A stretch of DNA of 64,000 bases from Candidatus Multivoradales bacterium (GCA_965223155.1 CBDCVR010000015.1:1-64000), one strand, 5' to 3'; shown: positions 1 through 64,000, counted from the stretch's first letter. Notes: a model not told the origin generated them from the letters alone. Translations and numbers: made by a program.

Positions 1-2183
1 GGTCGTCGACTTCGACATCGAGGGCGACCTGGATCTCGCCGTCTTCAGCGGCTCGGCCTCCCGCGCCGAGCTCTATCGCAATTCGCTCGACGGACCGCTC
101 CAGGCGGTCGGTTCGCGCACCCTGCCGGCGGTCGCCACCGGCGGCGCCCGGACGCCCTCGCCACCGATCTCGACCGGGACGGCGACGTGGACCTCCTGGC
201 GCTGGGCGCCTCCAGCCTCGTGCGCCTCGACAATCTGCGCCAGGGCCGCTTCGCCGCGCGGTCCGCGGGCGCCTCGCTCGCGGGCTTCCAGCGCATCGCC
301 TCGGCGGACTTCGACGCCGACGGCTTCCCGGACTTGGTCGCCGTGGGCAAGGGCGTGCGCTTCCTGCGTAACGAAGGCGGGCGGCTCGCGGCCTGGAGCC
401 TGGGGCAGAGCCTCAAGACCTCGGCACGGTTCTCGGCGGTGGTGCCCTTCGACGCCGACAACGACGGCCGGCTGGACGTGGCGGTGGTGGCCAGGGCGGC
501 CTCGCGGTCTTCGCCATCCGCGGCGGCAAGCTGACCTTTGTTCCGGTCGAGGGCGGACCGGGCACGGTCACCGCGCTCGCGGCCGCCGACCTGGACGGCG
601 ACGGCGACCTGGATCTCGTGGCCGATGGCCCGGACGGCCTCTACCGCTTCGACAACGAGGGCGGCAACGCCAACCACTGGCTGTCGGTGCGTCTCAAGGG
701 CTTGGACAAAGGCAACAGCAAGAACAACCTCTTCGGCCTGGGCTCGACCCTCGAGGTACGCTCCGGCCGCGCCTACCAGTTCCGCGAGGTCACCGGCGAC
801 ACCACCCACTTCGGCCTGGGCCAGATCCGGACCCCGGACCTGGTCCGCGTCGTCTGGACCAACGGCGTGCCCCAGAACCGTTTCGACCCGACCCACCAAC
901 CAGCGCATCGTCGAGGAGCAGATCCTGAAAGGCAGCTGTCCCTTTCTCTACGCCTGGGACGGCGAGCGCTTCCGCTTCGTCACCGATTTGCTCTGGGGCG
1001 CGCCGATCGGACTGCCCGTGGCCGCCGGAGCCCTGGGCGGGAGCGGACCCCGAGGAGCTGGTGCGGGTGGACGGCCTCGAGCCCCGGGACGGCCGCTACG
1101 AGCTGCGCATCACCGAGGAGCTCTGGGAGGCGGCCTTCTTCGATTACGCCCGCCTGTGGGTCGTGGACCATCCGGCCGAGGTCGAGGTGGCGAGCTCGCT
1201 CAAGATCCTCCCCGGCCGCAGCCTGCCCGAGACGGTCTTTGCCAGCCGCGGCCTGCGACCCGTGGCGCGCGCGGTCGACGCCCGCGGCCGGGACGTAACC
1301 GAGCGGGTGGCGTGCCCGCGATGAGGTCTACGCCGACGGCTGGGAGCGGAGCCGGTATCAGGGGTTGGCTCGGGACGCCTGGAGCTTCCGGATCGACTTG
1401 GGCGAAGCTCCGGCACGGCCGATCCGCCTCCACCTCGATGGTTGGATCTTCCCGGCGGACGCCAGCCTCAACCTGGCGTTGGATCAGCGCGGCGAGGGAC
1501 CGGTGGCGCCGGGCCTGGAGATGAAGACGGCCCGCGGCTGGGAGCCGCTCCTGGCCGACATGGGCTTCCCGGCGGGCAAGACCAAGACCATGGTCGTCGA
1601 CACACCGGCGCTCCCACAGAACGTGCGGGAGCTGCGTATCGTGTCGAATCAATGGCTGTCCTGGGACCGGATCGCCTGGACGGCGGAGCCCAGCGACGCG
1701 GAAGCTCTCGTCGTCGCCAAGCTGGCTCCGGACAGCGCCGATCTCCGCAGCCGGGGCTTTTCTCGGCTCGTGCGCAAGGCGCCCAACGCTCCCCACGAAT
1801 ACGACTACCAGAGGGTTTCCGCCCGTTCCCCCTGGCTCCCGTTCCCTGGGACCTACACGAGGTTCGGCGACGTGGGCGAGCTTCTGAGCGCGTCGGACTC
1901 GCGCTCGGTAGTCCTGGCAGCCGGCGACGAGCTGGCGCTCAGCTTCGATGCCGCGACGCTACCGCCGCCGGCGCGCGGCTGGACGCGGACCCTGTTCCTG
2001 GAGAGTCATGGCTGGGACAAGGACGCCGACCGCAACACCTATCAGGCGGCCCAGGTCGAGCCACTCCCCTTCCGCGGCATGTCGGGCTATCCCTACGGCG
2101 AAGCCGAGTCCTTCCCCGACTCGCCCGAGCACGCGGACTACCTCGACCGCTACCAGACCCGGCGCGTTCCGGCCGAGCGCTAG
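1..2183 (+). CDS. FG-GAP repeat / ASPIC-UnbV (CRTAC1-like) protein, 5'-truncated, interrupted by ~5 frameshifts
   Basis: Successive frames join into one protein: VVDFDIEGDLD, DLDRDGDVDLL, DFDADGFPDL, DADNDGRLD, DLDGDGDLDL (FG-GAP Ca loops); NHWLSVRLKG..HFGLG..RVVWTNG (ASPIC-UnbV); KGSCPFLYAWDG; GWDKDAD. Frame changes near 150, 490, 893, 1032, 1313. Confidence 0.8.
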
Positions 2184-2198
2184 CCGCGCGGTCGGAGG

Positions 2199-2573
2199 TC
2201 AGCCGCGGCGGCGGAGGAGCTTCTCCAGCTCTTCGATCCGGCCGCGCAGCTCGTCCGTTTCGCGCTTGCGCTCGCGGCTCAGGTCGCGGCGGAGTCTGGC
2301 GAGCTGGCGCGACTCGTCCCGGCGCGAGGGACGGTATTCGAGAGAGCTCTCCGCGACCACGTCGCCGCCATCGACACGCTTGAAGACGATCTGGAGGCCG
2401 AGCACCATCGCCAGGCGTTCGAGAGTCGAGAGCGTCGGATTGATCGGCAGACGCTCGCGCCGCCAGCGCGTCACCTGCTCGCGACTGATGCCGGCCAGAT
2501 CGGCGCGGTGACCGACCTCGCCGTTGGGAATGCGGCGCAACTCCTCCAGAAGAAACTCTGTCAGGCGTGACAT
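2199..2573 (-). CDS. XRE/cI-like HTH regulator with C-terminal coiled coil
   Basis: ADLAGISREQVTRW..NPTLSTLERLAMVLG HTH; ATG at 2573; C-terminal heptads DELRGRIEELEKLL. Confidence 0.75.
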   Translation of the reverse strand: MSRLTEFLLEELRRIPNGEVGHRADLAGISREQVTRWRRERLPINPTLSTLERLAMVLGLQIVFKRVDGGDVVAESSLEYRPSRRDESRQLARLRRDLSRERKRETDELRGRIEELEKLLRRRG

Positions 2574-2647
2574 GGATGTCAAGAAGCCTACACCCCGTCC
2601 AGCTTCGGTTCTTGCATTTGGTATCATTGCTTCCAACATCAATTGCT
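2574..2647. promoter_or_regulatory. Divergent control region; candidate TTGCAT-N16-CAACAT promoter and imperfect palindromic operator
   Basis: 74-bp spacer, AT-richer than its flanks; TTGCAT 2612-2617, CAACAT 2634-2639; TTGGtAtCAtTGcTtCCAA at 2618-2636 (7 of 9 pairs). Confidence 0.4.
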
Positions 2648-3163
2648 ATGCATATCAATCGAGCGCTCGCCCGCTTCCTCGCTCGCCACGACCTGCGCCA
2701 GACCACGCTCGCGGAGGCCGTGGGAGTGTCCCGGGAAACCGTCAACCGATGGATTCGCCGGGGCACCCTGCCGGCGGGAGCCAATCTCGTAGCCGTCCTC
2801 GAGTTTGCCCGCGCCTTCGAGCCCTCGATCCGGACTGAGGACCTCTTCGGGAACGGCCGGCCCCGCCGCCCGCGGACCACGCGCCGGCGCCGCGTGGGAG
2901 CCACGCGCCCGCCTTGGCTCGATCTCAGGCCTGAGCTCGATCCGCTCTACGAACACGTCCTCCTGCGGGCGATCGAGCACTCCTGGGGCTCGGCGTGCCC
3001 AATCTGCCGCCTGCCCTGGCACGTGCCGTCGGAGCACTTGCCGCTCGCCCTCGTCTGGCCCGGGCTCGGCCGGAGCGTTCTCGGCGACGTGTGCGAGGCA
3101 TGCGCGGTGAAGGTCGGCATCGAGACACCGGACTTTCGCCACGGAGACGGCCCTGTCCACTGA
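2648..3163 (+). CDS. Cro-like HTH protein with C-terminal CxxC...CxxC putative Zn domain
   Basis: LRQTTLAEAVGVSRETVNRWIRRGTLP HTH; CPIC and CEAC; ATG at 2648. Confidence 0.7.
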   Translation: MHINRALARFLARHDLRQTTLAEAVGVSRETVNRWIRRGTLPAGANLVAVLEFARAFEPSIRTEDLFGNGRPRRPRTTRRRRVGATRPPWLDLRPELDPLYEHVLLRAIEHSWGSACPICRLPWHVPSEHLPLALVWPGLGRSVLGDVCEACAVKVGIETPDFRHGDGPVH

Positions 3164-3524
3164 AGAACACTCCGCTACCTGGTCGCTCGCCTGCTCCTGC
3201 CCGGACGCCGCCGGCGGCCGGCGTTCGATTCTGTTTCAGCATCGCGGCGCCCACGTCCGCCTCGACCTGTGCCCGAACTGCCACGCCAAGCTCGCTCTGG
3301 ACCATGCCAGCCGTACGGGCAAGGCGGGCGATCCCGGCCGACTGGCCGCGCCCGGCAGCCCCAAGGACCGTCTCCTGCGCCTGACCTTGGCCCTGGCCGC
3401 GACCGAAATCGAGCGCTCCGTGGGCAGGGTCCTGGCCCAGCTCAACGAGCTCCGGACACTATGCGCGCCATCGGCGCCGCCTGCGGATGGCGCCGGCGCC
3501 GACGGCGACCCGAGCTCCGGCTGA
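3153..3524 (+). CDS. Hypothetical Cys-rich protein (probable CTG start; not in ORF track)
   Basis: Open frame LSTEEHSATWSLACSCPD..RLDLCPNCHAKL..DRLLRLTLALAATEIERSVGRVLAQLNEL..; GGAG upstream; overlaps the stop of the preceding gene. Confidence 0.45.
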   Translation: MSTEEHSATWSLACSCPDAAGGRRSILFQHRGAHVRLDLCPNCHAKLALDHASRTGKAGDPGRLAAPGSPKDRLLRLTLALAATEIERSVGRVLAQLNELRTLCAPSAPPADGAGADGDPSSG

Positions 3525-3557
3525 AACCCACCCTCCGCGACCGCCGTACCGAGAACC

Positions 3558-3896
3558 ATGCTGCACTCCACCACTCCTTCGGTTGAAGGCCATCGCGTCA
3601 CCAAGTACCTGGGCGTCGTCGCGGGCGAGGCGATTCTGGGCGCCAATCTCTTCAAGGACCTCTTCGCCGGCATCCGGGACATCGTCGGCGGCCGCTCCGC
3701 CGCCTACGAGCAAGAACTGCGTCGAGCCAGGAACATCGCCCTCGAAGAGGCCAGCGCCGAGGCCGGTAAGCGAGGCGCCAATGCCGTCATCGGCATTGAC
3801 ATCGACTACGAGACCATCGGTGAGCGCGGCTCGATGCTCATGGTCTCGGTCTCGGGTACCGCAGTCGCCGTCGAGCCGGTCCAACCGGTGAGCTGA
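3558..3896 (+). CDS. YbjQ/UPF0145 heavy-metal-binding domain protein
   Basis: [59 protein letters not shown]. Confidence 0.9.
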
Positions 3897-3926
3897 GCCG
3901 GGGCCGGATCCGGTCCTCGAAACGCT

Positions 3927-5678
3927 CTAACGGAGCGTCTTCAGGAGCTTGGCGAACGGCCAGGTGTTGACGACGTGCCGGGGCTCGAGCCAGGCGCGCC
4001 GGGCCTGATCGACGCCGTAGCGGATGAGATCGAGCTGGGCCACCGAATGGGCGTCGGTGGCGATCGAGACCTTGAGGCCGCGCTCCCGGGCCCGGATCAG
4101 GTGGACGTCGCTCAGGTCCAGCCGCTGGGGATGGGCGTTGAGCTCGACCACGACGCCCAGCTCGGCCGCGCGGCCGAGCACCCGGTCGAGATCCAGCTCG
4201 ATCTCGTCCCGCTTGCCGAAGCGCCTGGCCAGAGGATGGGCCCAGATCTGGGCGCGCGGGTGCTCGAGGGCCCGGAGAAGCCGCTCGGTTTGACGCTCGG
4301 CCGGCAGGTCGAAATGGGAATGAATCGCCACCAGCACGAGATCCAGGCTTTCCAAGGTCTCGTCGTCCATGTCGAGCGAGCCGTCTTCGAGGATGTCCAC
4401 CTCGAGGCTCTTCAGGATCGCGATCTCGGGGTACTTCTCGCGCAGGCGCTCGATCTCGGCCGCCTGCTGCCGGACCCGCCGCGCGTCGAGGCCGCCCACC
4501 ATGGCCAGGAGCGGGCTGTGGTCGGTGATCGCCAGGTACTCGTAGCCGAGAGCCAGCGCGCCCTGGACCATGGCCTCGGTCGTGTCCTTGCCGTCGGACC
4601 AGGTGGTGTGAACCTGGAGGTCGCCGCGCAGGTGCCGGCGGCGCAGGCGCCCGGGCAGCGTCCCCTCCCCGGCGGCCTTGAGCTCGCCGCGGTCCTCCCG
4701 CAGCTCGGGCGGGATCTCGGGCAGGTCCAGAGCACGGTAGACCGCGCGCTCGGTCTTGCCGCCCACCCAGCGGCCCGCCCACGGATCGCCCTCGTCCGTC
4801 TCGGGGTCCAGTCCGGACGCGTTGAAGAGACCGTACTCGGACAGGCGCAACCCGCGCTCGAGGGCGCGCTGCCGGAGCTTGATGTTGTGGGACTTCGAGC
4901 CCGTGAAGTACACCAAGGCCGCGCCCCAACTCCTGGCCGGCACCACCCGCAGGTCCACCTGGAGACCCGAGGCCAGCACGACCGAGGTCTTGGTGGATCC
5001 GGAACCCAGCAAGCCCGTTACCCCCGGATAGGCGCGTAGCGCCGCCATCAGGGCCTCGGGGTCGGCGGCCACGGCCAGCAGATCGAGGTCACCGACCGTC
5101 TCACGGCGGCGGCGGTGGCTGCCGGCGACCTCGATTCGACGCACGCCGGCGACGGCGCCCAGAACCTCGAGCAGCGGCTCCGCGTCCCGATCCACCTCGA
5201 GCAGCGTGCGACGCCGCGCGGATCCCTCAAGCCGTTTCGCCGCCGCCAGGATCCGAGCTTGGCTCTTGGCCCCAAAGCCGGCCAGGGAGGCGATCCGGCC
5301 GGCCTCGGCGGCCCGGACCACGCCTTCCACGTCCACGACCCCGAGCTCTTGCCACAGGCGCTTGGCCTTCTTGGGACCGACGCCGGACAGGGCCATGACC
5401 TCGACCAGCGACTGGGGCACCTCGGCGCTGAGTTCTTCAAGGCGGCTCAGCCGCCCGCTCTCGACTAGCTCGCGAATGTGCGCCGCCATCTCCTTGCCGA
5501 TGAACTCGATCTCGGTCAGGTCGGCGTCCCGCTCCACCAGCTTGGCGGCCGGCTCGATCAGATTCTCGACCGCATGGGCGGCGTTTTCATAGGCACGCAC
5601 CCGGAAGGGGTTGGCTCCTTGAATCTGAAGCAGTTTGCCGAGCTTGCGGAAGACGACCGCGATGGACCGGTTGTCCAC
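3927..5678 (-). CDS. polX: DNA polymerase/3'-5' exonuclease PolX (PolX + PHP)
   Basis: NPFRVRAY, GVGPKKA HhH, AGSHRR, GDLD, VDLR, YFTGSKSHN; PHP motifs HTTWSDG, ITDHS, ATDAH. Confidence 0.95.
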   Translation of the reverse strand: MDNRSIAVVFRKLGKLLQIQGANPFRVRAYENAAHAVENLIEPAAKLVERDADLTEIEFIGKEMAAHIRELVESGRLSRLEELSAEVPQSLVEVMALSGVGPKKAKRLWQELGVVDVEGVVRAAEAGRIASLAGFGAKSQARILAAAKRLEGSARRRTLLEVDRDAEPLLEVLGAVAGVRRIEVAGSHRRRRETVGDLDLLAVAADPEALMAALRAYPGVTGLLGSGSTKTSVVLASGLQVDLRVVPARSWGAALVYFTGSKSHNIKLRQRALERGLRLSEYGLFNASGLDPETDEGDPWAGRWVGGKTERAVYRALDLPEIPPELREDRGELKAAGEGTLPGRLRRRHLRGDLQVHTTWSDGKDTTEAMVQGALALGYEYLAITDHSPLLAMVGGLDARRVRQQAAEIERLREKYPEIAILKSLEVDILEDGSLDMDDETLESLDLVLVAIHSHFDLPAERQTERLLRALEHPRAQIWAHPLARRFGKRDEIELDLDRVLGRAAELGVVVELNAHPQRLDLSDVHLIRARERGLKVSIATDAHSVAQLDLIRYGVDQARRAWLEPRHVVNTWPFAKLLKTLR

Positions 5679-5684
5679 GGCCCG

Positions 5685-6590
5685 CTAGCCTTCCGGCTGA
5701 CGCCAGGACTCCACAGCCGAGCGCAACTCGGCGCTTTCGGCCAGAACGCGGCTCAGGGCCCGGCGAACCGCGGCGGCGGGCGCCGGACTCGGCGCAGCGG
5801 ACAGGTCGCCCCCTCCCGGACCCGGCATCGAAGAGCCAGCCCGCGTCGGCGCCGGACTCGACCCGGCCCCCGTCTTCGGCTCCAAGCCTCCGGGATGGGC
5901 GATCGCGTGACGCAGACGCTCGCGCAAGGCGGCGACGTCCTCGAGTCCCCGGAAGTGCCCGACGTGAGCCGAGGCGGCGCTCTTGCCGAGCTCATCCGCG
6001 TCCAGACCAGCGCCTCCGCCGGCTGTGCGCACCTCGAGATCGGCGATCCCGAAAGCACGCTGGAGCGGCCCCTGCTGCACCTTCATGTGCTGGACCTTGG
6101 ACAGGGTCAGCGTTTGCTCGCGCAGGGTCAGGACACCCTCACGAATGCGAACCGCGCGCTCGCTCACCAGGTACCAGCGCGTCAACCAGCCCAGACGCAG
6201 CAGGAGTCCCGAAACCACGAGCTGTAGAGGAAAGACCACGAACGTCACGATCTCGCCCACCCGGATCGCGGTGCCGGCGGCATCCAGGCTGTCGATTTCC
6301 ACGCCGAACCGAGCCAGGAACCCTTCCAGGAGCCGGCCGAAGACCTGGTCCAGCACACGAACGGGCAGAAAGTCCGCCAACTGGTCCACGCTGCCAAAGG
6401 CACCCAGAACGATGAGGGAGACGAGAATGCCGACGAGGGCTCCCAACTGACGGCCGGCCCAGCCCAATAGCTGGTACCACCAGTACTTCGAGGAGGCCCG
6501 GAACATGGTTGCCGGCTCCGTGCCGATCACCGGCCTCGGGCGCTCTGGGACTCTGAAGAGAGCCAGCAAGCGAGCCGCGACCGCGGTCAT
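5685..6590 (-). CDS. Membrane protein with bacterial PH (bPH_2, YdbS-like) domain
   Basis: TM helices then YLVSERAVRIREGV..KVQHMKVQQGPLQRAFGIADLEVRTAG. Confidence 0.8.
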   Translation of the reverse strand: MTAVAARLLALFRVPERPRPVIGTEPATMFRASSKYWWYQLLGWAGRQLGALVGILVSLIVLGAFGSVDQLADFLPVRVLDQVFGRLLEGFLARFGVEIDSLDAAGTAIRVGEIVTFVVFPLQLVVSGLLLRLGWLTRWYLVSERAVRIREGVLTLREQTLTLSKVQHMKVQQGPLQRAFGIADLEVRTAGGGAGLDADELGKSAASAHVGHFRGLEDVAALRERLRHAIAHPGGLEPKTGAGSSPAPTRAGSSMPGPGGGDLSAAPSPAPAAAVRRALSRVLAESAELRSAVESWRQPEG

Positions 6591-7246
6591 GAGCCTCCGT
6601 CACGACGGCTGCCGGCCAGCTCGGCACGCAGCGCCGCGAGCTCGTCCGCCACGCGCTCCAGGCCGTCCGCCAGCTCCAGAACCAGGGCTTCCGAAACCGT
6701 GGCGTCGGCGGAGGCGGTCGCTTCGGCCGACTCCTCCGCTGCCGCCGCGAGATCGACTTCGACCGCGCCGGCCGGTCGCTCCCGATCCCCGCCGGTCGGC
6801 ACCTTTCGGGCCAGCCGGCCGTGCATGCGCCGCCCGTGCATCCGCTGGTACAGGAAATCCCGCACCGCCTCGTACTCGCGGACGCCTTCGATGATCATCT
6901 CCGGCCGCGCCGAGCCGCTGGCCGTCTGCAAGAGAACCCGGGCCAGCCCCAGGTACCGCTCCAGGACATTCGAGGCCATATGGATGTCCTGGAGCCGGGT
7001 GAAGTCGAGCCGGATCTCCCGATGAAAGAGCGCTCCCCAGCGCATGGTGACGCCCTCCTCGTCGAAGGCGTACTGGAGCGTCCGGTACTTGAGGTACCGG
7101 GGCACCAGCAAGACTGGAAAGAGCGGACCCAGGACGAGGCTACTGAGCGCGTAGTAGCGCAGCAGACGAGAGTCCGGGCGCCGGATCGCCAATACGGCCT
7201 CCCGTGCCCTACGGCCCGCGTCCGCCCCTGGACCGTCGCTTACCAT
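6587..7246 (-). CDS. Membrane protein with bPH_2 domain
   Basis: YAFDEEGVTMRWGALFHREIRLDFTRLQDI..ERYLGLARVLLQTASG; ATG at 7246. Confidence 0.8.
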   Translation of the reverse strand: MVSDGPGADAGRRAREAVLAIRRPDSRLLRYYALSSLVLGPLFPVLLVPRYLKYRTLQYAFDEEGVTMRWGALFHREIRLDFTRLQDIHMASNVLERYLGLARVLLQTASGSARPEMIIEGVREYEAVRDFLYQRMHGRRMHGRLARKVPTGGDRERPAGAVEVDLAAAAEESAEATASADATVSEALVLELADGLERVADELAALRAELAGSRRDGGS

Positions 7247-7319
7247 GCACCGCAGTTTGCCACAGTGCCGCCCCCGTTCTCCGGGTCTCTCAGCCGCTGT
7301 CAGCCGCGATTCCAGCCAC

Positions 7320-9077
7320 CTAGGAATCCAGGTCCCGGGCCGAGTGCTCGATCGCGCCGCGCACGCGCCGGCCAAGCTCCGCCGCCGAAAACGGCTTCGC
7401 CAGCAAATCGATCGCACCCGCTTCGAGACCGTGGCGCAACACGACATCTTCGGTATGCCCGGAGAGAAACAAGACAGGCAAGTCAGAGCGTACGGCGGTG
7501 AGACGTTCCGCCAGCTCGCGGCCGCTACGGCCCGGCATGACCACATCGGTAATGACGAGGTCGAACGCCTCCGATCGGGCCTGGAAGTACTCTTCGGCCG
7601 TTACCGCATCGGCAGCTTCGACCACCTCATATCCCCAGCCTTCGAGCAAGTCTCGGGTCGAGGCTCGCACCTCGTCGTTGTCCTCAACCAGAAGGATCCG
7701 TTCTTCGCCGGACGACACGATACGGTCCGCCCTTGGGGGTCGCGCCGCCACAACTCCTCGGCCTCGAGGAAGTTGTACACGGAAACACGCCCCCGAGTGC
7801 CCCTGCTCTACGAGGACGCGGCCGCCGTTCTGTTCGACGATGCCCAGAACCGTGGCCAGTCCGAGCCCGCTATGGGACGAACCCTTGGTCGAGAAGAATG
7901 GATCGAAGATCCGCTCCCGAGCATCTTCCGGAACACCTCCGCCGGTATCCTCCACGGCTAACTCCACGGCATCTGAGCTATCCCGGTGACCGACTTGCTG
8001 GTGGCGGAGGTTCCTTGTCGCAACCGTCAGACGTCCTCCGGAGACCATCGCCTCACGGGCGTTGACGGCCAGATTCATCAAGACTTGCTCGAGCTGAGCG
8101 GCGTCGATCAAGACCGGCCACACGTTCGGACGGATTTCCAGCTCGAGAGCGACGTCCTCACCCAGCAGCCGCCGCAGGATCGATTCGAGACCCCGAACCA
8201 CCTCGTTCACGTCGACAAGCTCCGGGCGCGCGGGCTGACGGCGACTGAACGCCAGCAACCGCTCGATCAGGGCGCTTGCCCGCTCCACGGTGCCCAGAAT
8301 CGCATCCATGCGTCGGGTCGTGCCCGAATCGGTCGGAGAGCGCATTTTCACGACCTCGGCCTGCGCCGAGATCGCGGCGAGATAGTTATTGACGTCATGC
8401 GCGAGTCCGCCGGCCAGTCGGCCCACGGACTCCATCTTTTGATGATGCAGCAGCTCGGACGAAGCGGGATCGAGGCGGCTCGTACGGACCCGCCGACCCC
8501 GATCGCCGAGAATCAGCCACGCGGCGCCCAGAACCGCCAGCGTCCAGGCCGCGAGGGCCGACCCAACGCGCCACGGCCCCACCCGCTCCCGACCAACCTG
8601 GCGTGCCGCCAGGAACGCGTCCAAGGATCGCAGCCGACGATTCAACGCGGCGAAGACTCGATCGTATTCACGATCCAGAGCAGATCCCGGGCCCACGTCA
8701 CGACCCATCTCTGCGGTCTCACGACGCAGATCCGTCAGAGTCCGAAAACGGCGCAGATCATCCGCAGCCTGATCGGACAGGACAGCTAGCTCGCCTACCT
8801 TGGCGTTGCGCGCCGAGATCGCCCGAATCAGCCTCTCCGACCGCGCCAGCCCCCTCTCCACCTCCCTTAGGTCTACCGAGTCGCCGGCGAGGTGCTCCTC
8901 GATCCAGAGGTGGGCGGTGGCGACCTCGAAGCGGATCTCGGAGACCTCACGCGCCGAAGCAAGATCCGAATCGGCGTTGCGTCGGGATCGTTCGTGCGCC
9001 AGCGCCAGGAGCACGGCCGCCAGACCAGCAGCACCGACCAGCACCCCAAGCAAGGCCCTCGACGCCACCCGGTTCAC
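7320..9077 (-). CDS. Hybrid sensor histidine kinase/response regulator (2 TM, HisKA, HATPase, REC)
   Basis: QKMESVGRLAGGLAHDVNN H-box; NLAVNAREAM, DTGGG, FDPFFSTK, GLGL; REC LLVEDN..DVVMPG..KPF. Confidence 0.95.
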   Translation of the reverse strand: MNRVASRALLGVLVGAAGLAAVLLALAHERSRRNADSDLASAREVSEIRFEVATAHLWIEEHLAGDSVDLREVERGLARSERLIRAISARNAKVGELAVLSDQAADDLRRFRTLTDLRRETAEMGRDVGPGSALDREYDRVFAALNRRLRSLDAFLAARQVGRERVGPWRVGSALAAWTLAVLGAAWLILGDRGRRVRTSRLDPASSELLHHQKMESVGRLAGGLAHDVNNYLAAISAQAEVVKMRSPTDSGTTRRMDAILGTVERASALIERLLAFSRRQPARPELVDVNEVVRGLESILRRLLGEDVALELEIRPNVWPVLIDAAQLEQVLMNLAVNAREAMVSGGRLTVATRNLRHQQVGHRDSSDAVELAVEDTGGGVPEDARERIFDPFFSTKGSSHSGLGLATVLGIVEQNGGRVLVEQGHSGACFRVQLPRGRGVVAARPPRADRIVSSGEERILLVEDNDEVRASTRDLLEGWGYEVVEAADAVTAEEYFQARSEAFDLVITDVVMPGRSGRELAERLTAVRSDLPVLFLSGHTEDVVLRHGLEAGAIDLLAKPFSAAELGRRVRGAIEHSARDLDS

Positions 9078-9751
9078 GAGCGCTCGCTTTGCAGCCGGTA
9101 GCCGATTCCTTTGACCGTTTGCAGGAGCCGACCTCGACCGCCGAAGTCGATCTTCTTGCGCAGCTTGTAGACGGTGACGTCGACCAGGTTGCTGAACGAG
9201 TCGAAGGAGTCGTCCCAGACGTGCTCGATCAGCTCGGTCCTGGTCACGACTTCACCAACCCTGGTCAGCAGGTACTCCAGGAGAGCGAACTCCTTGGGAG
9301 AAAGCCCGACTTCTCGGCCGGCCACTACGACTTTCCGGCCCGCTCGATCCATGGCCAGGTCTCCGGCGGTGAGATGGGGCACCAAGGCGCGTTGACGCCG
9401 GCGGAGGAGGCTGCGCACTCTCGCTAGCAGCTCGGCCAGCGAAAACGGCTTGGTCAGATAGTCGTCAGCGCCGGCGTCGAGACCACTGACCCGATCGTCC
9501 ACGGCGACGCGGCCGGTCAGCATCAGAACCGGCGTCTCGATGCCGTTCTCACGCCACTCGGTCAGCAGATCGAGACCTGAGCAACCCGGCAGCGTCCAAT
9601 CCAGAAGAATCGCGTCGTAGGCGTTGACGGCAGCGAGCTCGGAAGCCGCTTCGCCATCTGCGGCCCAATCGACGGCATAGCTCTCGGAGCGAAGGAGATC
9701 CACGACGGCATCGGCCAGCTCGACTTCGTCCTCCACGATCAGGAGTCTCAC
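9074..9751 (-). CDS. OmpR/PhoB-family response regulator
   Basis: LLIVEDE, LLDWTLPG, GADDYLTKPF, LSPKEFALLEYL, TVKGIGY; 4-bp overlap with the kinase start. Confidence 0.95.
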   Translation of the reverse strand: MRLLIVEDEVELADAVVDLLRSESYAVDWAADGEAASELAAVNAYDAILLDWTLPGCSGLDLLTEWRENGIETPVLMLTGRVAVDDRVSGLDAGADDYLTKPFSLAELLARVRSLLRRRQRALVPHLTAGDLAMDRAGRKVVVAGREVGLSPKEFALLEYLLTRVGEVVTRTELIEHVWDDSFDSFSNLVDVTVYKLRKKIDFGGRGRLLQTVKGIGYRLQSERS

Positions 9752-9818
9752 GATAACTCCGTCACGTCACGGCACTCCATGGAAAAATGGTACCCGAAAC
9801 ATCCCGGCGGAATCCCGA

Positions 9819-12308
9819 GTGCGCTCTCTTCATTTTCTCTTGGCCATCGCATTGGTTTCGAGCCCGCTTTCGGCGACGACCCTCAACGAAGCCCGCGGCT
9901 TGCACGGATCCGGGGAACTGACAAAGGCGGCCGCAGCGTACCGAGCAGTGCTGGCCTCCGGAGATATGGATGCCGCCAACACCGCGATCGCCCACAACAA
10001 TCTGTGCGTCGTTCTGGACTCTCTGGGAGATCTGGATGCAGCCGAGGACGCTTGTAGGTCGGCACTCCGCATCAGGCGCAGTCTCGGCGACGAAGCCCGG
10101 GTGGCCAGGACTCTGAACAACCTCGGCCTGGTTCTGCAACATCAAGGCCGATACGCCGAGGCCACGAGCAGCTTCGGGGCAGCCTTGGAACGCAATCGAA
10201 CGCTTCAAGATCCAGCGTCGCAGGCCATCAATCTCGCTAACCTCGGAGTCGTGGCGACCCTGAGGGGACGATTCCAAGAGGCGCTGGATCGTTACGCCGA
10301 GGTCGCCCATCTGGCCGACGAACACCCGCGAAGTGCCTGGGCCCACGAACAGCGGATCACCGCGGAGCTCAATCGCGGCGTAGTCCTCGAGCGGCTCTCC
10401 GCATTTGACGAAGCCCTGGACGTCTATCTCGCCTTGTTGGAGCACTCGGACCAGCTGCGATCCGATCAGCAAGCCTCCATCTTGGTCAATTCTGGGGTCG
10501 TGTACCGCAACCTGGGGAATCCGGTCGAAGCGATTCGCCGGTTCGAGGCGGCGCGCGCCTTGTACTTGGCAACGGGCGACCGCGGTGGCATCGCCCACGC
10601 CGAGCTCAACCTGGGTATCGTCCAACATCTGGACCTGAACGACCCTAGAACTGCAGAAGCCGCGTACCGAAGAGCACTTGACGGCGTCGCTGGCGGCGTC
10701 GATCGAAGTGTCGAAATCGAAACTCAGGCGTATCTGGCTCGCTTGCTCTCCGATCAAGGACGACTCGACGAAGCCCGCACGTTGTATGACGCCGTGCATC
10801 GCCATGGAGAAGCCAGCGGCTCCTCCGAGGCGACCTGGATCGGCCTTGCCGGCCTCGGCCAAGTCTCCTTCCGGCAGGGAGATGTCCGAGCGGCGGTTGA
10901 CGCCTACGAAGCCGCCATCGACGCCGTCGAGGTCAGTCGTGCCGAGGTCGGTCGTAGCGACCTGAGGGCGAGCTTCCTGGCCGACAAGCGTTCGGTCTAT
11001 GCGGGCGCCTTGACGGTCTGGAACGCGGTGAGCGACACCACCGCCACAACTCGAGCGGAGCAAGCTCTTTCGATCGCCCAGCGCGCCAAGGCTCGGGATC
11101 TCCTCGATGTGCTGCGCGCCGCGGAGGGCCAAGGCACTAGCGTCAGGCAAGCGGTCCAGCCCATTGACATCGAGGAGCTCCGCTCTCGGCTCGGTACCGA
11201 CACGATCTGGGAGTACTTCGTAGGCGAGACACAGCTTTTTGCTTGGCGGATCGACGCCAGAGGCCTTGACTGGTTCGACCTGGGCCCGGCCGAACCCATC
11301 TTGCAGATGGTTCGAAAGGCCTACGCGGACTTGAGCGAGGGTCGGCAACCCGAAACCCCGTTGCTGGAAGAACTCGCGAGTCGCCTCTTGACCCCGCTCG
11401 AACCCGAGCCGCGGGCCGCGATTCGCATCGCTCCCGATCGCGAACTGTTCCGGCTGCCCTTTGAAATCCTGCCCGTCCCGGCAGACTCCGGCCGGCGCTT
11501 GGTCGAGGTCGCCCGGGTGAGCTATTTGCCCAGCTCTTGGGCGGTCAGAACTCGGGCGCACCGTCGCGCCGATTCCATCGATATTCGCTTTGCCGGCCTT
11601 GGCAACTCGGCGGCCGGCCCAAGCGCCGGCGGTCTGCGGCCGCGACCGCTGCAAGCCGTGGAAAGGGAACTGGCGACAGCAGCGCGCAGTCTCGGCGGCG
11701 AGCGATCCATTGCCCTGGGCTCCAATGCCACCGAAGCTGCGTTCCGTTCCCTGACGGATCGACGCCTTGGGGCCCTCCACTTCGCTGCGCACGCGGTCGT
11801 GGACGAGTCCGGCGAGGGTCAAGGCGCGATCCATCTCACACCGGACCTTTCCGACGACGGCATCCTCCGCCCCAGCGAGATCGCCTCTCGCTCAATCGAT
11901 GCCCGGCTTGTCGTCCTCGCCGCATGCGCCACCGCCCCGATCGAGTCACCCAGCAACAGGGCCTTGACTACGCTCGCTGGGGCGTTTCTTGCCGCCGGCA
12001 GTGATGCCGTCTTGGCCACTCTATGGTCTGTCGGCGATCAACCCACGGCTGCATTCATGGAGCAATTCTACTATCGCCTTGGATCGGGCGAGGCCCCGGA
12101 GCGGGCCCTTCAGCAGGTGAAGCTCCGGATGATGAACGATGCGGCGTGGAACAACCCGGCTCTTTGGAGCGGTTACGTGCTCATCGGTTCAGGACAACCC
12201 GTGATCGAACGGCGCCGCTGGCGGTTGGCGGCCGGTATCGTCATCGCGACACTGCTCATCGCGGCTTGGCTGATGAGGTACCGCCGGAAACAGGCGACCC
12301 CGGTCTAA
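9819..12308 (+). CDS. Signal-peptide, C-terminally anchored TPR + CHAT (caspase-like) domain protein
   Basis: Signal peptide MRSLHFLLAIALVSSPLSA; TPRs (ARTLNNLGLV, NLANLGVV); CHAT IAPDRELFRLPFE, LHFAAHA, LVVLAAC, ATLWSVGD, PALWSGYVLIG; C-terminal TM followed by RYRRK. Confidence 0.9.
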   Translation: MRSLHFLLAIALVSSPLSATTLNEARGLHGSGELTKAAAAYRAVLASGDMDAANTAIAHNNLCVVLDSLGDLDAAEDACRSALRIRRSLGDEARVARTLNNLGLVLQHQGRYAEATSSFGAALERNRTLQDPASQAINLANLGVVATLRGRFQEALDRYAEVAHLADEHPRSAWAHEQRITAELNRGVVLERLSAFDEALDVYLALLEHSDQLRSDQQASILVNSGVVYRNLGNPVEAIRRFEAARALYLATGDRGGIAHAELNLGIVQHLDLNDPRTAEAAYRRALDGVAGGVDRSVEIETQAYLARLLSDQGRLDEARTLYDAVHRHGEASGSSEATWIGLAGLGQVSFRQGDVRAAVDAYEAAIDAVEVSRAEVGRSDLRASFLADKRSVYAGALTVWNAVSDTTATTRAEQALSIAQRAKARDLLDVLRAAEGQGTSVRQAVQPIDIEELRSRLGTDTIWEYFVGETQLFAWRIDARGLDWFDLGPAEPILQMVRKAYADLSEGRQPETPLLEELASRLLTPLEPEPRAAIRIAPDRELFRLPFEILPVPADSGRRLVEVARVSYLPSSWAVRTRAHRRADSIDIRFAGLGNSAAGPSAGGLRPRPLQAVERELATAARSLGGERSIALGSNATEAAFRSLTDRRLGALHFAAHAVVDESGEGQGAIHLTPDLSDDGILRPSEIASRSIDARLVVLAACATAPIESPSNRALTTLAGAFLAAGSDAVLATLWSVGDQPTAAFMEQFYYRLGSGEAPERALQQVKLRMMNDAAWNNPALWSGYVLIGSGQPVIERRRWRLAAGIVIATLLIAAWLMRYRRKQATPV

Positions 12309-12346
12309 GAAGAGCAGGCCCGGGCCTGTTTCCGGCGGGACCCGGA

Positions 12347-13579
12347 CTAGGAATCGTCGGTGTCGGAGTCCGAGTCGTCTCCATCCGTGTCCGAGTCAGA
12401 GTCGTCCGAGTCGGAATCGGCTGAGTCGCTGTCCTCGTCGGAATCGGCGTCCGTGTCCGAGTCCTCATCCGAATCGCCGTCGGTGTCCGAATCCTCGTCC
12501 GAATCGCCATCCGTGTCTGAGTCCTCGTCCGAGTCACCGTCGGTGTCCGAATCCTCGTCCGAGTCAGCGTCCGTGTCGGAGTCCGCATCGCTCGAGCCGG
12601 GACCTCGATTGCCGGCAACGAATGTCAGTGTCTTCGAGCCTAGGCGAATCGGCAAGATGTTGCCATCCGCGTCCGTGAAAAAGGTCAGAGCCGGGTCGAA
12701 GGTCAATTCGCTGACCGTACCGGCCAGAACCGAGCGCGAAGTCCGGAGGCGAATCTCGATGAACTTGCCCGGAACCTCGTTGATAGCGCCGCGCTTGGCT
12801 TCGAAGTCCACCAAGACGAGTCCGGGAGTGGAGGTGTCGACACTCATCTTGCGGCGCCCGTGCCGACGATCCATCTTGACCCGAGGTGTGCGAGCCACAA
12901 TCGCCGGGTCGTAGCGAAGTCCCACGCGGCCACTCGCGATGGCAAACGGCTCGAAGCTCTCGACACCGATCCGGACCCGATCTCCGGGGCGCACGGTGTC
13001 GCCGTCGGGCTCGACCTTGGGATCTCGTGCCCGACCCCGGATCGCGAGCTCTCCGGAACGGGACTCGACGCCGATCGCTTCCCCGCCGGCGCCGAACAGC
13101 AGGGTCTCTTGGGGATCCACTCGTATGTTGAACTGCTGTCCCCTCCGGACGTTATTCCGCAAGCGAAGATAGAGTACTGCGAGCGGCCCATCGACGGCGT
13201 TGACCTTGGCGGCCTCCGAGGAAAACTGCACCACGACGGTCTGTCCGTCCGGCGTCGTCTCAAGGACGGCGTCCGCGGCGACTTTCCCCTTGCCGAACAC
13301 TTTGAAGCCTTCGAGGCGCTCGAACGGACCAAGCTCGCCGAAAGAACGCGTCGGACCATCAGCACGGAAGCACACCTGGCCTTGGCCCAGTGGGCGTGAC
13401 GAGTACGTGCGGATGACGATGGCTGCAATCCCGCCGGGAGCCGCCTCCGCGTCGTTGACCCGCAGGGTCAAGCTGTCCTTGCCTGCGAGAGGCTCCTCGA
13501 AAAGGATCACGCCGGCCGCAAAGCAGAGGGCGAGGACGAGCGTCGTGGCCGTCAGGATTCTGTGGGTTCGCATACTCAT
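12347..13579 (-). CDS. Secreted protein with two cohesin/Ig-like beta-sandwich segments and a Ser-Asp repeat tail
   Basis: GGAG before ATG 13579; signal-like N-terminus; two similar halves (..VDPQETLLFGAGGEAI / ..FDPALTFFTDADGNIL); acidic D/S tail. Confidence 0.75.
   Translation of the reverse strand: MSMRTHRILTATTLVLALCFAAGVILFEEPLAGKDSLTLRVNDAEAAPGGIAAIVIRTYSSRPLGQGQVCFRADGPTRSFGELGPFERLEGFKVFGKGKVAADAVLETTPDGQTVVVQFSSEAAKVNAVDGPLAVLYLRLRNNVRRGQQFNIRVDPQETLLFGAGGEAIGVESRSGELAIRGRARDPKVEPDGDTVRPGDRVRIGVESFEPFAIASGRVGLRYDPAIVARTPRVKMDRRHGRRKMSVDTSTPGLVLVDFEAKRGAINEVPGKFIEIRLRTSRSVLAGTVSELTFDPALTFFTDADGNILPIRLGSKTLTFVAGNRGPGSSDADSDTDADSDEDSDTDGDSDEDSDTDGDSDEDSDTDGDSDEDSDTDADSDEDSDSADSDSDDSDSDTDGDDSDSDTDDS
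12350..12592 (-). repeat. Coding 30-bp tandem repeat (DSDTD[G/A]DSDE)x~5 plus degenerate SD tail
   Basis: Repeated units like gagtcctcgtccgaatcgccgtcggtgtcc, differing mostly at synonymous positions. Confidence 0.9.
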
Positions 13580-14490
13580 TCTGTATCTCCTGTAGAACGG
13601 TCGTGCCCCGGCTGGCGGGACCAAAAACTTACTAAAACCGATCGGCCGGTCTGGGAAAAGTCTTCCGCTAGCCCTTCGACCCGCCAAACATAGGTCACCG
13701 AGTCGTGCATGCCCCAGGTAACATCCTGGGGCAGTTCCACGAACGGTTCGAGGGTCTCGGCCTCCCACAACGGCGCTCCGTCGACCTCCAGCAAGACGAA
13801 TCGGTACCGAACCGTTTCGGGTACCGCTTGCCACGAAAATCGACTCGGGACACCGGCAAGCTCGCCCTCCGGCTCCACGACTTCGATCCGCGTGCTACGG
13901 CGCGATCCGTCGAGTTCCGGTGGCGGCAACGGAGGCGGACCGCCAAGCGGCAACGTCAGCCAGCCAGCAACGCCGGCCACGACCGCGGCAGCAAGCCACT
14001 GCCAGCGTCGATCGAATCGACTCTCCGATGCCACGGGCCCTACCGTGGGCTTTGGAAGCTCCGTCAGTCGAAGAGCCTCTGCGATCCGATGTCGCAGTTC
14101 GTCCGCAGCCATCGGCATCACCGCAAAGGCCACATCACCGGCCAACACACGCGATCGAATTGCAGGCTCGTCACCGAATCCCGACACGAGCAGCACCGGC
14201 AGATCTGCCGCGACGGAACGTAGCCGATCGACAGCCTCCAGCCCTGACTCTCCCTCCAAGTAGGCATTCACGACCGCTAGATCGAAAGCCTGTTCGGTAA
14301 TGGCCAGCGCTGCCGTCTCGCCGTCGCCCACCGCGGTCACCCGCCAGTCCAGGCTCTTCAGAAGGTCCGCCGTAGCGGCGCGAAGGCCCGGCCGGTCCTC
14401 AACGAGGAGGACCGCACCCGATTTCGAAGAAGGAGTCCCAGGGGGGCCAGAAAATTCTCGCATCGCGGGCGAACCTACGCCACCCAACAT
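13576..14490 (-). CDS. Pseudo-receiver domain - TM - extracytoplasmic FN3/Ig-like protein
   Basis: VLLVEDR, DLAVVNAYL (Asn at the phospho-Asp position), AVMPM (Met at the conserved Lys); TM WQWLAAAVVAGVAGWL; C-terminal RFSWQAV..YRFVL..YVWRVEG; alternative start 14463. Confidence 0.75.
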   Translation of the reverse strand: MLGGVGSPAMREFSGPPGTPSSKSGAVLLVEDRPGLRAATADLLKSLDWRVTAVGDGETAALAITEQAFDLAVVNAYLEGESGLEAVDRLRSVAADLPVLLVSGFGDEPAIRSRVLAGDVAFAVMPMAADELRHRIAEALRLTELPKPTVGPVASESRFDRRWQWLAAAVVAGVAGWLTLPLGGPPPLPPPELDGSRRSTRIEVVEPEGELAGVPSRFSWQAVPETVRYRFVLLEVDGAPLWEAETLEPFVELPQDVTWGMHDSVTYVWRVEGLAEDFSQTGRSVLVSFWSRQPGHDRSTGDTE

Positions 14491-14561
14491 GAAGGCAGGA
14501 TGAACGCGCCGGGGACCGGGCGCGCCGTGTCGGTCTCGGCGCCGGCAAACGCCCGCCGCCG

Positions 14562-15545
14562 CTAGTCGATTGTGACGTCGCCGTCCTCGGTCCGGATGCG
14601 CACCGAGCCCGCCTCCGAAGCGCCGGGCTTCGAGCCCGTGACCCGGTGCTCCGACTTGGTCGCGATCCAGTCGTCCGAGCCGAGCCGAACGCGGCCGTCA
14701 TCGGTGGTGACCGTAAACTCGGCACCGATCCCGTCGCCGAGCACGAGTCGCACATCGCCGTCGGCGACGTCGATCTCGACGTCCAGATCCTCGGCCCGCG
14801 CGACGCCCACGTCCACGTCCCCGTCGTCGGCCCGCACCCGCAGGCGCCCGGCGGCCACGTCGTCCAGGAAGACCCGGCCATCAGCGACCACGAGTTCGAA
14901 GGAGCCCGCGCAACCATCGAGCGTCAGATCGCCATCGTCCGCCCGGATCGTCACGTCGCCGGCGCAGTCCTCGATTTCCACGTCGCCGTCCGCCACGTCG
15001 ATCTGGATACGGCCCTCGAGGCCACTTCCTTCCAGATCGCCGTCCTCGGCGCGGATCCGGATGCGCTTTGCGCGGACGTCATCCAGCAGCAGATCGCCGT
15101 CGTCCAGGCGGACATCCAGATCGCCTCGCCAGGCCGACAGGTCCAGGTCCCCGTCGTCGCCGACCGTCTCGAGCTCCACGTAGGAGGGCGCCTGAATCCG
15201 GTAGACGTAGTCCTGGCGGCGCGTCGAGAAGAAGCCGAACCCGATGTGGCCGGACTCGCGACCGCGCACCACGATGGTGTTGCCGCGGCGCTCGAATTCG
15301 ACGTCAAAGTCGGGATCCGGTCCCAGGCCGATGGCGCGGTAGTCCAGGTGATACTCGACGCGCACCTCGATAACGTCCTGATCCCACGGGCGCACGACCA
15401 CGTCGCCATCTCCGTGAAGGAGCTCGAGCTTCGCGCCCTCGGCAACTGCGAACGTCTCGTGGTAGGTGCGATCCACGGTTCCGGCGAAACCGGGAGCCGA
15501 GCCCAGGGTCCCGGCCAGGACGAGTACGGCGAGTCCAACTCTCAT
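14562..15545 (-). CDS. DUF4097-family beta-strand repeat secreted protein
   Basis: Signal peptide; repeated xxDGD[VL] units; GGAGG RBS. Confidence 0.8.
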   Translation of the reverse strand: MRVGLAVLVLAGTLGSAPGFAGTVDRTYHETFAVAEGAKLELLHGDGDVVVRPWDQDVIEVRVEYHLDYRAIGLGPDPDFDVEFERRGNTIVVRGRESGHIGFGFFSTRRQDYVYRIQAPSYVELETVGDDGDLDLSAWRGDLDVRLDDGDLLLDDVRAKRIRIRAEDGDLEGSGLEGRIQIDVADGDVEIEDCAGDVTIRADDGDLTLDGCAGSFELVVADGRVFLDDVAAGRLRVRADDGDVDVGVARAEDLDVEIDVADGDVRLVLGDGIGAEFTVTTDDGRVRLGSDDWIATKSEHRVTGSKPGASEAGSVRIRTEDGDVTID

Positions 15546-15567
15546 AGCGATTTGCCTCCCGCCCTAG

Positions 15568-15596
15568 TCTACGGGCCCGCGGCCGGGATTGTTCCA
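15568..15596 (-). promoter_or_regulatory. Candidate ECF promoter TGGAAC-N17-CGTAGA
   Basis: AAC/CGT ECF-type consensus upstream of the DUF4097 gene. Confidence 0.4.
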
Positions 15597-15664
15597 CCGC
15601 TGTCCCGGAGGCGCGGTATTCTCGCGCCGCAACCCACCGGCCAGACCGGCCTCAAGGAGACGCA

Positions 15665-16558
15665 ATGGAGTCCAAACCCATCCAAACGATGACCGTCACC
15701 GGCGCCGGCCAGATGGGCGCCCAGATCGCGATGCTGGGGGCACTCGCGGGCATCGAGACCCGCTTGCACGACATCGACGGCGACCAGCTCGAGCGGGCGC
15801 TTGCTTCGAACCGCAAGCACATGGACCGGCGGGTCGCCAAGAGCAAGATGACCGGAGAGGAGCTGACCGAGGCCTTCGCAAGGCTGACGCCGACGACGGA
15901 TCTCGAAGAAGCCTGCGCTGGAGTCGACTTCGTCCTCGAGGCCGTCATCGAGCGCCTCGAGGTCAAGCGCGAGGTCTTCGCGCGCCTCGACCGGCTGACG
16001 CCCGAGTCCGCCGTGCTGGCGACCAACAGCTCGTACCTGATGAGCTCGGAGATCGCCGACGCCACCGGCCGGCCGGACAAGGTCTGCAACATGCACTTCT
16101 TCTACCCGCCGCTGGTGATGCGGCTGGTGGAGGTCGTGCGCGGCGAACACACCGCCGACGAGACCGCCTGGGCGGCCGCCGGGCTGGCCCGCCGTCTGGG
16201 CAAGACCCCGGTATTGCTCAACAAGGAGATGCCCGGCTTCCTCGTCAACCGCGTGCTGCGCGCGATCTCCAACGAGGCCTACTTCCTCCTCGAATCCGGC
16301 GTTGCCTCCTTCGAAGACATCGACACCGCCTGCAAGCTGGGATTGAACCACCCCATGGGGCCCTTCCAGCTAGCCGACTTCTCGGGCCTCGACATTGGCT
16401 ACAACGCTCGGCGGGAAGTCTACGAGCGCACCGGCCGCGAGGAGGATCGCCCGCCCGCCTCGCTTGCGACCCGCGTCGAGCGCGGCGACGTGGGCAGGAA
16501 GAGCGGACGCGGCTTCTACGACTACTCGACCGATCCTCCGACTCCGATCCCCGAATGA
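15665..16558 (+). CDS. 3-hydroxyacyl-CoA dehydrogenase
   Basis: GAGQMGAQIA, EAVIERLEVK, ATNSS, MHFFYP, PGFLVNR, HPMGPFQLADFSGLD, GRKSGRGFY. Confidence 0.92.
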   Translation: MESKPIQTMTVTGAGQMGAQIAMLGALAGIETRLHDIDGDQLERALASNRKHMDRRVAKSKMTGEELTEAFARLTPTTDLEEACAGVDFVLEAVIERLEVKREVFARLDRLTPESAVLATNSSYLMSSEIADATGRPDKVCNMHFFYPPLVMRLVEVVRGEHTADETAWAAAGLARRLGKTPVLLNKEMPGFLVNRVLRAISNEAYFLLESGVASFEDIDTACKLGLNHPMGPFQLADFSGLDIGYNARREVYERTGREEDRPPASLATRVERGDVGRKSGRGFYDYSTDPPTPIPE

Positions 16559-17955
16559 GAACCCTCGAACATCCTCGGGCGGCGTGGGCCGTTGCGCTGG
16601 CCGTCGTCTTCTCGGCCCCGCTGGGTGCCACCGTGGCAAGCGCCGCCCCGGCCGCGGCCCAGCCGTCCGCGACCGGCTCCGGATCGGACTGGCCGGCGTT
16701 TCTCGGGCCCAATGGCGATGCTCGATCGACCGAAACCGGCATTCTCACGCAATGGCCTGAAGAGGGGCTCCGGCTTCTCTGGTACCGAGAGGTTGGCGAG
16801 GGGTACAGCGCTCCCGCGGTGGCCGGTGGCCGGCTGTTTCACTTCGACCGCACCGGAGACCGGGCGCGGCTGGTGAGCCTCGACCGGCGGACCGGTACCG
16901 AGCTCTGGAGCCGCGAGTACCCGACCGACTACGTCGATTCCTACGGCTACTCGAACGGCCCGCGCGCCAGCCCGGTCGTGGACGGCGACCGTGTCTACAT
17001 CTACGGCGTCGAGGGCCGGCTGCGCTGCCACCGCGCCGGCGACGGTGAGCTCCTCTGGGAGGTCGATACCGTGCCCGAGTTCGGCGTGGTCCAGAACTTC
17101 TTCGGTGTCGGCGCCACGCCGGTTGTCTTCGGCGATCTGCTCCTGGTGATGGTCGGCGGCAGTCCGCCGGAGAGCCCCAAGATCCACAGCGGCAGCGTCC
17201 GGCCCAACGGCTCCGCCATCGTGGCCTTTGACAAGGAGACCGGCGAGGTCCGCTACCGGACCGGCGACGAGCTGGCCAGCTACTCGACCCCGTCCCTGGC
17301 CGAGATCGGCGGCCGGCCGTGGCTTCTTGCCTTCACCCGCGGCGGTCTCCTGGGCCTGGACCCCCGCTCCGGCCGCCAGGACTTCTTCTTTCCCTGGCGC
17401 GCCAAGATCCTGGAGAGCGTCAACGCATCGAAGCCGGTGGTGGCCGGCGACACCGTGTTTCTCTCCGAGACCTATGGTCCGGGCTCGGCCCTGTTGCGCG
17501 TTCGAGACGGCGGCTACGAGGTGGTCTGGCAGGACCAGCCCAAGAGCCGGAACAAGGCCATGAGGACCCACTGGAACACCGCCGTGCACCACGATGGGTT
17601 CTTGTATGGCTCTAGCGGCCGTGGTCCGGGAGACGCCGAGCTACGCGCGGTCCGGCTCGCCGACGGTGGCATTGCCTGGAGCCGCCCCGGCCTTCAGCGG
17701 GCGACGCTTCTCTATGCCGACGGCCACTTCCTGGTCCTGAGCGAGTCCGGCGAGCTGCGGCTCGTCGAAGCCCGCGCCGACGCCTATCGCGAGGTCGCGG
17801 TCCAGGATCTGACCCAGCTCCAGAAAGACGACGGGCAGCCGCTGGTGCGGCCGCCCGCCTGGAACGCGCCCATCCTGGCACACGGGATCCTCTACGTCCT
17901 GGGCAAGGACACGCTGCTGGCGCTCGAGCTCATCCCGCCGGCCGGCTCGCCCTAG
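16555..17955 (+). CDS. Secreted PQQ-like beta-propeller repeat protein
   Basis: Signal peptide; DWPAFLGPNGD, GYSAPAV, GPRASPVVDG, AFDKETGE, WNAPILAHG; ATGA overlap with the upstream gene. Confidence 0.85.
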   Translation: MRTLEHPRAAWAVALAVVFSAPLGATVASAAPAAAQPSATGSGSDWPAFLGPNGDARSTETGILTQWPEEGLRLLWYREVGEGYSAPAVAGGRLFHFDRTGDRARLVSLDRRTGTELWSREYPTDYVDSYGYSNGPRASPVVDGDRVYIYGVEGRLRCHRAGDGELLWEVDTVPEFGVVQNFFGVGATPVVFGDLLLVMVGGSPPESPKIHSGSVRPNGSAIVAFDKETGEVRYRTGDELASYSTPSLAEIGGRPWLLAFTRGGLLGLDPRSGRQDFFFPWRAKILESVNASKPVVAGDTVFLSETYGPGSALLRVRDGGYEVVWQDQPKSRNKAMRTHWNTAVHHDGFLYGSSGRGPGDAELRAVRLADGGIAWSRPGLQRATLLYADGHFLVLSESGELRLVEARADAYREVAVQDLTQLQKDDGQPLVRPPAWNAPILAHGILYVLGKDTLLALELIPPAGSP

Positions 17956-17973
17956 GGGCTTGCTGAGAAACTC

Positions 17974-18798
17974 CTAGCCGCCCTGGCGACGCACGATGAC
18001 GTCGCCGTTGAAGGTCTTGAGCCGGATCTCGGCACCGCCGCCGCCCACCGTGCCGGTGATCTCACGGTTGAACTCGACCCGGTAGCCCTTACCGGACTTC
18101 GACTCCGAGCGGGCAGCGGGGGTGCGCTCCAGGGCCACCTCGTAGTCGGTCAGGATGTCGCCTTGGCCGGCTTGCATCTTGAGCGTGGCCTTGAGATCGG
18201 CCGGGAAGGTGACGTCGATGTCCCCGTTCCAGCTCACGAACGACATCGGCGCGCCGTCGGTAAGGTCCACCATCTCCACCAGCACGTCTCCGTTCGAGGC
18301 CGTGGCGACGACCGAGCCCTGCATGTCGCGGGCTTCGATCGAACCGTTGACGTTCTTGAGCTCGTGCTCGCCGGCCACGCCTGAAACCACCAGGTCCTCG
18401 CCGTTCATGATCTGGACGCGCAAGGAGGTTTGCCGGGGCACTTGGACGTGCAGCAGGACTTCCCCTCCCGACCAGTCCGTGGACAGGCTCACCACGTTGT
18501 CGTCCTCTTCGATCACCAGGCCGACGCTGTTGTTCGGGATCCGGAACATGCCGTCCACCTTCTCGATCGCCCCGTCCTCATCCGTGGACCGGCTTTCGAT
18601 GACGACCTGATCGCCATCGAAGCCCTCCACGGTCAGGCCGCCCTGGGCCAGACGCGCCTCCAGGATCACCGGCTGGCCGGGTTGAGACAGTGGCACGACA
18701 AACTCCTGGACTTGGGCCGCAGCCGCGGTCGCGGTCCACAGGATGACCGCCAGGCTCGCCGCCATCCACTGCATCTTCTGACTCATTCGTTGGTTCAT
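17974..18798 (-). CDS. DUF4097-family protein
   Basis: Signal peptide; VQVPRQTSL, NVNGSI, SNGDV, SWNGDIDV, TFNGDV; GGAGA RBS. Confidence 0.8.
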   Translation of the reverse strand: MNQRMSQKMQWMAASLAVILWTATAAAAQVQEFVVPLSQPGQPVILEARLAQGGLTVEGFDGDQVVIESRSTDEDGAIEKVDGMFRIPNNSVGLVIEEDDNVVSLSTDWSGGEVLLHVQVPRQTSLRVQIMNGEDLVVSGVAGEHELKNVNGSIEARDMQGSVVATASNGDVLVEMVDLTDGAPMSFVSWNGDIDVTFPADLKATLKMQAGQGDILTDYEVALERTPAARSESKSGKGYRVEFNREITGTVGGGGAEIRLKTFNGDVIVRRQGG

Positions 18799-18844
18799 TG
18801 TCGGTCTCCCATTCTCCGAATCCTTCGATTGCTCTCTCTCTGCT

Positions 18845-19795
18845 CTAGTTACTCTGCTTGGCCTGGACACGTTTCAGAATCCGGATGTCTCCGCTCAGGG
18901 TCTCGAAGCGCAGCTCGGTCCCCCCGGAGCCAATCCGAAAGCGGCCCTCGCCGCCTGTCCGAAGCACGTACTTGCCCCGCTTGCGCCGAGCGACAGGAAC
19001 CGGCGCTGGCAGCGCCTCGAGCGCATGCTCGGACCAGGCTTCGCCCCACTGGCTGGAGATCACCAGATCCGCCGCCAGATCCGCCGGCAGCGCCACCTCG
19101 ACTTCGCCGCTGATCGTCTTCCAGGTGCTGGCGGCACGCGGGCTGCCTTGGAAGTCGCCCCGAACCGAACCGCTCACGCTCTCGAATCGCCCCGAGCCCG
19201 ACACTCCGTCGAAGCGGACGTCACCGGTCACGTTCACCAGCCGGTGCTCGCCATCCACGTCCCGCAGGACCAGGTCACCGTCCAGCACCGTGCGCAACTG
19301 CACGTCGGTATTCCTGGGTACTTCGATCTCGAAGTCGTAGTGGACTTCGTAGCCCAGCTCCACGTGGTGTCCGGCCCACTCGCGCCGGTCGATCTTCGAC
19401 CGCCAAGGGCCATCGACGAAGAGCTCCAGCGTCCCCGGCGGCCGGTAGACGTCAAGCTCGACTTCGGTCCGGGCGCGTTCGAGCCAGCGCGCGCTCTCGG
19501 CCAAGACCGTCCGCTCGGCGCGCACCGCGACCGTGGTCCGGTCGGCGCCCGCGACGCGGACCCCGCCCCAGAGCGTGTCCACAATGAGCTGGCGGCGGCC
19601 GTCCGCTGGCTCGAGCTCGAACGTCTCGCGCACGGTCTCGGTCTCGGTCAGGTCCTTCGCCAAGTCTGCATCCGCGGCGCCGGTAAGAAACGCAGCCAGC
19701 GCCGGCACCAGTGCCAGCGCGGCGAATCGCTTCGCTACGCGGAGGGCGCCGGGGTTGCGGGAATCGTGCGGTCTCATGGCGACTCGTTCCTTCAT
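18845..19795 (-). CDS. DUF4097-family protein
   Basis: YDFEIEVPRNT, NVTGDV, SVSGSV, TISGEV, ETLSGDIRI; ATGA-coupled to the anti-sigma gene. Confidence 0.8.
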   Translation of the reverse strand: MKERVAMRPHDSRNPGALRVAKRFAALALVPALAAFLTGAADADLAKDLTETETVRETFELEPADGRRQLIVDTLWGGVRVAGADRTTVAVRAERTVLAESARWLERARTEVELDVYRPPGTLELFVDGPWRSKIDRREWAGHHVELGYEVHYDFEIEVPRNTDVQLRTVLDGDLVLRDVDGEHRLVNVTGDVRFDGVSGSGRFESVSGSVRGDFQGSPRAASTWKTISGEVEVALPADLAADLVISSQWGEAWSEHALEALPAPVPVARRKRGKYVLRTGGEGRFRIGSGGTELRFETLSGDIRILKRVQAKQSN

Positions 19796-20691
19796 CCGAT
19801 CGAGCTGGGCGCCACCGCCAGAAACCACTGGCGTACGTCATCGTCCAGGGCCTCCGAGGACAGAGCCCGATCGACGTAGGAGCGATCGGCCCTGGCCAGG
19901 GCTTCCAGAACGACGGCCTGAACCTGGGGCGACTCCTGGTCGCCGAGACAGCCGGCGAGCCCTTCCCGGACATCGGGTCGATCGATGGCCGCGGCAAGGG
20001 CCTCGACCGCCGCCAGGCGGACGTTGTCGTTGGGATCCTGCCGCAATCGCTCGAACAAGGCCTCGATGACCCGGGCGCTCGCAACCGGACCGTGGTCCGG
20101 CTCGTCCCGGGTCAATTCCCCGTCTGCCAGCGCGATCCCGCGCAGCCGCTCGCTGGCGGCCTGGTGGTCCATGAGGGCAATCGAGACGGCCTCGGTAACC
20201 TGGCGCATCTCGGCCCGAAGCTCTCCGACTTCATTCCGGGCTCCGACGCCGCTGCCGAGCAGGAAACCGAGCCCGGCGCCGACCGCCAGAGTCGCCGCGA
20301 GAGCAAATCCCAGGCCCCGGTGCCAAGGACCCCGCAGCAGGCGGCCCCCTGCTTCTGATGGCTCCAATAGCTCCGATGCCTCCGGCCGCTCCGAGAACGG
20401 AATCGGCTCACCACCCTCTTCGCTCGCTTCCAACACGGCCGCCAGAGACGCCCTGAAGCGGCGCCGCATCCGGGCACTCAGCCGGGCGCTAGGCGCGGGG
20501 GCGGCCGTCAGTGCCGGATCGGCCTCCGGCAGGCGGCGCCAGAGGCGCTCCAGATCCAGAGCCTCCTCGCGGCAGGCGGGGCAACGGTCCAGATGCTCGC
20601 GCAGAGCCGATCCGTCCCGGGGCTCGACACCCTCCTCGAGGCAATCCAGCCAGCGAATCGAAAATTCTTTGCAGTTCATCGTCATCTCCAT
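19792..20691 (-). CDS. Zinc-binding anti-sigma factor (zf-HC2) - TM - HEAT repeats
   Basis: HLDRCPAC; TM GLGFALAATLAVGAGLGFLLG; ASERLRGI, DPNDNVRLAAVEAL, ESPQVQ. Confidence 0.85.
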   Translation of the reverse strand: MEMTMNCKEFSIRWLDCLEEGVEPRDGSALREHLDRCPACREEALDLERLWRRLPEADPALTAAPAPSARLSARMRRRFRASLAAVLEASEEGGEPIPFSERPEASELLEPSEAGGRLLRGPWHRGLGFALAATLAVGAGLGFLLGSGVGARNEVGELRAEMRQVTEAVSIALMDHQAASERLRGIALADGELTRDEPDHGPVASARVIEALFERLRQDPNDNVRLAAVEALAAAIDRPDVREGLAGCLGDQESPQVQAVVLEALARADRSYVDRALSSEALDDDVRQWFLAVAPSSIG

Positions 20692-20713
20692 GTCCTCGCT
20701 CGAGGCATACGCC

Positions 20714-21313
20714 CTAGCCAGCTTCCATGCCGGCCCGGGAGGCTCCTCCCAGTTCCGAGCCTTCCTCGGATGCGGCCAGCGTCCGGTACACGTCGCGTAG
20801 CTGGCGCAGCGCCCGGTGCACCCGAATCTTCACCGCCCCTACCGAACAATCCAGAATGGCCGCGATCTCTTCGTACTTCCGGTGCTCGAACCGGCTCAGC
20901 ACGAGTACCTCCCGGCGGCCTTCCGGCAGCCGGGCCAGGGCCTGCCGCATCCGCTCCCGGTCCTCGTCCCGTTCCAGGATCTCGACCGCGGAGGTCTCGG
21001 GGCTTTCGACCTCCGGAAGCTCCTCGACATTGAGCTCGGAATTTCGCGATCTGCGGAAGTGATCGTTGCAGACGTTTCTGGCGACCCGGTAGAGCCAGGG
21101 CAGGAACTCGGCCGATTCCTTGAACGACCGCCGGTAGCGGAGGGCGCGCAGGAAGGCCTCCTGGGTCAGATCTTCGGCCACTTCGGCGCGGCCGGTCAGA
21201 CGCAAGCAGAACCGGAAGATCCGTACGTGGTGCTTCTCGAACAGCTCGCCCAGCTTGCCCAGATCCCCGGCCTGGACCGCCAGCATCAACTCGGTGTCAG
21301 TGGGTGGGCGCAA
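20714..21313 (-). CDS. ECF sigma factor
   Basis: AEDLTQEAFL, WLYRVARN, LPEGRREVLVL, YEEIA..GAVKIRVHRA. Confidence 0.93.
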   Translation of the reverse strand: MRPPTDTELMLAVQAGDLGKLGELFEKHHVRIFRFCLRLTGRAEVAEDLTQEAFLRALRYRRSFKESAEFLPWLYRVARNVCNDHFRRSRNSELNVEELPEVESPETSAVEILERDEDRERMRQALARLPEGRREVLVLSRFEHRKYEEIAAILDCSVGAVKIRVHRALRQLRDVYRTLAASEEGSELGGASRAGMEAG

Positions 21314-21335
21314 CGGCTCGTCTCCTCACGCTAGA

Positions 21336-21365
21336 TAGAACCGGAGGAGAGCTTCGCAGGTTACA
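21336..21365 (-). promoter_or_regulatory. Candidate autoregulatory ECF promoter TGTAAC-N16-CGGTTCTA
   Basis: ECF-like -35/-10 just upstream of the sigma gene and its GAGGAG RBS. Confidence 0.45.
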
Positions 21366-21387
21366 CCCGGTGCCCGGCGCGCCGGCC

Positions 21388-22905
21388 TCAGCCTGACCCG
21401 ACGGCCCGCAACCGGATCGGGCGTCCCAGGGTCCGCCCGAGAAGATCCGCGGCCATCTCGACACCTCGGAGCTCGAGCGTCGGAGACGTTTCGCTCGCCA
21501 CCTCGACCCGAATCGCGCCCGGCTCGGCTTCGAGATCGACGTCCAGAGACCGGATTCGATGGCCCCGGGGACGGTCCAAATGGCCGGCCAGCCGCAGGCA
21601 GCCGACCAGAATGCCGAGGACGCGCTCGTCGTCGGGCTCGCAGCACGCCGCCAGCTCGCCCAGGCTGGGCTCGCCCTTTGCCAGGAACCGCACCATTCTG
21701 GCGATCAGGGCCTGCTCCCGGTGCGAATAGCCGTTGAGGGGAGCCGCCGACACCAGGTACTCGCCGTGGCGGCCGTGCCGGTAGTAGGAGACCGCCAGGC
21801 CGAGATCGTGAAGCTCGGCCGCGACGTGCAAAAGGTCCCGCTCGCTGTCACCGAGGCCGTGCAGGGGCGCCAAGCCCTCGAACAACTCGGCCGCCAAGCG
21901 GCGCACGGTCTGGGTCGCCCGCGGCGCTCGAGCGTAGTGCGCCAGCAAGTTGGCGACGCTGAACTCGCGCACGTCGGCGACTCGGTGGGGCGTGGGCAGG
22001 AAGTGCCGAAACAGCGCCCCCTCGCGAAGTCCATAGCCGGAGATGAAGAGGCCCGGGCGACCGCTGGCGCGCAGGAGCCAGCGAAAGACGAGGGCGGCGG
22101 CGACGACGATGTCGGCGCGGTCCGGCCGGACGCCGCGAATCCGGCGCCGGCCGGCGAGATCCAGGGACAGGAGCTCGTCGGTCAGGGCCGACAACGCCTC
22201 GGTAGTCACGAAGTATCCGTGCAGGCGATCCGACAGGGGATAGTCGATCCGCTTCTGGATCGCCCGGGCCAGGTTGCGCACCGAGCCACCCATGGCGATG
22301 AGTGGGGCGTCGTCGGCCGCCATCGCGCGCGCCCGCGGGCCCAGGAGCTCGTCCACCCGGCTCTCCAGAGCGCGAACGTGCCCGGAGCCGGGCGGATCGG
22401 CACGCAAGAACGACTCGGTCAGGCGCACCGCTCCGAGGGGAAAAGCCTCGCCGGCCCGGAAGTCCCGGCCGGCCATGCGCGAGAGCTGGGCGCTGCCGCC
22501 GCCCAGGTCCATGACCCAGGCGTCCTCGACCGAGAACGAGTTGGCGACCGCCAGGACTCCCAGGCGCGCCTCGTCTTCTCCGCTCAGCACCGAGATCTCG
22601 AGGTCCAGGGGCGCCACGCGCCGCAGAAAGTCAGGTCCGTTGGCGGCGTCCCGCAGCGCGCTCGTGGCCAGCGTCTCCAGGCGGCCGACCTGGGAGTTGC
22701 GCGCGTAGTCGGCGAAAAGCTCGAGCGCGGCCACCGCCCGATCCATGGCCGCCGCAGCCAGACGGCCCGTGCCGCCGAGGCCCTCGCCCAGCCGCGCCGG
22801 ATCCCGGAGCTGGTCCATCAACCGGAACCACCGGCCCGGTTCCATGTTGTAGACCACGAGCCGGGCGGTATTCGAGCCCAGGTCCACGATCCCCAGCCGC
22901 CGCAT
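21388..22905 (-). CDS. ppx: Ppx/GppA exopolyphosphatase
   Basis: VDLGSNT, ATSALRDAAN, SGEDEA, DLGGGSAQ, GGSVR, GLREG, LHDLG. Confidence 0.92.
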   Translation of the reverse strand: MRRLGIVDLGSNTARLVVYNMEPGRWFRLMDQLRDPARLGEGLGGTGRLAAAAMDRAVAALELFADYARNSQVGRLETLATSALRDAANGPDFLRRVAPLDLEISVLSGEDEARLGVLAVANSFSVEDAWVMDLGGGSAQLSRMAGRDFRAGEAFPLGAVRLTESFLRADPPGSGHVRALESRVDELLGPRARAMAADDAPLIAMGGSVRNLARAIQKRIDYPLSDRLHGYFVTTEALSALTDELLSLDLAGRRRIRGVRPDRADIVVAAALVFRWLLRASGRPGLFISGYGLREGALFRHFLPTPHRVADVREFSVANLLAHYARAPRATQTVRRLAAELFEGLAPLHGLGDSERDLLHVAAELHDLGLAVSYYRHGRHGEYLVSAAPLNGYSHREQALIARMVRFLAKGEPSLGELAACCEPDDERVLGILVGCLRLAGHLDRPRGHRIRSLDVDLEAEPGAIRVEVASETSPTLELRGVEMAADLLGRTLGRPIRLRAVGSG

Positions 22906-22946
22906 CGGCCGGTTATATCAAGGCGCTCGACTAGAATCCGGCTGCC
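22906..22946. promoter_or_regulatory. Back-to-back -10 elements for (near-)leaderless ppx and DUF72 transcripts
   Basis: Minus strand TGaTATAAC 6 nt before ATG 22905; plus strand TAGAAT (22932-22937) 9 nt before ATG 22947. Confidence 0.5.
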
Positions 22947-23651
22947 ATGTCGACGAAGCTACGCACCGGCACCAGCGGCTTCAGCTACAAGGAGTGGAAG
23001 GGAAGCTTCTATCCGGAAAAGCTCCCCAACTCCGACATGCTGGCCTACTACGCTTCCCGGCTGGCGGCCGTTGAGATCAACAACACCTTCTATCGCATGC
23101 CCAAGGCCGAGGTGCTGGAGGGCTGGCGGGCCAAGGTTCCGGACGACTTTCGCTTTATCCTCAAGGCGTCGCGGCGGATCACGCACTTCAAGCGGCTGGT
23201 GGGCGCCGGCGACGAGCTCGACTACTTCGCGTCCACCGCCCGCGGACTGGGCCGTCGCCTCGGCGCCCTGCTCTTCCAGTTGCCGCCCAACTTCAAGAAA
23301 GACCTTGGGCGCCTCGGCGCCTTTCTCGACCAGGTACCGGACGACGTCGCCGCCGCCTTCGAGTTTCGCCACGACAGTTGGTTCGACGATGAGGTGGCGA
23401 CGCTGCTCGCCGATCACAACCGCGCCCTCTGTCTCGCCGACACCGAGGAGCGTCCCGCCCCGATCGTGCGCACCGCCGACTGGGGCTACCTCCGGCTGCG
23501 CCGGCCCGGATACTCGGACGCCGAACTCGGCGGCTGGCTCGAGACCCTCACCGAGCAGGGCTGGGATCGGGTCTTCGTCTTCTTCAAGCACGAAGACGAG
23601 GCCTCGGGCCCGCGCATGGCCGAGGCGTTAGCGGCCCTGGCGGCAGGCTAG
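22947..23651 (+). CDS. DUF72 family protein
   Basis: GTSGFSYKEWKGSFYP, VEINNTFY, LFQLPP, EFRHDSW, YLRLR. Confidence 0.92.
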   Translation: MSTKLRTGTSGFSYKEWKGSFYPEKLPNSDMLAYYASRLAAVEINNTFYRMPKAEVLEGWRAKVPDDFRFILKASRRITHFKRLVGAGDELDYFASTARGLGRRLGALLFQLPPNFKKDLGRLGAFLDQVPDDVAAAFEFRHDSWFDDEVATLLADHNRALCLADTEERPAPIVRTADWGYLRLRRPGYSDAELGGWLETLTEQGWDRVFVFFKHEDEASGPRMAEALAALAAG

Positions 23652-23676
23652 GGTCGCCAGCCCCAGGCCCTAGGCC

Positions 23677-24513
23677 CTAGGGATTGGCCTCGTGCCGATC
23701 TAGCAGCCAGCGGGCGACGAAACCCAGACCCAGAAACACGGCCAGCATCAGCCAGTTCCAGCGATGACCGTAGGAGGTCGTCGGGAAGTGGCTGCTGATC
23801 ATGAGAAAGACCAGAGGCACCGCCAGGAAGGTGTTGTGCTTCGAGCGCTGCTTGGCACGCCCCGCAAGCGCCGCGTCCGGCGCCGATCCCGATTCCACCG
23901 CCGCCACGAGCTGGCGCTGAGCCGGCAGGATCCGCATCCACACGTTGGCCGCCATGATCGTTCCCATCGCCGCGCCCACGTGGATGTAGGCGGCACGGCC
24001 CGATAGCACCGTGCTCAAGGCGTACGCCAGGGCGATGAGAAGCCCCAAGCAGAGGCCGGCGGCCAGGCGCTCGGAGCGGGCAAGCCGAGACATCCAGATG
24101 GCGTCGTAGGCCACCCAGGCCAGAGCCAGAGCTCCGAGACCGACACTGACGGCCAAACCGCGGCCGGCGCCGCCCGGCTCGACCAGGACGCCGCCCAGGT
24201 AGTACACCACCACCAGCAGCGACACGCCGCTCAGCCAGGTCAGCGCGGCTTCCCACCGGAACCAGTGCACCTGGCCCGGCAGCCGCTCCGGCCGGCCCTC
24301 CTTATGAACCCGGTAGAAGCCGCCCGAGTGAATCATCCAGACGCCTTCGTCGGGGCTATCGCCCGCCCCGCCCTCGACCCGGAACCGAGTGTCCAACCAA
24401 CCAAACAGAGCCGTCTGGCCGATCCAGAAGATGCCGGCCAGAACGTGGAACCAGCGCAGGCCGAGGTGGAGCCACTCGTAACCCGAGCCGAGGAGCCAGT
24501 TGGTCCAAGTCAT
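23677..24513 (-). CDS. PuuD-like (urate hydroxylase N-terminal) membrane protein lacking the cytochrome c domain
   Basis: LRWFHVLAGIFWIG, WMIHSGGFY, HWFRWEAALTWLSG, GTIMAANVW..ILPAQ, RSKHNTFL, MISSHFP; no CxxCH. Confidence 0.8.
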   Translation of the reverse strand: MTWTNWLLGSGYEWLHLGLRWFHVLAGIFWIGQTALFGWLDTRFRVEGGAGDSPDEGVWMIHSGGFYRVHKEGRPERLPGQVHWFRWEAALTWLSGVSLLVVVYYLGGVLVEPGGAGRGLAVSVGLGALALAWVAYDAIWMSRLARSERLAAGLCLGLLIALAYALSTVLSGRAAYIHVGAAMGTIMAANVWMRILPAQRQLVAAVESGSAPDAALAGRAKQRSKHNTFLAVPLVFLMISSHFPTTSYGHRWNWLMLAVFLGLGFVARWLLDRHEANP

Positions 24514-25331
24514 CGGCCGGGCACGCTACCACGCTCGAGCAGGACGTAGAGGTTGAGGTCGCGCGTCCGGCCGTCCTCCAGAAAGGCAAACTCCCGCTCC
24601 ACGCCGGGCAACCGGGTGAGCCGGCGGACCTCGGTCCGGTCGGCAAAGTGACAGTAGCGCACCGCCTCGCCGTCGCCCCAACGCAAGAGATGGTCGCCCG
24701 GCTCGAGATCCTCGGCAGCGAGCCGCCCCGCCTCTTCGGCGAGCCTCACGGCCGGGCCGAGCTCGTCCCAGAACGCCAGCCGGCGCCGGAAGCGGTCATG
24801 GTCACCGAACTGCCAGAAGGAGAGCGCCAGCATGCCGCCCGGCCGGACCCGGGCCCAAGCCGATTCCAGAAACGCTTGGCGAATGGCAAAGGAGGGCACA
24901 TGATGCAGGAAGCCGAAGCACGCCACCAGATCGAAACAGGCGGCCCCGCCGCATCCGGTCAGGCCTCGGCCGACGAGGTCCCAGACGGCGAAGCGGACCC
25001 GCGAGCCGGCGGGCGGGCCGGCCCGGAGACCGGCCCGCGCCAAGAGGGCCAGGGAGGCGTCGAGCCCGAGGTAGTCCACCGGCTCCGCCCAGCAGGCCGC
25101 GAGCGCCGCCAGCAGACGGCCGTTGCCGCAGCCAAGATCCAGGACCGACGCCTTGGCATCCTTCCCGGCAGGCCCGAGGGCGTCCGCCGCTGTGCTCCCG
25201 GCTCGAGCCAGGCGTAGTACATTCCTCCAGCCCGGCCACGGGTCGCGCCGGCTGGCGTCGAAGGCCTCGGCGTGCCGCCGGTAGAAGTCCCGGTTGACCT
25301 CGGCCAGCAACTCCACGGTCGAACGCTGCAA
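24510..25331 (-). CDS. Class I SAM-dependent methyltransferase, Trm9/ALKBH8-like
   Basis: FY..AEAFDASRRDPWPGW, LDLGCGNG, FDLVACFGFLHHVP, RPGG..SFW, RYCHF; TTG start with AGGAAGG SD. Confidence 0.8.
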   Translation of the reverse strand: MQRSTVELLAEVNRDFYRRHAEAFDASRRDPWPGWRNVLRLARAGSTAADALGPAGKDAKASVLDLGCGNGRLLAALAACWAEPVDYLGLDASLALLARAGLRAGPPAGSRVRFAVWDLVGRGLTGCGGAACFDLVACFGFLHHVPSFAIRQAFLESAWARVRPGGMLALSFWQFGDHDRFRRRLAFWDELGPAVRLAEEAGRLAAEDLEPGDHLLRWGDGEAVRYCHFADRTEVRRLTRLPGVEREFAFLEDGRTRDLNLYVLLERGSVPGR

Positions 25332-25333
25332 CG

Positions 25334-27127
25334 ATGCCTTCCTATCTCGATTTCGAGCCCGAGGACTACCGGAGCGAGCTTATCGCCATCCTGACCGAGC
25401 TGGCCCGCCTGGACGAATTCGACGCCGCCGACCTCCAACGAGTGCTTCGCGGCCATCCCAAGGACGGGCGCGGCCTGTTCTCGAAGAGCGAGCTTGTGCG
25501 CGGCCTGCGGCGGTTCGGCGCCGAGCTGCCGCAGGCTCTGCCCGGCGACGGCGTCGAGCTTTTGGACCGGCTGCGCATGAAGCCGGTCCGGACCCTGAGC
25601 GGGGTCGCGCCCGTGACGGTCTTGACCAAGCCCTTTCCCTGCCCGGGCCGCTGCATCTTCTGTCCCAGCGACGTGCGCATGCCCAAGAGCTATCTGTCGG
25701 ATGAGCCCGGTGCCCAGCGCGCGGCCCAGCACCAATTTGACCCGTTCCTCCAGACCCTGGCCCGGCTGCTCGCCTACCATCACAACGGCCACCCCATCGA
25801 CAAGATCGAGCTCATCGTCCTGGGCGGTACCTGGTCGTCCTACGACGAGGACTATCAGGTCTGGTTTCTCAAGCGCTGCTTCGACGCTCTCAACACCTTC
25901 TCGAACGACCCAGAGGCCGGGCTCCCCGGCCTGCCCGACGCCAAGCCCGCCGTCGACTTCCGCCGGCTCGACGAGCGTGTCAACGGCAGGAATCTGGAGC
26001 GAAGCTACAACCAGGTGGTCTCGGACTTCGTGGCCCGCCGCCCGGACGCTTCCCACGCCGCCACCGCGGCTGCCGGGGAAACGGCGACCTGGCAGGAGCT
26101 CGAAGCCGCTCAGCGCGTCAACGAGTCGGCGCGGGCGCGCTGCGTAGGACTCTCGCTCGAGACGCGGCCAGACCACTTGACTCTGGCCGAGGCCGTCCGC
26201 ATGCGGCGGCTGGGGGCCACCAAGGTCCAGATCGGCTACCAGAGTCTCGACGATGAGGTGCTGGCGGCGAACCGGCGAGGCCACGACGTTGCCGCCGTTC
26301 GCGCTTCGATGGCGGTCCTGCGCCAGACCGGGTTCAAAATCCACGCGCACTGGATGCCCAACCTTCACGGCTCGACCCCGGAGCACGACCTGGAGGACTT
26401 CGAGCGACTCTTCGCCGATCCCGACTTCCGCCCGGACGAGCTCAAGATCTATCCCTGCAGCCTGATCGAGAGTGCCGAGCTCATGGCCTACTTCGAGCGT
26501 GGCGACTGGCGGCCCTACACGCACGAAGAGCTCTTGGAAGTCCTGAGCGGGGCTATGCTCCGCACCCCACGCTACTGCCGGCTGACCCGAATCATCCGCG
26601 ACATCCCGGGGACCGACATCGTCGCCGGCAACCGCCTGACCAACTTTCGCGAGCTGGCCGAGGAGGCGTTGGACGAGCGCGGGCTCCGCGCCCGGGACAT
26701 CCGAGCGCGCGAGGTGCGTGCGACCGAGCCGGATCCCGACGGATTGAGCCTACGAGTCACTGAGTACGCTACCGGCGTCGGCAGCGAGCAGTTCCTGGAG
26801 CTGGTCACGCCGGACGACCGCCTTGCCGCCTTTCTGCGCTTGAGTCTGCCGGCCAAGCCAGTACCCATCCCGGAGATCGCGATCGCGGCCATGGTGCGCG
26901 AGCTGCACGTTTACGGCCGCTTGCTCGCGGTCGGCGAGCGCCGTTTCGGGCCGGCCCAGCACAGCGGGCTCGGAGCTCGGCTGCTGGCCGAAGCCGAGCG
27001 CCGGGCCGCGGCGGCCGGATTCCCGGCGCTCGCGGTCATCTCGTCGATCGGTACCCGCGAGTACTACCGGCGCCGAGGATTTGGCGACGGCGTTCTCTAT
27101 CAGTCGAAGCCGCTCGAGGCGGCCTGA
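25334..27127 (+). CDS. elp3: Elp3 tRNA uridine(34) acetyltransferase (radical SAM + KAT)
   Basis: KPVRTLSGVAPV, CPGRCIFCP, MPKSY, GGTW, ETRPD, HWMPNL, PDELKIYP, RLTRIIRDIP, RELHVYG, QHSGLG, ISSIGTREYYRRRG. Confidence 0.93.
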   Translation: MPSYLDFEPEDYRSELIAILTELARLDEFDAADLQRVLRGHPKDGRGLFSKSELVRGLRRFGAELPQALPGDGVELLDRLRMKPVRTLSGVAPVTVLTKPFPCPGRCIFCPSDVRMPKSYLSDEPGAQRAAQHQFDPFLQTLARLLAYHHNGHPIDKIELIVLGGTWSSYDEDYQVWFLKRCFDALNTFSNDPEAGLPGLPDAKPAVDFRRLDERVNGRNLERSYNQVVSDFVARRPDASHAATAAAGETATWQELEAAQRVNESARARCVGLSLETRPDHLTLAEAVRMRRLGATKVQIGYQSLDDEVLAANRRGHDVAAVRASMAVLRQTGFKIHAHWMPNLHGSTPEHDLEDFERLFADPDFRPDELKIYPCSLIESAELMAYFERGDWRPYTHEELLEVLSGAMLRTPRYCRLTRIIRDIPGTDIVAGNRLTNFRELAEEALDERGLRARDIRAREVRATEPDPDGLSLRVTEYATGVGSEQFLELVTPDDRLAAFLRLSLPAKPVPIPEIAIAAMVRELHVYGRLLAVGERRFGPAQHSGLGARLLAEAERRAAAAGFPALAVISSIGTREYYRRRGFGDGVLYQSKPLEAA

Positions 27128-27139
27128 ACCGGCCGCCTA

Positions 27140-27160
27140 GTACCGCCGCACTGGCGGTAC
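27140..27160. terminator. Hairpin between convergent genes (possible terminator)
   Basis: gtaccgcc-gcact-ggcggtac 8-bp stem; no U-tract. Confidence 0.35.
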
Positions 27161-27179
27161 CCCAGTACCGCGACCGAGA

Positions 27180-30100
27180 CTAACGAGGCTCCGCCGTCTC
27201 CCGCAGGATGCGCCAGAGATCTCCCTCGCGAACCAGGTCCAGGGTCTTGCGCACCCGGTCCTGAAAGGTGTTCGAGCGATAGCGCTGGTCAAAGGAGACC
27301 GTGGCGCGGGTATCCGACGCGATCGACGTCTCGAAGCTTTCGACCTCGACTTGGATGAAGCTGGGCCGGCTCAGGCGGTCGCGCCGCTGCTCGCGCCAGG
27401 CGTCAAGCGTCAGGTCCCCGGCCGGCTCGAACTCACCCGAGTAGAAGCTCAGATAGTCCTCGACCCGCTGGCCGGACCAGGCGGCGGCCCAGGCACGAGC
27501 CAGTGCTTCCAGATCCCCAGCCGAGGGAGCCTCGGCCGCAAGGCCCACGGGCTGCCGCGGCGCGATCGGTTCTTCCGCGGGCATCTCCGCGGGCTCGCCA
27601 ACCGCTTCGACCGCTTCTTCAGCCCGTTCCCCGCCGAGGGGCTCAGCCGGTTCGGCCTTGGCGAGGGTAGCTTCGGGGTCGGCGGAACCCGTGACCTCCG
27701 GGTCCGCGAGTGCCAGCTCGGCCAGCCGGTTCTCCAGATCCGCTCGGTGGCCTCGCTCCCGATCCAGATCACGAAGGTTCTCCGCCAGCCGCGCCTCGAG
27801 ATCGGCGCGACGCAGCTCGGCGGCCTCCAGGGCCGCCGTCAGACCGCCCGTTTCGCCCTCCAGGGCCTCGATCCTTTCTTGCCATTCCTCCGGGCCGGGC
27901 GCCGCCGCGGCCGCGGCCAAGCGCGTCTCCGCCTCCCCCAGAGCCGAGGTCAGGCGACCGACTTCCTGGTCCCGATCGGTGAGATCGGACCGGATTTCCC
28001 CCAGCTCGGCTTCGAGGCCGGCAAGCCGCTCGGTGAGCGCGGCGATCTCAGCCGTGGCGGCGGCCCGGGAGCTTTCCGCCGACTGGGCCCGCTCGGCCTG
28101 CTCGGCTAGCTCAGCCATCTTAGCCAGCGCGGCATCCTCAGCCTGCGCCTCGGCTTCCAAGTCCGCCACCCGAACCTTGAGCCCATCGCGCTCGTCCGTC
28201 ACCTCGGCCAGCTGGCGATCGAATGCCTCGAGTTCGGCCTCGTGATCCCGCCGAACCGCCTCGACTGTGTCGGCGCTCGTGGCCAGAGGCTGCAAGCGGT
28301 CGACTTCCGCCTGGAGGCCGGCAATCCGGGCCTCCAGCTCTTGCCGCTCGCGCTCGCGCTCGTCGGCGCCGGTGTCGAGCGCGACCTCCAGCTCGGAAAC
28401 CCGAGCCTGCGCCTCAGCCAGAGAGCCGGACAGGTCCTCACCCTGCTGCCGGGCCTCCTGGACTCGGGTCTCAGACTCCGATCGGGCCGCCTCGGCTTCG
28501 GCCAGGGCGCTCTGGGCCTCCTCGCGCTCGGCTTCCAGCAGGACAATGCGGTCGGCCTGGTCAGCCTGCCCTCGGACCTCGGCTTCCAATTCGGTCAGAC
28601 GGTCCCGCAGGCCGCCGACCTCGGCGCTCAGAGCGTCTCGCTCCTCACGCAGGCTCGCCGCCTCCCCTTCGAACGAGTTCGCCGCGTCGGCGCGCTCGGC
28701 CAGAGTCGTCCGCGCTTCCGCCGACTCGGCTTCGAGCTCTCCCACCCGGGCCTGTGCCTGCCGCAGGTCTCGAGTCACCACCATCTCGACGAAGTCCTTG
28801 TGGAACCAGCCTTCCCGTTCGTCAGCCAGGCGAACTCGCAGCCACTCGCCCTCGAGAGCGAGAGGCGTCGCCTGGGTCCCGGGCTCCAGACAATCGATCG
28901 GCGCATCGTCGGTACCGGGAGTCTGCCGCAGGCTAAGGCACGGATCCGTCTCGGGCTTGACCGCGAGCTGGCCCACGCCAAGCATCGCCAGCGCCACCAC
29001 CCGTTCGCTCGGGATCCGGTCTGCCAGGGCGCTCGAGCCGGCGGCATGGCTTGCGAGCTCGGCCTCCAGCGCCGCGGCACGCGCGACGGCGGCTTCGAGC
29101 TGGTCGGCCGCGCTCTCTTGCTCGGCCTGGCCGCGGGCCAACGCCTCGGCCAATCGACCGACCTCGGCCTCCGCCTGCTCCAGACGGCTAGCCAGGGCGG
29201 CTGCGGCTTCGGTCTCGCCCTCGCGAGCCGCGGCGAGCTGGGTCTCGCGATCAGCCAATGCCTGGGTCAAACGGACCACCTCGGCCTCCGCCTGCGCCAG
29301 CCGCTCCAGTCGACCGGCCACCTCGGCCTCGGCCTGCTCCAGTCGCTCCAGCCGGCCGGCCGCCTCTGTCGCTGCCTTGGCCCCATCCTCACGCGCCGCG
29401 GCGAGCTGGGTCTCGCGATCGGCCAGTGCCTGGGTCAGCCGGACCGCGTCGGCCTCGGCTTCTTCCAACCGCGCCGCCAGTGCCGTCGCGACCTCCTGTT
29501 CGCCGGCGCGCTCGGTGCTTCGCTGGGTCTCCAACCGCGCCAGGCGTTGGCGCAGGTCGTCAGATTCGGCCTCGTGACCATCGTCAGCCGGTCGGTTGCG
29601 TCGCGAACGCCCGCCGGTTCGAGGAAGCGCGCCGCGACCCAGCCGCGGGCGCCGGCGGCGGTCGCCACCGCGAGCCAGTCCGCGACTCCGTCCTGGACCG
29701 TTACCGAGGTCCCGGGGTCCAGGCAGTCCAGCTTGGCGCTGCCGGTACCCGGGTCCGAGCGCAGGGTCAGACACGGCTCGGCCTCCGGGCTGACCAGCAG
29801 GGCCTCCAGTCCGAGCCCTTGAAGCAAAGCGTCGAAGCGCTTCTCGGCCTGGCTCGCCCACTCCCTCATACCGTCTAGCTCCTGCTGTGCCAGGGCCAGA
29901 TCCCGGCGACTCGTTTCGAGCTCGCGCTGGAGCCTGGCGGACTGATCCTCGGCCTGGTCGGCCCGACCCGCCCGCCGCTCGAGATCGGTAACCCGTGCCC
30001 GAGCCTGCCCGAGCTGCCGGCCGGCCTCGGCGCTCTCCGCCCGGGCGGCCTCGAGCTCGCCTTCGAGCTGGACACGCTCCGCTCGGAAGCGGCTCAACTC

Positions 30101-31450
30101 CTCACGCTGGCGGCCCGCATCCACCGCATGGGCGGGAAGGACGCTGCCGGCCTCGACCCAGCCCTCTCGACCGCTTTCGGCACGGACCCGAAGCCAGCCG
30201 GGGCGCAGATTGAGCACCTGCAGGGCGCCGCCAGCGGGCACGCATTCGAGCTCCACCCCACGGGCGTCACTGGAAGGCCGTAGCGGCGCGCAACGGTCGG
30301 CGTCACGCCGCACCGCGACAGCCTCGGCACCCAGCAGGCCCGGCGCCGCGCGCAAGGCCGAGCGCAAGACGGCCTCAGTAGAGCGGCTGCGTTCGAGCTC
30401 TCGGGCCAACTGGGCGATCCGCCGACGCTCGGCATCGAGCTCTGTGCCGGTCCCGTCGGCAGCGGCGAGACGGGCCCGCAGCTCGCTCGATTCGTCTTCG
30501 AGAGCGGCGAGCCGCTGCTGGAGCTCAGCGCTCTCGGTCGCGGCGGTCTGGAGCTCGGCGCCGAGGCGCTGGACCTCGGATTCGAGCCGTTCTGCGTCGC
30601 GCGCGGCAGCTTGACCGAGATCGGCCTCGGAGCCCGCCGCTTCGAGGCGATCCTGGAGTTCGGTGACCCGCGCCGCCAGGGCCTGGCGGGCGGTCTCGGC
30701 GCCGGAGACCGCGGCGCGAGCGTCGGCGAGCTCTCGGTCGCGATCGGCCACGGCGGCACGAGCCGCCTCGAGCTCGGTTTCGAGGCGCTTTGCTTCGGCC
30801 GTGAGCTGGGCTTGGAGCTCGGGATCGGGCGCCGGCGCTGCCGCCAACTCCTCACGCGCTTGGCGCAAGGATTCCACGAGTTCCAGGCGATCGGCGTGGA
30901 GCTCGGCCATGCGCTGTTTCAGGGACTGGTTTTCGGTCTCCAGCCCTTCCAGCTTCCGGGTGGCTTCGGCCAGCGGGTCGGCCGGCCGCCGTCTCGGAGC
31001 GTCCGCGCCGCCTCCGGCCGCGCGCACCCGGATCACCAGACCGCCGCTCGAAGGCGCAACCTCGGCCTCAATCGGGGCGCGGCCGTGGACCACCAGGCGG
31101 GTCGTCGGGACACCATCCGGCACCGAAAACCCCACTTCCACCTCGGACACGATTCCCGACCTCGCGGTTCGGTCCAGGGCCGAGGGACCGGGCACGGCGT
31201 TGGGCAGATGGACGGTGAGCCGGTCGGCACCGGAGTACCCCGAAGAGCCCGGCTCGATCCTCGAGCTCATGCCGGCTTCCCCGATCACCAAGATCGTGGA
31301 CTCGGCTCCGTCGACTCTCAGGGATACGTTTTGAATCTCGACCGGAAACTCACTCTGCGCCCCAACCGGTGCCGACGTGATCGCCGCCGCCAGAAGCAAG
31401 AGCCCAATGCCGCAAAGCGGTTGCCGTCGGCCAGTCCTGAATTGCTGCAC
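27180..31450 (-). CDS. Large secreted protein: AMIN-like N-terminus, long coiled coils, three SH3b domains, C-terminal NTF2-like domain (frameshift near 29575)
   Basis: GTG 31450 plus signal peptide; SH3b units C-x-x-LR..C..W-L-x-V..GW; C-terminal WAAAWS..YLSFYS..F.Q.Y.S..D...K.L......W.I..E; the two ORFs join at RLTMV/EAESDDLRQ. Confidence 0.75.
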
Positions 31451-31562
31451 GTGTCTACCTCGCTGCCGCCGCAAGCCGGGCGGAGTTGCAACCCTCGAAG
31501 TTGGCGATGATACCAAGCCGCCCTGTGTCCTCCCGGGGCAGCAGTAAACTGGACCCGGAGCG

Positions 31563-32114
31563 ATGCGTAGCGATCCGGGCGCTCGGGAGCCGAGCGATGT
31601 ATCGGCGTTGCTGGCCGACGTCAAGCCGACCGCATTGCGGATCTGTAGCCGCTATCGGATTCCGCCCCAGGACGCCGAGGACATGCTGCAGCAGACAACG
31701 CTGGCGATGCTCGACAGCCGCCGTCCGATTCACAACCCTCGCGCCTGGTTCGCCGGCACGCTGCGCAATCAGTGCCTGATGTACTGGCGCCGGCGGCGCC
31801 GCCGCCTCTACCAGGCGGTGGACTCAGCCGTTCTCGAAGCCCTGGCCGACCCCACTGAGCCCGAGCAGCGGCGGGTCGAGTTCTCCCGCGATCTCTCTCG
31901 AACGATGCGCTCACTTCCGGACCGCTGCCGGAACGTCCTGAAGCTGCGCTATGGGCTCGGCTGCCGCCCCAAAGAGGCCGCGGAACGGCTCGGGTACCGA
32001 ACCTCGAGCATCTACAAGATCCTGGAACGCTGCTTGGCCGCCCTGTCCAAGAACCTGCTGGCGCGCGATCCCAACGCCGAGGCGGCGTGCTCACCCCGAT
32101 CCGAGCCGATCTAA
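31563..32114 (+). CDS. ECF-type sigma factor (no adjacent anti-sigma)
   Basis: DAEDMLQQT, NPRAWFAGTLRN, LPDRCRNVLKLRYGLG..EAAERLG. Confidence 0.8.
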   Translation: MRSDPGAREPSDVSALLADVKPTALRICSRYRIPPQDAEDMLQQTTLAMLDSRRPIHNPRAWFAGTLRNQCLMYWRRRRRRLYQAVDSAVLEALADPTEPEQRRVEFSRDLSRTMRSLPDRCRNVLKLRYGLGCRPKEAAERLGYRTSSIYKILERCLAALSKNLLARDPNAEAACSPRSEPI

Positions 32115-32220
32115 GAAAAACCCCACCCAGGGGATTCAAGGTCGGGGCCCGCTTCCGGCCCGTGCTAGTCTCTCGCCCGGCCCCGTCGGTGCCCGCCCCT
32201 GTCCGGCCACCCACCCGCCC

Positions 32221-33555
32221 ATGCGCCCGAAGCGAACGCAGCTCAGTCTCTGGATCTCGGTGCTGGCGCTCGCTTACGGCTGTGCCCAGGAGCCGGAGCC
32301 GGACCCGCAACCCGCGGGAGCGGCCGCGAACGTCCTCCTCATCTCGATTGACACGCTCCGGGCCGACCATCTGGGCTGCTACGGCTACGACCGGCCAACC
32401 TCGCCGGGGCTGGACGAGCTCTGCCGGGACTCGGCGGTTTTCGAGCAGGCGATGGCGCACGCACCCTCCACCGTCCACTCCCATGCCTCGATCCTGACCT
32501 CGCTCCTACCCCATCACCACAACGCCTCTTGGGGAGCCAAGACCGCGCTGTCGCCCGAGGCCCTGACGCTGGCCGAGGTTCTGGGCGAAGCCGGCTACGC
32601 CACCGCCGCGTTCACCGGCGGCGGGCAGATGGACCGGGTGTTCGGTCTCGACCAGGGGTTCGATCTCTACCAGCAGCCCGGACACGAACGCTTCGCCGGC
32701 ACCGTCGGCGAGGCGGTGGAGTGGCTGGAACAGGAGCCGCGGGAGCCCTTCTTCCTCTTCTTGCACACGTACGAGACGCACCACCCCTACGAGCCGGAGG
32801 CTGAGTACCTCGAAGCCTTCGATACGGGCTATTCCGGCGATCTCCCGGACGCGATCAGCGTCGACTTCCTACGCGCGCTGAATCGCAAGGAGTTCGAGGT
32901 CGACGAGGCTGACGTCCAGCACATCGTCAATACCTACGACGGCGAGATCCGCTCGATGGACCACGCTCTCGGGGGCCTGATGGCGTATCTGAAGGAGCAG
33001 GGCCTCTACGAGAACACCTTGATCGTCTTCACCTCGGATCACGGCGAAGAGTTCGGCGAGCACGGCCGCATCGGCTGGCACTCACACTCGCTCTACGACG
33101 AGTTGCTCCACGTCCCACTGGTCGTCAAGTTTCCAGGCGACGTCCACTCCGGCGTGCGCAGTCCGGTGCAGGTTCGGGGTATCGACATTGCTCCCACGAT
33201 TCTGGCGAGCCTGGGCATCGGGGTCCCGGATGAGTTTGCCGGCACCGACCTGGCCGGGGTCCTGGCGGGATCGAGTCCGGTGCTGCCGGCGATCAGCCGC
33301 CGGGACCGGCCCGCCCGCCGGACCTTCGACTCGATCCGCGTGCCGGGCTGGAAGCTGTACCAGGGGCAGCTCTTCGATCTCAATGACGACCCCGAAGAGC
33401 TCTGGGACACCGCCTTCAGCAATCCCACCAAGGTGCGCGAGCTCGAGGAGTTTCTAGAGAGCGAGCTGGCCGCCCGCGAGGGTTTCGACAGCCCCCGGCT
33501 GATGCCTACCGACAAGACGCTCGAAGAGCTCCGCAAGCTCGGCTACATTCAGTAG
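32221..33555 (+). CDS. Sulfatase-like lipoprotein (alkaline phosphatase superfamily)
   Basis: Lipobox LAYGC; NVLLISIDTLRADHLG, TVHSHASILT, HTYETHHPY, YDGEI, SDHGE, LRKLGYI. Confidence 0.88.
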   Translation: MRPKRTQLSLWISVLALAYGCAQEPEPDPQPAGAAANVLLISIDTLRADHLGCYGYDRPTSPGLDELCRDSAVFEQAMAHAPSTVHSHASILTSLLPHHHNASWGAKTALSPEALTLAEVLGEAGYATAAFTGGGQMDRVFGLDQGFDLYQQPGHERFAGTVGEAVEWLEQEPREPFFLFLHTYETHHPYEPEAEYLEAFDTGYSGDLPDAISVDFLRALNRKEFEVDEADVQHIVNTYDGEIRSMDHALGGLMAYLKEQGLYENTLIVFTSDHGEEFGEHGRIGWHSHSLYDELLHVPLVVKFPGDVHSGVRSPVQVRGIDIAPTILASLGIGVPDEFAGTDLAGVLAGSSPVLPAISRRDRPARRTFDSIRVPGWKLYQGQLFDLNDDPEELWDTAFSNPTKVRELEEFLESELAAREGFDSPRLMPTDKTLEELRKLGYIQ

Positions 33556-33580
33556 CCCGCACTCAATCACCCCACGGCCG

Positions 33581-33613
33581 AACAAAGAAATGGGCCGGAC
33601 ATGCGTCCGGCCC
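33581..33613 (-). terminator. Rho-independent terminator
   Basis: Perfect 9-bp stem gggccggac/gtccggccc followed by a U-rich tract on the minus strand. Confidence 0.75.
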
Positions 33614-33672
33614 TGAAACCGCGCGGCGAACGGGGAAGGAGGGGACCCGTCGGCCGCGAAAGCTATGAAGCC
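33581..33672 (-). ncRNA. Candidate sRNA: hairpin with CU-rich (anti-SD) loop followed by an intrinsic terminator
   Basis: -10 TAGACT at 33678-33683; stem 33622-33658 with loop UCCCCUCCUUC; terminator stem 33592-33613 followed by AUUUCUUUGUU. Confidence 0.5.
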
Positions 33673-33777
33673 CCTAGAGTCTAGGGCTCGAGCTCGGGAC
33701 GCGCTGTGGCCTGGGCCACAGCCGTCCGCGAACGGCCAGCCCGGTCCTCTGGCCGCAATCGGGCCCGGTAGCCCTTC

Positions 33778-34104
33778 TTAGGACGGGCTTGGGGGCGTGC
33801 CGTCGTCGTCCGCCGGTCCCAGCTCGTCGAACGCCTTGCGGGCGGCGTCGGCAAGCTCGTCGTCGCCGGTCAGCGCCCGGATGCACTTGGGCAGGAACGA
33901 GGCCGGCTCCTCGCCGAGCGCCCACTCGAAGCGATGGAGTAACTCGATCAGCAGAAACGAGAACGCGGCGCTATCCAGCGTCCGGTCGTCCAGCTGGTTG
34001 GCAATCTTCTGGAAGACCAGATCGCGGGCCCTGGAGTTCGGACCCAGCGTACGCAGGCGGGCCAGGATCACCTCCCGATCCGGGAGCTCGACAAAATGCT
34101 GCAT
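33778..34104 (-). CDS. Hypothetical helical protein
   Basis: 108-aa ORF with protein-like composition filling the intergenic space. Confidence 0.6.
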   Translation of the reverse strand: MQHFVELPDREVILARLRTLGPNSRARDLVFQKIANQLDDRTLDSAAFSFLLIELLHRFEWALGEEPASFLPKCIRALTGDDELADAARKAFDELGPADDDGTPPSPS

Positions 34105-34170
34105 CGGATTGGTGCCGGTCCGCTATGATCGCGGACGCGCATCTAACGCAATTGTGACGTAGAGACCGCG

Positions 34171-34599
34171 ATGGAGCAAACGTCAGCCACAGCTCTCGAG
34201 GTGTTTTCGCCGGAGTGGACTACCGCCCTGGGTGCCGCGATCGACGTGGATGCCGGGTACCGGGATCTGGCTCGAGACTGGAAGGGCGTCTTGGGGCTGC
34301 GTGCCACGGATCTGGCCGGCGGCCGCACGGCCATCCTGGATCTCCAGGAGGGACGCTGCCGGAACACCTCGAACGACGTCGAGGCGTACCCGCCCGAGTA
34401 CGTCCTGGAGGCCGAGCTCGCAACCTGGAAGAAGGTGCTGGAGGGCACGATCGATCCGATCTGGGGTCTGATGTCGGGCCAGATCCGGCTGGGCTCTGGG
34501 GCGCTGGCCGATCTCCTGCCACAAGCGCAGGCGGCCCAGCGCATCGTCGCCTGCGCGCGCGACTTGCCCGCGGTGTTTCCCGAGGTTGCGGAACCATGA
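34171..34599 (+). CDS. SCP2 sterol/lipid-binding domain protein
   Basis: FSPEW, YRDLARDWKG, WKKVLEGTIDPIWGLMSGQIRL. Confidence 0.8.
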   Translation: MEQTSATALEVFSPEWTTALGAAIDVDAGYRDLARDWKGVLGLRATDLAGGRTAILDLQEGRCRNTSNDVEAYPPEYVLEAELATWKKVLEGTIDPIWGLMSGQIRLGSGALADLLPQAQAAQRIVACARDLPAVFPEVAEP

Positions 34600-35603
34600 C
34601 GTCCGGCGAGCGCATCTATCAGACCACCAGCCGCAAGGGCCTCGACGGCGCGATTCTGCCCATGCGCCTGTGGCAGCGCGCCAAGCGAATCGGTATCTGG
34701 AACCCGGTCGAGATCGACTTCTCCCAGGACCGCCGGGACTGGCGGAAGCTGGACGCTCTCGAACGCACCGTCCTCCTCCACCTGAGCTCGCTCTTTCAGG
34801 CCGGGGAGGAGTCGGTCACCCTGGATCTGTTGCCACTCATTGCCACGGTCGCCGCCGAGGGCCGGCTGGAGGAAGAGATCTACCTGACCTCGTTCCTGTG
34901 GGAGGAAGCCAAGCACGTGGAGCTGTTTCGGCGTTTCCTCGACGAGGTGGCCGAGGACTCGAGCGATCTCGCCCGCTTCCACTCGCCGGCCTATCGCGGG
35001 ATCTTCTACGACGAGCTGCCCACCGCCCTGGCGGCGCTCTGGACCGACCGATCGCCCCCGGCTCAGGCCCGGGCCTCGGTCGTCTACAACATGATCGTCG
35101 AAGGCGTCCTGGCCGAGACCGGATACCACGCCTACTACCGGATGCTCGAGGACAACGACCTGATGCCGGGGATGCAGCAGGCGGTCCGCTACCTGCAAGC
35201 GGACGAGGCCCGGCACCTGGCCTACGGCGTCTACCTGCTCTCGCGGCTGGTCGCCGAGCACGGCGAGCCGGTGTGGACGGCTATCGACGAACACATGAAC
35301 CGTCTGGCGCCACTCGCTCTGGACATCATCCGGGAAGTGTTCGACGCCTACGACACGATGCCGTTCGGACTCGACTTCGGGACCTTCTCGGGCTTCGCCT
35401 TGACCCAGTTCCAGAAGCGCTACGCCCGCATCGAGAAGGCGCGGGCGGCCAGCCTGGCCGACATCGACGCCCAGTCTCTGGAGGAGCTCTCCGAGCCGGA
35501 CGGGGACGTGCGGCGGAGCTCCTCAGGCGACTCGGTTCCCGGCTCGAGCCCCGGCCTGGAGACCTCCGAAACAACCCCGCCAGGCCCGCGTAGTGCAGCT
35601 TGA
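34596..35603 (+). CDS. R2-like ligand-binding oxidase (Mn/Fe R2lox)
   Basis: WNPVEIDFSQD, GEESVTLDL, WEEAKH, YNMIVEGVLAETGY, DEARH; ATGA overlap with SCP2. Confidence 0.9.
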   Translation: MTSGERIYQTTSRKGLDGAILPMRLWQRAKRIGIWNPVEIDFSQDRRDWRKLDALERTVLLHLSSLFQAGEESVTLDLLPLIATVAAEGRLEEEIYLTSFLWEEAKHVELFRRFLDEVAEDSSDLARFHSPAYRGIFYDELPTALAALWTDRSPPAQARASVVYNMIVEGVLAETGYHAYYRMLEDNDLMPGMQQAVRYLQADEARHLAYGVYLLSRLVAEHGEPVWTAIDEHMNRLAPLALDIIREVFDAYDTMPFGLDFGTFSGFALTQFQKRYARIEKARAASLADIDAQSLEELSEPDGDVRRSSSGDSVPGSSPGLETSETTPPGPRSAA

Positions 35604-35615
35604 GGAGCACGCACG

Positions 35616-35816
35616 ATGGCCAATACCAGGAATCCCCTGCACCGATCCCGAAGCCATCGAGTCATCGCCGGAGTCTGCGGTGGTCTCGCCCAATGGCTGG
35701 GCTGGGACCCAACGGTCATCCGGCTGCTGTACGTCATCGTCTCGATCGTCTCCGCCGGCTTCCCGGGAATCCTGGTCTATGTGATTCTCTGGGTCCTGAT
35801 GCCGGAGAAGTCGTAG
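35616..35816 (+). CDS. PspC domain protein
   Basis: LHRSRSHRVIAGVCGGLA..DPTVIRL..YVILWVLMP. Confidence 0.9.
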   Translation: MANTRNPLHRSRSHRVIAGVCGGLAQWLGWDPTVIRLLYVIVSIVSAGFPGILVYVILWVLMPEKS

Positions 35817-35849
35817 GGCGCAGGCCTCGAATTCCGCAGCGGGCAGCCA

Positions 35850-37019
35850 GTGTTCGGACGCCGGTTCAAGATCTTCGACGCCTTCGGGATTCCCGTCTTC
35901 GTCGACCTGAGCTGGTTCGTCGTCGCCCTGCTGATCGCCTGGTCGCTGGCCGGCAACGCCTTCCCGCAGAGCCTCCCGGGCCGTTCGAGCGGCTCGTACT
36001 GGCTCATGGGCAGCATCGCGACCCTGGGACTCTTCTTGTCGATCCTGCTCCACGAGTTCGGCCACGCCCTGGTGGCGCGCCGCTTCGCGGTCCCGATTCG
36101 AGGCATCACGCTCTTCATCTTCGGTGGCGTGGCCGAGATGGAGGACGAGCCGCCCAGCGCCAAGGCCGAGTTCCTGGTCGCCATCGCCGGGCCCTTGGTA
36201 AGCGTCGCCCTGGGTGTCGTCGCGCTGGGTACCGCGGCGATTTTGGGCGGACCTCCCTCGGCCACGACGGTCCTCGAGTTCCTGGGCGGTTTGAACCTCG
36301 TTCTCGTCGCCTTCAACATGATCCCCGCGTTTCCCCTCGACGGCGGCAGGGTGCTGCGCTCGGCGCTCTGGCATGTGCGCGGCGACCTGCGCTGGGCCAC
36401 TCGCGTCACTTCCGCGATCGGCTCGGGTTTCGGCATCCTCCTGATCGGCCTGGGTCTCTATCGCGCGCTCTTCGCCGGGGATCTCATCGGCGGGCTCTGG
36501 AGCTTCATGATCGGCATGTTCCTGCGCAACGCCGCGCAGATGTCGTACAAGCAGCTCGTGATGCGCAAATCCCTCGAAGGCGAACCGGTGTCGCGCTTCA
36601 TGATCGCCGATCCGGTCACCGTGCCGCGCTCGACCCCGGTCTCGGAGCTGGTCGAGAGCTACATTTACCGCCATCACTTCAAGATGTTCCCGGTGGTGGA
36701 GGGCGGCCGCCTGCTGGGCTGCGTGACCACCCGCGCGGTCAAGGCGCTTCCCCGGGCCGAGTGGGACCGGCAAAGCGTGAGCGCGATCATGGAGCCCTGC
36801 TCCAGCGCCAACACCATCGATCCCGAGGCCGACGCCATGGAGGCGCTGGCCCGCATGAGCCGGGCCGGCGCCTCGCGCCTGCTGGTGGCTCGGGACGGCG
36901 AACTCTTGGGCATCCTTGCGCTCAAGGATCTGGTGCGCTTCCTGGCCCTCAAGATCGAGCTCGAGGGCACCGGCGGTGGCCGTGCCGAGCCCGACCCACC
37001 GGCGGCCGGTACCGATTGA
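35850..37019 (+). CDS. Site-2 protease (M50) with two CBS domains
   Basis: HEFGH, GGVA, AGP, FNMIPAFPLDGG, C-terminal CBS pair. Confidence 0.92.
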   Translation: MFGRRFKIFDAFGIPVFVDLSWFVVALLIAWSLAGNAFPQSLPGRSSGSYWLMGSIATLGLFLSILLHEFGHALVARRFAVPIRGITLFIFGGVAEMEDEPPSAKAEFLVAIAGPLVSVALGVVALGTAAILGGPPSATTVLEFLGGLNLVLVAFNMIPAFPLDGGRVLRSALWHVRGDLRWATRVTSAIGSGFGILLIGLGLYRALFAGDLIGGLWSFMIGMFLRNAAQMSYKQLVMRKSLEGEPVSRFMIADPVTVPRSTPVSELVESYIYRHHFKMFPVVEGGRLLGCVTTRAVKALPRAEWDRQSVSAIMEPCSSANTIDPEADAMEALARMSRAGASRLLVARDGELLGILALKDLVRFLALKIELEGTGGGRAEPDPPAAGTD

Positions 37020-37142
37020 CAGCCCGAACGGACGCGGCTAGCCTGATCGCCTCACCGGAACCGTTACGCGAATTCCCGAGCGAGAACCAGCAGCCCGTGG
37101 CAGAAGGCAGCCGAGTGCTATCCAGAAGAACGGAAGCGACCC

Positions 37143-38717
37143 GTGAGCGCTGACAACGTGGGTCGCGAACGCTGGGGTACCCGGATCGGCCTGGTGCTGG
37201 CGATGGCCGGAAACGCCGTCGGCCTCGGCAACTTCCTGCGCTTCCCGGTGCAGGCCGCCCAGAACGGCGGCGGCACCTTCATGATCCCGTACTTCATCTC
37301 GTTCCTCCTGCTCGGCATTCCCATGATGTGGATCGAGTGGGGGGTCGGCCGCTTCGGCGGCACCCACGGGCACGGCTCGGTGCCGGGCATGTTCGACCGC
37401 CTGACCGACCGCAAGAAGCCATGGGCCAAGTACCTGGGGGTGCTGGGCGTGGCTCTGCCCTTCGTCGTCTTCGTCTACTACACCTTCATCGTCTCGTGGA
37501 TGCTGGGCATGAGCGTCTTCAGCCTCACCGGCGACTATTTCGGGCTAGGCGACGTGGACCGGATGCGGGCCTACCTGGCGTCCTTCCAGAACCTGGGAGA
37601 CTCGAGCTATATCGGTCCCGCGGTGACGCTGGGCTTTTTCGCGGTGACGTTCGTTTTCATCGGCCTGGTGCTGTCGCGCGGGCTCTCCGGAGGCATCGAG
37701 CGCCTGGCGCTCATCGGCATGCCGATCCTCTTCGGCTTCGCCTTCATTCTGATGGCGCGGGTTTTGACACTGCCGCCGGTCGTGGCCTCGCCCGCCGACG
37801 GGCTCAACTTCATCTGGAGTCCCGACTGGAGCAGCCTCGGCAACGCCAAGGTCTGGCTGGCCGCCGCCGGCCAGATGTTTTTCACCCTGTCGATCGGCAT
37901 GGGCAGCATCCAGACCTACGCCTCGTACGTGCGCAAGGACGAGGACGTCACGCTGACCGGCCTCTCGACCGCGGCCACCAATGAGTTCGCCGAGGTCGTG
38001 CTCGGAGGCACGATCGCAATTCCGGCGGCGGTGGTCTTTTTCGGCGTCGCCGGCGCCACCGCCATCGCCACCGGCGGCCCCTTCGATCTGGGCATCGTGG
38101 CCATGAGCGTGGTCTTCCAGGGCTTGCCCGGCCCCGAGATCCTGGGACGGCTGCTGGCCTTCCTGTGGTTCTTCCTCCTGTTCGTGGCCGGCATCACGTC
38201 GAGCGTGGCGATGGCCAGCCCGACGATCGCGTTCTTGCAGGACGAGCTGGGGCTCACCCGCAAGCGCGCCGCCAGGGCGGTGACCGCGGTCGCGCTCGTC
38301 CTGGGCCTTTTCCACGTCCTCTTCTACAGCCGTGGCGTTCTGGGTGAATGGGACTACTGGGCCGGCACCTTCGGCCTGGTCGTCTTCGCCGCCGTCGAGG
38401 TCGTGCTCTTTGTCTTCGTCTTCGGCATCGATCGAGGCTGGAACGAGTTGCACCGGGGCGCCGACCTGCGCATTCCGGCGCTCTACAAGCCGATCATGCG
38501 CTACGTGACGCCGCTCTTCCTGTACACGCTCCTGGGCTGGTGGGCGGTCACCGAAGCACTGCCGACGCTCATGATGCGTGGCGTCGACGACCCGAGCCAG
38601 GTGCCCTATCTCTGGCTCAGCCGCATCCTGATGCTGGCCTTGTTCGCCACCGGTCTCGTGCTCATCCGCAAAGCCTGGGCCGACCGCCCGGAACCGCTAT
38701 CGAGCGAGGATTCGTAG
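37143..38717 (+). CDS. NSS/SNF-family sodium-dependent transporter
   Basis: RERW, AGNAVGLGNFLRFP, NGGGTFMIPY, GQMFFTLS, AGITSS. Confidence 0.93.
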   Translation: MSADNVGRERWGTRIGLVLAMAGNAVGLGNFLRFPVQAAQNGGGTFMIPYFISFLLLGIPMMWIEWGVGRFGGTHGHGSVPGMFDRLTDRKKPWAKYLGVLGVALPFVVFVYYTFIVSWMLGMSVFSLTGDYFGLGDVDRMRAYLASFQNLGDSSYIGPAVTLGFFAVTFVFIGLVLSRGLSGGIERLALIGMPILFGFAFILMARVLTLPPVVASPADGLNFIWSPDWSSLGNAKVWLAAAGQMFFTLSIGMGSIQTYASYVRKDEDVTLTGLSTAATNEFAEVVLGGTIAIPAAVVFFGVAGATAIATGGPFDLGIVAMSVVFQGLPGPEILGRLLAFLWFFLLFVAGITSSVAMASPTIAFLQDELGLTRKRAARAVTAVALVLGLFHVLFYSRGVLGEWDYWAGTFGLVVFAAVEVVLFVFVFGIDRGWNELHRGADLRIPALYKPIMRYVTPLFLYTLLGWWAVTEALPTLMMRGVDDPSQVPYLWLSRILMLALFATGLVLIRKAWADRPEPLSSEDS

Positions 38718-38810
38718 ATGGAACCTTTTGCCCTGGTCTTCATGCTGGTGTCGATGGCCGCGGTCACGACCCTGGCCGGCTACTGCCTGCGGCGTATTCT
38801 CAAGGGCTGA
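38718..38810 (+). CDS. 30-aa single-TM protein, MetS-like NSS small subunit
   Basis: MEPFALVFMLVSMAAVTTLAGYCLRRILKG; GAGGA RBS; ATG directly after the transporter stop. Confidence 0.7.
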   Translation: MEPFALVFMLVSMAAVTTLAGYCLRRILKG

Positions 38811-38859
38811 GGCTCAGCCCAGGCCCTGGCTCAGACTCAGGCCCTGGCTCACGCTCAGC

Positions 38860-39512
38860 TCAGAACAGCCTGCCCTGCGCGGCTGGATCGAGACAGGCCG
38901 GATCTCCCGCATCGAGGGCGTAGAGCTTCTCCGTCACCCGGTACCCGGTCAGTCCGGGGTCCGGAGATGCCTCCAACAGCCGCGTCAACCGATCCTCGTC
39001 CTCGAGGGCGGGGTCCAGCCAGGCGTCAAACTGGGCGGGGGCCAGAATCGCCGGCATCCTCGCGTGCACGGCGCCCACCACGGCATTGGGCCGGGTGGTG
39101 AGAATCGCGAAGCCGGGCGTCGCACCGCCGGACCAGATCCCGGCCAGGGCCAGAAGCTGGCGATCGGCCGGCTCGAAGTAGTACTGCTCGCGCCCGGCCC
39201 GGCGCCGGCCTCGGGGCTCGAAGAAACCTGACACCGGGATCAGACAGCGCCGGGCTCGCGCGGCCTCGGCAAAGGCCCGCTTCGCGAACGCGCTCTCGGC
39301 GCGGGCGTTGATCTGCGAGCGCCCGCCAGCCCCGCCGCCAAAGCCCCAGCGCAAGAGCTCGCCCAAGCGGCCCTCCGGCCGCTGCCGGATCACCAGCCCC
39401 TCGGTGCCCGGCGACACCTTGTAGCGGGGCTCGAAATCGGCCACCTCGTCGGCGCCGACGAAATCGCGCACCTCCCGCCGGCCCTTGGTCACAGGGAATA
39501 GAGACCGCACAT
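38860..39512 (-). CDS. SOS response-associated peptidase (SRAP/YedK), frameshift after codon 7
   Basis: MCGLYSL start, then in another frame PRYKVSPG, LRWG, INARAES, RRCLIPVSGFFE, LAGIW, ILTT, HARMP. Confidence 0.8.
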
Positions 39513-39544
39513 GCGAGGGAATCGTACCGGCGCCCGCGGTGGCG

Positions 39545-40924
39545 TCAAGCCGCCGGCGCGCTGGCTTCGCGCCGCGCCACGAACAGCAGCCACGCGATCC
39601 CGGCCAGGACTTCGACACCGGCGAAGACCAGAAAGCCCGTGCGCAGGTCCAGCCAGCCCATCTCGAGCAGAACGCTGGCGGCCAGGATCGACACCGAGTC
39701 GGTGAGCGTGATGAGCAGCCACTCGGTAGCGAAGACCCGTCCCCGATAGCGATCCTCGGTGCGCTCCTGAAGGAGCACGGTCGAGGTCACCCAGTTGGCT
39801 CCGCTGGTCGCGTGGGCGCCGAGTATCAAGACGAGAAGCAGCCAGGTCCATGGCAAGAGGCCGACCCCCAGATAGAGGATGCCCGTGGCGGCGATACCCA
39901 GACCCATCATGCGCGGCCACAGCCGGCGCTCGGGCACGTAGGCACGAGCCGCGATCGGACCGAGGCCGGTACCGATGCCGCGGACGGCAAAGAGCCAGCC
40001 AATCCCGATCGCCGGCGCCGCCGGCGCCAGGATCGGTCCCAGGAGCGCCAGCATATAGACCAGAGCACCGCCGCCGGTCGACCAGGTGGCCTTGGCGAAG
40101 GCGATCCGCGCGACCGCCGGGTGGCGGCGCAGGTACCCAAGGCCAGCGCGTACGTCAGCCACCGCCGCCCGCAGCAACGAACCCGGCGCGCCCGGCTCGG
40201 TGCGCTGCGGGATCTGGGTCCCCGCCACCAGAACCGCCGACACCAGGTACGTCCCGCTGTCCAGGAGAAAGACGCCGTACGGTCCGATGGCCTCGGTCAG
40301 GAATCCGCCCAGGGCGGCGCCCACCGCCAGCAGCGTCGACCAGGTGGCCGCCGACAGCGCGTTCGCGGTCAGGAGCTCGCGCTTGGAGACGATGTTCGGG
40401 ATGGCCGCGCTGCGGGCAGGGATGAAGAAGGCTCCGGCCGCCATCTGAAGGGCCGAAAGCACGTAGAGAAACGGCATGTGCTCGGGCCGGCGCACCAGCA
40501 GGAAACCCAGAAGCACGACCGCGCGGGCCAGATCCGCCCAGATCATGAGCCGCTTCCGGGAGACCCGGTCGGCCACCAACCCGGCCACCGGCGAGGCCAG
40601 GGCGAAGGGCAGCATCTTGGCCACGAAGATCAGGCCCAGCGCGAACGGCGAGCCGGTCAGGTTCTCGATCAGCCGGTAGACCGCGATGGTCGAGAACCAG
40701 TCCCCGAGATCGGAGGCGATGGCTCCGAACCAGAGCCGCCGGAAGTCGCGGTTGGTGCGAACGAGCTCGAGGTAGCCGACCTCGCCCTGGCCGGCCGCGA
40801 CTTCCCGGCCTTCTTCGGGCAGGCGTGGCCCGCAAGCGTCGGCACGGTTCGCATCGACAAGGCCCGCGTCGGCCGATTCCCGCGCGCCCTCTCCGGGCAC
40901 GCCTCCGGTCTCAGCTTCGGACAA
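39545..40924 (-). CDS. MFS transporter
   Basis: NRDFRRLW, GDWF, AGLVADRVSRK, multiple TM helices, YRGRVF. Confidence 0.88.
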   Translation of the reverse strand: MSEAETGGVPGEGARESADAGLVDANRADACGPRLPEEGREVAAGQGEVGYLELVRTNRDFRRLWFGAIASDLGDWFSTIAVYRLIENLTGSPFALGLIFVAKMLPFALASPVAGLVADRVSRKRLMIWADLARAVVLLGFLLVRRPEHMPFLYVLSALQMAAGAFFIPARSAAIPNIVSKRELLTANALSAATWSTLLAVGAALGGFLTEAIGPYGVFLLDSGTYLVSAVLVAGTQIPQRTEPGAPGSLLRAAVADVRAGLGYLRRHPAVARIAFAKATWSTGGGALVYMLALLGPILAPAAPAIGIGWLFAVRGIGTGLGPIAARAYVPERRLWPRMMGLGIAATGILYLGVGLLPWTWLLLVLILGAHATSGANWVTSTVLLQERTEDRYRGRVFATEWLLITLTDSVSILAASVLLEMGWLDLRTGFLVFAGVEVLAGIAWLLFVARREASAPAA

Positions 40925-41576
40925 GGTCGGCCAGGAAGTCTTGCGCGGCCCGGCGAAACTCCGCCGTCCATTCGTGTCCGCCGGAGAAGCGGCAAGTCTC
41001 GACCTTCGTGCCCTCGGCGCGCAAGGCCGCGGCGTCGATCTCGAGCTGCTCGCGGTCGAACCAGGTGTCCTCGCTGCCCAATCCGATCAAGACGCGGGGA
41101 ATCGGCCGAGCCCCAGGGGCAGCGAAGAGGTCCGGAGGCAGATCGCCGGCGAGCGCGACGACCGCGTCGCAGGGCTCCCCGCCGAGGGCGGCTGCCCGGT
41201 AGGCCATCGAAGTGCCCTGGGAAAAGCCCAGGAAAACCGTCGGCCCCGAGACCTCGACGGTCTCGCGAAGCCGAGCCAGCGCCGCGCCCACGTAGGCCAC
41301 GTTGTCGGCGATCGCTCGTTCCCGGTCGAGCTTGGTCATCCAACTCGCGATGACGTCGCCGGTGCGGCGGTTGTAGAAGGGATGAAGGGCTTGGATCGAA
41401 GCCAGGTGCCAGGCTTCGATGCCCGGGACCTCGGCCGCGGCTTCGAGCAGGATCTCGGCGTTCTCGCCGTAGCCATGAAAGAGGACCAGCAGCGGCGCCC
41501 TCTTGGCGGCAGAGGCCCGGACCAACGCCCGACCGTGCACGGTAGCGGGTACCGACAGAACCCGGTCCTGGCTCAT
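40911..41576 (-). CDS. Alpha/beta hydrolase (phospholipase/carboxylesterase)
   Basis: FHGYG, GFSQG, GSED, GGHEW. Confidence 0.85.
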   Translation of the reverse strand: MSQDRVLSVPATVHGRALVRASAAKRAPLLVLFHGYGENAEILLEAAAEVPGIEAWHLASIQALHPFYNRRTGDVIASWMTKLDRERAIADNVAYVGAALARLRETVEVSGPTVFLGFSQGTSMAYRAAALGGEPCDAVVALAGDLPPDLFAAPGARPIPRVLIGLGSEDTWFDREQLEIDAAALRAEGTKVETCRFSGGHEWTAEFRRAAQDFLADLVRS

Positions 41577-42376
41577 CGCGCCATCGCCTCCCGCAGGCTC
41601 GCCGCCGAGCGCTCGACGGCCGCGGCCAGCTCGGCCGGGTCTTCGAAGCTCTCGATCAGCTCGACCAGCGCGCTGCCCACGACGACGCCGTCGGCGACCC
41701 GGCCCACGGTCCGGGCCTGCTCGGGAGTCGCGATCCCGAAGCCCACCGCCACCGGCAGCCCGGCTTTTCGCCGCAGGCGCTTGATCCGGCCCAAGACCTT
41801 CTTGGCGAAGGCCGTCTCGGCCCCCGTGACCCCGGTTCTGGGGAGAAAGTAGACGAAGCCCGTGGCTGCCGCCAGCACTTCCTGGACTCGTTTTCGGTCG
41901 CTGGTCGGAGCGACCAGAAAGACCGTCTCCAAGCCCCGGCTCCGAAGCGCCTCGAGATAGCCCGTGGCCGCCGCCTCGGCCGGCGGCAGATCCAGACACA
42001 GGACGCCATCCACGCCCGAGGCCGCGGCGCGCTCGGCCGTCCGCTCCAGCCCCTGGACCTGGAGCGGGTTGAAGTACGAAAAAAGGACGATGGGAATTTC
42101 ACTCTCGGCCCGCACCTCGGCCACCAGGCTCAGCACCGCCGAGAGGCCGGCACCGGCGGCCAGAGCCCGGGCGGCCGAGCGCTGATTGACCGGTCCGTCA
42201 GCGATCGGGTCGCTGAACGGAACGCCCAGCTCGATGATGTCGGCGCCGGCCCGGATCAGGGCGAGGACGAGCTCCAGGGAGACCTCCGGTGAGGGGTCGC
42301 CGGCGGTCAGATAGGGAATGAAGGCCGCCCGCTTCTCGGCACGGCAGCGTTCGAAGACCTCTGCAATGCGGCTCAC
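41573..42376 (-). CDS. trpA: Tryptophan synthase alpha subunit
   Basis: [37 protein letters not shown]. Confidence 0.96.
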
Positions 42377-43605
42377 GAGCTTCCCGCCTCCGGCAACTCC
42401 AGCACCGACTCCACGTCTTTGTCCCCCCGGCCCGAGAGGTTGACCAGGACGATCTTGCCGCTGTCCAGCCGGGGCGCGCGCCTGGCCACCTCGGCGAGAG
42501 CGTGGGCCGATTCGAGCGCGGGCAGGATGCCCTCGGTCGCGGCCAGGAGCCGGAACGCCGCCACCGCCTCGTCGTCGCTCGCCGTCGTGTACTCGGTCCG
42601 ACCCAGCTCCTTCAAGGCGACATGCTCGGGTCCCACGGCCGGGTAGTCGAGTCCGGCCGAGACTGAGTGGGTCGCCGCGATCTGACCGTCGGCGTCCTGC
42701 AACACCCGCGTCTTGGTCCCGTGGAGCACGCCGATGCCGCCGCCGGCAAACCGGGCCGCGTGCTGCCCCAAGAGGGCGCCGGTCCCGCCGGCCTCGACCC
42801 CCAGCAGTCGCACCCGCTCATCGCCCAGGAAGGCTCCGAAGAGTCCGATGGCGTTCGAGCCCCCGCCCACGCAGGCCACGGCCAGGTCGGGCCAGTCCCG
42901 GCCCGCCTGCTTCTTGAGCTGCCGCTTCGCCTCGACTCCGATGACGCTGTGAAAATCCCGGACCATGGCCGGGTACGGATGTGGCCCGAGCACCGAGCCC
43001 AGCACGTAGTGGGTGGTCTCGACGTTCGTGACCCAATCGCGCAGCGCCTCGTTGATGGCGTCCTTAAGCGTGCGGCTGCCTCCCTCGACCGGGGTCACGG
43101 AGGCTCCGAGCAGGCGCATCCGCTCGACGTTCAACCGCTGGCGCGCCATGTCTTCGGTGCCCATGTAGACGACGCACTCCAGGCCCAAGAGAGCGGCAAC
43201 GGTCGCCGTGGCAACGCCGTGCTGGCCGGCTCCGGTCTCTGCGATAAGGCGGCCCTTCCCCATCTCCACGGCCAGAAGCGCCTGGCCGAGGGCGTTGTTG
43301 ATCTTGTGCGCGCCGGTGTGGAGGAGGTCTTCGCGCTTGAGATAGATCCGCGCTCCTCCCAGCTTCGCGCTCAGCCGTTCGGCGAGATAGAGCGGCGTCG
43401 GCCGGCCCGCGTAGTGCGTCAGGAGCTCGCGCAGGCGCTTCTTGAAGCGCCGCCGCCGCGCCAGCGTGGCGTAGGCTCGCTCGAGCTCCTGCAGCGGAGC
43501 CATCAAGGTCTCGGGCACGAAACGGCCGCCGTAGGCGCCGAAGTACCCGGCCGCGTCCGGAAAGCCCGCAGACCGTCCTCCCCCGCCGCTCCTACGCCGA
43601 GACAC
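42373..43605 (-). CDS. trpB: Tryptophan synthase beta subunit
   Basis: [47 protein letters not shown]. Confidence 0.97.
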
Positions 43606-44251
43606 GGGCTACCTCCTGGAAGAACCGGTGCATCAGCTCGGCGTCTTTCCTGCCCGGAGCGCTCTCGACCCCGGACGCGACGTCCACACCCCAGGGCCGA
43701 GCCGCCATGATGGCCTCGGCCACGTTGTCGGGGCCGAGGCCTCCGGCGAGGAGAAAGGGCCTGGCGCCAAATGACCCAGGCGATGCCCGGGAAAGCCGCC
43801 GGGAGAACTGGCGCGCCAAAGAGTAGTCCCACGAGCGGCCGGTGCCGCCGTAGGCACTCTGCCGCCGGGCTTCGACCAGAAAGCCCCAGGCATCCGGATA
43901 CCCGTCCAGCTCCTCGTCGCTCGGACACCGATCGACGCGCAGCACCTTGAGCGCGCGGTCGCCATGGCGCGCCGCCTCGTCCGGTCCCTCGTCGCCATGA
44001 AGCTGCACGAGATCCGGCTCCACGGTCTCCAACACACGATCGATCTCCGAAGCCGATTGGTTGACGAAAACGGCCACCAGACTGGTCCGCCCGCGCACGG
44101 CATCGGCGATCTCGCGCGCCCTCGCCACGTCGATCCGCCTGGGACTGACGGCGGCAAAGTTGAGGCCGAGGAAGTCGGCTCCCAGATCGACCGCCGCCGA
44201 CGCGTCCTCGACCGTGGTGAGACCGCAAATCTTGACTCGAACGGAAGGCAT
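43592..44251 (-). CDS. trpF: Phosphoribosylanthranilate isomerase
   Basis: [30 protein letters not shown]. Confidence 0.95.
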
Positions 44252-44417
44252 GGCATGACTCTCCAGAGCGGCCGAGTCTACGCCTTTGGGACCTGGCAAG
44301 ACATCCCGCCGGACGGGCACAACGGCGGTAGGTGGGCACGCCGAGCGCGCGCGTCTCGGTCCATGCGCCGGGTGTCAGGGAACCTCGCGGACCTTGCCGC
44401 GTGGACCTCACAAGGTC

Positions 44418-45335
44418 TCATCGGGGCTCACTAGGATCTCGGTCGGCTCCGGAACCCATGCCCGAGCCGGAATCCGGCACCGCCAGTTCGGCCGGCGCCG
44501 CCAGCTCGGTCGGCGCCGCCAGCTCGGCCAACAGCCGGCCGGGATCAGAAGCCATGAGCAAGGACTCGCCGACCAGGAAGGCGTCGAAGCCCGCCTGCGC
44601 CAGCCGATCAACGTCCGCCGCCGTGGCGATCCCGCTCTCGGCCACCTTGAGCGCTGTGGGCGGCAGCCCGCCGATCGCCTCGATCGAGCGATCGAGCGAG
44701 ACCTCGAAGGTCCGCAGGTTCCGGTTGTTGACCCCGACCAGCTCCCAAGAGCCGCCGCCGAGCCTGTCCAAGTCGTCCGGGTCATGAGTTTCGACGAGCG
44801 GCGCCAGCCCACGGCGCCGGGCGTAGCCGGCCCAGGCGGCGAGCTGGCTCCGCGAGTAGAGGCACGCAATCAGGAGCACCGCGTCGGCTCCAGCGGCCGC
44901 CGCGCGGTCGATCTGTTCGGTGCAGACGACGAAGTCCTTGGCGAGGGTGGGCAGGCCCGCGGCCCGCTTCGAGCGGCGCAGCAGCTCGTAGCTGCCGCCA
45001 AAGGCGTCGGGCTCGACCACCACCGAAATCGCCGCCGCCCCGTAGCGCCGGTACGTCGCCGCCTGGGCTTCTGGATCCACCCGCCCGGCGAGGCTACCGA
45101 TTCGGGGTGAGCCCAGCTTGATCTCGGCCACGATCGCCCGGCCCGCCCGCGCCCGAAGGGCGGCCAGGAAGGGATTTGCCCGGGAACTCGGTTCGTTCTC
45201 GAGCTCAAGATCCGGGGGCTCGAAGTCCTCGACGCCCTCGGCCGCCAGACGTCGTTGGCGCCGCTCGACGATCCGGGCGAGGACGTCGGGGATGTTCGCG
45301 CCTTCCTCCGCGCCGGCTCGGCTACGATCCCGCAT
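44418..45335 (-). CDS. trpC: Indole-3-glycerol phosphate synthase
   Basis: IVAEIK.GSP, KDF, GADAVLLI, VETH, GVNNRNL, AESGI, LVGESL. Confidence 0.93.
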   Translation of the reverse strand: MRDRSRAGAEEGANIPDVLARIVERRQRRLAAEGVEDFEPPDLELENEPSSRANPFLAALRARAGRAIVAEIKLGSPRIGSLAGRVDPEAQAATYRRYGAAAISVVVEPDAFGGSYELLRRSKRAAGLPTLAKDFVVCTEQIDRAAAAGADAVLLIACLYSRSQLAAWAGYARRRGLAPLVETHDPDDLDRLGGGSWELVGVNNRNLRTFEVSLDRSIEAIGGLPPTALKVAESGIATAADVDRLAQAGFDAFLVGESLLMASDPGRLLAELAAPTELAAPAELAVPDSGSGMGSGADRDPSEPR

Positions 45336-45339
45336 GCCG

Positions 45340-46356
45340 TCAGCGGCCCGCCCGCAGCCGGTCCAGCAGGGTGCGCGCCTCGCCCCCGTCGATCGTCTCG
45401 AAGGCTAGGGCGACTCCGGCGGCGATCGATTCGGCGCGGCCGCCGACGTAGAGGGCCGCGCCCGCGTTGGCCGCAGTCACTTCCCGAAGCGGTCCCGGAG
45501 CCCCGGCCATCACCGCTGCCATTGCCTCGGCGTTATCCCCCGGCTCACCGCCGCGCAAGGCCTCGGGGGCCACGCGCTCCAAGCCGAGATCCTCGGGGGT
45601 CAGCCGCCGCGTGGCAACGCCGCTCGGCCGAACCTCGGCTGCGAAGGTTTCGGCGGCGGTCGTGATCTCGTCCAGTCCGTCCTCGCCGTGCACCACCAGC
45701 GCGTGCTCGGCGCCCAGGGCCAGAAGCGCGTCGGCCACGATCTCGACCAGCTCCCGGGCGTAGACGCCGACCAGCTGGCGCTTGGCGCCGGCCGGATTCA
45801 GGAGCGGTCCCAGCACGTTGAAGAGGGTGCGCACTCCCAGCTCCCGGCGCACCGGCATGACCTCCCGAATCGCCGGATGGTAGCTGGGAGCAAACAGGAA
45901 GCACAGGCCCAAACTCTCGAGCTGGACCGCGGCCGCTTCGGGCTCGACCACCACCGGCACGCCCAGCGCCTCCAGAACGTCGGCGCTGCCGGACTTGCTG
46001 GACACGGACCGGTTGCCGTGCTTGGCCACCGGCACGCCGGCCGCCGCGGCGACCATCGCCGCCGCCGTCGAGATGTTGAAGGTCCCCCGGCCGTCGCCGC
46101 CGGTCCCGCAGGTATCGACGACCCCGGCAACCCGGTGCGGCACCGGGCGGATCCGAGCGCGCAAAGCGCGGGCGGCACCGCCGATCTCCGCCGCGGTCTC
46201 GCCCTTGGTGGCGAGAGCGGCGAGCAGGGCGGCCTGGAGCGCGGCCGGAACCTCGCCATCCAGGAGCCAGTCCATCAAGCGCTCCATCTCCCCGGCCGAG
46301 AGCGCCCGGCCCGAGATCAGAATCGCCAGCGCGTCTTGGGGTGTTTCGATCGTCAT
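45340..46356 (-). CDS. trpD: Anthranilate phosphoribosyltransferase
   Basis: DTCGTGGDG, FNIST, KHGNRSVSSKSGSAD, RTLFN.LGPL.NP, GLDE. Confidence 0.96.
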   Translation of the reverse strand: MTIETPQDALAILISGRALSAGEMERLMDWLLDGEVPAALQAALLAALATKGETAAEIGGAARALRARIRPVPHRVAGVVDTCGTGGDGRGTFNISTAAAMVAAAAGVPVAKHGNRSVSSKSGSADVLEALGVPVVVEPEAAAVQLESLGLCFLFAPSYHPAIREVMPVRRELGVRTLFNVLGPLLNPAGAKRQLVGVYARELVEIVADALLALGAEHALVVHGEDGLDEITTAAETFAAEVRPSGVATRRLTPEDLGLERVAPEALRGGEPGDNAEAMAAVMAGAPGPLREVTAANAGAALYVGGRAESIAAGVALAFETIDGGEARTLLDRLRAGR

Positions 46357-46940
46357 GGGCCGACCTCCCCGACCTGGGTACAGAGCCGCAAGAAGTTCTC
46401 CACCAAGCGGCCGCCGCTGGGCGTCGCGATCGACTCGGGGTGAAACTGGACGCCCCAGTACGGCAGCGAGCGGTGGCGCAGGCCCTGGATGGTCTCTTCC
46501 TCGCTCCAGGCCACGGCCTCCAGCTCGGCGGGCAGCGAGTCGGCCGCTACTTCCAAGCTGTGGTACCGGGTCGCCTCGAACGGGTTGGGAAGATCGGCAA
46601 AGATGCCGACGCCCGCGTGGCGTACTTGCGACGTCTTGCCGTGCATCAAGCGGCGGGCCCGCTGCACCCGGCCACCGAAAGCCATGCCCAGAGCCTGCTG
46701 GCCGAGACACACGCCCAGGAGAGGAACTAGCGGCCGCCGAGCCAGGAGCTCGAGGCAGACTCCGGCCCCCTCGGGCCGGCCCGGGCCCGGGGACAGGACG
46801 ATGCCGGCCGGCCTCATGTCCAGGAGCTCGGCGGCGGTCTTGGCGTCGTTGCGGATGACTTCGGTCTCGACTCCCGCGGCCCGGATCAACTGAACCAGGT
46901 TGTAGGTAAACGAGTCGTAGTTGTCGATCATGAGAATCAT
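46353..46940 (-). CDS. trpG: Anthranilate synthase component II (GATase)
   Basis: IDNYDSFTYN, SPGPG, GVCLG, RYHSL, QFHPES. Confidence 0.93.
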   Translation of the reverse strand: MILMIDNYDSFTYNLVQLIRAAGVETEVIRNDAKTAAELLDMRPAGIVLSPGPGRPEGAGVCLELLARRPLVPLLGVCLGQQALGMAFGGRVQRARRLMHGKTSQVRHAGVGIFADLPNPFEATRYHSLEVAADSLPAELEAVAWSEEETIQGLRHRSLPYWGVQFHPESIATPSGGRLVENFLRLCTQVGEVGP

Positions 46941-48394
46941 CGGCGGTCCCCCGTCGCGGCCGACGCCGAGTGCCCCGCCAACGAGCGCGCCAGACCGACC
47001 GCCGCCAGCAGAGCCGCCGCCTTGTCCCGCGTTTCGCGCTCCTCTCTGGCGGGATCCGAGTCGGCCACGATGCCGGCGCCGGCGGTCACCCGCAGTGTGT
47101 CGTCCCGGACAACAAACGTCCGCAACGTGATGCAGGTATCCATGTCGCCGGTAAAGGCAAGGTAGCCGACCGCGCCCGCATACGGCCCTCGGGCCACCGG
47201 CTCGAGCTCGTCGATGATCTGGATGGCGCGGATCTTGGGCGCCCCGGACACGGTGCCGGCGGGAAAGCAGGCCAGGAGCGCGTCCAGAGCCTCGATCCCG
47301 TCCTCCAGCTCGGCTTCCACCCCGGACACCAGATGCATGACGTGACTGTAGCGCTCGATCTCGCGAAACGTGGGCACGCGGACGGTGCCCGGCACCGCCA
47401 CCTTGCCCACGTCGTTACGGCCCAGGTCGACCAGCATCAGGTGCTCGGCGGACTCCTTGGCGTCGGCGGCCAGCTCCTCGGCCAAGCGGCGATCTTCCTC
47501 GGCGGTCTTGCCCCGGCGGCGGGTGCCGGCGATCGGGCGGGTCTCGATCCGGCTTCCGGCCTTGCGCGCCAACATCTCGGGTGAGGCTCCGACCAGGGCC
47601 GCCTCGGGCGTCTCGAGCAGAACCATGTACGGGCTCGGATTCACCGCGCGCAGCGCCCGGTAGAGATCGAGTGGCGCCATCTCTCCCAGATCCAAGTCGA
47701 AATGACGCGCCAACACCACTTGGAACACGTCGCCCGCTGCGATCCACTCGCGCGCTCGCTCCACCGCCTCGCCGTAGTCGGAGTCCGACAGGCTGGAGCG
47801 GGCGGCCGGAGGCTCTCCGGGTTCCACGAGCGGCTCGGCTCCGCGCGGCCTGCCGGCCTCCGCGAGCAGATCGGAGAGCCGGTCGAGGTCGCGGCGCGCC
47901 TCGACCTCGGACACTTCGCCTTCGATCTCATTGGCGACGGCTACGACCCGCTGGCGGGCGCGGTCGAAGACGACCAGATTGTCGAACCGCCCCAGAAACG
48001 CGGCAGGCAGGCCTTCCGGATCGGGCGGCCGGTCTGGCAGGTGCTCGATCCAGCGCACCAGATCGAAGCCGAAATAGCCCAGATAGCCACCGGCGAACGG
48101 CAGCTCCGCGATCTCGGACGGTTCGGAGCGCACCGCCTCGAGCTCACGCCGCAGGGCGGCGATCGGGTCGTCGCCGGACACGGCCTCGCCGTCGATCCGA
48201 AGCGACTCGTCGTCGAGCTCGACGACGCGGCGCGGCCCGCACCCGAGGAAGCTATAGCGCGAGACATGCTCGCCGCCGGTGACGCTCTCGAGCAGGAACC
48301 TCACCGGCGACAGCTTGGCCAGGCGCTCGGAGACGCCGACCGGCGTCAGCGCGTCCGCCAGGAACTCTCGGAGGTGCGGACGGGCGCGCCTCAT
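46937..48394 (-). CDS. trpE: Anthranilate synthase component I
   Basis: LLES, NPSPYM, SPE, PIAGT, EHLMLVDLGRND, PAGTVSGAPK, AGAGIV. Confidence 0.93.
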   Translation of the reverse strand: MRRARPHLREFLADALTPVGVSERLAKLSPVRFLLESVTGGEHVSRYSFLGCGPRRVVELDDESLRIDGEAVSGDDPIAALRRELEAVRSEPSEIAELPFAGGYLGYFGFDLVRWIEHLPDRPPDPEGLPAAFLGRFDNLVVFDRARQRVVAVANEIEGEVSEVEARRDLDRLSDLLAEAGRPRGAEPLVEPGEPPAARSSLSDSDYGEAVERAREWIAAGDVFQVVLARHFDLDLGEMAPLDLYRALRAVNPSPYMVLLETPEAALVGASPEMLARKAGSRIETRPIAGTRRRGKTAEEDRRLAEELAADAKESAEHLMLVDLGRNDVGKVAVPGTVRVPTFREIERYSHVMHLVSGVEAELEDGIEALDALLACFPAGTVSGAPKIRAIQIIDELEPVARGPYAGAVGYLAFTGDMDTCITLRTFVVRDDTLRVTAGAGIVADSDPAREERETRDKAAALLAAVGLARSLAGHSASAATGDRR

Positions 48395-49911
48395 CCGTCC
48401 CCCTCCGGGGCGCCTGCGGGCCCGAGGCCCAGAGCGCGGGCGGCCGCCTCACGGTCCAGCTCCCGGCCGGTCATCAAGCGAAACTGGGATACCGCCTGGT
48501 GCAACAGCATCTCGCGGCCGTCGATCACCCGCACTCCCCGGATGGCGAGCTCCGCCGCAAGGCCCGTCCGCCGATCCCGGCTGTAGGTCATGTCGAGCAC
48601 CACCGGCGCCCGCCTGTCGGCCTCGACCGCTTGCGGGCCGAAGACCCCAGCGTCCCGAGCAGCACCCAGCGGCGTGGCGTTGACTACGAGATCGAAGTCC
48701 GTGGGCCGGAAGGCTCCGAGCTCCAGGTACTCCGCGCCCAGCTCGCGAGCCACCCTCGAGCCCCTTGCCGCGCTCCGGTTGACCAAGGTCACCGAAGCTC
48801 CCTCGGCAGCCAGAGCCAGAATCGCCGCCTTGCCCGCGCCGCCCGCGCCCACCACCGCCGCCTTGCGCCCGAACGGCGAGAGCGCGTGCGCGGCGAGCGC
48901 GCCCATCACCCCCTCGGGATCGGTGCTCTCGGCCTCCCAGACCCCCTGCCGCCGCACCAGGGTGTTGGCCGCGCCGAGGCGCTCGACCAGGGGACTGGCG
49001 GCGCCGGCAACCGCCGCCGCGATTTCCTTGAAGGGAGCCGTCACGCTGAGGCCGGACAGCTCGAAGCCCACCTCGCGCAGGCCCCGGCCTTCGACCACGT
49101 CGAGCCAGAAGTCTCCGAAGACGGGCACCTCGAAGGGCAGGTACAGCGCCTCGATCCCGAGCTGCCGGTACATCGTGTTGTAGAGGCGGGGCGAGAGGCT
49201 GTGAAGCGCCGGCCGGCCCACAATTCCGAACAAGCGTTCCGCCGGCGCCTGCCGGGGCAGGCCGTAGTCCACCACCAGCTGGGCGACCGAGAACTGGCCC
49301 GCGGCCGCCGGCTCGGGCTGGCATTGAGCGTAGATCCAGCCTGAGCCCAGGCGCGGCGCCAGCAACCGGGTCCACGCCCCGGCGTTTCCGGCGGCGAAGG
49401 CCACGATCCGATCGCGAGCCTCGGGCGCGGTTGCCGGCAGGGCCAGCGGCGCCAGCCCCTCGACCGGGCGCTCGATCCAGCTCACCAGCTTGTAGAGCGC
49501 CGCTTCGGTTTCGAGCATGGCGGCCAAGCGGCCGCGCAGGCTCGGCAGGTCGCCGCCCCGGCCATGCCAGGACAGGATGCGGCGTTCCGGCGGCACGGCT
49601 TCGAGCACCTCCGGAACCAGATCGCGATCGGCCTCGAGGTCGATCCACTCGAACCGCCCGGCTGCCGCCCGCAGCTGCCGGGCCCGCGCCGCCGGTTCCT
49701 GGGGACCGCGACCGCCCTCGGTCTGGCTGCGCAGGGTGAAGATCATGGGTTTGCCCACGAGCGACCGGGCCAACGCCGGATCCTCGCTGCCGAGGAGATC
49801 CGCTCGCCACTCCAGGGCGTGCGCAGGCTCGACTCCGGGCACCTCGCCGGCCGCCCGCACCGGCGAAGTCAGGCAGGCAACGAGGAAGGCGTCCCCAGGC
49901 CGGGCGCTCAT
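48391..49911 (-). CDS. Bifunctional type I 3-dehydroquinate dehydratase / shikimate dehydrogenase (AroD-AroE fusion)
   Basis: EWRAD, LRSQTEGG, DLE, SWH, AAAGQ; then HSLSP, SVTAPFK, AANT, GAGGAG, NATPLG. Confidence 0.87.
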   Translation of the reverse strand: MSARPGDAFLVACLTSPVRAAGEVPGVEPAHALEWRADLLGSEDPALARSLVGKPMIFTLRSQTEGGRGPQEPAARARQLRAAAGRFEWIDLEADRDLVPEVLEAVPPERRILSWHGRGGDLPSLRGRLAAMLETEAALYKLVSWIERPVEGLAPLALPATAPEARDRIVAFAAGNAGAWTRLLAPRLGSGWIYAQCQPEPAAAGQFSVAQLVVDYGLPRQAPAERLFGIVGRPALHSLSPRLYNTMYRQLGIEALYLPFEVPVFGDFWLDVVEGRGLREVGFELSGLSVTAPFKEIAAAVAGAASPLVERLGAANTLVRRQGVWEAESTDPEGVMGALAAHALSPFGRKAAVVGAGGAGKAAILALAAEGASVTLVNRSAARGSRVARELGAEYLELGAFRPTDFDLVVNATPLGAARDAGVFGPQAVEADRRAPVVLDMTYSRDRRTGLAAELAIRGVRVIDGREMLLHQAVSQFRLMTGRELDREAAARALGLGPAGAPEGDG

Positions 49912-50068
49912 GATCGCTCCGGCTCGAGCGGTCGGCTCGCGGTGCCCGCGCCGCGCGCAAACGGTTCGGTCTCTGACGGCCTGCTCATCGGTTTCGGCGC
50001 TCCGCGCAAAGGCTGAAGGATACCTCGGCATGCCTTGATACCATCGCGCCCGTTCCGAGGACTTTTCT

Positions 50069-51733
50069 ATGGCGAATTCTCGAGAGATTCTGGATCTGGA
50101 CGTCGTTTTTGTGGGCGCGGGACCGGCCGGTCTGGCCGGTGCCTACCGCCTGGGCGAGCTGGTCCAGAACCACAACGAGGCCGGGGGGTCGCTCGAGGTT
50201 TCGATCGCCGTCCTGGAGAAGGGGCAGGAGCTGGGAAGCCACGCCCTGTCCGGAGCGGTGGTGGATCCACGCGCCTTCCGCGAGCTCTACGAGGACTGGC
50301 GCTCGGCGCCTTTCGAGGCTCCGGTCGAGGACGAGGAGCTCGCCTGGATGACCGCCAAGCGCTCCCTGTCCCTGCCGATCCCACCTCAGCTCGAGAACGA
50401 CGGCAAGTACGTAGCCTCGCTGGGCAAGCTCGTCAAATGGATGGGCGAGCAGTGCGAATCGGTCGGTGTCGACGTCTTCTGCGAGTTCCCGGCCGCCAAA
50501 GTGCTGACCGAGAAGGATCGGGTGATCGGCGTCCGCACCGGCGACCGCGGCATCGGCCACGACGGTGAGCGCAAGGCCAACTACGAGCCCGGCGTGGACA
50601 TCCACACCCGCGCCCTGGTCCTGGCCGAGGGCCCGCGCGGCACCCTCGCCAAGCAGCTCGAGGACCGGTTCGATCTCACCCGCGGCGCCAACCCGCAGGT
50701 CTACGCGGTGGGCGTCAAGGAGGTCTGGGAGCTTCCCGAGGGCCGTATCCGGCCGGGTCAGGTCCTTCATACGATGGGCTGGCCCCTCGACCTGAAGACC
50801 TTCGGCGGCGGCTTCCTCTACGGCATGCGCGACGATCTCTTGATCGCCGGGCTGGTCGTGGGCCTCGACTACGAGAACCCCTGGCTGGATCCCCATCTCG
50901 AGTTCCAGCGCTTGAAGACGCATCCCAAGCTCGCCCGCCTCCTCGAAGGCGGCAAGATGCTTTATTACGGCGCCAAGGCCATTCCGGAAGGCGGCTGGTT
51001 CTCGCGGCCCCAGTCGAGCGGCGACGGCTTTCTCATTACCGGCGACTCGGCCGGGCTGGTCAACGCGATGCGGCTCAAGGGCATCCACCTGGCGATGAAG
51101 TCCGGCATGCTGGCGGCGGAGACTGTCTTCACCGGCCTGCTCGAAGACCGGTTGGACGCCGACGGCCTGGCTCGTTACGACGCCGCCGTCGAAGCCAGTT
51201 GGATCCGGGACGAGCTCTGGGAAGTCCGCAACTTCCACCAGGCTTTCGACTACGGCGCCCTGGCGGGCATGGCCCAGACCGGCCTCGGAATGCTGACCAA
51301 CGGCGCGGGCTTCGGCCTGGTGAACCGGCTTCGTACCCGCCCCGGCCACGAGCGCATGCGCCGCGTCGATCAGCCGGGCAGCCGCCAGCCCGACCCCGTG
51401 GCTTTCGACGGCACGCTGACCTTCGACAAGCTGGCCAACGTCTATAACTCCGGCGCCGCCCATGCCGAGGACCAGCCGGCGCATCTCTTGGTTGCCGACA
51501 CCGATCTGTGCATCCACCAGTGCGCTCGCGAGTTCGCCAACCCTTGCCAGCGCTTCTGCCCGGCCGGGGTCTACGAGATGGTCGAGGACGAAGCTTCGCC
51601 AACGGGCAAGCGCCTGCAGATCAACTTTTCGAACTGCGTCCACTGCAAGACCTGCGACATCATGGATCCCTACCAGGTCATCACCTGGGTGCCGCCGGAG
51701 GGGGGCGGCGGACCCAACTACGGCAAGATGTAG
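50069..51733 (+). CDS. Electron transfer flavoprotein-quinone oxidoreductase
   Basis: GAGPAG, LAEG.RG, GGGFLY, GDSAG, KGIHLAMKSG, FCPAGVYE, NCVHCKTCD. Confidence 0.95.
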   Translation: MANSREILDLDVVFVGAGPAGLAGAYRLGELVQNHNEAGGSLEVSIAVLEKGQELGSHALSGAVVDPRAFRELYEDWRSAPFEAPVEDEELAWMTAKRSLSLPIPPQLENDGKYVASLGKLVKWMGEQCESVGVDVFCEFPAAKVLTEKDRVIGVRTGDRGIGHDGERKANYEPGVDIHTRALVLAEGPRGTLAKQLEDRFDLTRGANPQVYAVGVKEVWELPEGRIRPGQVLHTMGWPLDLKTFGGGFLYGMRDDLLIAGLVVGLDYENPWLDPHLEFQRLKTHPKLARLLEGGKMLYYGAKAIPEGGWFSRPQSSGDGFLITGDSAGLVNAMRLKGIHLAMKSGMLAAETVFTGLLEDRLDADGLARYDAAVEASWIRDELWEVRNFHQAFDYGALAGMAQTGLGMLTNGAGFGLVNRLRTRPGHERMRRVDQPGSRQPDPVAFDGTLTFDKLANVYNSGAAHAEDQPAHLLVADTDLCIHQCAREFANPCQRFCPAGVYEMVEDEASPTGKRLQINFSNCVHCKTCDIMDPYQVITWVPPEGGGGPNYGKM

Positions 51734-51894
51734 CGCCCCGCACGCCGGAGCTGGGCGGCGCGTTGCCGCCTTGGCGCACGCTCGCCGCGCGCGGTCCAAC
51801 CGAGGGCGCGCGCGCTGGCGATCCCGAGCGCCCCGGCTCCGAGCGGCTCCCAGCGTCTCCGAGCGGCGCCGTCCGGTAGAATCGTCCGCCAGCG

Positions 51895-52335
51895 ATGCAC
51901 AACCTCTTGCGACCGGGGACCGTCCAGGCGATTCAGGAGCGCCTGACCCGCATCGGGCCCGACTCGAAGGCCCGCTGGGGCCGCATGAACGCCGGCCAGA
52001 TGCTTACCCACTGCGCCGCGCAGCTCGAGCTCGCGACCGGCGAGATCAGAACCGAGGCCCGGCGCAGCCCGCTGGGCTGGCCACTGGTCAAGCACGCCCT
52101 GATTTACTTCGTTCCCTGGCCCAAGAACGCTCCAACGGCGCCGGCCCTGCTGCGGCCGGACCCCGACCAGCTGGCCGCGGCGCGCGAAGCGCTGAGCGCC
52201 GCCGTCGATCGGTTTCGCAGCCATTCGGCATCACGGCTCGGGGTCCATCCCTTGTTCGGGCGGCTCTCGCGCAGGACCTGGGGACGGCTCGCCTTCCGCC
52301 ACCTGGACCACCATCTCCGGCAGTTCGGTGTCTGA
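51895..52335 (+). CDS. DUF1569 / DinB-like protein
   Basis: WGRMNAGQMLTHC, HPLFG, HLDHHLRQFGV. Confidence 0.88.
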   Translation: MHNLLRPGTVQAIQERLTRIGPDSKARWGRMNAGQMLTHCAAQLELATGEIRTEARRSPLGWPLVKHALIYFVPWPKNAPTAPALLRPDPDQLAAAREALSAAVDRFRSHSASRLGVHPLFGRLSRRTWGRLAFRHLDHHLRQFGV

Positions 52336-52786
52336 GGATTCCGCCGCGCCCCCGGCGGTCGTCGGGCTCCTCGCCGACTACCCGGTGGTGATTCCGGCCA
52401 CCGTCTTCTGGGCGGACATGGACGCCTACGGCCACGTCAACAACACCGTGTATCTCAAATGGTTCGAGAGCGCGCGGATCGCCTACTTCGAGACCATCGG
52501 CTTTTCCGAGCACAAGGCCGACACCGGCATCGGTCCGATCCTGGCCTCGACCCGGTGCAAGTTCCTGTTGCCGATGACGTACCCGGACACCGCGTGGGTG
52601 GGCGGCCGCGCGGGAGACCTCGAAGCCGATCGCTTCGTCATGCACTACGCCGTCGCCACCCAGCGGCACGAGCGTCTGGCGGCGGTCGGCGAAGGCCTGA
52701 TTGTGGCCTACGACTACAGGCGGCTGGAAAAGGCCGGCCTGCCGGTGGAGATCGCCGAAGCGATCACCACCCTGGAAGGCTCCTAG
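52328..52786 (+). CDS. Acyl-CoA thioesterase (4HBT/YbgC-like)
   Basis: DMDAYGHVNNTVYLKWFESAR. Confidence 0.9.
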   Translation: MSEDSAAPPAVVGLLADYPVVIPATVFWADMDAYGHVNNTVYLKWFESARIAYFETIGFSEHKADTGIGPILASTRCKFLLPMTYPDTAWVGGRAGDLEADRFVMHYAVATQRHERLAAVGEGLIVAYDYRRLEKAGLPVEIAEAITTLEGS

Positions 52787-52846
52787 AGCGGCCGAGGCGG
52801 GACCGCGACCGGCCCCGGGAAGCCGGGACCAAACCGTGCCGTGCCG

Positions 52847-54088
52847 CTACCCGGTATAGCGCGCCAGGACCAGGGCGCCGTTGGTGCCGCCGAAGCCGAA
52901 GGAATTGGTCAGGGCCGCGTCCAGGCGCATCTCCCGCGCTTCGCCGGGGACGAAGTCCAGATCGCAGCCCTCGCCCGGGTGCTCGAGATTGAGCGTCGGC
53001 GGCACCGTCTGGTGCCGTACCGCAAGGGCCAGGATTCCGGTCTCCAGCCCCCCGGCGGCGCCCAGAAGATGGCCGGTGGCGGACTTGGTGGACGACACCG
53101 CCAGCCCGTCGGCCTCGGCCCCGAACACCGTGCGGATCGCCCGCACCTCGCTGATGTCGCCGAGCGGCGTCGACGTGCCGTGCGCGTTGATGTATTGCAC
53201 GCCATCGGCGCCCAGGCGGGCGTCCGCGAGCGCCAGGCGCATGACCTCGGCCGCGCCTTCGCCCTCGGGATGGGGGGCCGAGATGTGATGAGCGTCGCCG
53301 CTCATGCCGTAGCCGGCGACTTCGGCGTAGATCTCGGCACCGCGGCTGCGGGCGGCGTCAAGCTCCTCGAGCACGACGACACCGGCACCTTCGGCGATGA
53401 CGAAGCCGTCGCGATCGCGGTCCCACGGGCGGGAAGCCCGCTCGGGCTCGTCATTGCGCGTCGAGAGCGCCTTCATCGCGGTGAAGCCGGAGATCCCCAG
53501 GGGTGTCACCGGCGCCTCGGTTCCGCCGGCGATCATGGCGTCGGCATAGCCGTAGCGGATCAGGCGCGCGGCGTCGCCGATGGCGTGGAGACCGGTGGTA
53601 CAGGCCGTGGCCGGCGCCGCGTTCGGCCCGGTGGCTCCGAACCGGATCGACACGTGGCCGGCGGCCATGTTCGCCGCCAGGCTGGGAATGAGAAAGGGAC
53701 TCACCCGGCGCGGCCCCCGCTCCACCAGGGTCCGTAGGTTGTCCTCGATGGTCTGGAGGCCACCGACGCCGGAGCCGATCACGACCCCGACGCGATGCCC
53801 ACCCAGGGACTCGACCGAGAAGTCGGCGTCGTCAACCGCGAACTGCGCGGCCGCCAGGGCGTAGCGAATGAAGGCATCGGTACGCCGGATCGCACGAGGA
53901 TTCAAGAACTGGGTGGGGTCGAAATCCGGAACCTCGCCCGCGATCTTGCTCGCAAACGCCTCCGGATCGAACCCCTGAATCGTGCGGATCCCGGACTTGC
54001 CCTGGATCAGGGCCGACCATGTCGCTTCGGTCCCGACCGCCAGCGGCGAGACCAGTCCAACCCCGGTGATAACGACTCGCCGGCTCAT
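52847..54088 (-). CDS. fabF: 3-oxoacyl-ACP synthase II
   Basis: RRVVITG, TACTTG, NAHGTST, GHLLGAAG, NSFGFGG. Confidence 0.96.
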   Translation of the reverse strand: MSRRVVITGVGLVSPLAVGTEATWSALIQGKSGIRTIQGFDPEAFASKIAGEVPDFDPTQFLNPRAIRRTDAFIRYALAAAQFAVDDADFSVESLGGHRVGVVIGSGVGGLQTIEDNLRTLVERGPRRVSPFLIPSLAANMAAGHVSIRFGATGPNAAPATACTTGLHAIGDAARLIRYGYADAMIAGGTEAPVTPLGISGFTAMKALSTRNDEPERASRPWDRDRDGFVIAEGAGVVVLEELDAARSRGAEIYAEVAGYGMSGDAHHISAPHPEGEGAAEVMRLALADARLGADGVQYINAHGTSTPLGDISEVRAIRTVFGAEADGLAVSSTKSATGHLLGAAGGLETGILALAVRHQTVPPTLNLEHPGEGCDLDFVPGEAREMRLDAALTNSFGFGGTNGALVLARYTG

Positions 54089-54139
54089 GCCGACTCTTCG
54101 GCGCCGGTCCGGAACCGGCACTCCCGAGCCTCCCTCTGC

Positions 54140-54379
54140 TTAGTCGGAGTCCGCGTTGGCGGTGATGTAGTCGATCGCCTGCTTCACGCTGGCGATCTTC
54201 TCGGCATCCTCGTCTGGAATCTCGACGCCGAATTCCTCCTCGAGCGCCATGACCAGCTCGACGACGTCGAGCGAATCCGCTCCCAGATCATCGGTAAAGC
54301 TGGCTTCCGGAGTCACCTGGTCGCCATCGACTCCCAGCTGCTCGACAATAAGACTCGTAACTTTTTCCGCAACATCCAT
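54140..54379 (-). CDS. acpP: Acyl carrier protein
   Basis: [20 protein letters not shown]; AGGAG RBS. Confidence 0.97.
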
Positions 54380-54516
54380 CGTATTTTCTCCTTGGAATTT
54401 GGTGGCCCGCCGGGCGGTGCCGGTGGCCGCGAGCACGTAGGGAAACCAAGCGCGCTCGGACCGTATTGTATCTCGATTGCCCTTCCGGGCGAGCCTTTGG
54501 ACTCCCGCGCGAAGCT

Positions 54517-55266
54517 CTAGATGTAGAGCCCGCCGGAGACGTTCAAGACGTGTCCGGTCACATACCCCGCTTCTTCGCTTGCGAGATACAGGGCCGCGCC
54601 GGCGATGTCGTCCACGGTACCCAAACGCTTGACGGGGATCGAAGATTCCAGGCCGCTCTTGGCCGCTTCTGGTAAATCCTCGGTCATGGCCGTGGCCACA
54701 TAGCCCGGCGCGATCACGTTGACGGTGACCCCGCGGCTCGCCAATTCACGCGCGAGGGCCTTGGAAAAGCCGATCAGGCCGGCCTTGGCGGCGGCGTAGT
54801 TGGCCTGCCCGGCGTTTCCCATGAGCCCGACCACCGACGAAACGTTGAGGATGCGTCCCCAGCGTCGTTTCATCATGCCGCGAGTCAGGGCCCGGGTGAC
54901 GGCGTAGGCTCCGGTCAGGTTGGTCCGAAGCACCCGCTCCCACTCCTCGAGGCTCATCCGCACGAAGAGGTTGTCGGCAGTGATCCCGGCGTTGTTGACC
55001 AGGACGTCGACGTCCCGAAAACCTTCCGGCAGATCCTTCAGCCGCTCCCCTACCGCCGCCGGATCCGCCAGATCCAGCGGAAAGGCGACCGCCTCGCCGC
55101 CGGTCTCCTGGATCCGCCCGGCCAGGTCGGCGAGCTTGTCCTCGCTCCTGGCAGCGGCCACGACCCGGGCGCCGGCCCCGGCCAGACGCAGGGCGATGGC
55201 CTCACCGATGCCCTGGGATGCGCCGGTTACGAGCGCCGTTCTTCCATCCAATCGAAACGCGGTCAT
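54517..55266 (-). CDS. fabG: 3-oxoacyl-ACP reductase
   Basis: [19 protein letters not shown]. Confidence 0.95.
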
Positions 55267-56261
55267 GACGTCTCTCCTTCGAGGGCCGCCTCAAGCGCGT
55301 CGAGCGCCTTCGGTTCGGCCAGGCTGACCGAGCGGGCGGCCCGCTCGATCCTGCGTACGAGGCCCGAGAGCACCGCACCCGGCCCGATTTCGACGAACAC
55401 CGAGACTCCATCGCCGTCCAGCATGGACCGTACCGACTCGACCCAGCGCACCGGGCCGTCGACCTGCCGGACGAGGGCGGATCGTGCCTCGTCACCAGTG
55501 GTAACGGCGCGGGCGTCCACGTTGGTCACGATCGGTATCGCCGGGTCCGAAAATGCCGTCTCCGCCAGGAGCGGCTCCAGCCGCGCGCGTGCCGGCGCCA
55601 TCAGCGGAGAGTGGAACGGAGCCGAGACCGGCAGCAGAACCGCGCGGCGGGCGCCCCGCTCCTTGGCCAACTCGACCGCGCGCTCGACCGCCGCCGCCTG
55701 ACCGGCGATGACGGTCTGGGCGGGCGCGTTGTAGTTGGCCGCGACACAGATTTCGTCCTCGGACGAGGCGTCCTTGGCCACCTCTTCGACCGCCGCCGCG
55801 TCCGGACCCAGGATCGCCGCCATCGCTCCCTCGCCGACCGGCACCGCCTCTTGCATGAAGCGGCCCCGGTGCCGCACCAGCCTGAGGGCGTCACCCAGCG
55901 TCAGCGTCCCCGCCGCCACCAGCGCCGAGTACTCTCCCAGGCTGTGCCCGGCGACGACTTCCGGCTGGGGGAGGCTGCCGCCAGCCGCCCGCAGGATCGC
56001 GACCGAACTCGCGAGGATCGCCGGCTGCGTGTTCTGGGTGAGGCGCAGCTCGTCCTCCGGCCCTTCCCAGCACAACTGGCTGAGAGCGAAGCCCAGAGCC
56101 TCATCGGCCTCTTCGAAGGTTCTCCGGGCCGCCGGAAACGCGTCCGCCCAGTCCCGGCCCATGCCCACCGCCTGGGATCCCTGCCCCGGGAAGACGAACG
56201 CGACCTTGATCCCGTTCGCCGCATCGGCCGCGGCCATCGTGTTGCCGGTGTCGGTGGTCAT
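55263..56261 (-). CDS. fabD: Malonyl-CoA:ACP transacylase
   Basis: FPGQGSQ, TQPAI, GHSLGEY, SAPFHS. Confidence 0.96.
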   Translation of the reverse strand: MTTDTGNTMAAADAANGIKVAFVFPGQGSQAVGMGRDWADAFPAARRTFEEADEALGFALSQLCWEGPEDELRLTQNTQPAILASSVAILRAAGGSLPQPEVVAGHSLGEYSALVAAGTLTLGDALRLVRHRGRFMQEAVPVGEGAMAAILGPDAAAVEEVAKDASSEDEICVAANYNAPAQTVIAGQAAAVERAVELAKERGARRAVLLPVSAPFHSPLMAPARARLEPLLAETAFSDPAIPIVTNVDARAVTTGDEARSALVRQVDGPVRWVESVRSMLDGDGVSVFVEIGPGAVLSGLVRRIERAARSVSLAEPKALDALEAALEGETS

Positions 56262-56289
56262 CCGTCCTATCAGAGCGCCTACCAGCCAA

Positions 56290-57297
56290 CTACCAGCGAG
56301 CCAGGGCCGCGCCCCAGGTCAGTCCAGACCCAAAGGCCGACATCAGAACCAACTGGCCGGCGGCGATCTTGCCAGCGCGGTTCAGCTCGTCCAGAGCGAT
56401 CGGAATCGAGGCCGCGGACGTGTTCCCGAAGCGCTCCACGTTGACGTAGGTCCGGCCGTCGGGGATGTCGAGCCGTTGGCCGACGGCATCGATGATTCTG
56501 CGGTTGGCCTGATGGGGAATGAACCAGTCGACCTGGTCGGGCCGCACCCTGCAGGCGTCCAGCACCTCGTTCGACACCTCCGCCAGGGAACGCACGGCGA
56601 CCTTGAAGGTCTCGTTGCCGCGCATCCGGATGTAGCCGAGCTCTCCGTTCTGCGTCGATTCGTTGATGGGGTGCCGGCTACCGCCCCCGGGGCGGTGGAT
56701 GAGACCGCCCAGGGCGCCGTCGCTGTGCATGGCGACGCCCAAGAGCCCACGCCCACTATCTTCCGCGCCGTTCGAGCCATCCGAGGCAGCAGCCTGGACC
56801 ACCACCGCGCCGGCTCCGTCACCGAAGAGCACCGAGGTCGAGCGCTCGGTGTAGTCGACGATCTTGGACAGCATCTCGCCGCCCAGGACCACCGCCGTTC
56901 TCGCGCTGCCGGCGGCGATCATGCTGCGCGCGATGCCCAGGCCGTAGACGAAGCCGGTGCACGCCGCCGACAGGTCGAAAGCGGCCGCGCTCTCGGCTCC
57001 GATGGCGTGCTGGACCTGGGTCGAGGTGGCCGGAAAGCTGGTGTCCGGCGTCACCGTCGCGACGATCACGAGATCCACCTCCGAGCCTTCGACGCCGGCG
57101 TCCTCGAGGGCCCGCCGGGCCGCCGGAATGGCGAAGTCCGACAGCGCCTCGTCGTCGGCCCCGATCCGCCGCTCCTTGATCCCGGTGCGGGCGGTGATCC
57201 ACTCGTCCGAGGTATCCACCATACGCTCGAAGTCGGCGTTGGTCAGGATCTTGTCCGGTACCGCGCTGCCGGTACCCAGGATTTTCGCTGTCGTCAT
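56290..57297 (-). CDS. fabH: 3-oxoacyl-ACP synthase III
   Basis: AACTGF, FGDGAGA, HQAN, GNTSAAS. Confidence 0.96.
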   Translation of the reverse strand: MTTAKILGTGSAVPDKILTNADFERMVDTSDEWITARTGIKERRIGADDEALSDFAIPAARRALEDAGVEGSEVDLVIVATVTPDTSFPATSTQVQHAIGAESAAAFDLSAACTGFVYGLGIARSMIAAGSARTAVVLGGEMLSKIVDYTERSTSVLFGDGAGAVVVQAAASDGSNGAEDSGRGLLGVAMHSDGALGGLIHRPGGGSRHPINESTQNGELGYIRMRGNETFKVAVRSLAEVSNEVLDACRVRPDQVDWFIPHQANRRIIDAVGQRLDIPDGRTYVNVERFGNTSAASIPIALDELNRAGKIAAGQLVLMSAFGSGLTWGAALARW

Positions 57298-58376
57298 CGT
57301 GCGCTACTCCCGGCGGATGGGTCCACGTCGTTCGAATCCGGATCCTCCGATCCGAGCACGTTGCGCTCGCGAGCGTGCAACTCCGCCACTTTCCCTTCCA
57401 TCTTGACACCCAACTCGGCCCGGGCAAAAGCCGCCGCTTGGTGAATGGCGCTCGCCACCGCCCGAGCCCGGGAGCGGCCGTGGCCGACGAAGCACCCGCC
57501 CTTCAAGCCCAGGAGTGGAACCGCGCCCGTCTCCTGATAGTCCAGGCGCCGGCCGAGGTTGGCGAAGGCGGGACGGGCCAGGGCGTAGCCCAGCCGGGTC
57601 CTGAGACTTCGGGCCATCTCCTCGCGCAGCATCGAGCCCACCAACGACGCCAGCGATTCGGCGCTCTTCAACACCACGTTGCCCACAAATCCGTCACAAA
57701 CCACGACGTCCACCGATCCGGAAAAGATATCGTGTCCCTCCACGTTGCCGACGAAATTGAGTCCGGTTTCCTCGAGCACCCGAAAGCCCTGCCTGGTGGT
57801 CTCGGTGCCCTTCGCCTGCTCCTCGCCGATCGAGAGCAAGCCGATGCGGGGCTCGGGGGTGCCGAGCACGTCCTGGGCGTAGAAGTGGCCGAGAACGGCG
57901 AACTCGCGCAACTGTCCCGGCCGCGCTTCGACGTTGGCGCCGACGTCCAGGATCACGGTCCGGCCCTCGGGATTGGGAAACACCGCGGCCAGCGCAGGGC
58001 GGGCCACACCCTCGATGGTGCCCAGGACAACCTTGGCTGCGGTCAACGCGGCACCGGTGTTGCCGCACGAGACGACCGCCCGCGCCCGGCCCTCCCGCAC
58101 CAGGTCGCAGGCCACCCGGATCGAGGAGTCCCGCTTGCGCCGCAGCGGCGCCGTCGCCGACTCGTCCATGCCGACGACCTCGGCGGCGGGGACCAAGCGC
58201 AGCCCGGGCTCGGAGTCGCCCTCGATCTCCAGCAGCGCCTCCGGACGGCCGACCAGGAAGACGCCGATCCCTCCGGCGGCGACCGCCTCGCGGGCGCCGG
58301 ACACAATCTCCTCGGGCGCGTGGTCGCCGCCCATGGCGTCCACCGCGATCCAGGTCGTGGGCGGGGATGGGGACAT
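57294..58376 (-). CDS. plsX: Phosphate acyltransferase PlsX
   Basis: IAVDAMGGDHAP, GNTGA, DVGAN, GNVEG, DGFVGN. Confidence 0.95.
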   Translation of the reverse strand: MSPSPPTTWIAVDAMGGDHAPEEIVSGAREAVAAGGIGVFLVGRPEALLEIEGDSEPGLRLVPAAEVVGMDESATAPLRRKRDSSIRVACDLVREGRARAVVSCGNTGAALTAAKVVLGTIEGVARPALAAVFPNPEGRTVILDVGANVEARPGQLREFAVLGHFYAQDVLGTPEPRIGLLSIGEEQAKGTETTRQGFRVLEETGLNFVGNVEGHDIFSGSVDVVVCDGFVGNVVLKSAESLASLVGSMLREEMARSLRTRLGYALARPAFANLGRRLDYQETGAVPLLGLKGGCFVGHGRSRARAVASAIHQAAAFARAELGVKMEGKVAELHARERNVLGSEDPDSNDVDPSAGSSAR

Positions 58377-58493
58377 GGTGCGAACGGAAAGACTGGGAAG
58401 GGTGACGGCTCGGCAGCTCGGGGTCCAGTCGGCGGACCGGCGGGCTCGGGACTCCAGGGGCCGCCCAGTGACGGCCCCGTCCCCGGCAAGCGG

Positions 58494-58679
58494 CTAGAGC
58501 GACTCGTCGACGTCGACGACCTGACGGCCGCGATAGTGGCCGCAGTGCGGACAGGCCCGGTGCGGGCGCTTGACTTCGCCGCAGTTCGCGCAGACGGAGG
58601 CCGGCGGCGCCTCGAGGGCGTCGTGGGCACGGCGCCGGTCGCGGCGCGCCTTGGAAGTTCGTCGTTTCGGATTGGCCAT
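58494..58679 (-). CDS. rpmF: 50S ribosomal protein L32
   Basis: [32 protein letters not shown]. Confidence 0.96.
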
Positions 58680-58694
58680 AGTGAAACCTCGGCT

Positions 58695-59222
58695 TCAGGT
58701 GTCCAGCCGTTCGCGCAGCCCCGCCAGCCCCTGCCAGCGTGGGTCCACCGACTCGGTCTCGCAGTCACAGGACTCGAGGTTGCGGTCCACGCCGCAGGTC
58801 GGGCACAGCCCCTTGCAGTCGTCGCGACACAGCCTTCTCATGGGAATGTTCAGTTGAATTTGTTCGAGTAAGAGTGGTTCGGTGTCGAGCACCTCGTCCT
58901 CGAGAGTGAGGACGCTTAGATCCGCCTCCTCCAGCTCGACTTCGCCTGCCAACGGCTCGGCGCCGCCGATCCGCACGAGCATGTCGACGCCGGCCTGGAC
59001 CGGCATGGACGACCGCCCGAGGCACCTGGGACACTCCAGAATCTGTTCATAGGAAAGCTCGGCGGAGAGCACGAACCCGTCTGGCGTGCGCTCGACCCGC
59101 CCCTGCCAAGAGATCGGACCAAGCTCCAGCAACTGGGCTCGCTCCAGGACTTCGGCCGCGATCTCGCAACGTTCGTCCCAGCGGTACGGAGTGTCGCTGA
59201 TCTGATCGAGTCGGATTTCCAC
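58695..59222 (-). CDS. yceD: YceD/DUF177 protein
   Basis: CPRCL, LC..DCKGLCPTCG, DPRW; upstream of rpmF. Confidence 0.92.
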   Translation of the reverse strand: MEIRLDQISDTPYRWDERCEIAAEVLERAQLLELGPISWQGRVERTPDGFVLSAELSYEQILECPRCLGRSSMPVQAGVDMLVRIGGAEPLAGEVELEEADLSVLTLEDEVLDTEPLLLEQIQLNIPMRRLCRDDCKGLCPTCGVDRNLESCDCETESVDPRWQGLAGLRERLDT

Positions 59223-59502
59223 AGCCGGCCTCCCGCACCAGCCGCGACAGGCTATGGCATCACCTTCGGGGTGTCAACGCGGTCCCTCACACCCCGCCGG
59301 CCCCGACCAAAGAACGGTTCCGGAGCGGGTTGCGGCCGCCCCGCCGCTCTAAGCACGCCGCCAACGTACCACCGGCGCTCCGCCGACCCCCGGCCGGCCT
59401 CGTCCTCGCCGCTTGATCCCGGACCGGCGCTTTGGCACGATCAAGCGTGGTTCCGGCCCCGGGAAGCGTCCGGGCGCCGGTAGTTCTCCCGAAAGACCAT
59501 TC

Positions 59503-60996
59503 TTGACTCCACGCACGAGAGCCGATTCGCCGGCGCCCGTACACGAGGCCGATCCACAGCTTGAGGCCGACAGCGTCGGCGGCGCGACCGTCGCGGGCGA
59601 GATCCTTGACGACGGCGAGCGGCCCTGGTGGAACCACGTGCTGCGCGCTCTGGCCCGCCGCCTGCCTTGGGCGCATATCGCCTTCAACTGGGGCCGTGCC
59701 CAGATCCGGCACCGGGCGATTCAGGCACGGCAGCTCCTGAGCCTCCGCCGGCTGCGCCTGTCGGCGGCCTGGATCGGAGTGGAGCTCGCCCGGCAGCGGC
59801 GGCGGAGTGGCGAGGAGCGGCTGACCGTCGCTGTTGACGCCGCATCCTTCTGGGAACCGCTGACCGGCATTGGCTGGTATCTCTACCGCCTGCTCGAGCA
59901 CCTGGCCGACCGCGACGACCTCCGGCTACGGCTCTACGGACCGACCTGCGTCGGTAGCCCCGATCTCGACCCACCCCAGGTCCAGCTGCCGTCTGGACCG
60001 GCCATCGAGTTCGTCCGGCACGACGTACCCGACGGCTTTGTCGTGCCGGGAGGATGGATCATCAAGCTCCTGCGCCGGCTGGAACCCCTCCTGATCGCAC
60101 TTGACCGCAACGAGGTCCTGTTCGCGCCGAACTACTTCTTGCCGCGCCGGTTCGATGCAGCCGGCGGCGCCCGGGTGGCGACCATCCACGACTTGGGTCT
60201 CCGCCGCTTCGCCTGGACGCTCCGCCGCGAGACCATCCTCGAGCTGTCGGACAAGTTGGATCACGCGCTCTTCGAAGCCTCGCGCCTGATCACGGTCAGC
60301 CGGGCGATTCGCGACGAGATGATCGCCGACGGTTTGGCCGGCCCCGGCCAGGACGGCCCGGACGGGAGAATTCACGCCATCCACCACGGCCCCGGCCAGT
60401 TGGCCGCGGTCGAGCCCGGCACCACGCCGGAGGAAACGCCGGCGTCCTTCGCGCTCCACGTCGGCACCATCGAGCCCAGGAAAAACGTGGGTGCGCTGCT
60501 TTCCGCCTGGGAACGGTTGGCCGAGATCGTCGCCGAGCCGCCAACCCTGCTTCTGTGCGGCAAGTTCGGCTGGAAGTCGGAAGAAGTCGCGCGCGCGGTC
60601 GAGCGAGCCGAACGCAAGGGCTGGGCCCGGCACCTGGGCTACGTCACCGACGCCGAGCTGGCCGCCCTCTACCGGGACGCCCGCGTAGTCGTCTTCCCGA
60701 CCCTGTACGAGGGCTTCGGCCTGCCCGCGGTGGAGGCGCTCTGGGCGGAGACGCCGCTGGTTTGTTCCGATCTGGCCGTGCTGCGGGAGGTCACCGGAGG
60801 GGCGGCGGTCTTCGCCGATCCCGGCGATCCGGAGGCCTTCGCCGGCGCGGTAGCCCGGGTACTGGACGACGCCGGCCTTCGCGAGCGGCTCGCCGCCGAA
60901 GGCCGCCAGCGAGTGGCCGAGCTCTCCTGGTCCCGAGCCGCCGAGCGGACGGCCGCGGTCTGGAGGGCGGCGGCGGGGCGCGGAGCGCGGCCGTGA
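59503..60996 (+). CDS. GT4 glycosyltransferase with N-terminal extension (start uncertain)
   Basis: TGIGWY, TIHDL, VGTIEPRKN, YEGFGLPAVEA. Confidence 0.88.
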   Translation: MTPRTRADSPAPVHEADPQLEADSVGGATVAGEILDDGERPWWNHVLRALARRLPWAHIAFNWGRAQIRHRAIQARQLLSLRRLRLSAAWIGVELARQRRRSGEERLTVAVDAASFWEPLTGIGWYLYRLLEHLADRDDLRLRLYGPTCVGSPDLDPPQVQLPSGPAIEFVRHDVPDGFVVPGGWIIKLLRRLEPLLIALDRNEVLFAPNYFLPRRFDAAGGARVATIHDLGLRRFAWTLRRETILELSDKLDHALFEASRLITVSRAIRDEMIADGLAGPGQDGPDGRIHAIHHGPGQLAAVEPGTTPEETPASFALHVGTIEPRKNVGALLSAWERLAEIVAEPPTLLLCGKFGWKSEEVARAVERAERKGWARHLGYVTDAELAALYRDARVVVFPTLYEGFGLPAVEALWAETPLVCSDLAVLREVTGGAAVFADPGDPEAFAGAVARVLDDAGLRERLAAEGRQRVAELSWSRAAERTAAVWRAAAGRGARP

Positions 60997-62141
60997 GCCG
61001 GCCGACGGCGGTCGGCGTCGATCTCAGAGCCCTGGTCGGGCGCCCGACCGGAATCGGTCACTACACCCTGGAGCTCTTGGAGGAGCTGGCGGCCCTCAAT
61101 CGCTACCGGCTGGTGGGCATGGCGCACGCTCCGGTCAGCACGAGGGAGCGGCTGGACCGCGCCGGCGTCGAGCTCGAGGTGCAACGCGCGCCCCTCGGCG
61201 TCCTCTGGCAGCAGGCTCTCGTGCCGCGGCGTCTCGCTCGGGGCGACATCGACGTCTTCTGGTCGCCGGTCATCACGCTTCCGGCCCGGCTGGATCGACC
61301 GGGGGTGATCACCGTGCACGACCTCATTCCGCTGCTCTACCCCGAAACGCAGCGGCTCAAGGTGCGGCTCATCTTCGCCGGCCTGCTCCGACGTTCGATC
61401 GAGATCGCCCACACCGTGGTCGCGGACTCCCGAGCCACCGCCGACGATCTGGTCGAGCAGTTTCCGGCAGCCCGGGGCAAGCTCGCCGTCGTCTATCCCG
61501 GAGTCGCGGACCGTTTCCGGCCGGCGAGCGCGGAGGAAGTCGAAGCGATCCGGACGGACCTGGATCTGCCCGAGGGCTATGTCCTCTTCGTGGGCACTCT
61601 CGAGCCGCGCAAGAACCTGGACCGCCTGCTCGACGCCTGGGAGCGATTGCGCCGGGAGAACCACTCGACGCCACCTCTGGTCGTGGTCGGCGGCTACGGC
61701 TGGAAGAGCCGGCGGCTTACGCGGCGCCTGGAGGCGTTGGGTCCCGCGGGGCTGCGTCACGTCGATGGAGCCGGCCTCGAAGAGCTGGTTCGCTACTACC
61801 AGGGCGCACGCCTGCTGGCGCTACCCTCCCTCTATGAAGGCTTCGGGCTGCCGGCGGCCGAGGCCATGGCCTGTGGCGTGCCGACAGTGGTGGGCGCGGC
61901 TTCCAGCCTGCCCGAAGTGGTCGGCGACGCGGGACTTCAGGTCGATCCGGACGATACTCTGGGACTCGCGAGCGCCATGCGCAAGATCCTCACAGACTCC
62001 GTCCTGACGCATGAGCTCGTCGGGCGCGGCATCGAACGGAGCCGGCGCTTCGACTGGCCGCGCGCTGCCGCCGAGATCGGCGAGATCCTGGATCAGGCAG
62101 CCGCCGGCAGCCCACCGGCGCGGGCCGCGGGCCGGAGCTGA
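60993..62141 (+). CDS. GT4 glycosyltransferase
   Basis: TGIGHY, TVHDL, VGTLEPRKN, YEGFGLPAAEAMACG. Confidence 0.92.
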   Translation: MSRPTAVGVDLRALVGRPTGIGHYTLELLEELAALNRYRLVGMAHAPVSTRERLDRAGVELEVQRAPLGVLWQQALVPRRLARGDIDVFWSPVITLPARLDRPGVITVHDLIPLLYPETQRLKVRLIFAGLLRRSIEIAHTVVADSRATADDLVEQFPAARGKLAVVYPGVADRFRPASAEEVEAIRTDLDLPEGYVLFVGTLEPRKNLDRLLDAWERLRRENHSTPPLVVVGGYGWKSRRLTRRLEALGPAGLRHVDGAGLEELVRYYQGARLLALPSLYEGFGLPAAEAMACGVPTVVGAASSLPEVVGDAGLQVDPDDTLGLASAMRKILTDSVLTHELVGRGIERSRRFDWPRAAAEIGEILDQAAAGSPPARAAGRS

Positions 62142-62155
62142 GCCGGAGACGATTC

Positions 62156-63292
62156 ATGAGCTTTCGGATCGGCATCGACGCCCGCAAGTGGAGCGACTAC
62201 GGCATCGGTACCTATGTCCAGAACCTGGTCCGTTCGCTCGCCCAGATCGACGACGAGAACCGCTACTTCATCATCTCGGGCGCGCGGCACCACATGGAGA
62301 TCGCCGAGCTGCCCGAGAATTTTCGCTTCGTCCAGGCGAACGCGGGCGGCTACACCCTGCGGGAGCAGACGTCGATTCCCTGGCGCATCTTCCGGCGTCG
62401 CCTGGATCTCTTCCACGCGACGCACTACGTGCTCCCCTATCTCGTGCCCTCGAAGACCGTGGTCTCGATTCACGACATCATCCACCTGCTCTTCCCGCAG
62501 TTTCTCCCCAACCGATTCGCTTTCTTCTACGCCCAGCGGATGGTGCGCCACAGCCTGGCCCGGGGCGACCGCATCATCACCGACTCGCAGAACACCAAGA
62601 CCGATCTGCTGGCCACCTTCCCGGTGGACGGCCGCAAGATTCGCGTCGTCTACCTCGGCGTGGCCGAACGCTTCCGCGCGCGGGTCGCTCCCGAGGCGAT
62701 TGCCGAGACCTTGGATCGCTTCGACGTTGCCAAGCCCTACGCCCTCTTTGTCGGCAACCCGAAGCCGCACAAGAACCTGGACAACGTCCTGAGGGCCTTC
62801 GCCCGGGCGCTGGCTCTCCAGACGTTCGAGGGCGATCTGGTCTGCGTCGGCGCCGGACCCGAGCAGTCCGAGAAGATCCGGCACGCGGCCGATCGCCTGG
62901 GCTTGGCCGGGCGCCTCCACGTTCTCGGCCGGGTCCCGAGCGCCGACCTTCCTGCGATCTACCAGGGCGCCCGGCTGTTCGTTTATCCGACCCTCTACGA
63001 AGGCTTCGGCTTCCCGGTGGTCGAGGCCATGGCCAGCGGCACCCCGGTCATTACCTCGAACACCTCCGCGCTCAAGGAAATCGCCGAAGGCTACGCCGAT
63101 CTCGTCAATCCCCTCGACGTCGAGGCCATGGCCGAAGCCATTGTGCATTCGATGACCGACGCCGAACATCGCGGCGCCCTGCGCAAGCTGGGCGAGCGCC
63201 GCGCCGCCGACTTCACCTGGGAGGCCACCGCCAAGAAGACGCAGGCGATCTACCAGCGGGTGCTCGGCGCTCCGAACCATGACCCGGCCTGA
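62156..63292 (+). CDS. GT4 glycosyltransferase
   Basis: GIGTY, SIHD, PHKN, YEGFGFPVVEAMASG. Confidence 0.92.
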   Translation: MSFRIGIDARKWSDYGIGTYVQNLVRSLAQIDDENRYFIISGARHHMEIAELPENFRFVQANAGGYTLREQTSIPWRIFRRRLDLFHATHYVLPYLVPSKTVVSIHDIIHLLFPQFLPNRFAFFYAQRMVRHSLARGDRIITDSQNTKTDLLATFPVDGRKIRVVYLGVAERFRARVAPEAIAETLDRFDVAKPYALFVGNPKPHKNLDNVLRAFARALALQTFEGDLVCVGAGPEQSEKIRHAADRLGLAGRLHVLGRVPSADLPAIYQGARLFVYPTLYEGFGFPVVEAMASGTPVITSNTSALKEIAEGYADLVNPLDVEAMAEAIVHSMTDAEHRGALRKLGERRAADFTWEATAKKTQAIYQRVLGAPNHDPA

Positions 63293-64000
63293 GGCCCGCT
63301 GGCCGAGCGTCCGGACCGTCCTCGTCCATGACTGGCTGACCGGGATGCGGGGCGGCGAGAAGGTGCTGGCGGAGATCGCCGCGCTGGCTCCGGACGCCCC
63401 GATCCACACGCTCTTCCATTTTCCCGGAGCGCTCAGCCCCGAGCTCGAGCGCCGCCGGATCGTCACCAGCCGCCTGCAACCGCTGGCACGGGCGGTGCCC
63501 AACTACCGCTATCTGCTGCCTCTCTTTCCGAGCGCGATCGAATCACTGGACCTGGCTGGGTACGACCTCGTCGTCTCGGTCAGCCATTCCTTTGCCAAGA
63601 GCGTGCGCCGGGCGCCGGGCGCGATCCACGTCTGCTACTGCAACACCCCCGTACGCTACGCCTGGGACCAGCAAGACGCCTACTTTCCGCGCGGCGGCGG
63701 CCTGGCCGCCGCGCTCCGCCGCCGCTATCTGGCGCGGCTGCGCCGCTGGGACGTAGCGACGGCGCCGCGGGTCGACCACTACCTCGCCAACTCCAGCTTC
63801 ATCGCCGAACGCATCCGGAAGTACTACGGCCGCGAGGCCACCGTGCTCCATCCGCCGGTCGACGTCGAGTTCTTTCGGCCGGAGGAGAGAGACCGCGAGC
63901 CCTTCGCGCTGGTCGCTTCGGCTCTGGTGCCGTACAAGCGCATCGATCTCGCCATCGAGGCCTGCCGCCGCCTAGAGCTGCCGCTCAAGATCGTCGGCAC
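63279..64000 (+). CDS. GT4 glycosyltransferase (runs off the window end)
   Basis: ATG 63279; VLVHDWLTGMRGGEKVL, YCNTPVRYAWD, ANS, HPPVD, LVPYKRIDL. Confidence 0.88.
   Translation, partial: MTRPEARWPSVRTVLVHDWLTGMRGGEKVLAEIAALAPDAPIHTLFHFPGALSPELERRRIVTSRLQPLARAVPNYRYLLPLFPSAIESLDLAGYDLVVSVSHSFAKSVRRAPGAIHVCYCNTPVRYAWDQQDAYFPRGGGLAAALRRRYLARLRRWDVATAPRVDHYLANSSFIAERIRKYYGREATVLHPPVDVEFFRPEERDREPFALVASALVPYKRIDLAIEACRRLELPLKIVG

Follow-up and report, generated by a model that had tools for sequence, protein, structure and literature searches.

The divergent gene pair at positions 24510 to 27127 of the window, the 64,000-nucleotide stretch of DNA from a Candidatus Multivoradales bacterium analysed here, raises the question of whether some bacteria modify the wobble uridine (U34) of their tRNAs through chemistry of the archaeal and eukaryotic type. 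The usual bacterial route to C5 modification of U34 is MnmE-MnmG. The initial annotation proposed instead that elp3 and its neighbour form a linked, two-step, eukaryote-type wobble-uridine pathway, possibly replacing MnmEG. Both open reading frames lie where it had placed them: a Trm9-like class I SAM methyltransferase of 273 aa is called on the minus strand (24510..25331), and Elp3, a radical SAM and GNAT/KAT tRNA uridine-34 carboxymethyl synthase assigned through TIGR01211, is encoded by the plus strand (25334..27127). The motifs it quoted are also all present, the translation of the methyltransferase containing FDASRRDPWPGW, LDLGCGNG, FLHHVPS, RPGGMLALSFW and VRYCHF.

The two genes are arranged head-to-head, and reading of the sequence leaves only 2 bp (25332..25333) between their start codons; in the same-genus relatives L009-L011, the locus coordinates place the aligned first codons approximately 5 bp apart. 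This implies that the promoter and 5' leader of either gene must sit within the coding sequence of the other, and no sigma-70-like site was found for the divergent pair. Homologues of the methyltransferase support its TTG start: their N-termini line up with its own from the first residue, and T5 and L9 are kept in at least 90% of them.

The Elp3 is 597 aa long from an ATG start and is of the stand-alone, 'long' bacterial form. It scores 481.7 bits against TIGR01211 (cut-off 350), its residues 75-593 spanning positions 50-521 of the 522-position model, and a PDB search matches it to solved Elp3 chains at E values from 1.4e-104 to 3.3e-74, headed by 6iaz (1.4e-104) and 5l7j (8.1e-100). Its description as intact is upheld by passing this cut-off and by two motifs in the translation: the radical SAM [4Fe-4S] motif CPGRCIFC (25640..25663, plus strand), whose three cysteines (C103, C107 and C110) are in register with the MinElp3 motif (CphGkCifC), and the KAT acetyl-CoA binding motif QHSGLGA (residues 542-548; 26957..26977, plus strand), which aligns to QHmGyGr of MinElp3.

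The bacterial Elp3 studied so far is that of Dehalococcoides mccartyi (5L7J), which also stands alone and scores 338.3 bits against the Elp3 of the window. Dehalococcoidia-type Elp3s differ in being approximately 460 aa in length. The longer protein has 75 residues ahead of its first aligned residue, and an insertion of 65 residues (189-253; 25898..26092, plus strand) in the radical SAM domain, such that query positions 188 and 254 map onto residues 139 and 143 of the MinElp3 chain in a two-block alignment. No counterpart of this insertion is found on alignment with MinElp3 or the Dehalococcoidia-type Elp3; its span is 5 residues in 8/8 short Elp3s and at least 40 in 32 of the 45 long ones. 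The N-terminal extension is net-acidic (10 K/R vs 15 D/E); a basic N-terminal extension of Elp3 aids tRNA binding according to Lin 2019. The CxCxxC triad is not present in the Elp3 of the window, which has RARDIRAREV where MinElp3 reads RCRCIRCREV. This triad is intact in all eight Dehalococcoidia-type proteins and gone from 34 of the 45 long bacterial forms; as eukaryotic Elp3 also lacks it, in the excerpts of the literature that describe it, its loss is no bar to membership of the Elp3 family.

The affiliation of the methyltransferase is less immediately apparent. Domain searches with the single sequence return Pfam Methyltransf_12/25/23/11, all generic families, NCBIfam models are generic or below threshold (UbiG, 29.7 bits against a cut-off of 102.95), and public names read 'class I SAM-dependent methyltransferase'. 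Nor does a fold search single out Trm9: with an AF2 model of high quality (pLDDT 90.5) as query, Trm9 is ranked 40 by Foldseek, and with VIA-align class I methyltransferases come out level (Z 17-19), with Trm9 not among the best 50 matches. One VIA-align match is 3e23 (Z 18.6, rmsd 2.9, 193 aligned), described in excerpts of Letoquart 2015 (PMC4678810) as structurally the nearest homologue of YlTrm9. Such ties with dozens of unrelated enzymes are what would be seen if this were a generic small-molecule or protein methyltransferase merely located beside elp3, its likeness to Trm9 reflecting a shared Rossmann fold.

A profile of 42 homologues (A1), searched against 177,635 distinct PDB sequences, argues against this. 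Its best match is Yarrowia lipolytica Trm9 (5cm2_Z; 67.9 bits, E 7.2e-18), which leads the runner-up (47.4 bits) by 20 bits, closeness being judged here among solved proteins and 5cm2 being the one structure of Trm9 in the PDB. The alignment, which pairs positions 26-233 of the 254-position profile with residues 3-181 of the 205-residue chain, exceeds the Rossmann core, taking in the N-terminal TR..PWP and C-terminal W...RY.H motifs. The resemblance to Trm9 noted in the initial annotation is thereby borne out, as the family groups with Trm9 over the other solved methyltransferases. The relationship is a remote one: the Foldseek alignment has 19% identity, and no match to Trm9 in the PDB is detected at E values up to 1 when the single sequence is the query. 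These searches nevertheless support grouping the predicted product of 24510-25331 with Trm9, at a distance, among solved methyltransferases.

Conservation of the active site is in agreement with this grouping. Mutagenesis of yeast Trm9, as described in excerpts of Letoquart 2015 (PMC4678810), showed that the enzyme requires R29, D72, H116, W145, W168, R241, Y243 and N271. In the profile alignment the first six of these in sequence order, leaving aside Y243, correspond to R28, D91, H144, W173, W218 and R225 of the methyltransferase, and the columns are identical in 42/42 family members, except for H144 (39/42). Hence six of the seven aligned required residues are kept. The H115/H116 pair of Trm9 corresponds to H143/H144, retained in 42/42 and 39/42 members respectively. 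The HMMER alignment stops short of N271, which reads the uracil ring; N260, in the motif LN.Y and present in 40/42 members, is its putative equivalent.

The exception is Tyr243, the site of which is occupied by C227, in a column that is Cys in 41/42 members and Ala in the other. The corresponding yeast mutant, Y243A, is stated in excerpts of the same study (PMC4678810) to keep approximately 10% of its specific activity. This substitution means that the substrate pocket is not the same as in yeast Trm9, and raises the alternative that the genes are functionally linked while the methyltransferase makes something other than mcm5U, acting on another atom of the Elp3-modified nucleoside, on a different Elp3-derived intermediate (such as the ncm5U precursor) or on a further tRNA position that is read along with U34. 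The retention of RYYH in the Dehalococcoidia-type partner is a point in its favour, as are the nucleosides of trm9 mutants: in the available excerpts, those of yeast are reported to build up ncm5U rather than cm5U (PMC3110198), and those of Haloferax volcanii are reported to have no cm5U (PMC6144793), such that even in model organisms it is not settled which step comes first. Against it, the equivalents of R29 and R241, proposed to hold the cm5U carboxylate, and of W145, which stacks on U34 (PMC4678810, in part), are invariant, the histidine pair is kept as above, and no solved relative is closer than Trm9. Overall a product other than mcm5U, in any of these variants, appears unlikely, and esterification of cm5U remains the preferred assignment.

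The association between the two genes extends well beyond this genome. Among the loci of relatives, Elp3 is found within 4 kb of the methyltransferase in 19/19, being adjacent and divergent in 16 and separated from it by 1.8-3.8 kb of the same contig in the remaining three. A wider set of 80 loci spans at least six phyla, under the labels Acidobacteriota, Myxococcota, Chloroflexota, Patescibacteria, Actinomycetota (Slackia exigua) and Spirochaetaceae. In 58 of them Elp3 is upstream and divergent of the methyltransferase, and no third conserved gene is found beside the pair; where the genes were not adjacent, Elp3 was present elsewhere in 5/5 genomes checked. This synteny is matched by co-occurrence. 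Within a sample of 41 genomes of the order, the methyltransferase is found in 22 of 23 Elp3-positive genomes and none of the 18 Elp3-negative ones; in a phylum sample of 201 genomes both occur in the same eight; and in 151 Chloroflexota genomes the family is present in 18, all among the 31 that are Elp3-positive. Across both phylum samples the family is thus seen in 26/39 Elp3-positive and 0/313 Elp3-negative genomes, although the genomes are kin and the Fisher test values for such counts overstate their independence.

Most of the exceptions inspected have a counterpart. Thirteen Elp3-positive Chloroflexota genomes lack the family, and of eight inspected, seven encode a homologous methyltransferase of shorter length, likewise divergent from Elp3 (hhalign probability of 99% with the family). 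This Dehalococcoidia-type partner is approximately 224 aa long, with a different N-terminal motif and a score of 46-68 bits against profile A1. One relative, G039 (Elp3-positive, 96% complete, in 500 contigs), yielded no methyltransferase within 5 kb or genome-wide with the query from the window. The recurrent divergent pairing in several phyla without any other conserved neighbour, and the restriction of the family to Elp3-positive genomes in these samples, are difficult to reconcile with a generic methyltransferase that merely adjoins elp3, which is a very improbable explanation of the locus. A link between the methyltransferase and Elp3 itself is preferred.

The initial annotation suggested that the pair replaces MnmEG, and the content of the genome from which the window is taken (98.66% complete) is in part consistent with this. 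The best match to MnmG scores 27.5 bits (cut-off 524.85) and that to MnmE 87 bits (cut-off 252.6), so neither is detected over cut-off. The same is true of MnmG in pair- or Elp3-bearing genomes (0/8, 0/31 and 0/5), including 0/39 Elp3-positive genomes of the two phylum samples, while it exceeds the cut-off in 167/193 and 70/120 of their Elp3-negative genomes. The Elp3 pair and MnmE-MnmG are therefore mutually exclusive in the sampled genomes, as would be expected of alternatives for one role. Replacement is nevertheless too simple a description, because MnmG is over cut-off in 0/41 genomes of the order, 18 of which also lack Elp3; hence the loss of MnmG does not need Elp3. The two systems share a target, C5 of U34 in split-codon-box tRNAs, and both combine with thiolation by MnmA. 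Their enzymes are unrelated, MnmE-MnmG (with MnmC, giving cmnm5U/mnm5U34) drawing on GTPase, FAD, folate and glycine chemistry, and the Elp3 module on radical SAM and acetyl-CoA, and the side chains of their products differ.

The same genome bears on whether the methyltransferase could be a CmoM-like enzyme, acting on cmo5U to give mcmo5U, the carboxyl-methyl ester already known at U34 in bacteria. CmoM is itself a class I methyltransferase carrying out the chemistry envisaged here, the SAM-dependent esterification of a U34 side-chain carboxylate, and both CmoM (8joz_A) and CmoA (4gek) are among the matches to profile A1. The score of CmoM is much weaker than that of Trm9, at 32.9 bits, and neither CmoB (best match 30.1 bits, cut-off 275) nor CmoA (23.2 bits, cut-off 193.3) is over cut-off in the genome, such that the cmo5U substrate is not expected. 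The likelihood of a CmoM-like function is consequently minimal, leaving a Trm9-like role as the favoured one.

Trm112 activates Trm9, and a single Trm112-like gene of 82 aa is present elsewhere in the genome (PF03966, 33.8 bits, cut-off 22). A complex between its product and the methyltransferase is predicted with a score of 0.81 against 0.60 for the best control, passing the margin by only 0.01; the score mark is reached by 116/157 solved complexes and 2/215 mismatched pairs. The runs agree on at least 93% of contacts, with a partner pLDDT of at least 88, and place strand 113-118 of the methyltransferase against residues 64-71 of the Trm112-like protein. As Trm112 complexes have already been solved, this pass may reflect the predictor's familiarity with those structures. 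Furthermore, the Trm112-like gene is found in 39/41 relatives, with or without Elp3, and so implies nothing specific to the pair. The weakest point of the interpretation is thus that the Trm112-like protein may serve as activator of the methyltransferase, in the manner of Trm112 with Trm9.

Taken together, the two genes would form a two-step module of the archaeal or eukaryotic type acting on U34 and filling the place of the absent MnmE-MnmG. In the first step, on the basis of its family membership, the stand-alone Elp3 would add a carboxymethyl group to C5 by means of its radical SAM cluster and of acetyl-CoA, giving cm5U. In the second, to judge from the profile match, the conserved active site and the linkage of the two genes, the Trm9-like enzyme would transfer a methyl group from SAM to the carboxylate, giving mcm5U. 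The genome encodes U34 tRNAs for Lys, Glu, Gln, Arg(UCU), Leu(UAA) and Gly(UCC), as well as MnmA (303.3 bits, cut-off 236.95); hence mcm5s2U is the proposed end product in tRNA-Lys(UUU), -Glu(UUC) and -Gln(UUG). Such a pathway would be hybrid, its thiolation bacterial and its C5 chemistry archaeal/eukaryotic. We consider it likely that Elp3 makes cm5U34 and that the Trm9-like enzyme esterifies this to mcm5U34, or with MnmA to mcm5s2U; the computational checks of the linked pathway put forward by the initial annotation all came out in its favour, and its chemistry is a prediction.

The closest parallel is the minimal archaeal mcm5U pathway of H. volcanii, in which, as proposed here, an Elp3 without other Elongator subunits is followed by a separate Trm9-type methyltransferase, and in which, as in this genome, a small Trm112-type protein has its gene at a separate locus. 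Excerpts of the relevant studies state that archaeal Elp3 by itself makes cm5U in vitro and that H. volcanii Trm9-Trm112 makes mcm5U (PMC6144793, PMC7663514), and that the Elp3 and Trm9 genes are clustered in Sulfolobus solfataricus (PMC6144793, PMC5372719), as they are in the window. The present system differs in its bacterial host, its divergent pair with starts 2 bp apart, the Cys at the Tyr243 site, and a thiolation that would depend on bacterial MnmA rather than Ncs6/Tuc1. Eukaryotic Elongator (Elp1-6) with Trm9-Trm112 (ALKBH8-TRMT112 in animals) carries out the same two proposed steps, a comparison made through Elp3; relative to eukaryotic Trm9, the methyltransferase has RYCH in place of RYYH and no AlkB/RRM fusion. 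Among bacteria, seven of the eight Dehalococcoidia-type loci inspected share the divergent, upstream methyltransferase. No description of an Elp3 and Trm9-like pair in bacteria was found in the searchable literature, and direct evidence for xcm5U34 in bacteria is described as lacking in excerpts of PMC7663514.

The presence of this enzyme pair and the absence of the usual bacterial U34 enzymes suggest that bacteria, too, probably run an mcm5U pathway of the archaeal and eukaryotic type. A broader reading, in which bacteria have in this module a second, general system for wobble uridine C5 modification, found in at least six phyla and approximately 2,000 clusters at 50% identity, excluding MnmE-MnmG, yielding mcm5s2U through MnmA and having its methyltransferase activated by bacterial Trm112, is more tentative and on balance somewhat doubtful. 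To our knowledge, bacterial Trm112 has so far been without a function; were this reading true, the methyltransferase would be its first known client.

The Trm9-like methyltransferase (24510-25331, minus strand, 273 aa, TTG start) and Elp3 (25334-27127, plus strand, 597 aa, ATG start) are arranged divergently, head to head, and both of these open reading frames (ORFs), along with every motif quoted for them in the initial annotation, can be found in the ORF listing and its translations. The minus strand TTG and plus strand ATG are separated by 2 bp, the sequence reading caa-cg-ATG, and by approximately 5 bp in three same-genus relatives. The TTG start is supported by the methyltransferase homologues, which align from residue 1 and retain T5 and L9 in at least 90% of cases. 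With start codons only 2 bp apart, either the promoters and leaders must overlap the coding sequence of the partner gene, or elp3 is leaderless. Between 25300 and 25360, an SD-like GGAAGG is observed 5 nt before the methyltransferase TTG, within the first elp3 codons on the opposite strand, and no SD-like run precedes the elp3 ATG. A scan of 24300-27400 for sigma-70 sites and terminators returned none of either kind, which is uninformative given the G+C content of approximately 70% throughout the window.

The gene beyond the methyltransferase stop encodes a 278 aa membrane protein matching PF06181 (Urate_ox_N, E 1.7e-81; 23677-24513, minus strand), the start of which overlaps that stop by 4 bp; the two genes are therefore probably co-transcribed. 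The neighbours found in the window are poorly kept in the loci of relatives, with the PF06181 protein present in 1 of 19 and DUF72 in 4 of 19; in the same-genus relatives, DUF72 occupies the place of the PF06181 gene. Just downstream of elp3 are two long minus strand ORFs, 27180-29861 (893 aa) and 29435-31624 (729 aa), in each of which Ala/Glu/Leu/Arg-rich heptad-like repeats of the LEAELA... type and a short conserved block, 'CL.LR..PG......C...G......G.W..V', can be seen by eye. Also by eye, a 199 aa protein resembling ECF-type sigma factors is encoded on the minus strand within 19792-21313 and, after it, a 299 aa putative anti-sigma protein whose N-terminus carries a Cys/His motif; neither belongs to the module.

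Taken singly, the methyltransferase matches only generic Pfam families (Methyltransf_12, 25, 23, 11 and 31), exceeds the cut-off for no NCBIfam family and, as a query against the PDB, does not find Trm9 at E values up to 1. An initial search returned 99 homologues, of which the named ones are annotated 'class I SAM-dependent methyltransferase'; the JGI automatic name 'tRNA (uracil-5-)-methyltransferase TRM9' is attached to five homologues, and to two more from a second search. The members listed by an alignment-based search all belong to the same bacterial family, with no named archaeal or eukaryotic Trm9 among the matches listed, and the protein atlas yielded only unnamed or generic bacterial methyltransferase clusters. 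This is a large family, with 2,019 out of 1.84 billion representatives at 50% identity matching (E up to 1e-30) the profile A1, constructed from 42 of the 99 homologues picked by eye for spread. When A1 was compared with 177,635 distinct PDB sequences, the top match was Yarrowia lipolytica Trm9 (YlTrm9, chain 5cm2_Z; E 7.2e-18, 67.9 bits), with 3bus second at 47.4 bits, so the resemblance to Trm9 proposed in the initial annotation holds when set against other methyltransferases. In the profile, the match spans positions 26-233 of 254 and, in the chain, residues 3-181 of 205. It covers TR.KPWP near the N-terminus, motif I, the HH pair, a pair of tryptophans and RY.YH, and thus extends past the Rossmann core at both ends. 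Identification as CmoM was rejected, as the CmoM structure 8joz scores 32.9 bits against 67.9 for Trm9, and neither CmoA nor CmoB is over cut-off in the window genome.

According to the available text of Letoquart 2015 (PMC4678810), residues R29, D72, H116, W145, W168, R241, Y243 and N271 of yeast Trm9 (ScTrm9) are required for activity. Using the yeast and Y. lipolytica numbering in that text and the residue order of the 5cm2_Z chain in the profile alignment, the first six of these map to R28, D91, H144, W173, W218 and R225 of the window protein, in columns conserved in 42, 42, 39, 42, 42 and 42 of the 42 A1 sequences, respectively. The position of Y243 is occupied by C227, a cysteine in 41 of 42 sequences; N271 falls beyond the aligned stretch, with N260 (40 of 42) the inferred equivalent. 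Y17 (42 of 42) sits 11 residues ahead of R28, a spacing identical to that between Y18 and R29 in the same text. Structural comparison using the AF2 model (pLDDT 90.5) did not single out Trm9: Foldseek ranked 5cm2_Z, a solved chain without its first 38 residues, fortieth, and VIA-align tied all class I methyltransferases at Z 17-19, with Trm9 not among the best 50 matches listed. Within the VIA-align top three is 3e23 (Z 18.6, rmsd 2.9, 193 aligned), given in the available text of PMC4678810 as the closest structural homologue of YlTrm9. That the two genes are linked, but the methyltransferase performs a different methylation, would be compatible with the cysteine replacing Y243; set against the profile ranking and the conservation of the other mapped residues, this alternative appears rather improbable.

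The linkage of the Trm9-like gene with elp3 was studied in an order sample consisting of 40 relatives and the window's own genome, from which 20 methyltransferase loci were fetched. Excluding the window itself, Elp3 is divergent within the 1.5 kb flank in 16 of 19 loci; in the remaining three (genomes G020, G025 and G014) it is on the same contig, 1.8, 3.8 and 2.4 kb distant. A frameshift or an assembly error is suggested in one same-genus relative (G003:C6:149488-150203), where residues 1-149 and 156-269 of the methyltransferase match separately, as two pieces that overlap and differ in frame. A cross-phylum scan, with one genome per species, found at least 500 confirmed relatives, the best 80 of which were kept. 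By record titles, these loci represent Acidobacteriota, Thermoanaerobaculia, Myxococcota/Deltaproteobacteria, Chloroflexota, Patescibacteria, a Spirochaetaceae MAG and others, and include one from Slackia exigua ATCC 700122 (Actinomycetota; locus L078). Searching with the window Elp3 (tblastn) detected Elp3 in 59 of these best 80 loci, and in 58 it is upstream on the opposite strand, synteny with elp3 thus extending across several phyla; at locus L074, the match is a 32-residue fragment only, on the same strand. Six of the 21 loci without a match have less than 1.8 kb of upstream sequence and 15 have at least 3 kb; five of these 15 genomes were tested, and all have Elp3 over cut-off elsewhere. 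Clustering all ORFs of at least 90 aa in the best 80 loci identified no third conserved gene, the clusters being the methyltransferase, Elp3 and Elp3 shadow frames only. An Elp3 cluster spanning 75 loci was discounted as a single-linkage artefact.

Of the 41 genomes making up the order sample, 23 have Elp3 over cut-off, and the methyltransferase (E up to 1e-20) is present in 22, all of them Elp3-positive. The exception, G039 (96% complete, 500 contigs), has Elp3 and no methyltransferase within 5 kb; its locus L144 (G039:C281:9000-17000) contains a full Elp3, 59% identical, and a single-protein query found no methyltransferase genome-wide. In the 18 Elp3-negative genomes of the order, the best methyltransferase match (8.4e-9) is to the core only. 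In the window's phylum, sampled evenly (201 genomes, all with a completeness of at least 90%), eight genomes have Elp3 over cut-off, and full-length A1 matches (E up to 2.8e-75) are found in the same eight; one of these, G055, belongs to a family outside the window's order, and again the pair is adjacent and divergent. One more A1 match, in G223 (58.8 bits), is core-only. A second sample was drawn from the Chloroflexota, the phylum of the Phototrophicaceae genome carrying locus L070: Elp3 is over cut-off in 31 of 151 genomes and the A1 family (E up to 6.1e-53) is present in 18, all Elp3-positive. The predicted co-occurrence is seen in 22 of 23 Elp3-positive genomes in the order, 8 of 8 in the phylum and, for the A1 family, 18 of 31 in the Chloroflexota.

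The other 13 Elp3-positive Chloroflexota have small genomes (1.4-2.4 Mb) and Elp3 frames of approximately 460-520 aa. The view that their Elp3 is partnerless is wrong at the level of the family, as in seven of the eight loci fetched a divergent methyltransferase frame of 223-229 aa lies directly upstream. These shorter proteins score 46-68 bits against A1, in two stretches. The representative at locus L145 aligns with A1 over 168 columns (hhalign probability 99%, E 4.9e-18) and contains the motifs LHHV, VW, VPW and YRYYH; when it is searched alone against the PDB, Trm9 is sixth (45.2 bits), with the longest coverage. The methyltransferase thus comes in two bacterial subfamilies, each tied to its own type of Elp3. 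At L145 (1702-2962) and L146 (1723-2965), a conserved 179 aa multi-pass membrane protein is encoded after the 224 aa RYYH methyltransferase, on the same strand, and could be a third member of this Dehalococcoidia-type variant.

The window Elp3 exceeds the TIGR01211 cut-off of 350 with 481.7 bits, and its matches among solved Elp3 structures are those of Methanocaldococcus infernus (MinElp3; 6iaz, E 1.4e-104), Dehalococcoides mccartyi (5l7j, E 8.1e-100) and eukaryotes (E 6e-79 to 3e-74). MinElp3 has aligned counterparts of the radical SAM cysteines C103, C107 and C110 and of the acetyl-CoA motif QHSGLGA (542-548). Unlike the studied prokaryotic Elp3s, the window protein has a net acidic N-terminal extension of 75 residues (10 K/R against 15 D/E) and an insertion of 65 residues in the radical SAM domain (aa 189-253; window 25898-26092). 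It has also lost the cysteine triad of the linker, with RARDIRAREV (26687-26716) in place of the RCRCIRCREV of MinElp3. An alignment of the window protein and 44 full-length Elp3s from the 80 loci (45 'long' proteins) with eight of the Dehalococcoidia type ('short') reveals that the triad is lost in 34 of the 45 long proteins and kept in all eight short ones, while the insertion spans at least 40 residues in 32 of the long proteins and five residues in all eight short ones. In the available literature text, bacterial and archaeal Elp3s are said to share this triad and eukaryotic ones to lack it.

The suggestion that the pair replaces MnmEG stands in part. In the window genome (4.0 Mb, 15 contigs, 98.66% complete), neither MnmG (best 27.5 bits against a cut-off of 524.85) nor MnmE (best 87 against 252.6, from GTPase domains only) is over cut-off. 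MnmG is over cut-off in 167 of the 201 phylum genomes and in 70 of the 151 Chloroflexota, including none of the 8 and none of the 31 that are Elp3-positive, respectively, and it is found in none of five further pair-bearing genomes from other phyla (MnmG search at E up to 1e-20). However, no genome among the 41 of the order has MnmG over cut-off, and 18 of them (in the range G005-G040), several being 97-100% complete, lack Elp3 as well; MnmG is likewise missing from 22 of the 193 Elp3-negative genomes in the phylum sample and 50 of 120 in the Chloroflexota. Elp3 is therefore found only where MnmG is absent, but the absence of MnmG does not imply the presence of Elp3. The compared genomes are kin, and Fisher values on these counts overstate their independence; five genomes flagged as unpublished (G005, G067, G092, G187 and G266), each of them Elp3-negative, contribute to the denominators only.

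Other components of such a pathway can be identified in the window genome. MnmA (TIGR00420) scores 303.3 bits against a cut-off of 236.95. Among the 55 tRNA genes detected by aragorn, those with U34 include Lys, Glu, Gln, Arg(UCU), Leu(UAA), Gly(UCC) and SeC(UCA), and each split box has a C34 partner. In mammals, ALKBH8, the homologue of Trm9, forms mcm5U at the wobble uridine of tRNA-Sec, and tRNA-SeC(UCA) would be a further candidate substrate here. The check for Trm112 proved positive, with one PF03966 gene (33.8 bits against 22) encoding an 82 aa protein outside the window (G000:C15:429484-429729; 1444-1692 of locus L007). This protein has approximately 25 extra residues between the knuckle halves and only two cysteines (C13 and C54), making a four-ligand zinc site seem unlikely. 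Its relatives, at 54-84% identity, are found in 39 of the 41 genomes of the order, with or without Elp3. Prediction of the complex from A1 and A2, an alignment of 22 Trm112-like proteins, gave a score of 0.81 against 0.60 for the best control, clearing the margin by just 0.01; of 157 solved complexes, 116 reach the mark, as do 2 of 215 mismatched pairs. Contact agreement between runs was at least 93%, with a partner pLDDT of at least 88. The contacts determined best are between residues 113-118 of the methyltransferase, which form a beta strand in the AF2 model, and residues 64-71 of the Trm112-like protein. Solved Trm112 complexes have this strand-to-strand arrangement; hence the pass may reflect likeness to those structures.

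Wobble modifications of the mcm5U type are attributed by textbooks and reviews to eukaryotes and a few archaea, and cmnm5U and mnm5U, made by MnmE-MnmG, to bacteria. The available text of one review (PMC7663514) confines bacterial Elp3 to one clade and describes direct evidence for xcm5U in bacteria as missing, and that of a 2017 review (PMC5372719) states that no bacterial gene resembles the eukaryotic Trm112-binding methyltransferases and describes the role of bacterial Trm112 as entirely unknown. 'Numerous bacteria' with Elp3 alone are mentioned in the accessible part of a 2026 paper (PMC13315578). In the archaea, according to the text available of PMC6144793, HvoTrm9-Trm112 makes mcm5U, and the Elp3 and Trm9 genes are clustered in Sulfolobus. 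Subscription papers and supplements aside, no description of a bacterial Trm9 homologue, or of a bacterial Elp3-methyltransferase pair, was found in the portions of the full-text literature available. Comparative genomics supports the two-step, eukaryote-type U34 pathway put forward in the initial annotation, in which Elp3 would probably make cm5U34 and the Trm9-like enzyme mcm5U34 (mcm5s2U with MnmA); readings other than this and a different methylation by the linked enzyme account for little of the probability. The question is directly testable, as cultured carriers exist in S. exigua ATCC 700122 and Aggregatilinea lenta (listed homologue P0130).

To this question the window contributes an acidobacterial lineage, measured exclusivity with MnmG in two phylum samples, a predicted Trm112 interface, a residue-by-residue comparison with Trm9 mutagenesis and the split into two Elp3/methyltransferase types. 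This would be a pathway of familiar type in a domain of life where it was not expected, of real interest to specialists in tRNA modification. A pair of Elp3 and a Trm9-like enzyme excluding MnmG over several phyla would revise the picture of bacterial wobble modification; if so, which wobble modification an organism carries would not be set by its domain, and the distribution would suggest either gene transfer or a module shared since ancient times.
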